From Schmidtea polychroa (taxonomy: Eukaryota), in NCBI GenBank assembly GCA_044892525.1, contig CM097885.1, forward strand, positions 19,098,001 through 19,162,000: 64,000 nucleotides of DNA, given 5' to 3'. Both the position numbers and the translations under genes were made by a program. Positions 1 to 64,000 of the stretch are shown piece after piece; the stretch's first letter is position 1; the number at the start of each line of letters is the position of its first letter. The notes beneath the pieces were generated by a model. It saw only the letters and a list, made by a program, of their open reading frames with translations, had not been told where the DNA came from and made no database searches.

Positions 1-430
1 CTTAATATCATCTATTATAAATCGTGTATTCTGAATTTTGGACGTTGTTTCTGGGTTCCTTTGGGTATCTGAGGAAGTTCATAATGTATTGCATTACAAA
101 TAAACCAGAGTCATATTTAAAGTTTTGCTTTGAATAGTTATTTATGCTCAATATCTGGAATTTGATTTCTTTTTTCCGCGTTTAAGTTGAGGATACTGCC
201 CATTTTTCTCTTAATGGCTGTTTTCTGATCTTAGGATACATTATCACAGATTTTTAATCTTTTTTCTTAGCTAGGTACACTGTCCAGTGTCCACCATTCC
301 AATGGATCAACCAAATAGTTTGTTCCCATCTCACAAGTGTATCTATATTTAGTTTTTTGAACAAGGTTTTTCTGTTATTATTGTGTGTTTTTTTAAATGC
401 TGTTCAAATTTCAGGAAGAGAGTTTGATTT
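1..430 (-). mobile_element. Degenerate Ulp1/C48 peptidase fragment, probably from a NeSL-type non-LTR retrotransposon
   Basis: Minus-strand translation gives IWLIHWNGGHWTVYL (catalytic His motif) and SKQNFKYDSGLFVMQYI (Q...DCG motif with Ser in place of Cys), with a stop codon in between. Confidence 0.55.
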
Positions 431-1968
431 GGTTTTATATCCTATTATTATGGAAAAATAATTTTGCAAATCAAATTACGAGGCATCATTTACGCTTCTA
501 TGCTTGAAAAGATTAAATTTCTTTTAAGAATGAGATCAAACCCTATGTTTCAATATTAGCTAGATATAGACAACATTTCGCATACTTTTCAATTTATTAA
601 TAAAACAATTAAGAAACTAAAGTTTTCTAAAATGTTGAAAGTAAATCTTAGGAAGACTTAAAAATTATAATATTAGATGATTTAATATATTCATGATTGT
701 AAAAAATATTTATAAAGTGATGAATTCTTGTTAGCAGCATTAATTAAATGTTAAACAATTAAATGATAATTTAAGCCTTTTTACTGAGAGGTAGATATGA
801 AAGAATTTTCAATTATAAAAATAATAATTATTTATAGTTGAACATTCTTTCATTTTATTAAATATATACTTCGAAGTAAAAGGCTTAATTTTTTAAGGTA
901 AAATATATGATTATAAAACCAACAACTAAAAATGTTATTTCTTAGTGTGTACCAAAATAACACTTAACTAATTAATTATAAAAATTCATTTTCAATTAAA
1001 AAAAGAAATAATAAAAGCTGATTTACGTAAGACCAATATGTCACCATCCAAGTGAAAATATATTTAATTTATTATTTTTCAATGAATTAAATGAACATAA
1101 AAGTCATAAATTAAGATAACTTATTATTATATTTATTTTAAAGAAAAATAATTTAAATAATAGAAAATGAATATCTTTTGTATAATTCACCACACTAATA
1201 CACGTCTACCAAAACATTGATGTATAAAACATATTCAAACTGTTTATTTGAATACCAACCATCTTTTAGTTATGGGAAACGATAAAATCATTTTTTTTTA
1301 TTTATTTCATTATTTTTATAAATTATAAATATGTCACTATGAACATTTGTGATTTTGAAAAAAAGAGTTTATTTGGTTCTTCGATCCCCTCTTATTATTT
1401 TTAAATTATTGACTGTTCTATTTAGTATTAATACATTTTAATACATACCAATTTAATATATTTTTCATTTTAAAATTATAATTGATGTACATAGTAATGT
1501 TTCTTATTAGTTTTTTTCTACTACATAATATAAGAACTTTGATCTCAAGGCAACAAAAGTCTTAAGAATGATATTTACATATATTATAAAACTTCAATTT
1601 ATATGTTATATTATAAAGTTTATCTATAAAAAGTGCTAAATAATAAATAATTTCTTACATTAACCCCTTCGTTGCGACCATATAGAAATGCTGTGTGTAA
1701 CATGATAATTTGGTAATGTAATTTTGTTAAAACAAAGGATTTTTTATAATAAAACTTATATAGGGTTCCAAAGACTATATACAAAAAAATAACATTTTAC
1801 ATACATCTCACCTGAATTCATTAATATTTTACGTGAATTTTATCCCAAAACATGACTATAGTAAAATAAATAACTAGATATGGAGATCGAATTTTGATGA
1901 AAATATGAATACTAATAAAAATCTTTGAAATATGAGCCAATGCAAATATAAAGGATGCTTATAACTAT

Positions 1969-2112
1969 TAGGGTTGCAAGGTGACACCTTAAAGAATACC
2001 GGACAAAATTTTAAAATAAACCTTAGACTATGATATTTCTAATTTTTTCCCACCGGACAAGTAGTTGAATTAACGGACTGTCCGGTTAAAAACCGGATAC
2101 CTAGCAACCGTA
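1969..2112. mobile_element. hAT-type MITE
   Basis: TIRs TAGGGTTGC / GCAACCGTA; 8-bp TSD ATAACTAT / ATAACTAG; internal CCGGAC motifs. Confidence 0.75.
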
Positions 2113-2934
2113 ATAACTAGGTAAAAAACTATACAAATTCAAACTATTAAAAATACCGAAAATCCTGTGAATAAATATCTCATCTAATCTAACTAATAAC
2201 TTGTTCATACACAAAATATCTTTACCCTGACAAATATTTGCTTCTTAATTTTCATTTCCTTGCTCTTAATAACCTTTTTACCAAGCTCCTTGATAACATT
2301 TATATAACCGTTTCTTAACTGTTTTATATGCCTTATTTCTTTTGTTTAACTTCAATAATTATGATAACCTTTTCTCTAATTTATGATCTTTTATAAACCT
2401 TTACACATTTAAATTTGAGTTTTGTTCTTCCTTAATATTAACCTATTTTTGAAAATCTTTTGAAAATCTAATATAATCAAATTTTTATTTATATTTTAAA
2501 AAATATGCAAATTAAAACAAATGTCTCAAAGTTTTATATGACTAAGTTTTTAATAATTTGACTTGATTTTCGACAATTAAAAAGAAATTTACTAGAAGAA
2601 ATTTTCTTTTTAAATTGAAGCCCCAGGTGAAAATTGGATGGAATTTTGAAAATTAAAAACTGGAAAAACCCACCGAATTAAAAATCAATAAAATATTTTG
2701 AGATTTTTCTGATAATAATTAATTGGATTTTATTTGTCTTTTGGGCTGTTTTAATATGGAGATTTAATTAAATTGTTTAGTGGATATTTTGAAATTTTAT
2801 TATATGACTCAATTGATAAAAGTTATTTAATAATTAATGTTTTTTTATCTAATGAGCTTCAGATATTATTATACATGAAAATTATTATAAAATATATTTA
2901 TATACATTTATAATAAAATTATTATTATATAGAG

Positions 2935-3451
2935 CAGTGATTTCCAACCTTTTCATGCTTGTGACACACTTTTTAGACTTCCATCATTTCGCGGCACAAC
3001 AAATCAGTTTTACCAGAAAACCAGATGTCATACAACTTACGCCATTTGGTAAACCGTTATACAAGAGACGATGAAACATATTTAAATATAAATATAGAAA
3101 TAAATGGCAGAAAAGGATAGCTCATGACTGAAAACAAGATTTAATATGGATGGTATCGTTTATAAGTAACAATATATAATTAATTAAGAATTAAAAAATT
3201 TGAATAACGCCAATATATATTTACAATTTTAATGAGATATTTAAGCTGGATGGAAGAACACAACCTTTGAATATTTGATGGAATATTAGATAATGAGACT
3301 CGCATTTCGTCATCAAGCATTTTTAAGCTTTAATCGTTAAAAAGTTTATAAAATTAAGGGACTCTGTGGCTTTTCATTATGTTCACGCAACACGCCTATG
3401 CAGCGCTGCCGACACACTAAAGTGTCGCGACACACCGGTTGGAAAGCTCTG
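2935..3451. mobile_element. Non-autonomous hAT element
   Basis: TIRs CAGTGATTTCCAACC / GGTTGGAAAGCTCTG; exact 8-bp TSD ATATAGAG. Confidence 0.85.
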
Positions 3452-3456
3452 ATATA

Positions 3457-5065
3457 GAGTGAGCTAAAAAGTATGGAAACATGAGATAGATATTTGTTTC
3501 TTTTTAACCATGTTGTGGTACAGAAATGATACTATTTGTAAAACAATATGATGTTTTTAAGATTATTTTTATTGTTATTTTGTAAATATACTAAACTTTG
3601 AATCAAAAAAGTATGGAAACATTTTACATTTCTATGATTTTGTTTAAGTGCATCATTTTAGCATGTGTTTCTGGAATTTTCTACGACAGTATAAACGAAG
3701 CATTGATCATTTCATTTCTATTCCGAATGAACTTTCTTTACAACTCAGCAGTCTCATACCTACAAAAAGGTACTTTGCAGGCAATATTCAAGAAAGAATG
3801 GTGGACCTTTATATTAATTGTTGAAGGATGAAAATTGACATTGCAAGGCTTCTGCATTTCAGCGCGGTATTGTGACTAAAGTTTTCAAAAAATATCAAAA
3901 CTGTTGAAGTGTTCAAGATGCAAAAATATGTGAGAAACCTCGCAAAACAGACAAATACATGGATCGAATTATCGTAAACGAGGTCCAAAAGACCCATTCA
4001 TAACTGCCAAAGCCATTCAAGACAACTTGAACCTCCATCACTTGAGCAAGTAAACTATTTGAAACAGACTGATTAGCGTTGGACTTCATGCACGCAATTC
4101 TGCTAAAAAGGCCTATGTTTCAGCTAAGAATTGCCGGGAAAGAATTGGTTCTGCCAAAAAGCACATAGGCTGAACTACTGTACTCTGGTCTGATGAATCA
4201 AAGTTCAACCTTTTTGGTTCCGATGGTCGATGTAAAGTTTGGCGCCAAAATCGAGAAAAATGCAATCCTCTGTACCAAAAACCAACTGTCAAGCACAGAG
4301 GTGGCAATGTTCTTGTTTGGGAAACTTTCTCGAAATATGGAACGAGTCCACTCTCACAGATCATCGGCATCATGGACAGATTTGTGTACCGTGACATCCT
4401 TGAAAAGGTAATGTTGCCATATGCCAGAGTAAGACTGCCATATAAATGGAAATTTCAGCAGGACAACGATCTAAAGCATTCCTCGAAAGTTCTACAAGAG
4501 TGGTTGGCGAAAAAAGGTCAATGTCCTTAAATGGCCATCACAATCTCCGGACCTTAGTCCAATCGAACATATTTGAGATAAGATTGGTAGACGTCTTGCA
4601 GCTCAACATTCCTCGAACGCCAATCAGCTGTATAAGAATCTTCAGGAAATTTGGTCTGAGATTCCTATTAGCATTTGTGAGTGGCTTGTGGGCTCAATGC
4701 CACGACGTTGTCAGGCAGTTTTGGATGCTGGTGGATATCCTACAAAATATTAATTATTATCTTGATGTAAACTTTTGTTGACATTGCCATTCACTCAGTA
4801 TTTATTCTGTATTTATTCAGTCAAACAGAAAATAACAAAATGTTTACATACTTATTTGTTTCAAAATTTTGCAATTTATTTTAAAACCAAATACAAAAAG
4901 GGTGTCACTTTTTTCTTACATTTTTTCACTGATTGTACCTTCAGAAAACCCACATAAAACTGTACCAAGAACCACTAACGGAAAAATTCATGGCATTCGC
5001 AGAATAAAATGATATAAGAAGAAACAAATTTCTATCTTATGTTTCCATACTTTTTTTGCTCACTG
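3457..5065 (+). mobile_element. Tc1-family transposon (1.6 kb, IR/DR-type ends), transposase disrupted
   Basis: TIRs (G/C)AGTGAGC..AAAAAGTATGGAAAC with inner repeats near 3605 and 4845; TA flanks; motifs VLWSDESKFNLFGSDG, PTVKHRGGNVLVW, FQQDNDLKH, WPSQSPDLSPIEH, MPRRCQAVLDAGGYPTKY. Confidence 0.95.
3745..4753 (+). pseudogene. Tc1 DDE transposase pseudogene
   Basis: Canonical Tc1 DDE motifs interrupted by stops and frameshifts; 5' boundary approximate. Confidence 0.9.
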
Positions 5066-5812
5066 TATAATATAAACTTTTAAGTTTGTTAAAGAAGAGA
5101 AAATAATTTTGTGGTTTAGCAAAATATGCAAATGATAAATAATTTCTTTTAGGACACCCACTGAATGTGGTCTTTCATTATTTTATTAAAAAAAAATTTA
5201 AAAAATAAAAGAATTTAATTAAGTGACGAAGTCCGAACCCAGTCACCTCTGTAGTAGACCTATATAATTCTTCAAGATAACTTCAAATCTTTGAACAGCC
5301 TTTATCGAGATTTATATAATCATTTGGACATGATAAAATGTTATATAAATATTCTCAAATTAGAATTTAATTGCTTTAATATTAATATTTTCATAGGAAA
5401 TCAACACGTTGTGCTCACACCTGTAAATAATTTTGTATTTCCCGAGCAATAATAACAACCTAATTAGCTTTTCAAACTTTGGATTTATAAATTCTTTTTA
5501 AAATTCCTTGTCATGTCTGAGTTAAAATAAAATTTCATTCGTGTTAAGTTTATATTTCTTATTGATAACGTGATATTAATCATGGAGAACCTCAAAATAA
5601 TTTACCCTCGTAATCATAACTTAAAAAAATCATAATTACTTTCAAATGTGGCTCTCTTTACTGTCAGTGTCATTCAAGTATTGGAATTTAGTTTTGCAAA
5701 TGTAGAAAGATTCGCATTTGCACATATCTCAAATATATTAATGCCTGACTATGCGTACATCATCATGACAGAAATTTGTCGGAAATGGATTTTATACTTA
5801 AAGATGTTTTCA

Positions 5813-6029
5813 CCCCTTAACGCACATACTTGAGCGTAACTCGAATAAGTTTTACTGCCAAATTTGTGCTTATCCGAAAGATTTTTGGGTATACGAGATA
5901 TAAATTTTTAACTTTAATTTGAATTAAACACTTTATTTTCTTACTATAATATTCATGTATGTATATTTGAGTTTTGAATAAAAAATGATTTATTTTTGCC
6001 GTTGTATCAAAAAAACGTGCGTTAAGGCG
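5813..6029. mobile_element. Degenerate piggyBac-like MITE
   Basis: Inverted termini CCCCTTAACGCAC / GTGCGTTAAGGCG; flanks only resemble TTAA. Confidence 0.5.
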
Positions 6030-6525
6030 TTATTATAAAGTCTCACATAAAATGTTTAATTCACATTTGTATCATATTTTATTAAAAATATTATTTTTAA
6101 ACATATTAAAATGTATTTAGAAAAAGGAAATATTATATCTTAACTCCAAAATTAGCCATAATTAACACTATAAAAAATTTATTAAATACGAAATTCTTGT
6201 ACAGCTGAGATCGGAATTTGATTAGTTCATGATATTGATTGTATTGTAGTTCAGGTACTGGATGATGAATTACATATAAATCTCTGGTGAACTTCGTCTT
6301 TACTTTACGGTCCTCCATTTTTGAACGTTTTTTTCTATTATCTTATTTAAACAAATTTTTTTAAATCTTTTTATTTTTATTCCTGTAATTACAAATTTTG
6401 AACATTTTAAGCCTTTTTTTTGAAGAAAGCGCTAAATGTTTACTGAGAATCTAAGGTTACATCTAAATATTATAAAATCATAATTTGAAGTCAAAGTACC
6501 TGTTGAAATTCTTTTCTTTTCAATT

Positions 6526-6650
6526 GACATTGTATTTATTAAAAAAACATTGATCAAAATCACTTGAAAAAGGCAGTGCCTCAAATTCGTGAATATAAAA
6601 GAAACATCGATATCTTTACTGATATCAAGTTTTTTAATAAATACAATGTC
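6526..6650. repeat. Penelope pseudo-LTR-derived foldback repeat with a decayed hammerhead motif
   Basis: Inverted arms GACATTGTATTTATTAAAAAA / TTTTTTAATAAATACAATGTC; same family near 19446, 48018, 52280, 62661 and 63950. Confidence 0.65.
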
Positions 6651-7656
6651 TTTTTTCAAAGGTTATATATGATGACTGTATTTCTTAATATTGTATTTCT
6701 TAATACTATATTTCTTAACATTTCTTAATAATAATTAAATTAATCAAATTTTAAATTAAATTTTAAATTAATTAATACCAAGAAAATAATTGAAATATAA
6801 ATATTAAAACTGCTATTTTGAAAAGCCAAATAAGAGTACAAAAAGTAAAAGCAACATAAATTTGTACACATTTTTACAAAATAAGTTTAAAGTCTTGCGG
6901 TCAGTAGCTTGCCCATTTTTTCTCTAAATCAAACCACATGAATAATTTGGAAAAATAAAATAATATTTTAAATTAAATATATTTTCTTTTTAATTGAATT
7001 TTTAATTTAACTTAATATCTTATAAAACTTTTTTTTAATTTTTCTTTATAAAATCAACACGAATCCCTTCTACAAATGAACTTAGAAACCTTTCCATATA
7101 ATTCAGTATTAAATCAAAAAAATGATAAACGTTAAGGTTACCCATTTTCAAAAGAAACCGATATTTTAAGATTTTTATAAAAAACTAGTTTTGCCAAAAA
7201 AATAGAAAATTGTTGAAAACATAAAATATTATTAATAAATATAATTTTATTTATTTATTTTTTAATGGAATCTATTTCGACTCGTTCAATGTCAATCAAA
7301 TTTCTCTAAGAAATAATTAATTCTTAAGAAGTAAAAAGAATTTTTATTTTGATTTAATTAATTTTTTTCAGAAAGGTTTCGGTTTGTTTACTGGATTTTC
7401 GTCTAGGAAATATATAAGTGTATTCGCACTCTAATAAAAATTCACATTTCTAAGAAAATTAAAATATAAAGTTGACAAAATATTTATTTTTTGCTGTTTC
7501 ATAAGAGCATGTATTTTCATAGTTTTGTAAACAAAGATTTATAGAAACTTTTTTATTTAATTAGTGATCTAGATTCTATTGTTTTCTAGATCTGCACTTT
7601 TTAATGAAATAAAATGAACGGTCGTTTTAATCAAAACTTTTGCTTTTAAACTAAGC

Positions 7657-7905
7657 CAGGGTAAGGAACCTGCGGCCTCCGCAGCCTTATCAAAATAAAT
7701 CTTAATTTATATAAAAAACCATGAATTTTGAGGATTTACAAATAAAAATGCTTATGACTACTGAATTGTATATATACCGTACTGTACAAGCATCCCGCCG
7801 AGTAAAAAGAACGAAATATAAACGAAATACTTTTTGACTGCGGCCTCTTTTGAAGGCGACAAATTTCAATGTGGCCTATGGAAATAAAAAGGTCCCCCAC
7901 CCCTG
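7657..7905. mobile_element. hAT-type MITE
   Basis: Termini CAGGG...CCCTG; exact 8-bp TSD AACTAAGC; internal GCGGCC motifs. Confidence 0.85.
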
Positions 7906-10342
7906 AACTAAGCAGTCACATATTGAATTTTTTACTGGTTTTCATTTCTCTCAATTATTTTCTTTTGTGCAACGGAAAAATGAAAATAATAATCAAAATC
8001 AAAGTGAAGTTGTTATTTCAGTGGAATACACCAAATCATATAAATTATATGCAACAAAGACAAATATTATGGATAGATGGTAAATTAACTCATTACCACG
8101 GATGGTAGTCAAATGACGACTCTATTTTTATATTTTTTATTTGTTACTATGTATTTTTAATGATGAAATTGAAATATATTACATACACAAAAAATATTAT
8201 TGTAAGATATTACCTATATAAAGGGATATACTGAGATAACTAAACGCATGTCATTTATCTATTTCTGCAAAAAAAATTTTTTAAATCTGGGCCTTAATGG
8301 GTTAATACACCAATACATCACTTTGCGTCCTTAATTGGTTATGTAGAAATACTACACAAGTGAAAAGACGCAAATTGAAGCAGCATTTTTCATGTATTTT
8401 TTGTGAAATTATATTTGAACTTCACTCTCACATTTTTATTTTAATTGTTTCACATTGTATTTTTTCAATATTTCATTAAAATTACTGAGAATTATAAAAC
8501 AATGTCTATGCTTTACAGACAAAATCAAGACAAGATGAGGTATTAGTGTGTTTATATTTTTCATTAGATTTATATTTTTGAAAAGTATTTTTAAATATTT
8601 TTTATATATTTAATATTAATAAAGTTCGTGTTTATTATAAATTTCATGTCATTTATGATTAATTTTCTAAAAGGCAAAATTTATTAAATTTTATTTAAAT
8701 ATAGAATTTTAAAGAAATTATAAAATCTTTTTATTCTCAAATAATATCGGGAAATTTCCTTTATATTATTGTACCATTTACTTCCCGTTCCGTAACTTTG
8801 ATTAATATTTTAAATCTTTTTCGGAATACCTAAAAATAACTAACTTTGAATTTCATATTTCCTTTTTAAATTACGATTTTGATGGTTTTCTTCGATATTT
8901 TCCATAATTTTGTGTAATTTATAATCAATTTTCAAATTTTATAAAAAGGTTTAAAATTAGAGTTAACATAGCTAGAATGTTGTAAAACGTTTGAAATATT
9001 CTCAAATTACATGTTTCTAGAATTACAAATGTTCATGCTCTTAATCTTTCTTTTTTTTAAAGAGTTTTTCTGCATAGTCTGTGTTTTTATTTTATTTAAT
9101 TTCCACCTATCGTCCATAATTATTATACTTATACTAAACCTTAATTTATGAATAAACGTACCTTAATGTATGCCTTTTGATGTAATTGTTTTCAATATAT
9201 TGGGAGGTTAAAAGTTATGTGTACTTGGTAATTGATTAATCATTTAGTTGGCTGTTGGTTAGCTACATTATTTCTAAACTGAATCTGTTATAAAAAGGTG
9301 TAATATAAATCACATTCGTGTGACATAGTTTAAAAGAGTAAGTTACAAAAAATTAAAAAAACAGTTAAAGAGTTTGTTTAATTATATTAATGACGTGCCT
9401 GAAATAATGACGTGCTTTTGACTGAATGTCACAAATGTGTGTGCATGAATCGGGCATTGTTCACATTTTTTGGCTTATAAAAAATTCAAATTAGGTATGT
9501 ATCACTTATTGACAACAAAATAATATAAGGTATTATTGGTTGTTTTTTTCTTAACAACTCTGATTTGTATATTCTTAATTTTATTAGTATTTTTAAATTA
9601 ACGAATGTTATTGTTATTATAATTACTTACATTTCGTTTTAATGAACATATTTTAATTTATTTATTTAATAAAAATTTAATACATCTCACAAGTATTAAA
9701 ATTATATTTTATTTGGTATATAATGTTATGTGAGTATTTAGTTGTATTATTTACCCATTCAATTGTACATTTAATAAAAAAGTTAGAAAAATTTAAAATT
9801 AATGTATTAAACAAGAAAAGATAGTGGTAGCAAGTAAAAAGATAAATCCAATAATTTTAAATCAACAAAGGGGGTGGGGGCAAATTATGCAAATTATTAA
9901 TTAAAGTTTGGTTGATAGCAATTGTTTCTTTTGGCAAACAAATTTCCGAATTTTACAAAAGGCTTTGTTATTAAAAAGAACAGTATAAAAAGGCAAAAAT
10001 AAACTTAGTTAAATTCGCCATTTAACGTCATTATAAAATTGTACACCCGGCATTCTTATCAAAATTATCTAAAATATTATTTTGTTAAAAAATAGTTTAT
10101 CTTTAAAATTAGTTATTAGATTTATTAAAATTTGTGTATTTATTAGTGAAAATATTTCACTATTAATTAAAATAGGCCAGGACTGAAACTTTCAGAAATC
10201 CAATACATTTACATATTACTAAAATATTACTAAAAATATTCTAAATAGAATTTGTATTTTTTATTAATATTTATTAATTTATAAAAACATTTAAATATTT
10301 TACTTTTTTTCTGATTGATTAGTTTCGGAAAATCCTCACCAC

Positions 10343-10827
10343 CAAGGCGGGATTTACTATTAGGCCAACTGAGGCCATCGCCTAAGGGCGCCAAGCAAAA
10401 TGAACGGCTTTAATTTAGTAAACAAGAAAAAAGATACTGGTTTTCTGTATATGAAAAATAAAAAAAATCTGATTTCCTAGTTAAACTGTCAAAAAAAATT
10501 ATCGGTTATTGGATTCTGTAAATATCTTTTGATGACTAAATTGTGAATCTTATTGGTTACTGTAATATGTCTTTTCGTTCAATTATAAGGGTATTTTTTA
10601 AACCTTAAAATAAAATTTATAACTTTGAATAATACTGTAATTATAATTATAATAATTATAATAATTATAATAATAATTATAATAATTATAATTTCATAAT
10701 ATTAATTAATTGATTATTAATTATTTTTTGTTCTTTCTATATTAGAATGGAGAAGAAAATAAGTGGATTTCGAAATAGAAAACTAGCTAAAGAAAAGCAA
10801 GAAAAAATTCAGTTACATCCAGCACTG
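10343..10827. mobile_element. hAT-type MITE just downstream of the protocadherin ORF
   Basis: Termini CAAGGCGGGAT / ATCCAGCACTG; TSD CTCACCAC / CTCACTAC; contains (TAATTA)n at about 10638-10695. Confidence 0.65.
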
Positions 10828-10892
10828 CTCACTACCCTTTAGATGTTTATGGCTGTACTAGTATCATAAATATTTCATTCAAAAATGTCAAT

Positions 10893-13700
10893 CTAAAATG
10901 TTATTACCTTAATTGTGCTTTGATATTCTGATTGTGAAATTTTACTTGTAATTTTATCACAAATATCCTGAATATCTGGCGGCATCGACATGAAGCCTTT
11001 ACTGTTTTCCAGCTCTTCGTTATGATGCCCGTTTTTATATTTTGATTTAAAAGTCAAACTGTTTTTTGGAGATTTGATTTCGTTTGTGAATTCTGACCTC
11101 GTCAAATGATTGACATCCGGACAGTGATAATGTTGGGTTTCAATTGACAAAGGAATCCTATGATGTTGTCGTCGTTTCTGCCACTTGACAATAAAAACAA
11201 TGGGAATCACAGCGCATATCAAAATCACCAATGCGCAAGTTGGAATCAGTCCGAGAATGAGCAAAATGTGAGACGAGAATTTCGAATTGTCACTCATTGG
11301 CATATGAATGTTTATTGTTAAATTTGAATAATTTGTTTTACTAGGTAATCCTTGATCTTGAGCTGAAACTTGAAGAACGTAATTTCCCGGTTTTAATTGA
11401 CTTATGGAAGTTAAATCACCGGTAAATCTGTCGAGATCGAACAATCCCAGTTGGCTATGTAATTTATATGAAATATTTTCGTTGGCAGCTTTATCTAAAT
11501 CTATAGCTCTGATTCTTGTAAGCTTTGAACCCGATCCAGTCAAGGAAACACTGAGATTTAAGTAATTGTCTTTGGAACTCGGAAAGATCCATTGGGGATA
11601 ATTGTCGTTTTCGTCGAGTATTTGCAAATGTACAGTCAAAGTCGACGATAGTGATGGGATTCCTTGATCTGTTGCGATCACCGATATGACGCACTGTTGA
11701 AATCTTTCATAATCCAAAACGACTGTTGATCTAATTTCACCAATTTTATTCACTTGAAACTCAATTTCGATTTTATCATCGCTCTTATTAAAACAAAACG
11801 ATTTAACGCTTGAAATTGAAAATTGAGAATTTCTATTTTGATCAATATCACGAATTTTAATCCTCCCCAAAGAGGATTCGATTAAGGAATTTTCTACGAC
11901 TTCAAAGTTATTTCTCCCAACTAGCACTGGAGGATTATCGTTAATATCTATCACAGTTATTAATACCGAGCTGCTGCTGGTGAAATTTTTATTATCAAGT
12001 CCAATATTTATTATTATTATTAACAAATCGATCCGATCAATTTTTTCCCGATCAATCGGGTGAACCAACATCAATTTCCCGTTTTTCTTATCGATTATAT
12101 GGATTTTAAACCAACTTCCGTAAGTGCCGTTGACTTGAAATTCATTATTCGACGTTGCGTCTGCGTCAGCCAATGCAAACTTTATGATGTTTTCGGATTT
12201 CAATTCTTCCATTGTTGTCGCACTGTAGAATTGGCTATCAAAATACGGGGGGTATTCGTTGCAGTCTAATATATTGATACTAATCGACACAACTGTCGAT
12301 AAACTTGGAGACCCATTATCCGTACAATTTAAATAATAAGAAGATACGTGATTATCATTTTCCTTATCGTACGACACATTAGTAACAAGTTTGTAAAATT
12401 TATGTCTACCCTTTATAGGCTGTAAAATGATTTCTTTCGATTTCAATGACTTTGTACTGTGAAGTTGGCAAGAGACTTTCCCGTTAACTCCTCTATCTTT
12501 ATCGTCGACCCGTACAATTGCTAAAATAATTGAAGGAGGTTGATTCTCAAATATGTCAATCTGATAATAGTTATCAGAAATATATTTTGAAGTAATATTT
12601 TGAGAAGGATTCAATCTCACCTCAGGTCGGTTGTCATTGACATCTATTATATGAATTAATAATTTCGTCCAAGCAAACTTTGGAACCGAACCACAATCTT
12701 GGGCTTCAATAGTGACAAGGATCTTTTCCAATCCCAATAAAGGTTTTATTAAATAGATATCTCCAATTTTAGAATCAATTCTGATAAATTGAGACCCATA
12801 TTCATTGGCATCTCCTAGCCGATAAAGTATTTTACCAAAATCCCCCTTTTCGTTGTCGTATGCATGGACTTTAAGAATTTGGGATCCGACTTTTAAGGTT
12901 TCATTGACAACAACTGAATAGTTCTTTTGAATAAACTTTGGTGACATATCATTTATGTCTATTATTTCTATTATTAACTTTTGTTTTGAACACAATGAAC
13001 CGGTGTCACATACTTCTAGTACCAAATTATACAGTTCAACCGTTTCAAAATCCAAATCCTTTATTAATTTCAATTTCGGTTGCGTTAGAGAGGAAATTAA
13101 TATAAACGGCGAGTCTTCTGATGCCAACAGTTTATAATTATCTATACCAAATTGAAGGCTATCCAAGTCAGAAGCCTTTTCCAAATCGAAAGTATAATTT
13201 ATTTTTTCATTTTCTGGTATTTGTATAATTCGTTTGTTGTGCTGAAATTTAGGTGGATTGTCATTGACGTCGATTATATTTATTTTAATATTTATTAAAT
13301 ATTCAACAACAGAAACTACAAGAGAAATACTGCAAGGCAAGTTCGTTCCCGAAACCTTAGGACAAATAGCCTCTCTGTCGATTTCAGCCGACGTAGAAAT
13401 GACTCCTGAATACTGATCTATTACAAATAAAGGTCTGTCGGACTGATATTCAATTTGTTGCAAGTGAAAATGAACTCCGGCTTTATATCTGAATTTCTCA
13501 ATGACTTCTGTCAAAATGCCGACTCTGTTTGAGGGGGATAAATTTTCTGAAATGCTAAAAGTCACATCTAATGATTTTGTCGCACTCACAATACATCCAA
13601 AAAAGAAAATACTCTGAAACAATGAATGGAAATTCTGATGATCTATATAAAAAATCCAACTGATCACAATGAGGGATTTGTTTATTCGATATGTTGGCAT
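10893..13700 (-). CDS. Protocadherin (delta-like, 7 extracellular cadherin repeats, TM helix, cytoplasmic tail); single large exon
   Basis: 935-aa ORF; linkers DVNDNPP, DINDMSP, DVNDNRP, DCNEYPP, DINDNPP, DENDNYP plus a 7th repeat; IDRE/LDFE/LDYE motifs; IDREAIC...C in EC1; TM LLILGLIPTCALVILICAVIPIVFIV followed by KWQKRR. Confidence 0.95.
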   Translation of the reverse strand: MPTYRINKSLIVISWIFYIDHQNFHSLFQSIFFFGCIVSATKSLDVTFSISENLSPSNRVGILTEVIEKFRYKAGVHFHLQQIEYQSDRPLFVIDQYSGVISTSAEIDREAICPKVSGTNLPCSISLVVSVVEYLINIKINIIDVNDNPPKFQHNKRIIQIPENEKINYTFDLEKASDLDSLQFGIDNYKLLASEDSPFILISSLTQPKLKLIKDLDFETVELYNLVLEVCDTGSLCSKQKLIIEIIDINDMSPKFIQKNYSVVVNETLKVGSQILKVHAYDNEKGDFGKILYRLGDANEYGSQFIRIDSKIGDIYLIKPLLGLEKILVTIEAQDCGSVPKFAWTKLLIHIIDVNDNRPEVRLNPSQNITSKYISDNYYQIDIFENQPPSIILAIVRVDDKDRGVNGKVSCQLHSTKSLKSKEIILQPIKGRHKFYKLVTNVSYDKENDNHVSSYYLNCTDNGSPSLSTVVSISINILDCNEYPPYFDSQFYSATTMEELKSENIIKFALADADATSNNEFQVNGTYGSWFKIHIIDKKNGKLMLVHPIDREKIDRIDLLIIIINIGLDNKNFTSSSSVLITVIDINDNPPVLVGRNNFEVVENSLIESSLGRIKIRDIDQNRNSQFSISSVKSFCFNKSDDKIEIEFQVNKIGEIRSTVVLDYERFQQCVISVIATDQGIPSLSSTLTVHLQILDENDNYPQWIFPSSKDNYLNLSVSLTGSGSKLTRIRAIDLDKAANENISYKLHSQLGLFDLDRFTGDLTSISQLKPGNYVLQVSAQDQGLPSKTNYSNLTINIHMPMSDNSKFSSHILLILGLIPTCALVILICAVIPIVFIVKWQKRRQHHRIPLSIETQHYHCPDVNHLTRSEFTNEIKSPKNSLTFKSKYKNGHHNEELENSKGFMSMPPDIQDICDKITSKISQSEYQSTIKVITF

Positions 13701-13799
13701 GTTTGATTAAACCGTTGAAAAATATTTGTAAAAAAAATTGTTAGAAAAATTTTTACAAATTACTCTTTCTTAAAATTTTCATTTAAATTGTTTAGGAAA

Positions 13800-13840
13800 T
13801 TCAACCAATGAAATTTAGAATAATTTTACATCCAATCACC
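13800..13840 (-). promoter_or_regulatory. Candidate protocadherin proximal promoter (two CCAAT boxes)
   Basis: CCAAT at 13805-13809 and 13832-13836, 105-135 bp upstream of the ATG. Confidence 0.3.
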
Positions 13841-14318
13841 ATCGAGATAACCGAATAACAATGAATGTGTAATAAATTGAAAAAAAATATTATAATAATT
13901 ACTTTTTTATAAAATTATAATTCATGTTAATTATAAGAATCGTGACGAAATATGAGAAATAAATAACTGACATTTCTTTCCGATAATGTAAAATAAATTG
14001 TTGTTTTGATTGATGTTTTTGTGCGTTTTTTTTGATTATGTTTCTGAATAATTATTTAGTTGATTCTGTCATCTTGGAGAATTTGTGTACACATTTCTTT
14101 GATCAACCACTAAGTTTTACCATGAAATAATGAAAATTTCATAAATACAAGTCGCTAAGTAAAAGACAATTTCACCAACGACCTGACCGCTAGTTATGTC
14201 ATTATAAAACGAGCGTCTTTTACGGAGGTTACATAACCTTTACTTTCATTTTTATTTGTTTACAACTTTTTTTAATTTTTTTAATCAAAAAGAAAATGAA
14301 TCTCAAAAAGGTTAGAAT

Positions 14319-14549
14319 CAGTGCCAGCTTTAGACAATTTTGAAAAAAAATACAATTTGGCGATACATAAAAAGTGCAATATATTTTTTGTGCTACATAA
14401 AAAGTGATATTAATAGCACATAGGACAACAAATAATTTTCATAACATAAAAAATATTTTTAAATTAAAATTTTTCATAATTTTGTCGCCCCTTAAAATAA
14501 TGCCGCTCTAAGCAGCTGCCTATGTCGTCTATACCTAAAGCCGGCACTG
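14319..14549. mobile_element. hAT-type MITE upstream of the protocadherin
   Basis: TIRs CAGTGCCAGCTTTAG / CTAAAGCCGGCACTG; TSD GTTAGAAT / GATAGAAT. Confidence 0.85.
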
Positions 14550-14759
14550 GATAGAATATAAGCTGAATATAAAGTGGAAGTTGAATTAGTTAGTTCTCCA
14601 GTTCCTTTGCTTGACTCTAAAAGATTAAATTTAAAAATATAAAAATTGATAGATAATATTGAAGTAAAAGTTGAAGTTAATTTGAGGAATATAAAAATAT
14701 GTATAAATATACAAATTGTGATTACTTTCTGATTAGTAAAAGAAAGAACATTTGATAAA

Positions 14760-15250
14760 TATCTCTTCAGTCTAGAACAGTTTATGTCCTTTTTTTCTAC
14801 ATATTCCCAGGTACATGTATTTATTAAGGGACTCCAAGAATAGAAATAACGTTTTATATTAGTGATTTGGGTTTTCTACCAAAGACCTTTTGCAAAAACT
14901 GCTAATAAGTTGAACTTTAATCCTCTTTACTACAATATTATCACTCAAATAATGGAGACAGTTAAGCTTGAAAATTAAATATTAAAGAAACCTTCATTTT
15001 TATGAAAGAAAAATAATAGTTTCGGAAATGGAACTTCTGCAACACCTTCGAAAGATTCTGATTTAATATATTTACTTTAATTTGATACACATCTTGTTTT
15101 CCTTACGAAGAATTACCGATTGCTCATATAATATTTAAAATTATAGTCCTCTATTACCTTTGTCTGGCACTATACTCTCCCAATCATGCATTTGCTGGTT
15201 AACCAGATTTTATGATCTCACTCATTTTGGATTACATATTGTAAATTGAA
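14760..15250 (-). mobile_element. Highly decayed Penelope-like remnant
   Basis: Minus-strand fragments IVPDKGNRG and VFGRKP resemble PLE motifs; no continuous frame. Confidence 0.3.
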
Positions 15251-16513
15251 TTTATTCGAAATAAACTATTTAAAATTATAATTTATGAGCTACTGAAATA
15301 ACGTACTTAATGCCTTAGTATGTGATTGACAATGACATATACGTTGACATCTAAATACATAATTCTCTACGTATGTATGAAAATGAGTGATTATGGAATA
15401 CAGCTTAATTAAAATCACCAAAAATCAACAAACATTTTATTATTACTTTTAATTTTGATCGACAATATGATATTTTTATTTTAATGTTATCTGAAAATCG
15501 ACTTTCCTCTATTGGACCATTAATTCTTTATTAATTCTTTTTTTAAATTTCCGTCATTTTTTGACGGGTAATAGCTATTATTTATACAATATAATAATGT
15601 AATAATGTTAAAATTTCCTTACATATTTATTATTAGTATTTTAATAAATTTATTTTTATTTTTCAATTTTATCTTATACGCCATTCTAAAAATAACTTAA
15701 TATTTTGTTTAATATATAAATAAGCTATTGTGGGAAATAAGAAAAATGAATATCACAAGATTAAAACTAACAAATAAAATTTAGAAAATATTCTTTACAC
15801 AAGTGAAAAGAATAACTTTTTTATTAAAAATAATTGAAAATATTTTTTTGATTCCAATTTTGAATTCCAAAAAAATTATTTATTTAAAAGTTTCATTATT
15901 TTAACAAAATTTGTTAAAAATTTTTCAAACACTGTTTCAGTAAAATAAGTATGAAATTAAATATTTTGTCTATGAATAGACGGATAGACCGAGTTACGTG
16001 ACATACTTCGGGAGTAAAGGTTATTAATAACATGAAACTGTCGTTTCCAGGGGATTTATAATGATAAATATTCATATCACATATTGGATTCCAGAATTAA
16101 AATATCATTTTATTTTATTTCACGGTAAAAAAAACAAGAAAGAACTTCATGTATCATTTAAAATTCCTTTTTTTATAATTCCTTTAAAATTTATTTAAAT
16201 TTTTAGATTTATTAATTTAAACAAAAACTGTTGACAATAATTATAATAAAATTAATTAATTTTATAGTCACAATAAATTCTTTGCTAATCAAATATTAAT
16301 TATTATTTAATCACAAATGCCTCCCAATAAATTTTTTTCAGTAATTTTAAAGAAAATGTCCATATCCTTAAAGTCAAATTTTTAATTAAATGTTTATTAC
16401 ATTTGTAGTTAAAAAGGCAATTGAGAGTGCTGAAAAAATTATTGCCTGTTGAGTTATAAATTATATTTATATATGTACAATATTAATATAAAATATTATT
16501 TCAAATTTTTTAT

Positions 16514-18369
16514 TTGTTAAGATTGTGATATCGATAAATTGATTAATCGGACAAAAATATCATTTTAAAATTATCGATAAATCCTCTAAATATTATCGAT
16601 AATTCGATAAATAAACCAACACACATTTTTCAATTTCTGAAAAAGTTTTTCAAAGTTTTCAAGTTTGATTTTTCAAAATTAAAAATATCAACAGTATGAA
16701 TTTAATTTTGAAATTGATAATATTATTTCAATAATAACGGACGGTGCTTCTATGATGACGAAAGCGGGAAAATTAGTAAATGCTGACCATCAGCTTTGCT
16801 TAGCACGTGGCATGTGGTAAAAGTTCATTATAAAAACACAAACCGTAAATTAAGAATTAAATAATTATGAGAATCCAAATAATGATGAAGATGATGAAAG
16901 TGAAGAAAATGAAGGTTTTGAGGTAATACATAGAAGAAGTTTCAAACATAATATTGAACTAAAAAAATATACTCGCTAATTGAACAAATATAAATGTCAT
17001 AAATGTTTTTTGCAGATCACCTAAAAAAATGATAGTGTTCTACAAAAATATGTAAAGGCAGAATTTGGAAAAGTAATGGAATTAAAATTGGAGGTACTTC
17101 CGTGTTATCTTACCCCCAAAAATTAAATTATAAAATACAATTAAAATAACAATATAAAAAATGAGAGAATACATTATTGATGACGTTGTTGAATATTATT
17201 GAACATGAATTTATTAAGGCTATCTGTGATTTATGTGATTATGTGATTATGTGAGTTTATGTGACGCAAACGTGTTCTAAGCAACAGTGTCGATGTGTTC
17301 GACACTATTCTCAACGACATTGTGGTTTTTCTGGCCACATGGATGACCATTTACAAACTCTTTACAAACATTTGCTGAGTTTGTAACTATGATTTAGAAA
17401 ATAAATATAATAATTATATGTGTTCTTTTTTAATTTAATTTTTGGGGGTAAGATAACACGGAAGTACCAAATTGGATTCGAAAACACGATGGAATAGTTT
17501 ACTAGATATGCTGGAACGATTTCAACTAATTAAAAATATGGTAAAAAAGTAACAATTTCATATATCATCAAGTATAATATCAGCGCTGTTTCCCATTAAA
17601 GTGGCGGTGGAAATACTTTGTTTTCGAGACACAAATCACTTTAAAATTTATGATGGATGAATTATCTTAACGAAACAGCTGTTTAACTAATCAATTTAAA
17701 TCAGAATGGATGATACGTATCAAAGAACGCAAAAAAACTTTTACAGATGTTTTTTCAATATTTGAATAATTCACAGGGCTACTTTACATCAAACAAAGAA
17801 GATTATGATATATTCTATCAAACAAGTAAAAGTTCAATAACTGAAGATATTTTAAAATTGTTAATGAGTCAATGTGATAAAAATGATGAAGTTTTAGAGG
17901 TGTCAGACACTCCTGTTCTTGATGTTATATTATCAATGAAAGTAAACCATCACCGAAAAATACAAGAAAAATCTAATTTAAATCTCGAAGGGCCATAGCT
18001 AAAAACGTTAAGAGATATAAATAAAATAATCAAAAGAGAAATGATATAATTTGAAGATATGAAAGTTCGTGGTAAATACTTAGAATTGGCCTATAACTAC
18101 CTTAGATCCGTGCACAAAACAAGTGTTAATTAAGAAAGGGCGTTTGCGGCTGCAGGGATTTTCTGCACAAAAATACGGTCACACTTAAATGATGAAAGCT
18201 GACGTTATGATTTTTAAGAGCGTTTTTTAATAAGTTAAATTAAATAAAAATCTTTAATAAAAAATTTGAATTGTTTGATTTTTATCGATAATTATCGATA
18301 AATCGATAAATGATAAATTTTTTTTCGAATTATCGATAATTAAATTTTTAAGATACTTTGCAATCACTA
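16514..18369 (+). mobile_element. Defective hAT transposon
   Basis: Transposase fragments IITDGASMM..HQLCLA, LKLD/SKTRWNSLLDMLERF, TSVN*ERAFAAAG..CTKIRSHLND; subterminal ATCGAT repeats; right end GCAATCACTA; left end approximate. Confidence 0.85.
17093..17468. mobile_element. Merlin-type non-autonomous element nested in the hAT transposase
   Basis: Perfect TIR of about 38 bp starting GGTACTTCCGTGTTATCTTACCCCC; exact 8-bp TSD AAATTGGA. Confidence 0.85.
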
Positions 18370-18458
18370 ATTTTTATCATAGCAAAAACGAACTGTATGA
18401 CTAGACCAAAAGCTTAGGTAAATATATTTTACTTAAATCTGTCAACAATTTTTTAGAT

Positions 18459-18722
18459 CAGTGATGGCGAACATTTTTGACAATGGAAGTCAGAATTGAA
18501 TTTATTAACCTATGGGTCAAGTATTATTTTATTTATTAAAAATTTAACAAAATTTCACGTAAATATAATATGATTTTATTTATTATACATTAATTAGATA
18601 TATATTCGAACACACTCGTATGATTATAATTTTATAATTAAAAAACAAAACAACTTGCGGGTCACTTGAATTCATTGCGTGGGTCAGTGTCTCAACAGTG
18701 AATCATAGGTTCGCCGTCACTG
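18459..18722. mobile_element. hAT-type MITE
   Basis: TIRs CAGTGATGGCGAAC / GTTCGCCGTCACTG; TSD TTTTAGAT / ATTTAGAT. Confidence 0.85.
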
Positions 18723-19445
18723 ATTTAGATAAGGCACGTCCTAAATTTTTCTAAACAAGTATAAAATATTGAAGATATTTATTACTTTTACAGAAACTAC
18801 TTATTTGTCGGATTGATCTTTTATATCAGTTAATTTTTTTAAATATAATTTTCTAAGAAATTGAGTAAAATAATATATCACCTGAAAACTTCGTTTTACT
18901 TCGTAAGTTTCTCTGATTCTGAACGTGTAATAACTCGTATTTGTGATAGGATATTGACTGCAACTTCGTTGAAAAAGACAAAACAGGTTCTGAAATACAT
19001 TTTATTGTAAACTTAATAGTTATTAATATATAATTCCTAATTCTTTGTATAATGAAGTGTATAAATAAAATTTTAATATTAACTCGTTCCTATTCTTTGT
19101 TTGGGAAAATATTACCTTAATTATAAAAACAAAGTTTAATTTTCCTGATAATATTAATCATTTCTTATGAAAAAAGAAAATTGCTGAGTTTGACAAGCAC
19201 AATGTCAACTTGTAAAACTGTGAAAGAGTATATAAAGACTTTGTTATATTACCAAAATTAGAGAAGAATTGTATTTAACTCACAGAATCGTCTAGATTAT
19301 TGTCGGAAGATTGTCATCATACTTGCAGTCAATCATTTCCAACAGTTACTTTCAACAGAGTATATCCAACAGTTATAAGGTAAATATATAATAAAATGAA
19401 ATTTCATTATAAGAATTATTTCAATTTTCACGACTGATTTCTTTT

Positions 19446-19555
19446 CAATTGACATTGTATTTATTAAAAAACTTGACTATGAATCAGTAAATATATAAAA
19501 AAAACATCGATATATTTACTGATTCATAGTCAAGCTTTTTATTAAATAAAATGAA
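19446..19555. repeat. Penelope pseudo-LTR-derived hairpin repeat
   Basis: Arms CTTGACTATGAATCAGTAAATATAT / ATATATTTACTGATTCATAGTCAAG. Confidence 0.7.
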
Positions 19556-20099
19556 ATTTTATTCTAAAAATTGTTCATTAACGTTTAAATAATTCTTGTA
19601 ACATACTTATTAACATACTTTATGTAATTTGACTTTTAAATATGTATCTTATTGTAATTGTTACATGAGCTGGATCTTGTATTCTTTGTACATATTATAA
19701 ATTGATAAAAATGTAAATAGATTAAAATTTAAAATATTTTTTATTTATTTTATTAATTACTTTTAAATATAAATAAGAATTAAGTTTAATTAGTATAGCT
19801 TAAATACTCTTATTATTACTATACATTTTTTTTAATTAAGTCAATAAAATAAATTGTTTTAATTTAATAAATTAAATTGATTTTATTTAGATAAGTCAAT
19901 CGGTTTTGTACTGATGATATTGTAACCATCAATCAAATACGCAAATAATTAATTGAAATAAATTATTTTTTTCATATTTTCCTATATATTATCAATTACT
20001 AAAAAAAGTAAGTTGAGATGTATTGCACATTTAAATCAACACTTGAATTTCCTTTTTAAAAATTTGCACTTAAAAATCAATAAATGGGTATGACTTATC

Positions 20100-21150
20100 G
20101 GTGAACCGATAATTCGTAGATCTGATCAAATGTGAGTCAGGCCACTAGATGATGTGTCATACTCTTTGTTATTTAAACACAAGACATCAAATACAAACTC
20201 CTGGTCACTAAAGGGGAATAGAAAGATGAAAACAAAGTCAAAGACATAAATACAACACGATGAGCATATAAATAACAAAATAGAATTTATGCGAAGGAAA
20301 CAAATAAAAAAGATGATAATAACAGAAAATAATTGGAATTTTTAAAATTCAGCTATTTCTATTCAAAAGCATGCTGGAGAAGATGAGGTACATTATAAAA
20401 ATGATGTTGTTCTAGCTATCTGGAAATGTTGAGGATGAAAATAGGATAAAAACGATAAGATAAGAAAACAAGACAAGAATATCAATATGACTTAAGTATT
20501 TATGTAGCAATACAATCGTATCAAGCGGTTCTACGATGTATCGTGGTATTACTGATTGTATGCAAAAACAAATATCACCTTTGATTCCGTCAGCATCAAT
20601 GAAAATTAAACATTGTCCCTTTGCATGAGTTATAGTTCTCAATATTGACATGGATCCATTTATATAATCTTTCGATAATACCATAGAAATATATAGAAAT
20701 TTTCAGTTGAATTAATTTTGTATTTTAAACTTACACATTAGTCCGAGGAAATCTATATTCTAATTTCGAGACTTCACCATCTTTACTTTCTCTTCGGGAA
20801 ATATACATATGTATAAAAAGCAATTAATAAATGGCGAAAAAATGGGACAGGGAATACATTGATATCAACACTCTATTTAAATCTAAATTGATTAATTCCA
20901 TGTATAAAGATAACTGTAAGTTTTTAAATAAAAGTCTCTGTGGTAAAACCGTAAAGAATCTTGAAATACGTATGAATATGAGACTTTTTTAACACAACCT
21001 CGAAGTTGATAACATTTATTTCAAAACCTACGTTTAGGAAAACATTAAATCTTAGCAATGATTTGATTCTTTTCTTGCTGAATAAGGATTTGGTGTGTGT
21101 AGATAGACCTAATTACGTTGGCCAAATTGCATAGGATTGTTATTAACTGA
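20100..21150 (+). mobile_element. Decayed Penelope-like retroelement remnant
   Basis: Fragments IRKQDKN, GSTMYRG..MQKQISPLIP and GIY-YIG-like CGKTVKNLEIRM; boundaries approximate. Confidence 0.4.
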
Positions 21151-21917
21151 ATATTTGCGAGTTTTAGTATAGGGATTTACATAAATATCGTAACGAACTC
21201 AACTGCAAAATAATAATCATTGTCGGTGACACATTTTTTGTTTATTGAAATTCAAAATTGTTAGTTAGAAATTGTAAGTAAACATTAATTAAATGGAATT
21301 TGATATTGCAAATGATGACCAAAAACATAACGTGACCTGATTTTGTCATTGTGTTGGCGGGTACTACCCAGTTGACCCTTCCTGGTCTACCTTTAATCTA
21401 GGGGATGAATGTCATTTCTACCTGACCTGCCATTAACTGTGCCACCCTGGGCAGAATCCGTACATAACCCATACTCCAACATAGCACCCGTGAACCCCGG
21501 CACGTTGGAACTGTGCTATTCCGGCGAGACGCCAGTAAGCAGGTGAGCCCCTGCCTTAGGACTACTCCTTACTGAGGCCTGGACTTCCCATTCCTGACGG
21601 CCGATAGAAGGTCTTACGTCTTATCACTTCCTCTCCCTACGCAACGCCTTTCGTTTGGAACGCAAATCAACTAATGCTCTTCACATCCTTACGGCAGTCA
21701 ATACTGATTGTAATATCACACTGAACTCGTTAAAAAGAAAAGAAAATTCTAGAAAATATATTGATACAAAAAATGGGTTGTTTCCAACACTAACATACAA
21801 GGTGATCCGAGAAATTAGATTACGGAGTTATGAATCTACGAAAAACACACAAAACGGAAAACGTGAATAGTTCGCTCGTATTCCTCTAGAGGATAAGGTC
21901 ACTCCATGGAGAAGACG

Positions 21918-22673
21918 TTAATCTTCCCACTCTGTGGCGGCTAACAGTTCTTCAAGGTCGAAGAATTCGGAGGCATTCTCCTCCCACGCCACTCCGGCGG
22001 CAGAAACTATTCGCCCTGGCATTCCAGTTGTTAAATCGACTATGACAGGTGGATTCGTGACTTCAGTCGTAGGAGCTATGGGTTCGGGCTGCTTCGTGGT
22101 TGCTCGCTCCCTTTGCCTCCTTTTGCGCTCGGCTCGAGATAATTGTTTTCGCTTCGGTTTCGAGACTGATAGATTATTCGGGGGTGCCGCAGGTACAGAA
22201 GTGGGTGCAGGTAGAGCCTGACCGATTCCGACGAAGACGGTATTTGGTCGGGTCGGCGAAAGTTGGGTTTCGACGCATTGTCGACAGGCTCTCTTGGAAG
22301 ATGATGGGGCTGCACTAGAGGTATCATGATGTGCCGGAAATAGTTCATCGGCTTCCTGAATGGGAATGCTGACAATCTTTCTGGTGGTTGCTGCCTGCAG
22401 ATACACCTTGTGCAGGGCTTCAGACTGTTCCTTTATAAGGCTCCTCTGTGCGCGACTCTCAGAAATTAGAGCGTCACGACAATGCTCGCTTCGATATAAT
22501 TTTTTATTCACCTCCTTCATTTGAGTGGGGGTAAATCAGGTACCCTCCAGCTCATCTATCCTTTTCTTATAGCGCCCTATCTACGCTTGAAGATCCTTGA
22601 TTACTACGTTCTTATCGGAGCAGGACAAGCAAGGCTTAAGTATGGATCTTGTATTTGGGATCATCTCGGATAT
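21918..22673 (-). pseudogene. Unknown basic/Pro-rich protein within the solo-LTR-like element
   Basis: 200-aa ORF (21918-22520) that extends in frame through two stops to a polypyrimidine acceptor TTTTTTCTTTTATAG; CxxC motifs, KPKRK..RKRRQR, acidic C-terminus. Confidence 0.5.
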
Positions 22674-24549
22674 CTATAAAAGAAAAAAAACGGCCTAAGT
22701 AAGATGAACTAAATTCGCTAAATCATTATTTCACTACCCCGATTATTAGTAGTACCAGATTTCATTACCAAAAAAAAACTAAGTTGAATGACAAGATGAA
22801 TCAATATTCACCCTATCTGAATGGATCATTTACAAGAAAATCGAAGTGGCAAAATATATCTTTATCTGCCAAAAGCAATGCCGTAGTGTTGAAAACAACC
22901 AAATGAAATGTTTAGATATAATTATTTATAAATTTTCATTCTCTAAAACTAAAGTTAGACCACCTTTAACGAAACGCAGTTACTATTCTCATGATCATTA
23001 TATGAAAAGCGAATTATTTGATTTCACAACAAAACTTATTTAGTATACTTAATCTTTAATCCCAAATATAACTTCGGTATGTTCGTAATTATCTCTACAT
23101 CGACATGTGTAATTACCCACCAGCGATTATCTACGATTAATATTAGTCTGATGATTTTTATCTACCTGCTGGCAACTACTCATTATCTGCCAGGCGAAAA
23201 TTGTCGTTGAGATCGTACGTAGCTGATTCAACTGATACCCCTCGGTGTCGCAGTAAATTGATTAAACGAGGGTGACATCTGAAAATCTCTCACCGGACTA
23301 CACTTCTCTAATCAGCGTTACCATTGTTGCTCATCCACATATGGAATTTCTCACTAGAATTGTTATCTAGTTCGCTATACATCGTGCGTGTATTTGTCTC
23401 GTAGAAAATTTTGATTTGGAATTTTAAACTGGATTTCGTTAAGCTGTGTAAATGTCTACCTAATCATGGGAAATTGAAGACAACCCCTCGCTATAGTTGG
23501 AATTTATTAAAGTCAGTTAGATGTCTCTACCATTCTTGGCTGGCCGATGATGCTTAGTTTGGACGGTAGCCGAAGAAACCCTTAAACCGGTTCGTCTGCA
23601 GATGGTTCGAAATTAATTTTTCTTTATATGAAATTTGTGAAATATATCGTTTGTTATCCGTTAACCTTTTGGTGAGGTTAAATTCTTATTGTGATGGTTC
23701 TACCGTTAAAATCAATTACTTTAAAACCGAATTTGTTCAATTCGAAAACGAATTACGAAACTAGGAAAGATTCTAATAGTGGCCTTTATAAGATACAGAT
23801 GGACGATGTCACTATATCATTCGGAGACGAAGGTAATGAAGTCATTATAGAAACGAAGATTTCTTGGGCATGCTCAGTCATTTTGAAGCGCATACTTTCT
23901 TCTTTCTCGAATTTAGAAACTCCTGCTTGCTTTCTACTATCTCGATTTAATTTTAAGTCCTTCAGCGATTGGACCCGTGAAGAAGCCTTCACATTCCGGC
24001 CCAATCCAACTGCGTGATTGAAGCACTCCAAGTCCACCGGCAGAGCTCCCGAAGGCACCTCATACCATGACACGGAGTGTCTCAACACCACGTTACTCAT
24101 AGATGTTATAATCATGAAAATAATAATAATAAAATTGCATCATAAAAACTCTATCGTAAATCATTTATTATGAATAAAATACTTCTAAACATTAAACCAA
24201 AAATTACGGATCAAATGAAGGAGATTGACTTTAAAATTTAAATTATACATTCATGAATACTATTATTCGTAATATAATTAAAACCAAAATAGAATCTCCT
24301 TACTGTTGAGTTATCTAATTAGACTGAATCGAAAAATAGAAATCGTCGGTTTCAAATTGGTTCACTGATCTGAAATTCGGTCGTGATTTGGATAAGTTTC
24401 CTCACTGTTAGTCGTCTGTCAAGCTTGGGTTAATTTTAGTCCACTATCGTCGGGTACCTGTAAAGTTTTTAGATTAACACTCTAGTAATATTGCAGTTTT
24501 ATTTATCTGTAAAGTTTTTAGATTAACACTAAATTTTCTGAATTTGATG

Positions 24550-24590
24550 CCTGCTTATATAGTAACTTCTTATAACTGCGGACCAATCAG
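24550..24590 (-). promoter_or_regulatory. TATA box and CCAAT box of the solo-LTR-like element
   Basis: Minus-strand CTATATAAG (24554-24562) with a CCAAT box at 24583-24587, facing into the internal ORFs. Confidence 0.45.
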
Positions 24591-26065
24591 AATTGATTAC
24601 CGCTTATTTTTAAATTTTAATATATTTTTTCTGTTTTTTCGGTTATTTTTCCTTATTTTCCTTATTTTTAATATATTTTCTATTTATTTTTCCTTAATTT
24701 CCTTATTATTTATTAAATTCCGCATAATTTAATCGTCACTTTATCGTTTTATTTACTTTTTCCTATTTTTATTGTTATTTTTATTCCTATATCTTACTTA
24801 TTATTTTTTCCTTATATCTTATCCTATTTTATTCTTAGTTTCGTTTATTTATTTTTATTTTCCTTAATATTCTACTTCCTTTCCTTACGATTTTTTCAAA
24901 AAAATCCAATTTTCGATTCAGCCCAACAATTGGTAATTTTGGTAATGACCATAATAAAAACTTAAATATAAAGAGTAAATAAGTGTTAGGCCTACTTTAT
25001 AAAGCATTTTGAGTGAAAAGAAAAACATAAAGATTTAAAGGACAACATTGAAGGGTGCCTCAATTTTGAATAATCAATGTTAGCCACAGAACCTTTGATA
25101 TTAATTGGATCCATGCTTTTCAAATCAATATTTCGAATACAGAGTTTTATTATTTAATCACCATAGTATTTAAACAAATCACATCATAAATTGTTTGAGG
25201 AGTTTCTATAGAAATAATTAATGCATAAGTAAGGATTTCAACATACAATAATAAATGGATATTGCAAATCAATACCAAAAACATAACGTAATTTTGGTAA
25301 TGACAATAATTAAAACTTAAATATATTTTTTATTTAATATTTATTTTATATTTTAGAAAAGATAAAGGGAATTCAAAGCAACACGATAGAAGCTTAGCAT
25401 ATGAGGATTACAGTGGAAATAAATTAATTATAAGCTTCTTCTCGATTCGAAGATCAAAATCAACAATCTGATTCACTTGTCGATCCAGATATTCCAGTTG
25501 ATATGATTCTGAAGGAGATCATCTGAGATCTGATGTTGCTTAATAAATCTTACAACAGAAAGATAAGTCTTTTAACTCATTTGAATGCACATTTAATACA
25601 ATATTCTACCTAAATCAGTAAATCAAACAATATCGTTTCAATTTAACAAAATTCCTTTAAAAATATTTTCAAAGAAAATTCAAGTGAAAAACCTTTTAAA
25701 GCAGTGTAAAATGTTTATCAGAAAAAAGAATTTATCGGTTTTGGTACGAAACAAAATTTTATTCATTAAATTCTTTGAAAAATAAGGAATTAACCCCATC
25801 AATTAAATGACAAAATTTTGGAATTACAGAAAATACTGTTGACAGATTCTTCAAAAATAAACAAATTATAAATGATTTATTGTATTGGAAATGTCTCTTA
25901 ATTCCGAAATAAATATGGAAAGAAATACACGAAATCGTGGGAATGACAACAACGATTTAAAATAATTATTTTTACTTAATTTTCTTAGTTTTTTATTAAA
26001 GTTTTTAAACTTAAATTTACTATTTGAAATTTTTTTTTATTTCTTATTATTTTTATTATTATTAA

Positions 26066-26165
<100 letters not shown>

Positions 26166-28899
26166 TTGAATAATTAAAATATTTGAAATATTTTAAGTAG
26201 TAATAATTTTAAATATAGACATCATTTTATTTCATACAGACGTAAAAATGATTTTACAAATGATTTTTCAATTGTAGACTTTGATCAAAAATTGTCTGTA
26301 TTTCTTGATCATAAATTTTTTTTGCCTTTTTAAATATTGCAGGTTGCTATTTTTTGATTTTGATTGGGATTGTATTTGAGGTTTAGCAATATATTCCAAA
26401 TGCAATTCATATCATCTTTCAGTCAAGGTTGGACGTTTTTTCTTCAGGCTACAGATAAATGAATTTCAAAACCATTTTTATTTAAAGTTTATTTAAGAAT
26501 AAAGTCAATCTCTTAAAGTATCCTTTTTCCTACTGGTAATTAAAACATTTAAAAAATAAATTTTTATTCTTTAAAACTTTCAAAAATCAAATAGAAATAT
26601 AAAATTTTGCATTGTCATAAAATATATCAGTAAAACAAAAATCAAAATTAACAATTAAAATTACCAATTGAAATTTTTATAAAATTTTATTAATGTTAAT
26701 GGAAAAGTTTTAAAGACTTTTCATCATTTAAAGAGACGAATTAAAGAAATAAAACTTATTAATTTCGATAGATTTCGAAGAAATATTTGATCACAAATTA
26801 TTCCACAGAAACAAACATGTCAGTTTATTTTTAGTTAATTTAGGTTATTTCATATAGTAATTTTGCAAAATCTACTGACTTCTAATAAAATTTATTACAT
26901 AAAATTTGAAAAAAATTAAAAATGCACTTAGAAAATCATCAAAGTGTTGCATAACAACCAGATTGCTTAATTTCTCAAATATCTTTCCTTAAGGATGATC
27001 AAATCCATCAGGAATTCTAAATTATATAGTGAAAAAGATGTACAAATGGCGATTTTTATCAATAAAATCTTTACCGTGTTTATTTAAGTATATTTTTTAA
27101 TTATTAAATCAAAAGCATGAAAATTAAATTATTGTTATTGTTCTTGTTTAATATATCTTCAACTGGAATTCCCAGACATTTTAAAGATTTGCTACGATAT
27201 TTCATGAAACGCATATTTTTATAAATTTCGAAGGTTTTTAACCCATTGAAGGTTATTGACCCACCATAAACCTTCTAGGGTCTGACTAAAAGTTATCTCT
27301 AAATGACCTCTAAATGACCTTTTCAATGAACTACCATTCAATAAAATCCATTGGCGGGAATCTTTCAAACTTTATTTTCAAACTTTTCAAACCTTTAAAT
27401 TTTTCAAACCATATAATATGTATATCAAACAAAAGGTATTCTCTGAGTTTATCCAACAAAATATTTTGTGCCTTATGAGTATTGCTCACAAGGGTGATGG
27501 TTACATTAAACATGTCGTAAGTTATTTTCAAAGTTTAATTATTATTATTTTTTAATGGGGTCCCGATAATGAACAAGTACCGAAATCCGTAATGACCACT
27601 CATTGAGACTAAAGCATTCAGTAATTAGTCTTGATTCTTTTTAGATAATAATTAAATAGGAATATCCGGATATCAGTGAAAAAGCAATTGACCTTTTCTT
27701 ACAAGTTACAAAGTTTTTTCTATTGGTAAATATCAAAAGCAAGAAAAGACAAAAAGATGAACTCAACTGAGAATGAGAGTATATTTGTTAAATACGCGAC
27801 CAAAATATAAAGGGCCTCAAAAGCATCAAGCTCAAATTTTACATTAATATATGTTATAAAAAGAATCTTTTGTTATTTCTGTTATTTATTGAAAGTACAA
27901 ACTTGATATTATTTTACATAATCCAGAATAATCCGAATTAAATTGCCTAATCTTAGTGGTAGGTGGATTGGGTGAGTATTTTCGTATTTTAGTGTTTAGT
28001 CAATTTTTAACCAATCAATCTAAGAAATATTAAATTTAATTTTTTTAAATTTTTTTTAAAATTTTTTTTAATCAATACATATTACTTATTCAAATGATTA
28101 CAATATAATTTATACTAAATTATTATTTTTGAAAATTCGTCCTTATTTTCCTTATGGATATATCAATGATTCTTTCAATCGGACAGATATTCATTTGAAT
28201 TACTTGTAATTAATTTATTTAGGAATAAAATTTTTAAATTTAGTTAAATTGTTTAAAATAAAATGAAATGCATTTCTTTCAAAATCGAAATATTGTATTA
28301 TGTTGGAATTAGAGAGAATTATTACCTTTTAATGTTTACAATCGTTTTAATAGTCTGATATTCTCTAGAGTTTAATAATAATTATCGTAAGAAAAGATCA
28401 AAATTTCTAGATAATTTATTCATAACCTAATGAAATAAATTTTAATAAAAATTCCTTGTTTGAATGAATGGAAATTAATAAATTCAAGAAAATATTTAGA
28501 TATAATATTTCAGATCAAAATATTATATATTTATTAATGACACCAAACACAAAAATCAGAAATATTACAAAGTAAATGTTATTTAACAGGGTGACACATA
28601 AATATTTATATGTCCATTAAAGTAACGCCACAAAAAAAATGATATTTTGTAATTTCATATTTTTACTTGAGTTTATAATTATTCAAAATAATAAATAATA
28701 AATTTGTTTGAATATAATTTACAAATAAAACAAAATTCGTTAGGACTAAAATTAAAAGATTTTGCCTAAAAACATTAAAAATTATTATTTTTTGTTTGAA
28801 TATTTAATGTATTTAATAATTCAAAATACTTTTCCTCGTATGAATTTATAAAGACGTCAAATTAAATAAATTCGTTTTAGTGTTAAATGTTATGAAAGA

Positions 28900-29190
28900 A
28901 ACAAAACAAAATAAAAACAATAAAAAATTAATTAAAATAATATTTTTTAAAGAATTTTAAAAGTTTAAAATAATTGTTTGTTGAAAATTATTTTTGAAAA
29001 TAATTATTTAAAATTGTTATTTATAATTTAAAAATTTATAGATTTTATGATTTGTTTATAAATTATCAATCATCCCTATTGAATGTAGATAACCTGATGA
29101 TGATAGTGATGTTATCGAAATATATAGTGAAAAAGATGTACGAATGGTGATATTTATTAATAAAGTCTTTACTATGTTTATTTAAATATT
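28900..29190 (+). repeat. Penelope pseudo-LTR copy with a hammerhead motif
   Basis: Inverted homolog at about 60307-60550 and partial copy at about 27020-27090; contains CTGATGA-stem-GAAA. Confidence 0.65.
29091..29128 (+). ncRNA. Minimal type I hammerhead ribozyme-like motif
   Basis: AC-CTGATGA-T-GATAG(TGATG)TTATC-GAA-ATATAT-A-GT; stem I only about 2 bp. Confidence 0.5.
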
Positions 29191-29959
29191 GTTAGCTTTG
29201 ATTTTAATTGCCTTTTCGTAACTTTATGCTATGAATAAAATTCAATCGTTGCGACCTGTTCGTGTATTAAATTTTAAAAAACACTGTATAATAAGAACAA
29301 GAATAGGTAAAAAAGGAGCTTGAAAGCTCAAAGTTTTATTATAAATACATTTAAAATTATACAGTTTTAAAAAAATATTTGCTAACAATTAAATTCTAGT
29401 TTCATTATTATATATACAACAGTAATTTTTCTTAGAATTTCAATCTGAAATGGAAAATTTTAATTCTTCTTTACTAGAGACTTGATATTTATCTGAAATA
29501 ATTTATTACTTTATTCATTTTACAATGGATAAAACTTTTCTACATTGATATAGTTTGTGTCTGTTTACATAAAAATATTATTATTATTCTTTTTATAAAT
29601 AGAATTTTCTATGAAATAGCAATTACATTTTTGAAATTATTAGCAGACTTAAATTTTTGATGACCATGTCCAGATAATTCATTTTTTTACAATTCATAAC
29701 AAAATTTAAATTCTTACAGTTTTCAATCATTATTTAAACAAAAACAATTACAAATTACTTCAAAACAATTCTGTAAATTTCAAAATAAAAAAAACCAAAC
29801 AATAACTCACACACACATCCTCACATTGTGACATAAAGCACGCACTATCATCACAACTGAAAAATGCTCACCAAAGATTTGATTCGATGCACACCTCAAA
29901 GTGAGAATGCTCCAATTCATTTCATAACAAGGATAAAGATATATAAACAAATTCCAGTA

Positions 29960-30780
29960 AAAACATATACATAGACAAGTAAATATTGCTCCCAGAATCA
30001 TGCCAAAAATTGTCAATTATGAGTTGGGATTAAATGATAGAACAAAATAAGGATCCAACGCTTACATATATAATATATTTATCGATGAAGAAATAGTTTC
30101 AGCGATATAAGTAAAAACTTGGTTAGTTAAATTAAATCTGATAACAAACGAAATTAAGCGTCCCTCGGTAACAAAGCTGTAAGAATACTTGAACTCTCAG
30201 TATACATCGAAAATGGGTTTAAATAAAACCGAGTTAATGCCATTCGCCGTGAATTAAAAGGAAAAAAATGAAAAGACGAGAATCGTATTCATAATGTGAT
30301 CAAGTAATCGGAGTTCTTCCATATGTGATCTTATCTCAAAAGATTAAGTGAAGAAGATTGAGATCGACCAATTGATATAACATTATCAGAGAAAGTAAAA
30401 TGGCTTTTAAATAAATTTCGTCATAGAAGCAGCGTTAGAATTCCATGTAAATATAATGGAAGAAATATATCGGTTGAGAAAACAAAATGATGTTAGGAAC
30501 ATCAATTTATGAGAACTTAAAACAATCGTTAAAGGCGTGAATTTTTGTATCAAATGGGATATAAAGTCTTTTAAAATGATGTCAGATGATAAATCCGTAG
30601 TGAGCTGAGTTCGCAGTGCGGTAACATCCGAAAGAAATATTTCAACTAAAGCCTCCTAAAACACCAATAAAAAGAAAACTGAACATTATACATAGAATAT
30701 CTTTCAATAAATAAAAGTATATCTGATATACTTACTAGAATTCTATCAAAATGGATCAAGAAACCTTTTCTTGAAATTAT
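29960..30780 (+). mobile_element. Decayed LTR-retrotransposon pol remnant (RT/RNase H)
   Basis: Fragments NIAPRIMPKIV..GSNAYIYNIF and LRKQNDVRNINL*ELKTIVKGVNFCIKW..MSDDKSVVS* resemble Gypsy RT/RNase H. Confidence 0.6.
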
Positions 30781-31035
30781 GATTATGTGGTAATAATCAG
30801 AAATTTGAAATTGATTAACATTTAGTTATTTAATAGTTAAATTCATGCATTTATTGTTTTTGGTAAAATAGTTGAACAAATTTGTTTCGCATTTGTATAT
30901 TTAATAAATGTAATACTCAAATTCCAGATTATCACACTAAATGGTCAAGTACAAGAAATAAATTATAAAATATAAAATATAGCTTCGGATAAAATAAATA
31001 AACTATGAAAAATAGGCTTAAGCTAGATGGATAAC

Positions 31036-31189
<154 letters not shown>

Positions 31190-31899
31190 AATAGTAGTAA
31201 CAATAATATAACTAAATGAAATTATACTAAATTTTATCAAAAAATGAAATAAATATTATAGAAGAATAATTGTAACAATTTACGGTAATCTATGTAGTAA
31301 AACAAGATTCTATTTATCCTCATAAGATTTGATGAAAAACTGCACTTGTCAATTTCGGATTAATTCTTAATTTGCTAAACATGTGTTGAATAGTTTTCGT
31401 TGATTTAAAATTGAATTTATATTTATTTTTCTACATATTTCTAAGCGTTACACATTGGAAACAGAATTATAAACAAAATGCACAAAATACCAATGTTTAT
31501 TATTATTGTTCATAAAAAATGAAATTTTCATAATTATTAGGAAAAATATTTTTAATTTAAGTCATTGGTAAATTTAATAATAAAATAATTATGAAAAATA
31601 TTATTGAAAATTTTTTTAAAATATAGATATTGTTGACAATTTTATGAATAATCGATAAATCGATTTTGACTCTTAATTTTTAAATAATAATAATAATTAA
31701 TAAACTAAACTTAAAAACGTCACTCGAGAATCACTTTTACAATATATTTCGATAGGTTCACATTTATCATCAGATGAAAAAATATTTAAGTTAAGCTAAG
31801 AAAGCAACTAGATCGAATTTACCAAGCAACTTTTGATTACGCAATTGCGGCAACTTACTTTTTTTTCTTTCAGGTATTTTTAGTACAAAATTTTTTTTT

Positions 31900-32870
31900 C
31901 AGATTATAGTGATGGGGTCTCCATGGTCCTGGGATTTTCAATACAAATTTGAAATACCACTAAAAAAGCCATTAATTTAAGCTATCAGGATATTTTGAAT
32001 AGAAAAAGGCTGTCTACACTGGTTTCAGGATATTTTCAATACAAAATCCAACTATCACTAAAAAAGCCATGTAATTTAAGGTCTCAGTATATTTTCAATA
32101 GAAAAAGGTGGTCTTCAATAAAAAAGCCAAGGATATTTCCCAGTAAATTAAGGTGGGTCTCCTTGGTCCTGGGATTTTCAATAGAAAAAGTGGTCTTCAA
32201 TAAAAAACAGTGGTAATTTAAGGTCTCATGATATTTTCAATACAAAAATAAGATTATCACTAAAAAATCATAGAATATTCAAAGTAAATTAAGGTGGGTC
32301 TTTTTGGTCCTGAGAATTTCAATAGAAAAGGTGGTCTACACTAAAAGAGCGTGGTAAAATTTTTAAAATAAAGCAAATTATGAGTCTAAAAATTGAATTA
32401 CAGTAAATTATGTTTTCAAATTATGAAATTAAAGTAAATTATGGGTCTAATATTTGAATTAAAGTAATCAATGGGCTGAAATAAGTAAATTAAGGTCCAA
32501 AATTTTGAATTACATTAAATAATGGGTCTAATAATTGAATTAAAGTAATCAATGGGTTCAAATAAGTTAATTAAGGTTCAAATTTTAAAATTAAAGTAAA
32601 TGATGGTTCAAAAAATTAAATTAAAGTAATCAATGTGTTCAAATAAGTAAATTAACGTTCAAATTTTTAATTAAAGTAAATCAAGGTCCAAAATTTTAAA
32701 TTAAAGTAATGAATGGGCTCAAATAACTAAATTAATGTTCTAAAAACTTAAATTAAAGTTAATTAAAGTCCAAATTTTAAAAATAAGTAATCAATAGTCA
32801 AAAATTTTAAATTAAAGTTAAATAAGTAAATTAAAGTAATGTAATAAGTAAATTAAAGTAAGATTTTAAA
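31900..32870. repeat. Composite degenerate tandem repeat array
   Basis: 31900-32360: recurring GGTCCTGGGATTTTCAATA / CACTAAAAAAGCC / AATTTAAGGT units; 32370-32870: about 20-30-bp AATTAAAGTAA..GGGTC units. Confidence 0.8.
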
Positions 32871-33001
32871 ATTTATTAACAAAAAGTTGGAATAATAGTA
32901 GGTGTTTGAGAATTGAAATTTTAATGAAATATTTTTCAATGGTAATTTTAGATGGAAATTTTTATGGAATAATTTTTAAAGTCAAATGAAAGTTTTAATG
33001 G

Positions 33002-33048
33002 AATAATAATAATAACAATAATAATAATAAAAATAATAATACTAATAC

Positions 33049-33115
<67 letters not shown>
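33002..33115. repeat. (AAT)n microsatellite
   Basis: Direct observation. Confidence 0.95.
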
Positions 33116-33950
33116 TGTTTAATTGTCCTTTGAAGCTTGGTTTTTAGTATAATCGTCCGCGTTTCTCGACGGAGCAACTCGTACACTTCATCGGCCAACT
33201 CATAATCTGACAGACAACTGAAACCTGTATCATTAGCTGCGGTGATTTTCTGGACTTGTAATTTCTCAATATCTGCCTTATTTCCTAGTGGAGGACCACT
33301 TTGTTCAAATTGATTCTTAATACTCGTTACACACTTGTCAAAACTTTGATCTGAAACCATGTAATCTGACGAATCGGATCTAAAATCCTGCGGCAGTAAT
33401 CCACCAAATAAATTTGATGTTAGTTGGCCTAAAACACCATTAAAGTTATCAGGATCTCTTGGAGTCATAAAAAAGGAACCATCAGTTTCGTTTGTAGTAT
33501 TTCCAACAGGAACATGACGAATAATATGAGAAACGTTCAAGGCATCATCATTATTTTCCATTGAGTTATAATGCCTAATATCAAAAATCATATATTTTCC
33601 CAACAGGACAGGATTTCAACAAAATCAGAAGCAAATTCAAATCGATTCAATAAAACTCCTTTTTAAAAACCATTTAAAGATAAATCACAATTCCAAAACA
33701 TCCATCTAAAACTCGATACAATCAAAATTCTATACCATCAAAAAACTCTGAGATCGATCCAACAAAACATAATCTTCTCAATTTTCCGCGTCTGTGTGCG
33801 CACACAACCCAAACACAAAGAAAGTAAAAAGCGCACACAGACGCGAATTAACTTCATAATTTACCATTCTCCGCGTCTATGTGCGCACACAAAAACCTCC
33901 AAAACCAGTACAAAGCGCACACAGACGCGAGCATCGACAATTAATCAATA
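33116..33950 (-). mobile_element. Probable 5' end (5'UTR and ORF1 start) of a CR1/L2-like LINE, truncated at the (AAT)n tract
   Basis: ORF 32995-33603 ends in EVYELLRRETRTIILK, resembling the ORF1 E.ERR..NLII motif; structured leader upstream. Confidence 0.4.
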
Positions 33951-34398
33951 ATAATAATACTAAGAGTTCAACAATCCGATACCAACAACTATCAGGTATT
34001 TACAACTAGATACCAAGTTCTTACAAACAGCTATCAAGTATCATGTACTATCAACCAAGTTAAAAACAGACAAGTACTAACAACCAACTAAATATTCTTT
34101 ATTGTATTTAATGAAATGATTTTTAAATTAATTTCTTTATCTGTCTTCAAAAATAATTTTTACTACAATCAGTAGAAAAACCTTTTCTAAATGTCTAAAT
34201 TTAACAAAAATGATAGAATTTCATCAAAAAAAATAATTGTCAACTCAACCACTTTAAAACACCACGTGGAATTGAGGATAATTTAAATTACAATGAAAGA
34301 CTATTGAATTCTACTTTACAAAACATTCTTCTTTTTATTGATTACTACTGACTTATTATTGCAAAGTAAAAATTGCATTAAATGAATAGTTATTGTTG

Positions 34399-35760
34399 AT
34401 TCGTTTTATTATATATACTCGGAGTTTATCTGACAGGATGTTTTGACTCCTAAGGGTACTGGTCATAAGGGTACAGGTCGTAAGGGTACAAGACGTAAGG
34501 GTATTGCTAACATTCTACTAAATACTAACAACCACCATCAAAACCCATCGAGAAATTGACAAATATCAACCTACAACTATGTAATAACAATCAGTTAACA
34601 ACATCATACCAACTACCAAGCACAACATACCAATAACTTAGTATCATCTACCAGTAACTTATGAACATGTATTTTCAAATAGATACCAAGTACTTACAAC
34701 AAGATACCAAACGTTATCAGTCAAGTACTAACAACAAGTTACCAAGCACTATCAGCAAAATACTATCAACAAGGTACCAAGTAACAACAATCAACTAACA
34801 ACACATAAAAATAATAGCAATTAAATACAAAATATTCTTCATCACATACAATATCTTCTTGTCATCATCTACAACTAAACTTTATCAATCAGATACCAAC
34901 TACCAAGTACCAAGTACTAACAACCAACAACTATGTATTAACAAATAGATATTTAAAAAAAATCCTCTTCATTTGAAAAATTGGATGAAAAATTAATTGA
35001 ACTCAAGTCATCAATATATATTGATTGACCATAATTCTTCAACGATTCAACCAATCATTTTCAAGCAATAATAGGAAACTAAATCACAAATTTCAGTATA
35101 TTCTACAATCATTTTCAAGTAAATTTAAAGTTAACTGGTTTCTTAGCTTAGGTTTTAAAAGTTCATCAATGTGTAAATGGAAATATTCTTAGAAAATTAT
35201 TGAAAAGATTACTGAGTCAAATTCAATTACATTACAAAGTTATCATCAAAAATTTATTCTATCACTTAATTATTAATCTAATTGTCAATGAAATTAATTT
35301 TTATTTAAAATTTAAAAACTTTTCAATAAAATACAACTAATTATCAAGAAATTAATTAAATTTATTACCATTAAAACCCTAAATTTTAAAATATTCATTC
35401 AATAAACATGAAATTTGCAAAAATGATAAAAATCCACAAAACACGATAAAAATTCACAAAAACGATAGAAATCCGCAAAAATAATAGAAAATTACAAAAA
35501 TGATGGAAATTCACAAAAATGATAGAAATTTACTTGAATATTTACTAAAACCATCAACTCTAAAAATTATCAATGAATGCCTTAAACAACAAATTTGCCT
35601 AAATAATCATTCAAATTAAAGCATTAAAATCAAATACCAGTACCTTCATGATCATTACACTTGCGACATGTTGAATGTGAGTAGTACTTTTATGACCAGT
35701 ACCCTTAGGGGGTCAAAACATCCTGTCGGATAAACTCCGAGTATATATAATAAAACGAAT
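34399..35760. mobile_element. Non-autonomous DNA transposon with about 70-bp TIRs, superfamily unclear
   Basis: ATTCGTTTTATTATATATACTCGGAGTTTATC..TAAGGGTACTGGTCATAA inverted at about 35690-35760; subterminal TAAGGGTAC repeats; internal 20-bp tandem repeats at 35420-35530. Confidence 0.75.
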
Positions 35761-36724
35761 TAACTCATTCAAATTTATCACAAATTTTGATAAAAAATCT
35801 TATTCTAAAGTGGTAAGCAATTGTAGGATAAAAATGACTTTGATAACTTTGATAAAATTAACAATATTATTCTCAGGGGGTAAGAATCTTCATTACTCGA
35901 TGATAAATTAATAAATTCAAATGGGTGAAAATAATTATTAGAATAATTCATTAATAGATCATGGGAGGTAAAAACTGAGAAGCGGCGTAGATAAGATGAA
36001 GGTTGATAAGAATGGATGTATTGCAACTATTTTATAAAAATTATCACTTTAATAAAAAAACTTTTAAAAGAAATATTTGTGGGGATGTTTTAAGTGAATA
36101 ATTAATCAAAATCGGGGAGTTATACGTGATTAAATAGTTGAAAATCGAGGGATATAGGTGATTAAATAGTGAAAAATCAAGGGGGGGGGTATTAGTGATT
36201 AATTAATGGAAAATCTGGAATCGGGGGGAATATAAGGGAGGCGGATGTATAATTTAAATTATTTTAAACTATTTTATTACATAACAAGCCGTACTGTTTT
36301 ATTACATAACAAGCTGTGAATGGTATTTTACCAACATTTTACCAAATTTTTACAGTATGTAATTTAATTTTAATTGTCCTTTTAAATTGTATATATTTTG
36401 AATATCATTCTATTGTTGTATTCCAATAATATGTTTAAAGAGTCTAAATTGATTAATAAATTAATATATTGTTAACATTTATTTGAGAATTTAAAAAAAC
36501 TTTACTTAAAATTAGTGAAGTATTTAATTTAATTTTGATTTAATTTTTAAGACAAATATTTGAGTATACATTTAAATTATATTGGTTGATAATTGTGTTT
36601 TTTTAATTTTTGACTAAAATTAATTCTAAAATTAATTCTAAAATAATAGCAAATCATTATTAAAATTTTTTAATTTACATTATGTATTTAAAAAACAATT
36701 ATCATAAAAGATAATAATAGATAT

Positions 36725-37262
36725 ATTACCCTTTTCAATCAAAATAAGTTAATATTAAAATATAAGTCTTAGAAAATATAAATTTTTTAAGTTTTTCAAA
36801 TTCTCAAATAATGTAAATAAGAAATTAATATTTTTTACCAGATATAGACTTAATCTTATTGATAGAATAAGACAATAGAAATAAAAAGTTTTTTTGTTGA
36901 ATAAGTACTTTAATATTGTAATAATAGCTATATATTATTAAATTTACTATTCTACAATAAATATTTCAATTTCGAAAACAAATACTATAATATTAATTAT
37001 AAGTCATTACTCTTTTCAATCAAAATAAATTAAATGTAATATTCAAATACAATTAAATACTTTAATTTAAAAATATAAATTTTATAAGTAAATGCAAATA
37101 AGAAATTAATTTTTTATCAGATATATACTTTTTAAACTTATTGATTAGGTAATAGAAATAAAATGTAACTTTTTTTTCAAAAAGTCCTTTAATATTGCAA
37201 TAGTAGCTATTCATTATTAAATTTACTATTTTACACTAAATATTTCGAAAGCAATTATCAAA
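36725..37262. repeat. Tandem duplication of about 280 bp
   Basis: ATTAC(C/T)CTTTTCAATCAAAATAA...ATTATTAAATTTACTATT present twice in direct orientation. Confidence 0.75.
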
Positions 37263-37789
37263 AAAAAACAATTTAAATTTTTAATTTTATTAATTAATTA
37301 TTTTATTATGTTTTTATTTTAATTACTTACTTTAGTTAATTTTTAATTTATTACATTTATTTAATTAATTATTTTATTAATATTTTATTTTAATTACTTA
37401 CGTTATTTAATTAATTTCTTTTTGGTTTACCTCTTAATAAATTTTAATTATTTTTAATATTATTAATATATTTATTTATTAATATTTTATTATTATTATT
37501 ACTTTTTTTTACTTTTTCAATTTATTTTTAATTAATTATTTATTTTTTTTAAAATTTTTTTTATTATTACTATTTTACATTTACATTTAATATATTCTAA
37601 CAAGAGCGTAAATGTAACAATAATATTTCAATTTGAACAAAATTTTAATTAGTAATTATTAGAATTATTATAAAATAAAGCTGTGTTAATTTTAAAAAAA
37701 AAACAAAAGTTTTTCATGGAAAGTAATAATTCTTACTTAAAACTAATTATCTAAAATAATTGGATAATTGAATTACTAATTCAATCTTC

Positions 37790-38360
37790 CGCAAAATATT
37801 TTTTAAAGGATCTATTTACTGTGAGATCAAGAAACTGAACTAGTTTCGTCAATCCTCCTGGAATAATGGATAGTTTAGAAAATTTACTGGTGCTTTCTTT
37901 TACTTATGACATTGTATGTGCACGGCATGAGTCCATTATTAACAATGATTTAGGATTAAAAAATGCTTCTTTTCGTTTATTTCAAACGTTACCCACCAAA
38001 AGTTTTATCACCTAGTGGTTGACCCACCTTTATCATTAACGGTAACTATATATATCCTTAACTATAATATCCTTAGGAAATAAACCTTTAGGGATAGTAT
38101 TTCTTTTAAACATCCTCATAGGTGGAAGTTTTGACCCATTTGCTGTCAAACAAAATACTAACTTAAAGTTAGAATTTTCATGCCCAATTGTTGCAACCGA
38201 CATATCTTTGGCTCCCTTGATATTGATAGTACTAGAATTAGGGTAATCAAAACTAACCGAAACCTCTGCCATGTTTCCGAAATGTTGACGACCTACTTCA
38301 CAAAGGTTTTCATTGACAAAATTTGGAGTTTTCATCAAAAACGTATACAAGTCACAAAGA
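37790..38360 (-). pseudogene. pogo-family DDE transposase remnant
   Basis: GNMAEVSVSFD..TINIKGAK..TIGHE..ANGSKLPPM.MFKR, LLIMDSCRAH, IIPGGLTKLVQFLDLTVNRSFK. Confidence 0.85.
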
Positions 38361-38390
38361 AATTTAACAAATAAAGCCTATAAGAACTTT

Positions 38391-39140
38391 GGATCATGTA
38401 AAAAAATACCACTAAAATCGATCATGTAAAAATATTACCACGCTAAAAAAATAGAAAAATTTATATTACAATAACAAGATCGAACGAATAGCAGATAAAG
38501 TTGGTCTTAAAATATTAATAAGTCTTAAAATTTCAGTTTGGTTTAAATTTTGGCTCCAATATATCATAATTTTAACCCACCGTTGGTATTGCTTACGCGG
38601 TTGGTGACGCCTGAGCGAATATGCGCCTCTCAGTTCTTTACGTTTTTAAGTTGAAATATGGAATGTTTATTTACTTTTTTATTTCTTGTTTATTTCAGTG
38701 CTATATAAATGTTATATATATGTGTTTCATACGACAAAAACGGCATCAAAAAAACCGATAGGGTGAGCGCTGTGTCGCCACGCGACCAATGGCGGGTTAA
38801 GAATTATTTTCATATCTACTTTCAGCTGTTTAAATTTTGAACCTAAAGTTATGTTTTTTGTTGTTTTAGCTTTCGAGCAAGTGTAGTTAATACATTGCCA
38901 TAAAAAAACGCACCAACTTCGTTTATTTTTGATGAGCTTTAAAGCAACCCCGCAATGACTGCAGCAAATTGATTCTCGAATAAGTTGCTTAGCAAAAAGA
39001 TAATGAAGAAGTTCTGTTTCGTTAAAATTTGGTATTAATTCTTTAATATGTATGGTTATTTCAATTGACTTTATTATTAATTTATTAATTAAAAATCATG
39101 TAAAATCAATACCACAAGGTGGTATTTTTTTACACGATCC
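38391..39140. mobile_element. Non-autonomous TIR element, possibly Mutator-like
   Basis: TIRs GGATCATGTAAAAAAATACCAC / GTGGTATTTTTTTACACGATCC with subterminal repeats; imperfect flanking repeat. Confidence 0.6.
38576..38796. mobile_element. piggyBac MITE nested in the previous element
   Basis: TTAA on both sides; TIRs CCCACCGTTGGT / ACCAATGGCGGG. Confidence 0.8.
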
Positions 39141-40210
39141 AAAACATTTGTACTCGACGAATATACAATGTTTTTTATTACATAAAAAACAACATATGTA
39201 ACAAAAATTATTTTAAAATAATTTATTAACTTTTCAAAGAACCTAAAAGTTTATTAAAGTAAATATTAAATTAATAATAACTCAATGGAAAGTAAACTTT
39301 TAAGCTCAATTTTTTTCAAAAAATAAATTCAGTGAAGCAAAGAATCTTCTTAAAAAAATTTATTCTTTTGTAATTCTAGCCTCGTAGTTTTGAGTTTTAT
39401 GCATTAATTATAGATTAGAAACAAATAAATATTTAATAATTTTAATAATTGCAATAATTCACAAAAATATTTTTATTTAAAAATTATGAATTTAAGACCC
39501 TATTTGTTTAAATCTCTGTATTATCTTATTTTTTCACAATAAAACTTTTCAAATTGTAAAAATGAAAGATTTTTTAAGAATTTTTCTTAAAGGATAAATC
39601 ATGAATTTAAACAAAAAAATATAAAATAAAATTAGAATTAGTAATTGCACTATAAAACATGGTGCAATTTAAAATTACATGATTTTAAAATAATATTTAT
39701 TAATAAAAATTGTTAAATAAATAAATAAAAATTTCCTAAATAGCATAATAAAAATATTCATTCTAAAAAATAATAATTAAAAATTAAAAAAAAATTAATT
39801 ACATAAATTCAAATTATTTTTAACGGTAAAATTAGAAATTTGATTTAGTAATTAATTATTAAAAGCATATTGTAAATAAATAATTGTTTCAAAATAAATC
39901 ATTTTAGCTATTAAAAATATGATAGAAATTTCAAACAGAAATTCAACAAAATAATTCCCGCTGAAAAATATTTTTCTCCGTATCTATTTCCAATTATTAA
40001 ATATATGAAGTAATATTTTTCAGGAAATCATGGTCTAATACGTAAATTTTTATTCAAAATCAAACGTTTTTTTGTTTTAATTTTACTTTTAATAAATTTA
40101 TTTGATTGGGAATTCTAACAATGAAAAAATAGAGATATTTTCAGAGACTAATTCTCCTTTTATATTATTATTAAATAGATATCAATGAAAAACAAAGTTA
40201 ATGAATCTAG

Positions 40211-42329
40211 TAGGGTTTCTGACCGCAATTAATTTGTTTTTTGAAAAAAATAAGTTACCATAAAGTGTCATTTTCCTTTTCCCAAAATATTCCCGTAAAT
40301 GGAAATTTTAGTGTAGAGTAAGTTTATATTTCACTTAAATAAAGTTTATACACATTTCAGCCCATAAATATGTCATCACCAGTGTCATCGGTTTGGAATT
40401 ATGCAGTTAAACGTAAAAATGCCGTCACAAAAGAGATTGAAGCAATTTTCCATCGATGCGGAAACGCAATTAAATGTTCTGGCGGAATTACTTCTTCGTT
40501 ACGATCTCATCTTAAAAACAAGCACGGAATTGATGTTATAATAAATCAAGGTTGTGAAAATAATGAGCCAGTTCCAGTAAAAAAAGTCAAGACAATATTG
40601 GACTATGTTGAAAGAAAAATATTGAAGGAAATTATTTCTGATCTCGCAACTGATTGAATTTCAATTAGAGCAATTACACGCAATCATTTTATTCGTTCTT
40701 CCATAGCTAATGAATCTGATGTAATGAAGCTACTTCTTGACGATTATGAAGATAAAAATGTAAAATGACAAATGAAATCAAAAACAAAATTGAGAAAGAG
40801 ATGAAATTTAGAATGAGTGTTGATGAAACACAACAAAACGGGGCAGGAGATTCTTTGGCATAAATCTTCAAGGCGGAAAAAACATGAAAACCTATAAAAC
40901 AGGTATAATTCGCATATTTGGATCTTGCCATGCTGAATCAATGGTGGATATTGTTACACAACATTTGAATTCCTTTGGAGTGACCATTGAAAAAGATGTT
41001 GTTGGATCGTCTCAAGATGGGGCTGCTGTAAACAAGAAATTTATGCGCTTAATTAACATCATCGGACAATATTGCTTGAATCATGGTATTCATTTAGCCG
41101 TAACTGACACACTTTATAAAAAGAGAAACAATTTTTCAAACTCTTCAGTAAACGATTCTGATGATACGGATGAGTCTGACTGTTTTGATACAAATTTGGA
41201 TTTGGAAGTGGAAAATGATGAACAGTGTGATGATGAAATTGACTTTCATGAAGTGCTGAAAAATTCCCGCGAAGTAGTAAAATATATCAATAATTCTCCA
41301 TTAAAAATCATGTTTTTCAAACGAAAGTTGTCGCTGAGTTTGGTCGAGAAATTGAATTGCATCTTGATGTTAAACACAAATGGAACTCAATTCCTAATAT
41401 GACTGATCCTCTTATTCAAACTAAAATCTGCTTTTTTGATACATTTGCTGAACTAAATGCACTTCATATAATAAACAAATTAGATTTTGATGCATTAACT
41501 TCACTTCAAAGTTCAATAGGTCCAATAAAACTGGCGGTGGAAGTTTTACGCCGTGAAGATTCTACATCAATCACAGCTTACAAGGTGATTGAATTCATAA
41601 TATTGACGATACCATTAGTATTGAGTTGTATGAGAATTTAAGAAAAAGAACTGATGAAAGATTGAATGATGAAGTAATGGATTTATTGCGATGTCTGAAA
41701 GATCCAACAAATATACCATCTAAAAATACAATTAAATGTGCTGGAAAATTGGCTTCTCGTCATTTTGGCGTCGTTGATTGGAGATTATTAAAGAACCACA
41801 AGAAATAGTGTCAACTTCACTTAAAGGTGAACTTAAATCACTTTTGCAGAAGGAAAGAGTCACTATTCCAAATCTTATTCGAGATGAATTTAAGTGTGTC
41901 AAGCAAGAGTTTATACTTTATAAGAACACAGGAAAAAGAACAGAAAATTTGCAAAATGTTTACGATGCATTGCTCTCGATAAAGCCAACATCAACTGACG
42001 TTGAAAGAGTATTTTCAATTTGTATCAATGTTTGTACAAAGATACGATCACGTTTATCAGATCGATCACTGAATAGTCTTGCTTTTTTAAAGTTTTACTA
42101 TAATAAAGTTTAATTTTTGTCTCACCTATAATAAATATAATTAAAATATTCGCTATTGCTTTTTTACTATCAAAAACCACGAAAAAGACTTTTGAAAAAT
42201 GGTTTGATGTTTTGAAATTCATAATTTCAAACATAATTTAAAAACCTGAAAATCCGGTTAACATCGGTTTTTTTAAATTCATAACCGAAAACTGTGTTTT
42301 TTTAAAATCCCGGTTTCTCAGAAACCCTA
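40211..42329 (+). mobile_element. hAT transposon with frameshifted transposase
   Basis: TIRs TAGGGTTTCTGA / TCAGAAACCCTA; TSD GAATCTAG / GAATTTAG. Confidence 0.95.
40370..42113 (+). pseudogene. hAT transposase pseudogene
   Basis: BED finger (VWNY..C..TSSLRSHLKNKH), SQDGAAVN, CLNHGIHLAV, LDVKHKWNS, PTSTDVERVFS..KIRSRLSD, split over several frames. Confidence 0.92.
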
Positions 42330-42916
42330 GAATTTAGATTTGTATAAAAATATGGCAACTATATCTTCCGAAAGAGAAAAAACGAGAAAATTAGATCTGT
42401 TATGTGACAATAATTATATAAAATTAACTAAATTATATAAAGCTTTATAACATTTATTAGTCACATGTAGAATTACCCAAATTAACATTTAAAAATTCAA
42501 GTGATGAATATAGGAACACCTTTGTAAACTAATCCTTCTTTTAAGCCTTTCATACCTTTTATATTAAATTTTTAAATGTGAGTTGTTTGTTTAAAAGTAT
42601 ATAATGTTTTTTTGAAAAAAAACGATAATTAATAACAAAACAAAATGAAATTGTCTTTTAAATTAAGGATGTAACTAAATTAAAATATTATGATATTATT
42701 AATGATTTACCATTCTATATCTGGTGAGATGAAAGTAGACACATTTCTTGATCACGAACCATTTGTACATTTCCAAGCTTGGTGTTGTGAACCGCTATCG
42801 GCTATATCTTCATGGATCATGTTTATATGGTCATTTTAAATTTATTAATTTACCATGTATAAGATAAATAATTTACACTGCCACTTCCTGCTTGGCTGAT
42901 CTCACCAAATTATCTT

Positions 42917-43208
42917 TGTTAGACGCAATTAAATTCAAGTCTTCTTCAAGCATTTATTTTTATAACAACTTCAAAATTGTGCCGTTTACTAGAATATTTA
43001 AACACCGAGGCGTGATAATTATTAATATTAATGTAATTACTGGTCATACATTTAATTGATTTAATTTAATATAATTTAATATAATATGATATAATTTAAT
43101 ATAGAATTTAAATATAAATATTTAACAGAAATAATTATTTCTACTAACTGATCTCACTTCTACATTTAACCATAATAATTTTATATAGAGATTTACTAAC
43201 TCCTTACA
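42917..43208 (-). repeat. 3' LTR of the Gypsy element
   Basis: Direct repeat of 47644-47935. Confidence 0.95.
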
Positions 43209-44058
43209 TCCCCCCTTCTTTAAAATGCTTTAACTTTTCTATATGCCTCGTTATTTTTCTCCCGTTTTCGTCTGTTAATAAGTAACTTCTTTCATGATTT
43301 CGTTTTATTACTGTGTATGGTCCTTCATATCTCTCGTGATCTTTGTTTCTAATTTCTTGTTTCACCAATACTTTGTCCCCAACTTCTAAGTTCCTAGTTG
43401 TGCCAATTTCTTTCGTTTGCTGTCTTTTAGCCTCTAATTTCCGCATGATTTCATTTCTATCCACTTCATTATTACTATGCCATTGCGATCTATTAATCTT
43501 TCTTCCAAATATAATTTCTGCTGGACTAACTCGAGTAGTTTTTTGAGCTGTCGCATTTAAAACGTATTCTATATCAGGTATTAATTCTGCCCAGCTTTTT
43601 TTAACTCCTTCTCTGAGTGACGCGTTAATATAGTCTCTTATAGTACGAAATTGTCTTTCAGTTACACCATTAGTATTATGATGATACGGACTCGAAAATA
43701 TCAACTCAATTACTGCTGCCTCTGCTAGTTCTTTAATACTATTTGCTTCGAAATTCTTTCCACAATCAAGATGTAGTTCCTTAGGGACTCCAAATTTAAA
43801 TATCCAATTATTTAACAAAACTGCCTTTATTGTATTTTCATCTTGCTTTCTAATAGGAGTTAGAGATATGTATTTACTGTAATGATCGATTTTTGCACAA
43901 ATATATTTTTCTACTCTGAAGGTTTCTCTTAATGGACCGCAAATATCCATGTATATTTTCTCCATAGGTTCTGAAGCTTGAATTACTTGGGTTTTTTCTT
44001 TTGACTTTGTAGTTAAAACTTTGTTTTTCTGACATGCTTCACATATTGAAATAGTCTC

Positions 44059-44129
<71 letters not shown>

Positions 44130-46273
44130 CTTCCATATCAAAATTGTTCCTAATATATTTCATAACTTTTTCTACTCCTGCGTGGCATAATAATAAATGT
44201 GTTTCCTTAATCATTTCTCGTCTTTTTGTTTCTGGTATCCATATTTTGTTTTGATTGGTATAGATAATATTTCCTTTTAATATATATTTATTATTTTTCC
44301 TTTCATTTATTTGATCTTTTATATCTTGTATTTCTGCATTATCTCTTTGCCATTCATTTCCATTATTTTCGGTCATCAATGTTAACAATCTAGTTTTTAA
44401 TCGCCCTAATTTGGGGTTATCATGGTCCATCAAACATTGTACACATTTGCCGCATGTATTTCTAGACAGCATATCTGCATTCGTATGCGCCGTACCTTTT
44501 CTGAACTCCATTTTTATGTCTAAACTGCTCAAGTAATTTATCCACGTTTGGAACTGTGCTGTTATAGGCTTCTTTGTCGTTAACATAAAAGTTATGGCTT
44601 TATGATCAGTGCGCAAAACAAACCGTTTACCGTATAAATAATGGTTGAAATTGCGACAGAAATAATATATAGCCAAAAGCTCTTTTCGTGTTATACAATA
44701 TCCTCTTTCATGGCTACTCATTGCATGGGATCTATATGCAATAACGTGTTCATGCCACATTTCATCTCTTTGTGATAATACAGCTCCAATTGTATCAAAG
44801 CTTGCGTCTGTATCTAATATGAATTCTTTCTTGAAATCTGGAAATACGAGAATTGGCGCTGTAGTCAACGCCATTTTCATTTCTTCGAAAGCTTTCTCAC
44901 ATTCCTCAGTCCAGATTATTTTTTCACTACTGCTTCCACATATGCTTTCTAGCGCTCTTGATTTTGTTGCATATTCCTTAATAAATCTCCGATCATAGTT
45001 ACATATACCTAAAAAGCTTCTCAAATTCTTTATACACTTAGGCCTTTGAAATGATTTAATAGCCTCAATTTTACTTTGATCTGTCCGAATCCCTGACTGT
45101 TAATAATGTGCCCTAAAAACTTTACTTCGCTCTTTAATAACTGACACTTTTCTGGGTTGATTCTCAATTTAGCTTCTCGTATTTTCTCTAGAACTTTTCC
45201 AAACACATTGTAATGTTCTTCAATTGTTCTTGTAAAAATTAAAATATCGTCTAAATACACCATAACTCCTTCTTTCCATAGATCTTTCAATATTTTTGTC
45301 ATTAATTCTTGGAATGTACCCGGTGCCGCCGCAATTCCAAAAGACATTCTATTAAAACAAAATTGCCCTTCTTTAGTAGAAAATGCTGTCTTTTCTTGCG
45401 ATTCTATGTCCAATTTCACTTGATAATAAGCGTTCCCAAGGTCTATAGAACTAAAGTACTTAGATCCATGTAATGTATCTAGAATTTCTTCTACATTCGG
45501 CATAGGAAAAGCTTGTCTTTCAGTAATCTTATTAAGCTGTCTAAAATCTAAACAAAGTCTGATATCTTTTTTGTCTTTTTTCCACACGCATACTAACGGC
45601 GTATTCCAAAGTGAATTACATCTTCTTATGATATCATTATTTTCTAAATTTTTTATAGCAGCATTTATTTTCTCCTCTAAATTGATGGGTTGTCTTCTGG
45701 GTTTTATCATAATTGGCCCTTCTTTTGTGATGATTTTATGTGCAATTAAATCAGTACATCCGATATCCCAGTTGTTAGCCATAAAACACTTTTGTTGTTT
45801 TTAACAATCTCTAACAGTCTTTTATTTTCGTTTAATCTTAGAATTTCTATTGCTTTTTGACATCTCTCGTTATCTGTAATCTTTTCCCCAAATCTAGCTT
45901 CTTTTTCACACACAAATTCATTATATCCTTCTTCATTTTGCTTGATGTAGTTTAATTCAATTCCAAACTCTTTCTGCAATTCCACTCCGCCTATTATATC
46001 TGGAACAATATTTTTAACTATTATAAATGTTATTTTTCTTTCCATATTACCAATTCTAACATCAATATTTATTTTTCCGATTGTCTCTAATTTACTATCA
46101 TTTGCACATCTTAACATCTCATCTGTTTTTATGATTTTCACATTCACTAATTTGTCCACAACTGCTTCTGTCATTACATTTACTCTTGCTCCTGTATCTA
46201 GTAAGCATTCCATTCTATAGCCCTGAATTTCAAGAGTTGTACTCGGTCTACCTTGCATTTTGTCATAACTCAA
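43204..46273 (-). pseudogene. Gypsy pol (protease, RT, RNase H, integrase), frameshifted
   Basis: LLDTGA, LCLDFRQLN, YLDDILIF, ILDTDAS, RTDHKA, H-x4-H..CxxC, HLDCGKNF, NGVTER, YEGPY. Confidence 0.95.
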
Positions 46274-46602
46274 TTTCGGTCGTTTCCATTCATCTTTAGT
46301 GAAAATATTTTGCTCCTCTGATATTTCATTAATCCACCCAATTTCATTTTTCTCTAATTTATCTTCTGCCTTTTTAATAAATTTATAAACTTTTTCATTT
46401 ACTATTTTATTATTATATTCTGCTTCTTTAATTTCATTATACTCTTCTTGATTCTTAGGATTATTATTATTATTTATTAAAGATCGATCAGCATTAAAAT
46501 AACTATAACATTTAAAATTACTTAAAGGAAACTTTTTAAAATATTAATTTAAAATATTATTAAAATTATTATGACCAATATTTACATCAATATCAAAATT
46601 AC

Positions 46603-47680
46603 CTAGTATATTGCTCCGATCATTGCCTCCCGTGTCGAAGCATGTACTTTTGGGTGCTGAATATCCTCATATTTGTCCTCTGCATCATCTGAATACTCAA
46701 GTGACATCGTCTCATCATTAGCTTCAATTGCTGCAATTGTTCTTCCTGGATTGTTGATCTTTTGTTGATAGCTTGTGGTTCGATGGGCATAATAATTATT
46801 GTTTCTCATGTTTGAATTAGTTTGAAACTTCCTTCTTTCCAAATTTGTATAGCAGTCAATCTCATTTGTGTCCACGTAAGTGACATCTGTGGCATTGAAT
46901 CGTTGAACATTCTCGCCGTACGTGGCCTTCAACTCCGCATGCAAAACACGTCATTTTCTTTTTCATTTGGCATTCTCGACTAACATGACCAGTTTTCTTG
47001 CATGTCCAGCATTCCAATTGTCGGTTACTGACGTTTCGCTGCTTGAAATTATTATTTCCGTTTACCATTCCTCTTTGAGCAACATCTTTGTAGCTTCTGT
47101 AGTTTTGAACAACCGGTGAAGTCTTCACAACATTAATATGGCCCATAATTTTGTTTACCTTTTCTAATTTCTTTGCTGTCGTTTTTATTTCTTCTGATGT
47201 TTTCAAATCTTTCATCTCGATCTCTTTTTTAACTTCTCGATCTCTTACACAGTTTGTAAGCAGGCATTTTTATATTTCTTCTTCATCCCATTTGTGCGCT
47301 ATTAATTTCTTTGTCATCTTTTTAATTTTCTCTATAAAAGTTTCGGCTGAATCTGATCCTTGTTCATAACTCAAAGCTTCTTTTAGATCATCCATTAATG
47401 ATGTCGGTTTCGAAAATGCACATCGAAGTTTCTCTTCCATAGTTTTTCCTTCGGCTGCTTCATAATCTTCCATTAGCGATCTGTCAAGTAATGTTGTAGT
47501 TAATATTACTTGCATCCTAATTGTTGTTTTTGTCGCGCCAAAAAAACCTTTGACAATCCTTGATAAATTTTCTAAATCATCGCCTTTGTGAAATTTCTCA
47601 GGTAGTAATCTGCTTATCAATAAATCCGTGGTTGTGGTCGCCATGTTAGACGCAATTAAATTCAAGTCTTCTTCAAGCAT
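46603..47680 (-). pseudogene. Gypsy gag, frameshifted
   Basis: Zinc knuckles CWTCKKTGHVSREC, CFACGVEGHVRREC, CHRCHLRGH across three ORF pieces. Confidence 0.9.
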
Positions 47681-47935
47681 TTATTTTTATAACAACTTCA
47701 AAATTGTGCCGTTTACTAGAATATTTAAACACCGAGGCGTGATAATTATTAATATTAATGTAATTACTGGGCATACATTTAATTGATTTAATTTAATATA
47801 ATTTAATATAATATGATATAATTTAATATAGAATTTAAATATAAATATTTAACAGAAATAATTATTTCTACTAACTGATCTCACTTCTACATTTAACCAT
47901 AATAATTTTATATAGAGATTTACTAACTCCTTACA
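47644..47935 (-). repeat. 5' LTR of the Gypsy element
   Basis: Direct repeat of 42917-43208, followed by the PBS. Confidence 0.95.
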
Positions 47936-48017
47936 ATCTTTATTAAAATTACTAACCAAATTGGAGTATATATGGTAAGAACATTTTTCAATTATCACCA
48001 CTAATTTCTTTACAATA

Positions 48018-48155
48018 GACATTGTATTTATTAAATAACTTGACTATGAATCAGTAAAGATATCGACTTTTTATTGATATTCACGTACTATGTTTTTCGA
48101 AAATATCAAAAAATGCATCGATATCTTAACTGATTCAAAGTCAAGTTTTTAAAAA
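48018..48155. repeat. Penelope pseudo-LTR-derived foldback repeat
   Basis: Arms CTTGACTATGAATCAGTAAAGATATCGA / TCGATATCTTAACTGATTCAAAGTCAAG. Confidence 0.65.
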
Positions 48156-49254
48156 ACACATATATATATACTATTTTAAGAATAAGACAATTTTTATTCA
48201 GATTTTGAGACATAATATCCCATTGTATGATAATTCCTCTATAATATTTATAGAATTTGTTTGGAAATCCTAATAGGAAACATATGTCCCATTAAACTCG
48301 AAATGTTTAAATGTGTATCATTGAATTGCTTTTGTAAATTTTTCCGGATTTTAGTGTTGACAACTATAATTTTCTAATAGTTTATTAATTTCAGAAAATA
48401 ATTATCTACAAAGGAAATCTTATATCTAGACACTCTCGGCTTGTCATGATCCAATTTGCTCTATATAATACAAAACAAAAGTATTTCATATAATTTCACA
48501 AAAAAATTGATTTTGCATAATATTTAATGGCAAAATTGCCCATGACGATTTTCATAAGAAATTTATTTATTTTTGTGATAATCTAAAATACAGTTGGTGG
48601 ATTTTATTGTAAATTTGATTGACAAGTACCTGAAGAAGTAATTCAGTAAATTCAATTGAAAAATTATACAATTCTCTATTTCCATTTTAGCCTTGGTTAT
48701 TTATTACTTTTTCATTTTTTATTATTTATTACATTTATAAATTTATTTGGTAATTTGCCTAATAAAATAATAAGTTAATTTGTAAATTATAAAATTGTTT
48801 AAAATAAAAATTAATTTAATCAATCATTTTAATTAATTAATTTAAATTAATTCTGAAACTGATAATATTAATATTAATAACTATTAATATTAAACAATTA
48901 AACGATAATTTAATTATTTTGCTGTGAAGTGTGTATTTAATAAAATGAAAAAATTTCCAATTATAAAAATAGTACCTTTCAATTTATCTGGTTCAATTTT
49001 CAAGGTTTTTTTTATCATCTGTTTTATTTCTTATTTCCTTTTTCTCATTAGTTAAAAATATAGTGAATCAAAATAAAACCTTTGAAGAATTTAAAATTGT
49101 TTTTAATTAAATTTCCTCTAAAATTCAAAACAAAACAATAAAAGTTTTTTAAGTTTTTAAAGCTTCTATAATTAGCTCAATGATACTTCTTTTAAAAAAT
49201 AATATTATAAAATATTTATAAAAAATATTTAATAACTATTTACACAATTTAAAT

Positions 49255-52130
49255 TTTTTTTAAAAATGTTTATATTTCGATTTTTAATCCTAATGATATA
49301 TAAACGTTTACTTCTTTAAAATTTGATCTAGTTTTTTTTTATATTATTTTTAAATTATTATTTTTTAAGGGAGAATATTGTCAAGGTCAATAACAACTGA
49401 TCAAACTGATGATTTCATTGATTTCTTTTTTAGTGTTAATTGTTGACCGCCTGTTTATGATGAGAACTGCTTCTTTAAATCTGACATTTTTCTTTAAGAT
49501 TTTTCCATTGGCTAAGATTTCAATTAAAAATTTTTTCTTTCCTTCCTTGGTTAACATTGTTGGATATGTCTGTATACCGAAGATTTTTCACCAGGATCTA
49601 GATGTCATTTACAAAAGCTTGTTACAAACACCTTTAATACACAACATTAATAAATGGAAGAAAATCAGCTTCATGTCATCAAACAACATCAAAATGAAGA
49701 TCAAAAAAATGTGGAAAGACATTTTAGTAGAAATGTGCTTCAAAATCAGATTAACTAAAAGATCTTCCCAACTTTTACCACCTAATAAAAACTAATAAAA
49801 AGGATCCTGCTACCAAAATTAGACCTATTACACAAATAGATCAACAACTAAAACAAGGTGGCTCCTTTCAAAGATCTTAAAATCATTATTAGACAATGTA
49901 CCACACCATCTTTAGAGGAGCGACTGCATCATGTCAAGATTAAATAAAAACAGAAATATTCATAGAGAATTCAAATACCCCTTCACCTGGATGTCGTATT
50001 ACTGGATAAACATCTATCGAACAAAAAGATTATATTAAATGTTTAGAAAAAAAATTAAGAGAAAGCAACTTGTTAATAAAGGAAATGAATACCGAGAATA
50101 TCAACAAACCTACCTTTGATTATACTTTTAAATTACCTTTGAATAAACGATATATTAACAAATTAAAGGTCTGCTTCTAGCATATCAGAATTGTTAGCAA
50201 TCAACTTTATGGATAACTTTGAATGACAAACATTGAGGACCATACACTCATTTGGTTTCTACGCAAGATAGGTAGATGATATCTCTATCACGACCATGGG
50301 CAGAAAAAAAGTGGAAGAAATATTTTATATGCGGCTCACCGAGATATTAAGTTTGAAATTGAATATCCGGACGAAAATGGATCCCTCAATCTACTGGACT
50401 TAAAAATTAAAATAGAAGTAGATTCTCTAACATACGAATTCTACAAAATACTAGTTAAAAAAGAAATATTTATGCACCAAAGATCAGCGTTTCCATACTT
50501 ACAGAAAGTGATTGTCATAAATCTGGAGAAACAATGTATGAGAACTATAAACAGTAATTAAACCTCAGTAAAGTCTTACACAGAAACGGATACCATAATA
50601 AGGACACTGAAAGAATAAATTCAACCTCAAAAAGATCTAGAGAGACAACTCAAAAAAATTAATATTTTTATCTGAATCTTCCATTCATTAGCGACATGCT
50701 CGACTTCAAGATCCTGAACAAACTTTCGTAAAGCACATAGACCTTGAATATTGAGTGAAGCTCTGGAAAACAACACAAAAAAGAAATAATTTACACAATC
50801 GAAAACTGAAAGACACCGAAGAAAATATGCGTTCAACTAAACGTTCTATATTACATCACGTGCAATGCAAGCAAAGAAATATACATCGGTATACAGACAT
50901 ATCTAACAATGTTAACCAAGAAAGGAAAAAAAAACATTTTAATTGAAATCTTAGCCAATGGAAAAATCTTAAAGAAAAATGTCAGATTTAAAGAAGCAGT
51001 TCTCATCATAAATAGACAGCCAACAATCAACACTAAAGAAAAGATCAATGAAATCATCAGTTTGATTAGTTGTCATTGACCTTGAGAATATCTTTTTTAA
51101 AAATATTAAAAAATAATGATATAAAAATAATATAAAGAAAGCAAGATCAAATTTTAAAGAAGTAAACTTTTATAGATCTTTAGGAATAAAAATCAAAATA
51201 CAGTAAACTCTCCAACTGCGCGGTTTTTCATTGCGCGGTTTCGAAATTGCGCGGCCAAACCTTTAATACCAAAATTTCGATCTGCGCGCTAAAAATTTCG
51301 TAGCTGCGCGGTTTTTTTTTTGTTTTTGTCTATTTTAACAAGAAAAATCATGTCAATTTAATTTTTTATGGTGAATCCCGTAAAACTACGAATACATATG
51401 GTAGTGAAAATAGTGATTCATCGTATTTCGATGCACTGTATTTTTTATATAAAAATAATAAAGGCAGTTTCATTTATTTAATAATTTCATTTAATTAATA
51501 GATATTTATTTATACAAGTGTTTATTTAATTAAAAATATATTAGTATTAAATTCAAAAAAATCTTATTCGTGTGCATTAGATATAACCGTAATAAAAAAT
51601 TATTACATCAATTAAAGAGTGTTATAAAGTAAGTATAAATAAAATTTTTGATTTTTGATTTAATACTCATTTTGATTTAATAGGTTTTTAATAATTTCTA
51701 CACCTTATATATAATAATGGAAAAAGCTGGCAAAAGAAAAATATTGACGTTAGAGGCAAAACTTGAAATTGTGAAGCAATTAGAAAATGGCGAAAAAATG
51801 TCTGTTTTAGCTAAGAGACACAATATGAACGAATCCAGCATAAGGAGGATTAAATTGAATGCTATAATAGTAATATTAATTATGTAAAAGCAATGAATTG
51901 AGAGTGTTTTTATTAGTTTTTATGTTTATATAAATGTAAATATGTATATTAGTCGTTGAATAAAGACTTTTTATTATATTTTTTAATATTTTTGTAATAT
52001 ATGGAACCTAACCCCATAATTACATATAAAATCGGGTTCACAGTGCGCGGTTTCGGTTTGCGCGTTGTTTTTGTGGAACAGATCTACCGCGCAGTTGGAG
52101 GGTTTACTGTATAAACATTTTTTTAAATAT
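49255..52130 (+). mobile_element. Penelope-like element, decayed, with an inverted copy of its 3' end
   Basis: RT fragments KIRPI, LAINFMDNFE, FYAR*VDDI, KFEIEYPDENGSLNLLDLKI; GIY-YIG fragments LYYITC..IYIG and FKEAVLII..QPTIN; 49255-49580 is the reverse complement of 50886-51200 plus 52110-52130. Confidence 0.85.
51201..52109 (+). mobile_element. Internally deleted Tigger/pogo element, copy 1
   Basis: TIRs CAGTAAAC(T/C)CTCCAACTGCGCGG; TA TSD; CENP-B-type HTH fragment MEKAGKRKILTLEAKLEIVKQLENGEKMSVLAKRHNMNESSIRRI at about 51717-51860. Confidence 0.92.
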
Positions 52131-52134
52131 TTTA

Positions 52135-52136
<2 letters not shown>

Positions 52137-52230
<94 letters not shown>
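52137..52230. repeat. (AT)n microsatellite
   Basis: Direct observation. Confidence 0.95.
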
Positions 52231-52233
<3 letters not shown>

Positions 52234-53536
52234 AAATAAGAACTTTTTTTCAAATTTCAAAAATGATTTCTTTTTAATTGTATTGATTAAAAAGCTTAAA
52301 GACTATGAATCAGTAAATATATCGATGATTTTAATAGTCACGAATTTTATATATTATATTTAATATTAATCTTGAGTCTAAAATGATGATAATGGAAATT
52401 AATAATTATGCTAATAGATTAATGCTGAAAAAGATATGAAATAAAAGAAGTTGATAATATTATAATTATAATATTTATAAATAAAATAAAACATACTCGA
52501 TATTTATATTTAGCTTGTAAAATAATCTCATGAGATAAATATGATAATAAATATATTCTTAGAGTTACATGCAAATAGACATTTTCTTAAAATAAATGTT
52601 TTTTTTCGCCAATTATTTCCTAAGGGCAAAATTGATCTTGAAAAAGTGAAATTATGAAAATCAACGTAATTAATTATTGAAAATGAAATAGAGGAAATTA
52701 AATTGTTGTTAAGTGGATTTATTTCGAATTCAATTCGGATGACACCATGAGTTTCGGATAATACAATTTTCATCATCTCGTTATTTGGCCGATAAATTAT
52801 ATTTTTTGTTTTTTTTTACAAATGGATTAATTCTTACCGATGTCGAATCCAATTAAATGGAATAATGGAGTCGGCGATGTTAATTTCAAAATTGAATCAT
52901 TGACAATCTTCATTTATTATTTGGTTGATTTCTAATATTTCATTAGATGATCATTTTATATTATTTTAATAAATATTTATCTCTGATTATTAGCCGACTG
53001 ATTGGGACGGTTATTTATCCTAATGGGAAACTTTATATTAATGAGTATCAAATTTATTCTACGTAATATTGAGAAACTTTAAAATAATTTGTCGATTGCG
53101 GAGTTATATATAAAAATATTAGTAGGCCGCAGTATTACTCAAATACGAAATTTAACTAGTCTTTCTACATCTCCTTTCTTCTCTATTTTCATCTTTTTTT
53201 TCTTGTTTCTTATATTACACCAATATTTCATAATATTTAAAATTTTATTTTCAAAATCAATATATTAAAAGTTTCAATAAAAATGTACTTATGTAGTCAT
53301 TATAATGCTGACTAATATTGGTCAATGCCTTTGGTTGATAATGTTCAATAACTAGAGAACAGATATGACAAGAAGTCTCTATAATTTATGTGGGATGTAA
53401 ATTGATGAAAGAGATTTAAACACAATTCAAAGAGATTTTTATACTTATATAAACAATACCAATAACCGTAACAATACCAAAACAAATTTAGGTTCATCTT
53501 CCTGACACACACATAAAATTAAAATATTAGATAATA

Positions 53537-54494
53537 CACCTAATTGCGAAAGTTAACATTGTCTATAATATACGTTGGTGTGCACACCAGTTGAGGTAAG
53601 TCACCATTTATATGACAATGTTAACTTAATTTCATTTTTTCAATTTTTTAAAAATCGTTTTAAGGTAAGTTTTTGAATTTTAAGTAACTTTTAAGACTTG
53701 AATTTTGATTTTATATAATTATGAGATCATTATTCAAGTTCTTAAATATTAATGTTAGTCAGCATTTATAATATAACATTGATAATTAAATTTCAGGTGT
53801 TTTTTAGGAATTTTATGATATTTTATGCATTTATCTGGAATTATTTCGCTAAAATGTAAGTTATATTATTAATATATTTTTAACTATAAATAAACATTGA
53901 TAATCAAATTTCAGGTGTTTTTTAGGAATTTTATGAATTTATATGGAATTATTTTTTATATTTATAAATAAATAAAGTAATCACCAAACACATTTATTTT
54001 TTAAGACATTTAGGAAAGAAGCGGTGTATATGGATAAAATAGGTTTTTAAGTTTTTGTAATCTTCTTTCGCCAGCTCATTTTCAATAGCTTCTTTGACGA
54101 TATCAAATTCATATTCTGAATTATTTTCTATTAAAATCTTACAATGTATTTTCTTCTTTTTCTCTGAAGCTCAAGGTAGAGCAGTCGGAATCTGATTCAA
54201 AAGTTTTTTTGTGCATAACTTTTTAAATAATTTGAAAATATTAATATGTTAATTATATGTTAATCAATGTTAATTTCGGGAAAAAAACACTTTATTAATT
54301 TTGTATGTATTTTTCATTATGTGTGCTGTGTTTGTATGCTTAATTATTTTCTCTCACTTTTTAGATTCCTATAATAAATATGTTAACTTTCGTAGCATTA
54401 AATTTTTACACACAGGTAATTTTGTGTGTTCCTATAATATATATTTATTGAGGTTTTTTAGATTATAGGCTATGTTAACTTTCGCAATTAGGTG
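53537..54494. mobile_element. Non-autonomous TIR element with TA flanks
   Basis: TIRs CACCTAATTGCGAAAGTTAACAT / ATGTTAACTTTCGCAATTAGGTG; internal direct repeat near 53775 and 53893. Confidence 0.75.
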
Positions 54495-54838
54495 TATTCA
54501 TTATTATAAAATAATAAATAAAAATTTATATATATAGTCTGTAAAAACTATTTTAAATAGTGTATTTATATATTTTCATTTTAATATTGAAAAATTAAAT
54601 AAATCAAGAGCAGGAAAAAAGATATAATATATAGATATATTTGTTGAATTTCGCATTGAAGTGTATAGGACCTATTTTAGGTTGATAATTTTCATTTAAT
54701 AAACACTATTGAAGTATTATTTATAAGTGGAATATAACTGAATTTGAATAAATGCTCAAATTTACTAACTTGTTACAGCATTTTAAAAAAAATGTGGTAT
54801 TTGATGCAACTTTTTATTACAACAAGAATATATATATA

Positions 54839-55758
54839 CAGTAAACCCTCCAACTGCGCGGTGGATACGTTCCACAAAAACAACGCGCAAACCGAAACCG
54901 CGCACTGTGAACCCGATTTTATATGTAATTATGGGGTTAGGTTCCATATATTACAAAAATATTAAAAAATATAATAAAAAGTCTTTATTCAACGACTAAT
55001 ATACATATTTACATTTATATAAACATAAAAACTAATAAAAACAGTCTCAATTCATTGCTTTTACATAATTAATATTACTATTATAGCATTATAGCTATTA
55101 TAGCATTCAATTTAATCCTCCTTATGCTGGATTCGTTCATATTGTGTCTCTTAGCTAAAACAGACATTTTTTCGCCATTTTCTAATTGCTTCACAATTTC
55201 AAGTTTTGCCTCTAACGTCAATATTTTTCTTTTGCCAGCTTTTTCCATTATTATATATAAGGTGTAGAAATTATTAAAAACCTATTAAATCAAAATGAGT
55301 ATTAAATCAAAAATCAAAAATTTTATTTATACTTACTTTATAACACTCTTTAATTGATGTAATAATTTTTTATTACGGTTATATCTAATGCACACGAATA
55401 AGATCTTTTTGAATTTAATACTAATATATTTTTAATTAAATAAACACTTGTATAAATATCTATTAATTAAATGAAATTATTAAATAAATGAAACTGCCTT
55501 TATTATTTTTATATAAAAAATACAGTGCATCGAAATACGATGAATCACTATTTTCACTACCATATGTATTCGTAGTTTTACGGGATTCACCATAAAAAAT
55601 TAAATTGACATGATTTTTCTTGTTAAAATAGACAAAAACAAAAAAAACCGCGCAGCTACGAAATTTTTAGCGCGCAGATCGAAATTTTGGTATTAAAGGT
55701 TTGACCGCGCAATTGCGAAACCGCGCAATGAAAAACCGCGCAGTTGGAGGGTTTACTG
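54839..55758 (-). mobile_element. Internally deleted Tigger/pogo element, copy 2 (inverted)
   Basis: Near-identical reverse complement of 51201-52109, inserted in a TA run. Confidence 0.92.
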
Positions 55759-56460
55759 TATATATATATATTTTTAAAATTTACGCCATAATTTAACAAC
55801 TTATATATATTATGATAAACACACCAGTCTTATATTACAGAATTAAAATCATATACTTCAACACACGGCGAGACAGTGAATAACATCAGCATCAAATGCC
55901 ATAATATGATATCATTCATATATTATCAAACATATTTCTGTTATTTTATAGAAATATATTATAGAAATAAAATCATATTCTTCAACATCCTGTGGGACAA
56001 TGAACAAAAGCTTTAATAAAATACTTAGAAATTTTTTTTAATTGAAAGTACTTTAAAGTGAAGGTCACACTACTTGACTTAGAAAAGATTTTGAAAAATA
56101 AAAATGCCTGGATAAATTTTGGAAAGTTTAGACTTAGAAATTTGTATATAAAAATACTTGAAAAAATTCAACAAATTATTAGATAAAATCACATAAGGAT
56201 ATGAAAAAATATTTCCAACTCAAATTTCCCAAAATTTAAAAAGTTCCAAAATTATTTTTCCAACTCAAAAATTTCCGAAAATTAATTTTCCAAAATTTTC
56301 CCAAATTTATTCTTTCCAAATTTTTAAAAGTTCAAAAAAACTAAAGTCTAATTTTCTAAATCAAATACACACACATGTCTAAGTTATTCAAATATAAAGA
56401 TTAAAATCATCACCTACACGCCCGCCCGCCGCCCGAATGGGCAGGCGCGGTAGTTTGTAA

Positions 56461-56847
56461 ATTTTGATACTCATCAATTTGGAAACAGTCCAACAAAAGA
56501 AAAAATTATTCGAGGAAATATTTTTTGATGATGAAATTACATAGTCTCGAATTATTATAGGTTTCATGTGTATTAAAAATATTTTAGAGAAATCGGACTC
56601 AGACTTTGAAAATTATTTTCAATGGTCTGTAGATGTTTTATTTTGATTGATCAAATTGACATCAACATTATTTAGATTACTTAATCAAAAATTATGCCAT
56701 GGGTCGATGCTCATGGTGGATGGATTATCATGATTAGACTAGCTAAAAAAGCAAAAAAAGAATAATGCCAGATGTGAAAAATTATTGAAACTACTGATTG
56801 AATTAGGAGTTGTATATACATGTATAGAAATTTTTCAAAAACTATAA
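56461..56847 (+). pseudogene. Bcl-2-family protein pseudogene
   Basis: BH1-like LFEEIFFDDEIT*SRIIIGF (TAG at the conserved Trp); BH2-like YL..KIMPWVDAHGGW (56700-56723); hydrophobic tail LLKLLIELGVVYTCIEIF; probable short intron near 56635-56675. Confidence 0.7.
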
Positions 56848-56921
56848 TTCTTGGTAACTGTAGTTGATGTTTAAATAAAAGTATAAACAAAATTATCTTT
56901 AATTTTAAAATTTTTTCAAAC

Positions 56922-57266
56922 ATGTCGGAAAAAGCTAAAATATTATGTTTTAAATGATTATTAATTTTTTATTTAGAATATATAATCAACTTTTTGATTG
57001 AAAAATTAGAGTAGACATCTAATGTAAAAATTAGAGAATTTATGAATGTTCCAGAGAAATTAAAATGGCTATATTCAGACGATGAAATTAACGTAGAAAA
57101 AAATTTACCTAGTGAAGAAATTAAGTCATGTATAGATAATTCTACAACTGATAAATCACCAAAGGAACCTAAACAAAAAGATAAATCTAATGATTTTCCT
57201 AATTGTGTTGATCATATTGTTCAAAATATAATGAAAAGAGATTGTAAAGATCAATGTGATGATTAA
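56922..57266 (+). pseudogene. Small unknown Polinton-associated gene
   Basis: 74-aa ORF 57042-57266 preceded by an in-frame segment and acceptor TTTTTATTTAG; upstream ATG at 56922. Confidence 0.35.
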
Positions 57267-57304
57267 TAAATTTTAAAACTTTAGTTATTTTATATTACTA
57301 TTAT

Positions 57305-57867
57305 TTAAAAGACACCAAACGCTAATAAATATGTATTTAGAAATATACAATGTTCATCATCAAACATTTCTTCGTCTTTTAAAGCTTTCCAAATTGGCTT
57401 GGTTTGGTCTCAACTTACATTATATCCTTGAATTAATACGGTGACCATGCCAGTTATTTTACTCATCTTATCACCATTGGAAATCATTTGATAAACATAT
57501 CTTCTTCGATGAATTAAATATTTTCGTTCATTCTCTGAAATAATTGTCACAATACCATCGTATCATTGAACTTGATTTTGGAAAATAGAAGATTGTAGAA
57601 ACATTGGTTCCTAACAATAAATAATAAAATCCAAAATAATTTATACAAACTTACCTCAAATATATAAGAAATTGGACAATACAAATAATTTAGTTTGTAT
57701 TGCAAGAATTCTACTGGCATTTTCCAGAGATAATGTCGTTTCTTTAAATTTCAATTTTCCGAATTTCTGAGCGGCATCTGTATTGTTTCTCTCCAATACT
57801 CCTATATTAAAAAGCTATTAAATGAAATATTTGCAAAGGACAACAAACCTGTAATTTGATGATCCAT
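57305..57867 (-). pseudogene. Three-exon unknown Polinton-associated gene
   Basis: ATG at 57867; introns 57848-57802 (GTTTGT..ATAG) and 57654-57611 (GTAAGT..TTAG); exon frames mostly open with a few lesions. Confidence 0.55.
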
Positions 57868-58063
57868 TTGTAGTTATAATGTTTAATGAATTGAAACAGA
57901 TATTTATACTAATTCCATTGTAAATAAGGTTTCAACTGACAGACATGATCAAAACGTGAACAACTAGTCCATTTAATGTTAATTAACAAAGTCTGAAATG
58001 ATTTTTGTATACAAAGAAATGTTATAGGTTAGTTAAGGTAATAATATCACATAACAAATATAA

Positions 58064-58451
58064 TTACAGGGATATTTTATATTTTATTAAAACAATACAT
58101 TTTTGCAATTCCACAAGTAATGCATGAATTATTTCTCTTTTCGGTAGATTCACAAAACATGTACAACTATCATCCCCAAAAATATTTCGTATATTATTTT
58201 TACAAAAATCACAATTTTCAACATCATCAGTATAGCACGTAATCATAGAATGATCCATATGAATTAATTTCATGACATTTATTCCAGTTATTTCATAGAC
58301 ACAACTTCTTAAGCATAATACATTATGGAATTGTTCAAATTCGGATAAAAATCTTCAATTTTATTAATCAAATTTTATAGTATAGTTTCTAAACAAAAAT
58401 CAATAAATTTAAAATTAAAAAAATTAAACATTTACCAGCATTTTCAGTCAT
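58064..58451 (-). pseudogene. Two-exon Cys-rich unknown Polinton-associated gene
   Basis: ATG at 58451; intron 58435-58389 (GTAAAT..TTTAG); exon 2 contains H..C..CDFC..CTC. Confidence 0.5.
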
Positions 58452-58492
58452 TGTTGAATAAATATAAATCCTTCAACAATAGTATGAAAATC

Positions 58493-58912
58493 TCAATTTT
58501 TATTACCTAATACAACTATTTTACCACCCGAAAAAATTTTTATACACAGTAGGTTATATTTTGTATAACGCAGAGTGGGGAATAATTCAGGCTCATATAT
58601 ACAATCTCCATCTAATAACTTTCCTAAATTATTCAGATTAATAGATTGTCCAACCTTGGTAGCTATAGTAAGACTTTGAACTTGAATATCTTTGATATTA
58701 TATTGTAAATTCTCAAATTCGATAGGTTTCTTACAACCCATTATACGACATTTACCATTTTTGAAAAATATAATGGTATATTTTCCAATTTTGTCAATAT
58801 ATTGTTGTGGTTTACACTTGGGGAGATTCATCATACCGGCAGTTTCCAAAGATACACGACCCCTATAATTAATATTTTTCAACATATCTAATGAATATTT
58901 AAAAAATATCAA
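58493..58912 (-). CDS. TATA-binding-protein (TBP)-like protein, divergent core only; C-terminus possibly frameshifted
   Basis: Two TBP half-repeats: TIIFFKNGKCRIMGCK and IQVQSL..INLNNL..IYEPELFPTLRY..CIKIFSGGKIVVLG, matching TBP YEPELFPGL / IF.SGKIV.TG. Confidence 0.85.
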   Translation of the reverse strand: MIFFKYSLDMLKNINYRGRVSLETAGMMNLPKCKPQQYIDKIGKYTIIFFKNGKCRIMGCKKPIEFENLQYNIKDIQVQSLTIATKVGQSINLNNLGKLLDGDCIYEPELFPTLRYTKYNLLCIKIFSGGKIVVLGNKN

Positions 58913-59021
58913 GTATATATATTATAATAGCATAATTAAAACATCTTATCCTTTACGATATAAACAATATCAATTTTTAAATATACATATTAAAATAGAA
59001 CTAATAAATGATGATAAATAA

Positions 59022-59506
59022 ATAGTCGGGCCAAGTGGTAGTGGAAAAACTTTGTTTGTTTGCAAATTACTAAAATCACATTTATTCAAATCAAAATTCA
59101 CGTATTGACTCACGATAATTTCTGTAAATTGAAAAATATGAAAATAGTAAAGGGATTTGGTAAAATGTGGTACAGTAGACTAAAGACAGGAGTTGTCATA
59201 ATGATTGATGATTTGTATCAAGAAGCTAATAAAGAAAAGAATTTCAATAATTTATTTACCAAAATAAGCAGACACTTTGGTGTAACGGTTATTTTTATAA
59301 CTCAAAATTTATTTCATCAAGGCGGTGCACATAGAACTCGTAATTTAAAGGTTCATTATTTGGTCGTTTGTAAAAACCCTAGAAATGCAACAATTATTGA
59401 TTTTCTTGCAAGACAGGCATATCCAAATAATCATAATTTTCTGATAATTGCATTTCAAGATGCTACAAAATAACCTTATGGATATATATTTCTTAATTTC
59501 AAACAA
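59022..59506 (+). pseudogene. Polinton A32/FtsK-like packaging ATPase
   Basis: Walker A IVGPSGSGKT; Walker B VIMIDDL; LFTKISRH..VIFITQNLF, KNPR..LARQAYP, DATK*PYGY. Confidence 0.9.
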
Positions 59507-60200
59507 GGCTAATTCTGCCGAGGAAATATCCAAAGCAATTAAACTTATGTTTAGAGATGGATATCCAGAAAACATACAAACAGATTTGGGTGAAATTTCT
59601 GTACTATCAAATTCATTTTTTTTCTTTAGGAAAGAAATTTTACAACAGTAAAGTGAAACAAATCCTGAATAAACTCAAAATCAATCATTACTCTGTACAT
59701 TCTCAATTCAAAGCCGTTCATGCTGAAAGATTTAATCAAACATTGAGGGATAAGCTTAAAAAGGGTTTGTGCATCAAGGTAATAAGACGCCAATAAATGT
59801 TTTGCCTAAAATTTTATTGGGTTATAATAATTCGTCCCATCAAGGTTTGAGACCTGTAAATATTTCATCAAACACTCTATTGATTTACAGTTTTCGATAA
59901 AGGCTGAAATAATTCAAAAACCAAAATATAAAATCGGTGATCATGTTAGAATTAGAAGAATAAGTGCATCTTCATTCATAAAAAGTTTTGATACAAATTG
60001 GAACGATGAAGTCTTTGTATTTTTCAAAAGAAATATGATCAAGACTATGATCAAAATATTGTACAAGGGAAATTTTATGAACAAGAATTACATGTCTTTC
60101 CTTCACCAAAAGTATTTTGAATTCAAAAAATATTTTAAACTATGAAGAATCGCGAGGATAAACAATACTATGTCAAATGACATGGATATCAAGACCCGAC
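59507..60200 (+). pseudogene. Polinton retroviral-like integrase with an intron and chromodomain-like end
   Basis: PENIQTDLG|KKFYN after removing 59590-59629; KAVHAERFNQTL; YNNSSH; KYKIGDHVRI; QYYVK*HGY. Confidence 0.88.
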
Positions 60201-60229
60201 ATATATATCAGCAAAAGATTTAGTAAAGT

Positions 60230-60306
60230 AAATTTCTATATTATTTTATCGAGCAAAAGTTGTCCATTAATTCATCCAAACAATGAAGCAAGCAAATTCA
60301 TAATTC
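60230..60306 (+). pseudogene. N-terminus of the Polinton minor capsid (penton) protein, truncated
   Basis: FYIILSSKSCPLIHPNNEASKFII resembles the FYxxLPSxS..P.N..S.F start motif; cut off by the Penelope pseudo-LTR. Confidence 0.6.
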
Positions 60307-61450
60307 GCCATTCGTCTTCTTTTTCACTATATATTTCGATAGCATCACTATCATCATCAGGTTACCTACATTTACGACGGATGAATAAATATACTATATT
60401 GATAATATATAAACAAATTATAAAAACTATAAATTTTAAATTATAAATAAAAATTTTAAACAATTATTTTTTTTAAAAAATAATTTTCAATAATCAATAA
60501 TATTTAAACTTTTAAAATTATTTAAAAAATATTATTTTAATTATTTTTTAAATTTAAACAATAAAATGATAATTTAAGCCTTTTGCTGCAAATAATGTAT
60601 TTATCGAAAAAATATTCCACTATAATATAGTCCTTGTTTAAATTGTTTAACATAACTATTATTCAATATACATCAACATACAAAATTTAATTAAAAACAT
60701 TCAACACACACGTATTCATTGCATTCTGCACATTGATTTTAGGATTAAATATTCTTATCAATAATGCTTCACATATCACAAGCTCAAAACAATTATCAAA
60801 TTTTTTGATAAGATTTTAAAATCAGACATTCCTAATTCTCTCATACAGACTTTATTGTGATCCTTAATATTGGATACTCATGAAATAGCAAAATCTCTGT
60901 GTAAAAACTGCAGTAATATCCATTTAATATAAAAGGAAATTAAAACTAGAGACGTATATAGTTGTATTATTACTAGCAATGAATATTAGACCATTTAACC
61001 ATACCAATAGTTTTCATCGGGAAAGTAGTCAAAAATAAAAACTTTCCGATCTTTGCATTTTTTCGGCAGACAAGAGCAATCAAGAAATTGCAGTTAACAT
61101 TTAATTTATTACAAAATTCTCCGATATTTGTCACATTGAATCTATGTCGATCAACGTGATAATAGACATGTCGTTTTTTCAATTGCAAAATATGGATGAT
61201 CTTTGTAGTTTTTCTTTAAATGACTTAATTTTAAGTCAAAGAATAATTTTCCGATCATGCTCACTGTCAATATGAATTTATTATTATCATCTTTATTTAA
61301 TTCAAATTATATTATTTGTTATTATAATTTATTAATGATATTAATATAAAGAATTTAAAATAAACATTTTCTTATTTACATCGGATATTTACATTCTGCT
61401 ATATCCTATTCAGACCTAAAAAACCTATTCATTTTTCTAGTATCTGTATT
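60307..61450 (-). mobile_element. Penelope-like element remnant with a hammerhead-bearing pseudo-LTR
   Basis: Pseudo-LTR 60307-60550 homologous to 28900-29190; GIY-YIG tail DFKIL..LVICEALLIRIFNPKINVQ at about 60730-60825; KTIGMVKWSNIH. Confidence 0.65.
60326..60363 (-). ncRNA. Minimal type I hammerhead ribozyme-like motif
   Basis: AC-CTGATGA-T-GATAG(TGATG)CTATC-GAA-ATATAT-A-GT with a perfect 5-bp stem II. Confidence 0.55.
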
Positions 61451-61727
61451 TTGTATATAAGATAGGTAATATGTAATTGTATATGTAAAATGTACCATCA
61501 ATTACATTATTTTAAATCCTTTATATAAATTATTAATGTTAATCATTGAATGCATTCGTTTTAATGTATTCATAGCATTAAAACAACACATTTAAACAAC
61601 TCAAACATTAGCAATTTAATTCCTAGATTACGTAATAAATGAATTTTATACATATTACCAGTTATCCCAACTTGCAATTAATTTCCTTTTTTAATTAATC
61701 AATCTTAAATTATTTGTATTATAAAAC

Positions 61728-61752
61728 AATAATAATAATAATAATAATTATA

Positions 61753-61838
<86 letters not shown>
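61728..61838. repeat. (AAT)n/(ATT)n microsatellite
   Basis: Direct observation. Confidence 0.9.
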
Positions 61839-61839
<1 letters not shown>

Positions 61840-62522
61840 ATTTTTGATTTAATTTTAATTTTAATTTTTTTTTATTACTATTACTATTAACTTCATTAAT
61901 TATATTTCATTTTCTTTCATGTATATGTTTCTAAAAAATTTACTAATTAATAAAATTCTTTGCACAAAATCTTTCAAAGCCAAAACTGTTGATGATAATT
62001 TTCAAAGGTTTAATTAATTAATCAATTAATTTCTTTGCCCACAGTTGATATTTGATACAGAGGAATTTTACACCGATTGATCGATATATTTGTGAATATT
62101 GGGTAAGATCACAGAGTGTGATCTGATTGATAGGGGCACTGATTGGTGTTCATTCACCAATACCCAACTGTTGCTGTCAACAGACGATTGAACTTCAAAT
62201 TTTATCTCGATTTCCCCTGTCGTTTTTACTAAATCACTTATGACAGTTTCATTATTATAGAAATTAAAAAAATACATATTCACGATAAATTTAGATGATA
62301 AACAATTTCAAGTTAACTGAGTGATGGAAATTTATTTATTAGTAACGTTTATAAAATAAAAACAATGCAAATTTTACAATTAATATCTAATTTTTTATTT
62401 AAATAGAATAAGAGTGATAAAGTTTATTCTAGAATTCATATTTTCTTGACGCTCGTTTTGGTACATAATTGTATCATTCTATTTAATATTCATCGTCGCA
62501 ACAAATATTATTTTTGTAGAGG

Positions 62523-62662
<140 letters not shown>

Positions 62663-62698
62663 TTAACTTGAAAAAGGCAGTGCCGAAAATTCGTGAAT
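62663..62698 (+). ncRNA. Minimal hammerhead-like motif, U3-A8 core variant
   Basis: TAAC-TTGAAAA-A-GGC(AGT)GCC-GAA-AATT-C-GTGA at the start of a pseudo-LTR repeat (62661-62790). Confidence 0.55.
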
Positions 62699-63199
62699 AT
62701 CAAAAACATCGATATATTTACTGATTCATAGTCAAGCTTTTTAATAAATACAATGGAAAAGAAATCAGTGGTGAAATTTGAAAAAAAAGTTCTTATAATA
62801 ATATTAATAATTATAATAAATTTCATATATTTTGTTAAAAAATTTTAATATTTAAATATTTAATATTTAATATTATTTATTAAGTATTTAAATGCATATC
62901 ATTAAATATACCGCTGTTTTTATGCGAACCTTTAGGTTTTAACATTTTCACATGCGATATAATGTGTATTAACAATCGCCTAGATAATATATAACTTTTA
63001 TTGTCATATAACATATTACAAATTATAAACATAACTATAATAAATCCTGAAGCCGTTTAAATTATTATGAAAATATAAACTTTCAAATAATTAAATTTTT
63101 CAACATGACTTAAATTATATGTTCATTTTGGTTATATAGTTATTTGTAAATTATTTATATTTATTATTTATATATCGTAATATAAAAACACTTAAAAGA

Positions 63200-64000
63200 G
63201 AGCTTGAAAACTATAAATCAGTAATATATTGATGTGTTGAGGATACCTAAATAACAATTTATAAAGAAATAAATAAAGTTACCTGGGGGAAGATCGCCAT
63301 GACAAACGGGATGATCTATTGGAACTCGGGAAAGAGAGCGGAAGTAAAAAGAAATTAAAATGAGAATATAAAGGAAATAAAAGGAATCAAACAGGAAAAT
63401 AAAAACCAAGGTCAGTACTAATTAATTAGTACAAAAAGGAAAAGGAATTTTGAAATCGGGGAAAAAGGAAAACAACAATATCCTTATCTTAACAGCTTGC
63501 CAGTGATAACAGAATTAATGGGATAAGGCCATTGAAACAACAATTTGGAAGAAATATTTGAATCAAATTGAAGCAGAAAAACTAAAAAGAAAACTGAAAT
63601 AAAAGAGAATCAGCAAATTGTTCATTCAGTTGATAATAGAGTAAAGTTAGACTAGTAAAGCCAAGTAAAAATCAGAGAACAACCAGTTAAAATTACCAAT
63701 TATTATACTCTTTAGTTGTGAGAGGTTTGACAAATCAAAGTTATACGAGTGTGCTATTCTTCACCATAGTGTTGTAATAAGCACGGTATAATAGTCAGCT
63801 TGTTGAGTCAATTGTATCATTGTGAAAATATTTGTGATATTCAATAAAGTTTCCAGTGTTAATTGTTATTTGTGTGTGGCAGTCAAAGACACGCTTGGAG
63901 TCAGAGTAAGAGTTCTAATTCTATCACCAACTCAATAACCCAACAGATGTTTTTTGATACTCACGAATTTTCGACACTGCCTTTTTCAAGTGAATTTAAT
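63200..64000 (+). mobile_element. Penelope-like remnant ending in an inverted pseudo-LTR
   Basis: GIY-YIG-like VWQSKTRL.VRV near 63870-63915; pseudo-LTR family sequence at both ends. Confidence 0.4.
63961..63993 (-). ncRNA. Minimal hammerhead-like motif, U3-A8 core variant
   Basis: TCAC-TTGAAAA-A-GGC(AGT)GTC-GAA-AATT-C-GTGA with a perfect stem I TCAC/GTGA. Confidence 0.6.

What the first reader, a model, noticed from the sequence alone, without database searches (positions are those of the whole stretch)
55840..60306. Polinton-like element carrying TBP-like, Bcl-2-like and spliced orphan genes
Seen: within about 4 kb, tightly packed, are a Bcl-2-like gene, three small unknown genes, a TBP-like gene, then an A32-type ATPase, an integrase and a minor-capsid start. 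Established: ATPase + rve integrase + capsid define Polintons/Mavericks, and large DNA viruses use Bcl-2 homologs and basal transcription factors to control host cells. Inference: this is a decayed copy of a virus-like lineage with its own TATA-recognition factor and apoptosis regulator, expressed with host-type short introns. I do not know of this combination being described, but cannot check the literature.
Basis: partly seen in the sequence, partly recalled or inferred. Interest (0 to 1): 0.88.

Follow-up and report, generated by a model that had tools for sequence, protein, structure and literature searches.

The report
Dead Maverick copy with TBP-like gene
This stretch is a broken copy of a virus-like Maverick/Polinton element, one of thousands in this animal genome, whose lineage carries its own small TATA-binding-protein-like gene and a Bcl-2-like gene; the element type is known, but its TBP-like gene has hardly been described.

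Summary
Window 55777-60302 is a decayed fragment (about 4.5 kb) of a 14.7-16.8 kb Maverick/Polinton. Every gene in it carries stops, frameshifts or deletions.

In order it holds:
- a left-TIR remnant
- a Bcl-2-like gene (+ strand, one 41-nt intron)
- three small orphan genes
- a TBP-like gene (Pfam TBP E 3e-14)
- an A32-type ATPase
- an rve integrase lacking its N-terminus
- the start of the putative minor capsid gene

Fuller copies elsewhere in the genome add the putative major capsid, adenain protease, protein-primed PolB, long TIRs, 5'-AG termini and 6-bp TSDs. The TBP-like, Bcl-2-like and capsid genes each give thousands of candidate loci, and they co-occur in at least two Maverick families.

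The 150-170 aa TBP-like protein folds as a TBP saddle with a reduced first lobe. It has relatives on 80 metagenome contigs. All 13 contigs of 5.5 kb or more also carry Maverick core genes, so it is a conserved lineage gene and not a recent capture.

Bcl-2 likeness rests on several weak, concordant signals. Adintovirus Bcl2 and IAP homologs, and a "TBP" label on related viruses, are already in print (PMC8502044). I call this a new member of a known kind. Transcription and function are untested.

The parts
55777..56464 (.). Left terminal-inverted-repeat remnant. It is rich in short tandem repeats. The outermost ~150 bp, including the 5'-AG terminus, are missing, and 55785-55883 duplicates the next ~100 bp.
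   Evidence: blastn to TIRs of other copies at 67-81%; termini defined in L009
56476..56844 (+). Bcl-2-like pseudogene. It comprises the rest of exon 1 with the BH1-like motif, a 41-nt GT..AG intron (56635-56675), and exon 2 with a BH2-like W..GGW motif. The first ~49 codons are lost, and the reading frame carries in-frame stops and a frameshift.
   Evidence: tblastn, 85% and 83% identity to the L009 exons; sequence read; intact relatives; Pfam Bcl-2 E 0.0023-0.0008, below the cut-off
56961..57266 (+). Small acidic protein gene with a Cys-rich C-terminus and no known family. It carries one in-frame stop.
   Evidence: tblastn 63% to the L015 ORF; homolog in family 2 at 32-33% identity, E 5e-9; no Pfam hit
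57347..57811 (-). Orphan gene with a putative 44-nt GT..AG intron (57611-57654). It is frameshifted and carries stops in the window.
   Evidence: tblastn; gene model read; family-2 homolog at 34% over 68 aa, E 3e-7; only 1 database hit, a 77-aa fragment at 95% identity
58100..58395 (-). Cys-rich small protein gene with no known family. It is frameshifted and carries two stops.
   Evidence: tblastn 77-84%; weak family-2 homolog, E 9e-4; no credible Pfam hit
58463..58885 (-). TBP-like gene (ORF 58493-58921). The last ~29 codons are lost at the site of a ~69-bp deletion.
   Evidence: Pfam TBP E 3.1e-14; 89% identity to the L015 protein; deletion seen; fold
58989..59506 (+). A32/FtsK-type packaging ATPase (Walker A near 59025). 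It is frameshifted, with stops, and its C-terminal ~24 codons are lost.
   Evidence: tblastn 79-81%; Pfam Pox_A32 E 7.9e-8 on the L015 copy
59496..60233 (+). rve integrase remnant (from codon ~108 on) with a chromo-like C-terminal tail. About 960 bp upstream of it (orf172 plus the integrase N-terminus) are deleted at ~59501. It has several frameshifts and a stop in the chromo-like motif.
   Evidence: blastn colinearity with L012, L014 and L015; tblastn; Pfam rve E 1.1e-8; Tudor-knot E 2.7e-4 and Chromo E 1.1e-3 on L015
60230..60302 (+). First ~24 codons of the putative minor capsid (penton) gene. The copy is truncated here.
   Evidence: blastn match to L015 ends at 60300-60302; the gene lies between integrase and the putative major capsid in fuller copies. 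The capsid role is assigned by position only.

Best explanation
**What it is (about 0.95).** Window 55777-60302 is a dead fragment of an integrated Maverick/Polinton, an adintovirus-like element of the Preplasmiviricota. The fragment is end-damaged, internally deleted and 3'-truncated. The element has multiplied to thousands of copies in this AT-rich animal genome. The genes at this locus do nothing now. What follows concerns the living lineage.

**Shown.**
- The lineage carries the Maverick core: protein-primed PolB, rve integrase with a chromo-like tail, A32-type ATPase, adenain protease and putative capsid genes, bounded by TIRs with 6-bp TSDs.
- It also carries a left-end accessory block: TBP-like, Cys-rich, orphan, acidic, and either a Bcl-2-like or a RING-finger gene.
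- The TBP-like protein is a conserved gene of a wide Maverick clade and usually sits just upstream of the ATPase.
- It folds as a TBP saddle whose first lobe is reduced.
- The motif YEPE(L/I)FPA and the paired Phe positions of its second lobe are invariant.

**Inferred for the TBP-like protein (about 0.5).** It binds AT-rich, TATA-like viral promoters and recruits host TFIIB and RNA polymerase II through its conserved C-terminal stirrup. This would make viral transcription independent of host TBP/TFIID.

**Inferred for the other accessory genes (about 0.6).** The tail-anchored Bcl-2-like protein, or the RING protein in the alternative subfamily, delays host-cell death during replication.
For: **Element type.**
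- Pfam hits on one fuller copy: DNA_pol_B_2 4.1e-8, Peptidase_C5 4e-6, Pox_A32 7.9e-8, rve 1.1e-8.
- TIRs: 577 bp at 99.1%; 1396 bp at 97.4% and 1480 bp at 95.9%.
- 5'-AG termini and perfect 6-bp TSDs in 2 of 2 family-2 copies. The L009 TSD matches at 5 of 6 bases.
- The nearest ESM Atlas clusters to the putative capsid protein are a Preplasmiviricota cluster and a 'double jelly roll-like' cluster, both scoring 0.96.

**Copy number (first-look candidates).**
- TBP-like: 3845, with 150 of 150 scored at 86-100% identity.
- Capsid: 4609, with 118 of 121 scored showing no stop inside the match.
- Bcl-2-like exon 1: 2360.

**TBP-like protein.**
- Pfam TBP E 3e-14, 4.8e-17 and 2.6e-13 on three copies.
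- AlphaFold2 model at pLDDT 95.4.
- The 44 Foldseek matches with E <= 0.001 are all TBP entries and align over ~170 columns.
- 107 database relatives.
- 21 invariant columns among 34 aligned sequences, including E98, P99, E100, F102, P103 and F118.
- Of 80 metagenome loci holding a relative, 38 also hold at least one Maverick core gene. That includes 13 of 13 loci of 5.5 kb or more. In 25 of the 27 loci with an ATPase, the TBP-like gene is on the same strand.
- TATA-like blocks are conserved in the TBP-ATPase spacer of three copies.

**Bcl-2-like protein.**
- Pfam Bcl-2 is the top hit for 4 of 7 exon-1 sequences, best E 0.0008.
- In a profile search of PDB sequences, the top hit is Bcl-2-related A1 (E 0.021), and 55 of the 60 rows shown are Bcl-2-family entries.
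- 38 of the 44 Foldseek rows listed are Bcl-2-family entries.
- BH1-like and W..GGW motifs occur in the right order, followed by a hydrophobic tail.
Against: **No expression evidence.**
- No listed sequencing run is on record as RNA.
- One 1717-nt contig of a run only guessed to be RNA crosses both putative introns of the orphan gene unspliced.

**Every Bcl-2 signal is below significance.**
- Pfam scores 18.9 bits against a cut-off of 31.4.
- The best Foldseek E-value is 0.54, on a model of exon 1 only at pLDDT 68.5.
- phmmer over 1.84 billion representatives found a single hit, at 46% identity, the same figure as the genome's own family-2 copies.

**Capsid genes are not confirmed by profile.**
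- A profile of the capsid C-terminal part found nothing among PDB sequences.
- Pfam found nothing for it either.

**TBP-like caveats.**
- Its first lobe lacks the second helix.
- Only 3 of the 4 positions that hold the DNA-kinking Phe in cellular TBP are conserved. That mapping is from recalled knowledge, read on the alignment.
- DNA and TFIIB binding are untested.
Confidence: 0.8

Rival explanations
1. The TBP-like protein is not a transcription activator of the element. It is a decoy or repressor that keeps the TFIIB-binding stirrup but lacks the TFIIA/TAF/NC2-binding surface. It would soak up host TFIIB or occupy host TATA boxes to shut down or re-programme host transcription.
For: The first lobe is reduced: no second helix in the model, and the lobe spans only residues 1-64. 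The stirrup motif of the second lobe is invariant. Both facts fit a partial-function protein.
Against: The position directly upstream of the ATPase is conserved across a wide clade. TATA-like blocks are conserved in the element's own spacer. Both fit self-promoter recognition at least as well. There is no direct data either way.
Confidence: 0.2
2. The TBP-like protein is an architectural DNA-bending protein used in genome replication, integration or packaging, for example by binding the AT-rich tandem repeats of the TIRs, and not in transcription.
For: The gene sits beside the packaging ATPase in 26 of the 27 loci that hold both, with a gap of 1.7 kb or less. The TIRs are built of short AT-rich tandem repeats.
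Against: The residues that are invariant are those of the stirrup that contacts TFIIB in cellular TBP (the mapping is recalled). A mere DNA bender would not need them.
Confidence: 0.12
3. The TBP-like and Bcl-2-like genes are recent passenger captures from this host, with no role for the element.
For: Mavericks are known to pick up cellular genes (recalled). The host has several TBP-family genes.
Against: The TBP-like gene has the same short architecture, and 33-52% identity, on the 80 metagenome loci kept. Their core genes are 25-75% identical to this element's. It is only ~21-26% identical to cellular and archaeal TBPs. Both genes persist in two families here at 57% and 44-46% identity.
Confidence: 0.03
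4. The window segment is a chance mosaic of unrelated transposon fragments, not one element.
For: A MITE abuts the left end. The similarity first seemed to stop at 59506.
Against: The same order, including the integrase part, is colinear in L012, L014 and L015 once a ~960-bp deletion is allowed for. The order also holds over 7 kb between independent copies at 95% identity.
Confidence: 0.02

Closest known systems
Mavericks/Polintons of animals = adintoviruses (Starrett et al. 2021, PMC8502044; passages and section 3.4 read)
   Same: It shares the protein-primed PolB, rve integrase, adenain, A32/IVa2-type ATPase, capsid genes and TIRs. That paper's text reports adintovirus homologs of Bcl2 and IAP. 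Its Figure 5 legend lists a 'TBP' label for related midsize linear dsDNA viruses.
   Different: Here the TBP-like gene sits in an animal-genome Maverick with thousands of copies, and it is conserved across a wide clade next to the ATPase. The paper gives TBP only as a map label and does not discuss it. I could not see its figures or supplementary figures, so overlap with its Bcl2/IAP-bearing genomes is unknown.
Cellular TATA-binding protein (Pfam PF00352; solved structures such as 1ytb, 1cdw, 2z8u)
   Same: It has the saddle fold over the whole length (Foldseek E 5.6e-10 to 3.1e-6 over the 44 TBP entries, TM 0.59-0.67). The second repeat is complete, with an invariant YEPE(L/I)FPA stirrup and both Phe positions.
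   Different: It is 150-170 aa and has no N-terminal tail. The first repeat is shortened, with a very short first helix and no second helix. Identity to TBPs is 21-26%. It starts with a conserved M-x-x-N-I-N-Y.
TBP-like genes of giant viruses (recalled; not examined here)
   Same: A DNA virus of eukaryotes carrying its own TBP-family factor.
   Different: Giant viruses bring their own RNA polymerase. A 15-kb Maverick has none, so its factor would have to work with the host polymerase.
Viral Bcl-2 homologs (for example canarypox CNPV058, 5wos; fowlpox FPV039, 5tzq)
   Same: It is a small, very divergent protein with BH1- and BH2-like motifs and a hydrophobic tail. CNPV058 is the best single-sequence PDB hit (E 0.068).
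   Different: All scores are below significance. The gene has an intron. No BH3 or BH4 was recognised.
BCL-2 motif in the giant Burro Gypsy retrotransposons of planarians (PMC6431247; passages read)
   Same: A mobile element of an invertebrate that carries a Bcl-2-like module.
   Different: That is a retrotransposon ORF1 domain, not a separate gene of a DNA element. Relatedness was not tested, and the host group of this window was not established.

Membership tests
Maverick/Polinton (Polintoviricetes/adintovirus-like) | [quoted passage not shown] | tested here: met
   DNA_pol_B_2 E 4.1e-8 on L017 5145-5783; present in family 2. It is absent from the window copy, which is truncated.
Maverick/Polinton (Polintoviricetes/adintovirus-like) | Retrovirus-like rve integrase | tested here: met
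   rve E 1.1e-8; remnant in the window at 59496-60133
Maverick/Polinton (Polintoviricetes/adintovirus-like) | Long TIRs, 5'-AG..CT-3' termini and 6-bp target-site duplication | tested here: met
   TIRs of 577-1480 bp. AG termini and perfect 6-bp TSDs in 2 of 2 family-2 copies. L009 TSD matches at 5 of 6 bases. The ends of the L015 copy were not found.
Maverick/Polinton (Polintoviricetes/adintovirus-like) | A32/FtsK-type packaging ATPase and adenain-type protease | tested here: met
   Pox_A32 E 7.9e-8; Peptidase_C5 E 4e-6
Maverick/Polinton (Polintoviricetes/adintovirus-like) | Double-jelly-roll major and single-jelly-roll minor capsid proteins | tested here: inconclusive
   No Pfam hit. No PDB sequence hit with a profile. 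Language-model look-alikes include a Preplasmiviricota cluster and a 'DJR-like' cluster at 0.96. No fold was made. The minor capsid is assigned by position only.
TATA-binding protein family (PF00352) | Sequence match above the curated cut-off | tested here: met
   50-62 bits against a cut-off of 22.9
TATA-binding protein family (PF00352) | Two-lobed saddle fold | tested here: met
   Model at pLDDT 95.4. The 44 Foldseek matches with E <= 0.001 are all TBP entries, aligned over ~170 columns.
TATA-binding protein family (PF00352) | Two complete repeats (S1-H1-S2-S3-S4-S5-H2 each) | tested here: not met
   The first lobe has a 5-residue first helix and no second helix. HMMER matches only the second repeat strongly.
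TATA-binding protein family (PF00352) | DNA binding at TATA elements and TFIIB recruitment | not testable with these tools
   Only the conservation of stirrup and Phe positions was seen. The mapping to cellular TBP residues is recalled.
Bcl-2 family (PF00452) | Sequence match above the curated cut-off | tested here: not met
   18.9 bits against a cut-off of 31.4 on exon 1. 4 of 7 exon-1 sequences hit at E <= 0.1.
Bcl-2 family (PF00452) | BH1 and BH2 motifs in order, with a C-terminal membrane anchor | tested here: met
   Read in intact copies: a W-(S/T)-R-I-I motif, then W-x3-G-G-W, then a hydrophobic tail. Motif definitions are recalled.
Bcl-2 family (PF00452) | Helical-bundle fold with a BH3-binding groove | tested here: inconclusive
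   Only exon 1 was folded (pLDDT 68.5, five helices). Best Foldseek E 0.54, yet 38 of the 44 rows listed are Bcl-2-family entries. The spliced protein was not folded.

The most novel reading that the evidence does not exclude
A whole clade of Maverick/adintovirus-like viruses carries a minimal TBP of about 150 aa, with a reduced first lobe and an intact TFIIB-binding stirrup. It replaces host TBP/TFIID at viral TATA-like promoters, giving a small nuclear DNA virus without its own polymerase a private route to host RNA polymerase II. In this animal the gene has been copied thousands of times, so expressed copies could also interfere with host promoter choice.
Probability: 0.35. Interest if true: 0.7.

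Novelty: new member of a known kind. Interest (0 to 1): 0.45.

Why it matters
Mavericks/Polintons are thought to be integrated viruses that depend on the host for transcription.

A TBP-family gene that is conserved across a wide Maverick clade and sits next to the packaging ATPase suggests these elements control their own promoter recognition. That idea is testable with simple binding assays.

The gene is mentioned in print only as a map label (searches; PMC8502044 and its preprint).

The locus also documents three further points:
- A very large and apparently recent Maverick expansion in an animal genome.
- Swapping of cell-death-related accessory genes (Bcl-2-like versus RING) at one position.
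- Spliceosomal-type short introns inside viral accessory genes.

The window copy itself is dead and has no likely function.

Tried and rejected
- **Wrong Bcl-2 candidate.** I first took the orphan gene at 57347-57811 (-) for the Bcl-2-like gene. It has no Pfam, PDB-sequence or Atlas support, so I rejected it. The real candidate lies on the + strand at 56476-56844.
- **Apparent end at 59506.** The first DNA search suggested the repeat ends at 59506 and that the integrase belongs to another element. Colinear copies with a ~960-bp extra stretch rejected this.
- **RNA evidence.**
  - No RNA holder is listed.
  - Contigs laid from four runs show cover, but no joint at the putative introns in the runs guessed to be RNA. 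A- and T-runs at two loose ends are explained by genomic runs or divergent copies.
  - This says nothing for or against expression.
- **Relatives of the Bcl-2-like exon 1.** The word-based search found none. The exhaustive phmmer search found one hit, at 46% identity.
- **Relatives of the orphan gene.** One 77-aa fragment.
- **IMG/VR scan for TBP-like relatives.** One locus (33% identity) with no Maverick core genes.
- **Capsid.** The profile against PDB sequences gave nothing.
- **Orphan exon A against the family-2 ORF.** Not significant (E 0.44), so the intron of the orphan gene rests on GT..AG ends and frame logic only.
- **Earlier findings of this scan.** Three look-ups returned nothing.
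- **Host group.** I did not establish it. A guess from genome size and chromosome number (planarian flatworm) was used only to choose literature search words and remains untested.
- **Steps not taken.** I did not fold the spliced Bcl-2-like protein or any joined exons. I did not run a binding prediction with host TFIIB, because no contiguous host TFIIB sequence was in hand.

Full report
**The sequence and its setting**

The window is AT-rich, at 18-40% GC per 2 kb. It lies on the largest of four chromosome-sized contigs of a 781-Mb assembly. It holds transposon remnants and a long cadherin-repeat ORF, read by eye, so the host is an animal. I did not establish which animal.

**The window fragment**

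Six-frame reading of 55.5-60.9 kb and tblastn with proteins of better copies give this order:
- a tandem-repeat-rich TIR remnant, 55777-56464
- a Bcl-2-like remnant, 56476-56844 (+)
- an acidic small ORF, 56961-57266 (+)
- an orphan gene, 57347-57811 (-)
- a Cys-rich ORF, 58100-58395 (-)
- a TBP-like ORF, 58463-58885 (-)
- an A32-type ATPase, 58989-59506 (+)
- an integrase remnant with a chromo-like tail, 59496-60233 (+)
- the first codons of the next gene, to about 60302

All of these carry stops, frameshifts or deletions. About 960 bp, covering orf172 and the first ~107 integrase codons, are missing at ~59501. The copy ends at ~60302. A young MITE abuts the left end.

**What the element is**

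A DNA search of the genome at first suggested a 3.7-kb repeat ending at the ATPase. Pairwise comparison of fetched loci then showed that the integrase part is colinear in other copies. It also showed that independent copies share more than 7 kb at 95% identity.

One fuller copy runs from L015:2579 to L017:7293 and is 14.7 kb, with 577-bp inverted ends at 99.1% identity. Its genes, in order:
- a RING-finger gene
- the acidic, orphan and Cys-rich genes
- TBP-like (Pfam TBP E 4.8e-17)
- ATPase (Pox_A32 E 7.9e-8)
- a 172-aa ORF
- integrase (rve E 1.1e-8)
- a 312-aa ORF and a 122-aa ORF
- a 427-aa ORF
- a protease (Peptidase_C5 E 4e-6)
- a polymerase in three frames (DNA_pol_B_2 E 4.1e-8)

A second family of 16.0-16.8 kb has TIRs of 1396 bp (97.4%) and 1480 bp (95.9%). 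It has 5'-AG termini and perfect 6-bp target duplications in 2 of 2 copies. A 5.5-kb deletion derivative has the same terminal motif and a TSD matching at 5 of 6 bases.

These are the defining features of Mavericks/Polintons.

The capsid assignment is weaker. Pfam and a profile search of PDB sequences found nothing. The nearest language-model clusters are a Preplasmiviricota cluster and a 'double jelly roll-like' cluster, both at 0.96.

**Copy number and age**

| Query | First-look candidates | Scored matches |
|---|---|---|
| TBP-like ORF | 3845 | 150 of 150 at 86-100% identity |
| Pfam TBP model | 2998 | the ~10 top matches lie at five loci (the canonical TBP gene and other TBP-family genes); the remaining matches score 50-56 bits |
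| Bcl-2-like exon 1 | 2360 | - |
| Putative capsid | 4609 | 118 of 121 without a stop inside the match |

These are lower-bound candidates and not curated copy numbers.

The window copy is 79-89% identical to the other copies, so it is old relative to copies whose TIRs are 96-99% identical.

**The TBP-like gene**

The protein is 150-170 aa and starts with a conserved M-x-x-N-I-N-Y, so no upstream exon is needed. HMMER matches one full TBP repeat.

An AlphaFold2 model built on 34 sequences has pLDDT 95.4. It shows a second, shortened lobe in front, with a 5-residue first helix and no second helix. The 44 Foldseek matches with E <= 0.001 are all TBP entries, aligned over about 170 columns with TM 0.59-0.67 and 21-26% identity.

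The invariant columns include E98, P99, E100, F102, P103 and F118. By recalled knowledge of yeast and human TBP, these correspond to the C-terminal stirrup that contacts TFIIB and to the two DNA-kinking Phe of the second repeat. In the first lobe one such Phe is invariant and the other position varies.

The protein has 107 relatives in the large protein collection. A metagenome scan kept 80 loci. Of these, 38 also encode at least one of this element's core proteins, at 25-75% identity. That includes 13 of the 13 loci of 5.5 kb or more. The 42 loci without a core gene have a median length of 1.9 kb. In 25 of the 27 loci with an ATPase, the TBP-like gene is on the same strand, mostly directly upstream.

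The gene is therefore a conserved component of a broad Maverick clade and not a recent capture from this host.

In three copies from two families, the spacer between the TBP-like and ATPase genes keeps TATA-like blocks.

**The Bcl-2-like gene**

My first candidate, the orphan gene, was wrong. The real one is on the + strand.

In intact copies, exon 1 ends shortly after a W-(S/T)-R-I-I-(I/V)-G-F motif. A 41-47-nt GT..AG intron follows. Exon 2 then holds W-x3-G-G-W and a hydrophobic tail. The intron position is the same in the two families, whose exon 1 is 44-46% identical.

The scores are all sub-threshold but point one way:
- Pfam Bcl-2 E 0.0023 (18.9 bits against a cut-off of 31.4). 4 of 7 exon-1 sequences hit at E <= 0.1.
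- The best single-sequence PDB hit is a canarypox Bcl-2-like protein, E 0.068.
- With a profile, the top hit is Bcl-2-related A1 at E 0.021, and 55 of the 60 rows shown are Bcl-2-family entries.
- A model of exon 1 alone (pLDDT 68.5) gives no significant fold match, with best E 0.54. Even so, 38 of the 44 rows listed are Bcl-2-family entries.
- An exhaustive phmmer search found only one hit, at 46% identity.

I put a Bcl-2 fold at about 0.8. I did not fold a spliced protein.

**The small genes and introns**

The acidic, orphan and Cys-rich genes have homologs in the same order in family 2:

| Gene | Identity to family-2 homolog | E-value |
|---|---|---|
| Acidic | 32-33% | 5e-9 |
| Orphan | 34% over 68 aa | 3e-7 |
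| Cys-rich | 28% over 43 aa | 9e-4 |

None has a credible family match.

The orphan gene's intron is 44 nt in the window and 51 nt in L015. It rests on GT..AG ends and frame logic. The match of its upstream exon to the uninterrupted family-2 ORF is not significant.

The host's canonical TBP gene has a 45-nt GT..AG intron, so the size class fits the host.

No listed run is on record as RNA. In a run only guessed to be RNA, one 1717-nt contig crosses both putative introns of the orphan gene unspliced.

**How it most likely works**

Shown: the element type, the conservation and fold of the TBP-like protein, and the multi-copy co-occurrence.

Inferred: in the living lineage, the TBP-like protein recognises the element's AT-rich promoters and brings in host TFIIB and polymerase II through its conserved stirrup, bypassing TFIID (about 0.5). 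The rivals are a decoy or repressor of host transcription (0.2) and an architectural DNA bender for replication or packaging (0.12). The Bcl-2-like gene, or the RING gene in the sister subfamily, would delay host-cell death (about 0.6).

At this locus nothing is functional.

**Comparison with what is known**

Four literature searches bear on the TBP question:
- 'Polinton' with 'TATA-binding protein'
- 'Maverick' with TATA, integrase, capsid and polB
- 'polinton' with 'TBP'
- 'polinton' with 'Bcl-2'

The only relevant source they found is Starrett et al. 2021 (PMC8502044) and its preprint. I read passages and section 3.4 of the paper, and passages of the preprint. The text reports adintovirus homologs of Bcl2 and IAP, shown in supplementary figures that I could not see. 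'TBP' appears only in the legends of maps of related viruses from non-animal datasets.

A review notes a BCL-2 motif in giant Gypsy elements of planarians (PMC6431247, passages). A 2026 preprint reports Maverick expansions in Dugesia flatworms (passages). Both bear on this locus only if the host is a flatworm, which I did not test.

**Verdict**

This is a new member of a known kind. The little-described part is the conserved, shortened TBP-like gene.

Noticed in passing
window 54824-55769: A ~940-bp MITE-like element with ~35-bp inverted ends abuts the left end of the Maverick fragment. Other copies in the genome are 96-99% identical, so it is much younger than the fragment.
   Followed up: partly
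window 20849-21242 (+): A short PolB remnant, 43-62% identical to this Maverick's PolB, lies inside a GC-richer block (35-40% GC at 20-24 kb). It probably comes from another Maverick lineage.
   Followed up: no
L104:2327 to L105:8280 and L106:1924 to L107:8706 (own genome, C3 and C4): This is a second Maverick family of 16.0-16.8 kb. Its 1.4-kb TIRs each contain a whole Bcl-2-like gene, so each element carries two inverted copies. One element has the same in-frame stop in both copies.
   Followed up: partly
L015:3088-3596 (-) versus L009:6441-6978 (-): The accessory gene next to the left TIR differs between subfamilies. One subfamily has a RING-finger gene there (zf-C3HC4_3, E 4.7e-11; no BIR found). 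The window's subfamily has the Bcl-2-like gene.
   Followed up: partly
L009:2471-7988 (own genome, C4): This is a 5.5-kb deletion derivative with 787-bp TIRs (87% identical). It keeps only the ATPase, the TBP-like gene, the three small genes and the Bcl-2-like gene. It has no integrase, capsid or PolB.
   Followed up: partly
family 1 (L015/L017) versus family 2 (L104-L107): Conservation is mosaic. The capsid is 94-95% identical, the ATPase 90% and the protease 84-85%. PolB is only 50-68%, TBP-like 57%, Bcl-2-like exon 1 44-46% and the acidic gene 32-33%. This suggests module exchange between lineages.
   Followed up: no
L015:6026-6140, L104:5864-5940, L009:4085-4156: The short divergent spacer between the TBP-like and ATPase genes keeps TATA-like blocks in three copies of two families. 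One block is ~35-40 nt upstream of the ATPase start and one is close to the TBP-like start. The rest of the spacer differs.
   Followed up: no
own genome C2:182637078-182637596, C2:132285308-132285757, C1:195751380-195751880: Beside the canonical intron-bearing TBP gene (C1:244962231-244962740), there are three intron-less ORFs of 166-215 aa with two TBP repeats. These may be host paralogues or genes of other elements.
   Followed up: no
window 43204-47680 (-), 10893-13706 (-), 4113-4781: By eye only: an LTR-retrotransposon pol/gag block, a 937-aa cadherin-repeat ORF, and a Tc1/mariner-type transposase remnant. None was tested against a family library.
   Followed up: no
L023 (IMG/VR contig, 44.7 kb): This viral contig has a TBP-like match (33% identity) but none of this Maverick's core genes. 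It is presumably a different virus group with its own TBP-family gene.
   Followed up: no

Follow-up and report, generated by a model that had tools for sequence, protein, structure and literature searches.

The systems closest to the locus described here are the adintoviruses (animal Polintons/Mavericks), in which Bcl2 and IAP homologues have been reported (Starrett et al. 2021; PMC8502044); three 'Bcl2' labels stand in the text of Supplementary Fig. S2 of that paper. According to a preprint (PMC11071296), most of the mammal-associated species seem to carry genes for anti-apoptotic homologues and/or candidate oncogenes, and intact vertebrate Mavericks are described as being without introns (PMC8097293). 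Bcl-2-like sequence also occurs in planarian Burro LTR retrotransposons, where a BCL2-like domain forms part of a giant retroelement polyprotein (PMC6431247), and Bcl-2 mimics are encoded by adeno-, herpes-, irido-, asfar- and poxviruses (PMC11209288). In this last review the words polinton, adintovirus and maverick do not occur, and planarian terms were not found in the main text of PMC8502044 or in the part of its supplement text that was searched. No functional test of a Polinton Bcl-2 was found in the literature searched, and no publication on a flatworm Polinton Bcl-2 came up in the text of the openly accessible papers covered by the search.

The present locus lies in a window of 64,000 nucleotides (the whole stretch of DNA that was analysed, to which all coordinates refer). 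We consider it probable that the copy in the window is a dead two-exon gene of the Bcl-2 fold, carried as cargo by a multi-copy Polinton/Maverick of the adintovirus type in an AT-rich animal, presumably a flatworm, and that unbroken copies act as pro-survival Bcl-2 proteins of the viral kind. As in the adintovirus case (PMC8502044), an element that has an integrase and an A32/FtsK-type ATPase would bear a Bcl-2-like accessory gene. This gene appears to contain an intron, unlike intact vertebrate Mavericks (PMC8097293), and the present copy is broken. It shares with the cellular multi-motif proteins (A1/Bfl-1, Bak and Bcl-xL; PF00452), which provide the best sequence matches, a BH1-like and a BH2 motif in this order, but differs from them in that the BH1 glycine is replaced in the window copy and its homologues, the homologues lack a Gly-Asp BH3, and the putative intron precedes BH2 rather than following GGW. 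With the Burro elements it has in common a Bcl-2-like sequence in a flatworm mobile element, there as a polyprotein domain and here as a free-standing, putatively spliced gene among genes of DNA-virus type; with the viral mimics, a compact Bcl-2 fold on a dsDNA element, BH3 binding being presumed in our case. The locus adds a case to the published observation of anti-apoptotic cargo in animal Polintons, a trait that they share with DNA viruses and that fits the reading of Polintons as viruses. This kind of cargo is already known; what is unusual here is the position of the putative intron and the altered BH1.

Structure of the decayed gene

The features of the region are as follows.

56417..56452, no strand: GC-rich block (GC per 20-nt bin)
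56476..56634, + strand: exon 1 remnant of a Bcl-2-like gene, from the BH1 region to the middle of helix 6 (tblastn with P0002-P0004, hhalign)
56635..56675, + strand: putative phase-0 GT-AG intron of 41 nt (frame-keeping GT-AG pair and divergence point of the homologues)
56676..56765, + strand: beginning of exon 2, containing the BH2 motif WVDAHGGW (PDB sequence matches to the Bcl-2 family)
56743..56847, + strand: candidate C-terminal tail, a basic run followed by a moderately hydrophobic stretch, in a different frame from BH2
56882..57266, + strand: TATAAAC box and broken small ORF without an assigned family, with its ATG at 56922 (sequence reading)
58496..58921, - strand: TBP-like gene, head-to-head with the ATPase (Pfam TBP, E 3.1e-14, 53 bits, above the cut-off)
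59022..59470, + strand: remnant of an A32-type packaging ATPase, frameshifted (Pfam Pox_A32, Atlas)
59511..60250, + strand: remnant of a retroviral-type integrase, fragmented (rve_3, E 0.17 in one piece, weak)

The preliminary description had reported a BH1-like peptide, EEIFFDDEIT*SRIIIGF, and a second peptide across a gap, and both are present in the sequence. The former is read by translation in the frame starting at 56461; its stop codon, at 56542-44, is premature and falls within BH1 of the 5'-truncated exon 1 remnant. The latter, the BH2-like piece KIMPWVDAHGGW, is read in a second frame and has its first Trp codon at 56700. It ends in GGW and lies downstream of BH1, with approximately 39 codons between the BH1 stop position and the first BH2 Trp, presumably a few fewer than in cellular Bcl-2 proteins. 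The BH2-like search pattern, a consensus composed after the sequence had been seen, occurs once in the six frames of the window and in none of 200 shuffles.

Three GT dinucleotides and one usable AG lie between the two pieces. Two of the three candidate pairs that they form keep the reading frame, namely 56629-56675 (47 nt) and 56635-56675 (41 nt). The homologues P0002-P0004 (see below) are in agreement as far as the residue that aligns with 56632-34, and their divergence sets in immediately afterwards; two of the three continue with Val, encoded by a codon starting with GT, which is what gene callers reading on into a GT donor would produce. Given two frame-keeping pairs and this point of divergence, the best parse is a putative phase-0 intron of 41 nt at 56635-56675 with no frameshift. 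The intron-like gap of about 40 nt in the preliminary description therefore stands as a 41-nt GT-AG stretch, whereas the 1-nt shift that accompanied it is unnecessary, the frames being in register, and the proposed restart at DYL was set aside as the less probable parse. In P0002, Gly rather than Val follows the last residue that the homologues share; a donor located one base later in some copies would be compatible with this. The preferred parse brings a second in-frame stop into exon 2, at 56682-84, which had not been listed before; the frame of this exon closes at 56763-65.

Cellular Bcl-2 genes keep an intron directly after GGW (PMC8998228), and the putative intron found here sits upstream of BH2, away from this usual cellular position. 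The bases that follow the GGW Trp codon (56721-23) are AT, not GT, although a decayed donor is possible in a pseudogene.

At the 5' end, similarity to the three unbroken homologues begins at 56476-79, which corresponds to their residues 44-47, so that approximately 43 N-terminal codons have no counterpart in the window copy. The GC-rich block (0.85 and 0.60 GC per 20 nt at 56420-56459, compared with 0.15-0.30 in the flanks) ends about 20 bases upstream of this point. Its bin is also covered by contigs from other sequencing runs, and no Rfam family matched in 55700-57300. The 5' part is thus missing and the block exists, as had been proposed, but the truncation and the block merely coincide, the block being at most a candidate cause.

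The candidate tail, which ends at 56847, shares its frame with the BH1-like piece, and joining it to BH2 requires a frameshift after BH2. Its best 19-residue window has a hydropathy of 1.55 and includes K, E and E; this value is equalled or exceeded by 143 of the 688 stop-free stretches in the window. The tail at 56743-56847 is therefore no more hydrophobic than chance, and the hydrophobic C-terminal anchor of the preliminary description, being off-frame and of a hydropathy common in the window, is no more than a candidate.

With about 43 N-terminal codons gone, two stops and a frameshift ahead of the tail, the copy in the window is a pseudogene and itself yields no compact Bcl-2-like protein. 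The term virus-type apoptosis regulator, applied to it previously, can hold only for unbroken copies.

Homologues and family membership

An unfiltered search of 1.84 billion (1.84e9) proteins with the window piece gave two matches, P0001 and P0002. The top match, P0001, is a tandem-repeat protein aligning to residues 64-87, which fall in the intron and off-frame, and it was dropped. P0002 matched with an E value of 7.3e-4 among the 1.84e9 proteins (36% identity over 61 residues) and led to P0003 and P0004, which are 83% and 62% identical to it (three of four candidates were kept). All three come from contigs of at most 738 bases and represent unbroken first exons of approximately 101 codons, each with its own starting Met and each running into the intron. 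When P0002-P0004 were compared with the window by tblastn, exon 1 was found with E values of 6e-10 to 3e-8 (next best place, 0.03), and hhalign aligned exon 1 with the homologues at a probability of 97.9, with 41% identity over 54 columns. At the level of sequence, the tie between exon 1 of the window and P0002-P0004 is firm.

The pieces of the window copy gave little when searched directly. None of five reads of its Bcl-2 region matched any Pfam family. A word search with the exon-1 read against proteins of 103-2000 residues left none of 25 candidates at E<=10, and the same search with the exon-2 read against proteins of 31-102 residues returned no candidate, so that no homologue of exon 2 was found. 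The three PDB sequence matches of the exon-1 read do not include Bcl-2 proteins. The BH2 piece, compared with 177,635 PDB sequences, had two matches at E<=10, both belonging to the Bcl-2 family (E 0.32 and 1.5).

The connection to this family is carried further by the homologues. All three match the Pfam Bcl-2 profile PF00452 over profile positions 7-67 of 100, below the cut-off (best E 8e-4, 20.4 bits versus 31.4). Eight of the nine PDB sequence matches of P0002 are Bcl-2 family proteins (A1 or Bak); 13 of 22 matches of the homologue profile are named as members of the family, the top six all being A1/Bfl-1 (best E 0.038), and every PDB match of P0002 and of the profile has E>=0.038. In the Atlas, the top match of P0002 reached 0.93 (211 of 256 features), with PF00452 in 46% of its members, at a level where 4-10 of 100 shuffled proteins reach 0.9; the 10 best family-bearing matches all share the family or clan of the top match, and a second Atlas set has Poxv_Bcl-2-like in 11% of its members.

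Structural comparison was less specific. The model of the P0002 first exon is all-helical, with five helices, but weak (pLDDT 63.5). In a wide structural search, unrelated helical proteins took the top places (the highest Z being 6.6), while Bcl-xL came at rank 21 with a Z of 5.6 and an rmsd of 2.3 over 59 aligned positions. Of 222 Foldseek matches at E<=10, none reached E<=0.001, and A1 stood at rank 13. Neither comparison of folds pointed specifically to Bcl-2.

Searches for further relatives gave no related locus for P0002 in metagenomes (0 of 111), nor did viral contigs yield one when searched with alignment A2 (0 of 300). The BH2 DNA pattern hit one viral and 72 metagenome stretches, which were rejected as chance matches (none of 75 loci on the A2 profile; median GC 0.57).

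The case for Bcl-2 membership is built from several sequence signals, each weak and partly independent of the others, that come from two pieces lying apart and in the expected order. A chance origin of the motifs in AT-rich DNA, with a gene unrelated to Bcl-2, would agree with the weakness of every single match and with the missing direct Pfam match, but we regard it as very improbable: the same family is indicated by each of the two pieces, which lie apart and in the right order; there are three homologues that are open and diverged (62-83% identical); and the BH2 pattern was not matched in the shuffles. The initial assignment to the Bcl-2 family is accordingly supported through the homologues and the BH2 piece, and not through a Pfam match of the window's own pieces; as regards the profile search proposed with it, the window reads matched no family, and the unbroken homologues matched PF00452 below the cut-off.

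BH motifs and the predicted product

In BH1, P0002 aligns to the NWGRIV of A1 and Bak, and the window copy, whose motif holds a stop, aligns to P0002. The position of the NWGR glycine is occupied by Thr in all three homologues and by Ser in the window copy, whereas the BH1 arginine is invariant in all four sequences. In another protein, loss of the conserved BH1 glycine was interpreted as speaking against a working groove or for a shift in selectivity (PMC8998228), and the replacement suggests that binding may be narrowed or altered here too. The region preceding BH1, where BH3 and BH4 would lie, is absent from the window copy. The N-terminal part of the homologues is helical in the model and aligns to A1 from profile position 29. 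A Gly-Asp pair does not occur in the first 60 residues of any of the three; we take this pair to be the effector-type BH3 pattern, which in that case is absent.

These features bear on what the unbroken copies might do. Most likely, by analogy with viral Bcl-2s, they encode a compact pro-survival Bcl-2 mimic. In this scheme, (i) the 41-nt intron would be spliced out, (ii) the product would be a compact protein of about 155-160 residues, (iii) its C-terminal tail would anchor it in a membrane, (iv) its groove would retain Bak/Bax-type or BH3-only proteins of the host, as viral Bcl-2s do (PMC11209288), and (v) the host cell would stay alive during expression and copying of the element. We favour pro-survival action over killing because the Gly-Asp pair is missing from all three homologues and because survival of the cell benefits an element that copies itself.

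Some poxvirus proteins of the Bcl-2 fold act on innate-immune or autophagy signalling, and a Polinton-borne protein of this fold could likewise block such signalling without acting through a BH3 groove. The replaced BH1 glycine in four of four sequences, the lack of a canonical BH3, the weak tail and the Poxv_Bcl-2-like share of the second Atlas set are all in keeping with this alternative. We nevertheless consider it unlikely, given that BH2 is canonical, the BH1 arginine is retained in all four sequences and the best sequence matches are cellular A1 and Bak.

Neighbouring genes, copy number and the remainder of the window

The TBP-like gene and the remnants of the A32-type ATPase and of the integrase are located 1.6-3.3 kb from the Bcl-2 piece. 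Both ATPase pieces have Pox_A32 as their best Pfam match (E 0.0033 and 0.0082, below the cut-off), and in the Atlas they score 0.95 against clusters in which 15% and 26% of the members bear Pox_A32. In the integrase remnant the strings QTDLGE and AERFNQTL, which we take to be integrase motifs, were read by eye. No match to PolB or capsid genes was obtained with 21 frame reads of 55770-61701 outside the Bcl-2 and TBP genes, and the same reads missed the ATPase. Among the 25 longest of 196 inverted pairs none encloses the remnant, and the only end-like hexamers seen were scattered; the remnant is interrupted by other repeats. Searches for related loci gave 0 of 16 for the ATPase piece and 2 of 23 for the TBP piece, the latter over an alignment of 25 residues only.

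The TATAAAC box ahead of the small ORF proves little on its own, because this string occurs 32 times across the window; one further box, at 58959, lies within the head-to-head TBP/ATPase stretch (58496-59470). A weak Pfam UEV match (E 0.0028) was seen at 57999-58352 on the minus strand in a stop-filled frame; read in another frame, this stretch gives a cysteine-rich ORF. Repeated DNA of high contig depth at 55775-56400, with short direct repeats (53 nt at a spacing of 124 nt; 32 nt three times), may be part of an element end. A foldback element with inverted arms of about 940 nt, 90-100% complementary, at 51185-55774 directly borders the Polinton remnant on its left side; the frame that starts inside it is presumably Tigger/pogo-like.

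Copy number was analysed with contigs of four sequencing runs (X1, X2, X4 and X9) from one organism, at most four samples and three studies. Contigs, many of them diverged, cover 30 of 30 bins in X1, X2 and X4 and 27 of 30 in X9. A variant at position 56578 is present in 26, 9, 28 and 5 contigs of the four runs, which indicates that the sequence exists in many diverged copies. One X4 contig (56782-57011) joins the Bcl-2 tail to the next small ORF, and another contig joins TBP to the ATPase. Among the contigs listed, none bridges 57011-57346 and none from another copy includes both the Bcl-2 piece and a core Polinton gene; the linkage of the two rests on this window and on their shared multi-copy state.

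The Polinton-type neighbours and the multi-copy state together make it likely that the Bcl-2-like gene was carried by a Polinton/Maverick, as the preliminary description had proposed, even though the PolB, capsid genes and terminal repeats of such an element were not found. The neighbourhood might instead have arisen by chance, if part of a Bcl-2 gene of the host, or part of a different repeat (a Burro-type LTR element, for instance), had come to lie next to or within the remains of a Polinton. Nested repeats crowd the window, the core-gene linkage rests on it, and planarian Burro elements do bear a BCL2-like motif (PMC6431247). Such an origin seems to us improbable in view of the many diverged copies, the contig of another run that joins the tail to the next ORF, and the homologues, which have their own Met and run into the intron, unlike a domain of an LTR polyprotein; a cellular gene would moreover be expected to show a GT after the GGW Trp codon at 56721-23, where such genes keep their intron (PMC8998228).

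If the gene is Polinton cargo, as we prefer to read it, a further, more tentative possibility is that the Polintons of this host own a long-domesticated Bcl-2 lineage, which would have lost the cellular intron, gained a new short intron inside the element and, by replacement of the BH1 glycine, changed its range of ligands. Together with the BCL2-like domain of Burro, this would mean that two unrelated classes of flatworm mobile elements had converged on blocking apoptosis. We regard this scenario as doubtful; were it true, cell death would be a main way in which these animals remove cells with active transposons. Planarian Polintons are reported to be piRNA targets that are de-silenced in differentiation (PMC8532177), and planarian apoptosis is reported to depend on homologues of Bak and Bcl-2 (PMC8998228).

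The remainder of the window is AT-rich (mostly 17-35% GC) and crowded with repeats. A single-exon ORF of 937 residues at 10893-13706 (minus strand) encodes what we take to be cadherin repeats of protocadherin type, which would mark an animal. The LTR element at 42917-47935, presumably of Gypsy type as read from its ORFs, has two identical 292-nt repeats, indicative of a recent insertion, and an ATT microsatellite inside the pol frame. Inverted arms of 245 nt at 49336-51130 surround fragments similar to reverse transcriptase and GIY-YIG, presumably Penelope-like. Short arrays of repeats of about 81 nt and about 141 nt (families D7, D17 and D20) are present at 31962-32860.
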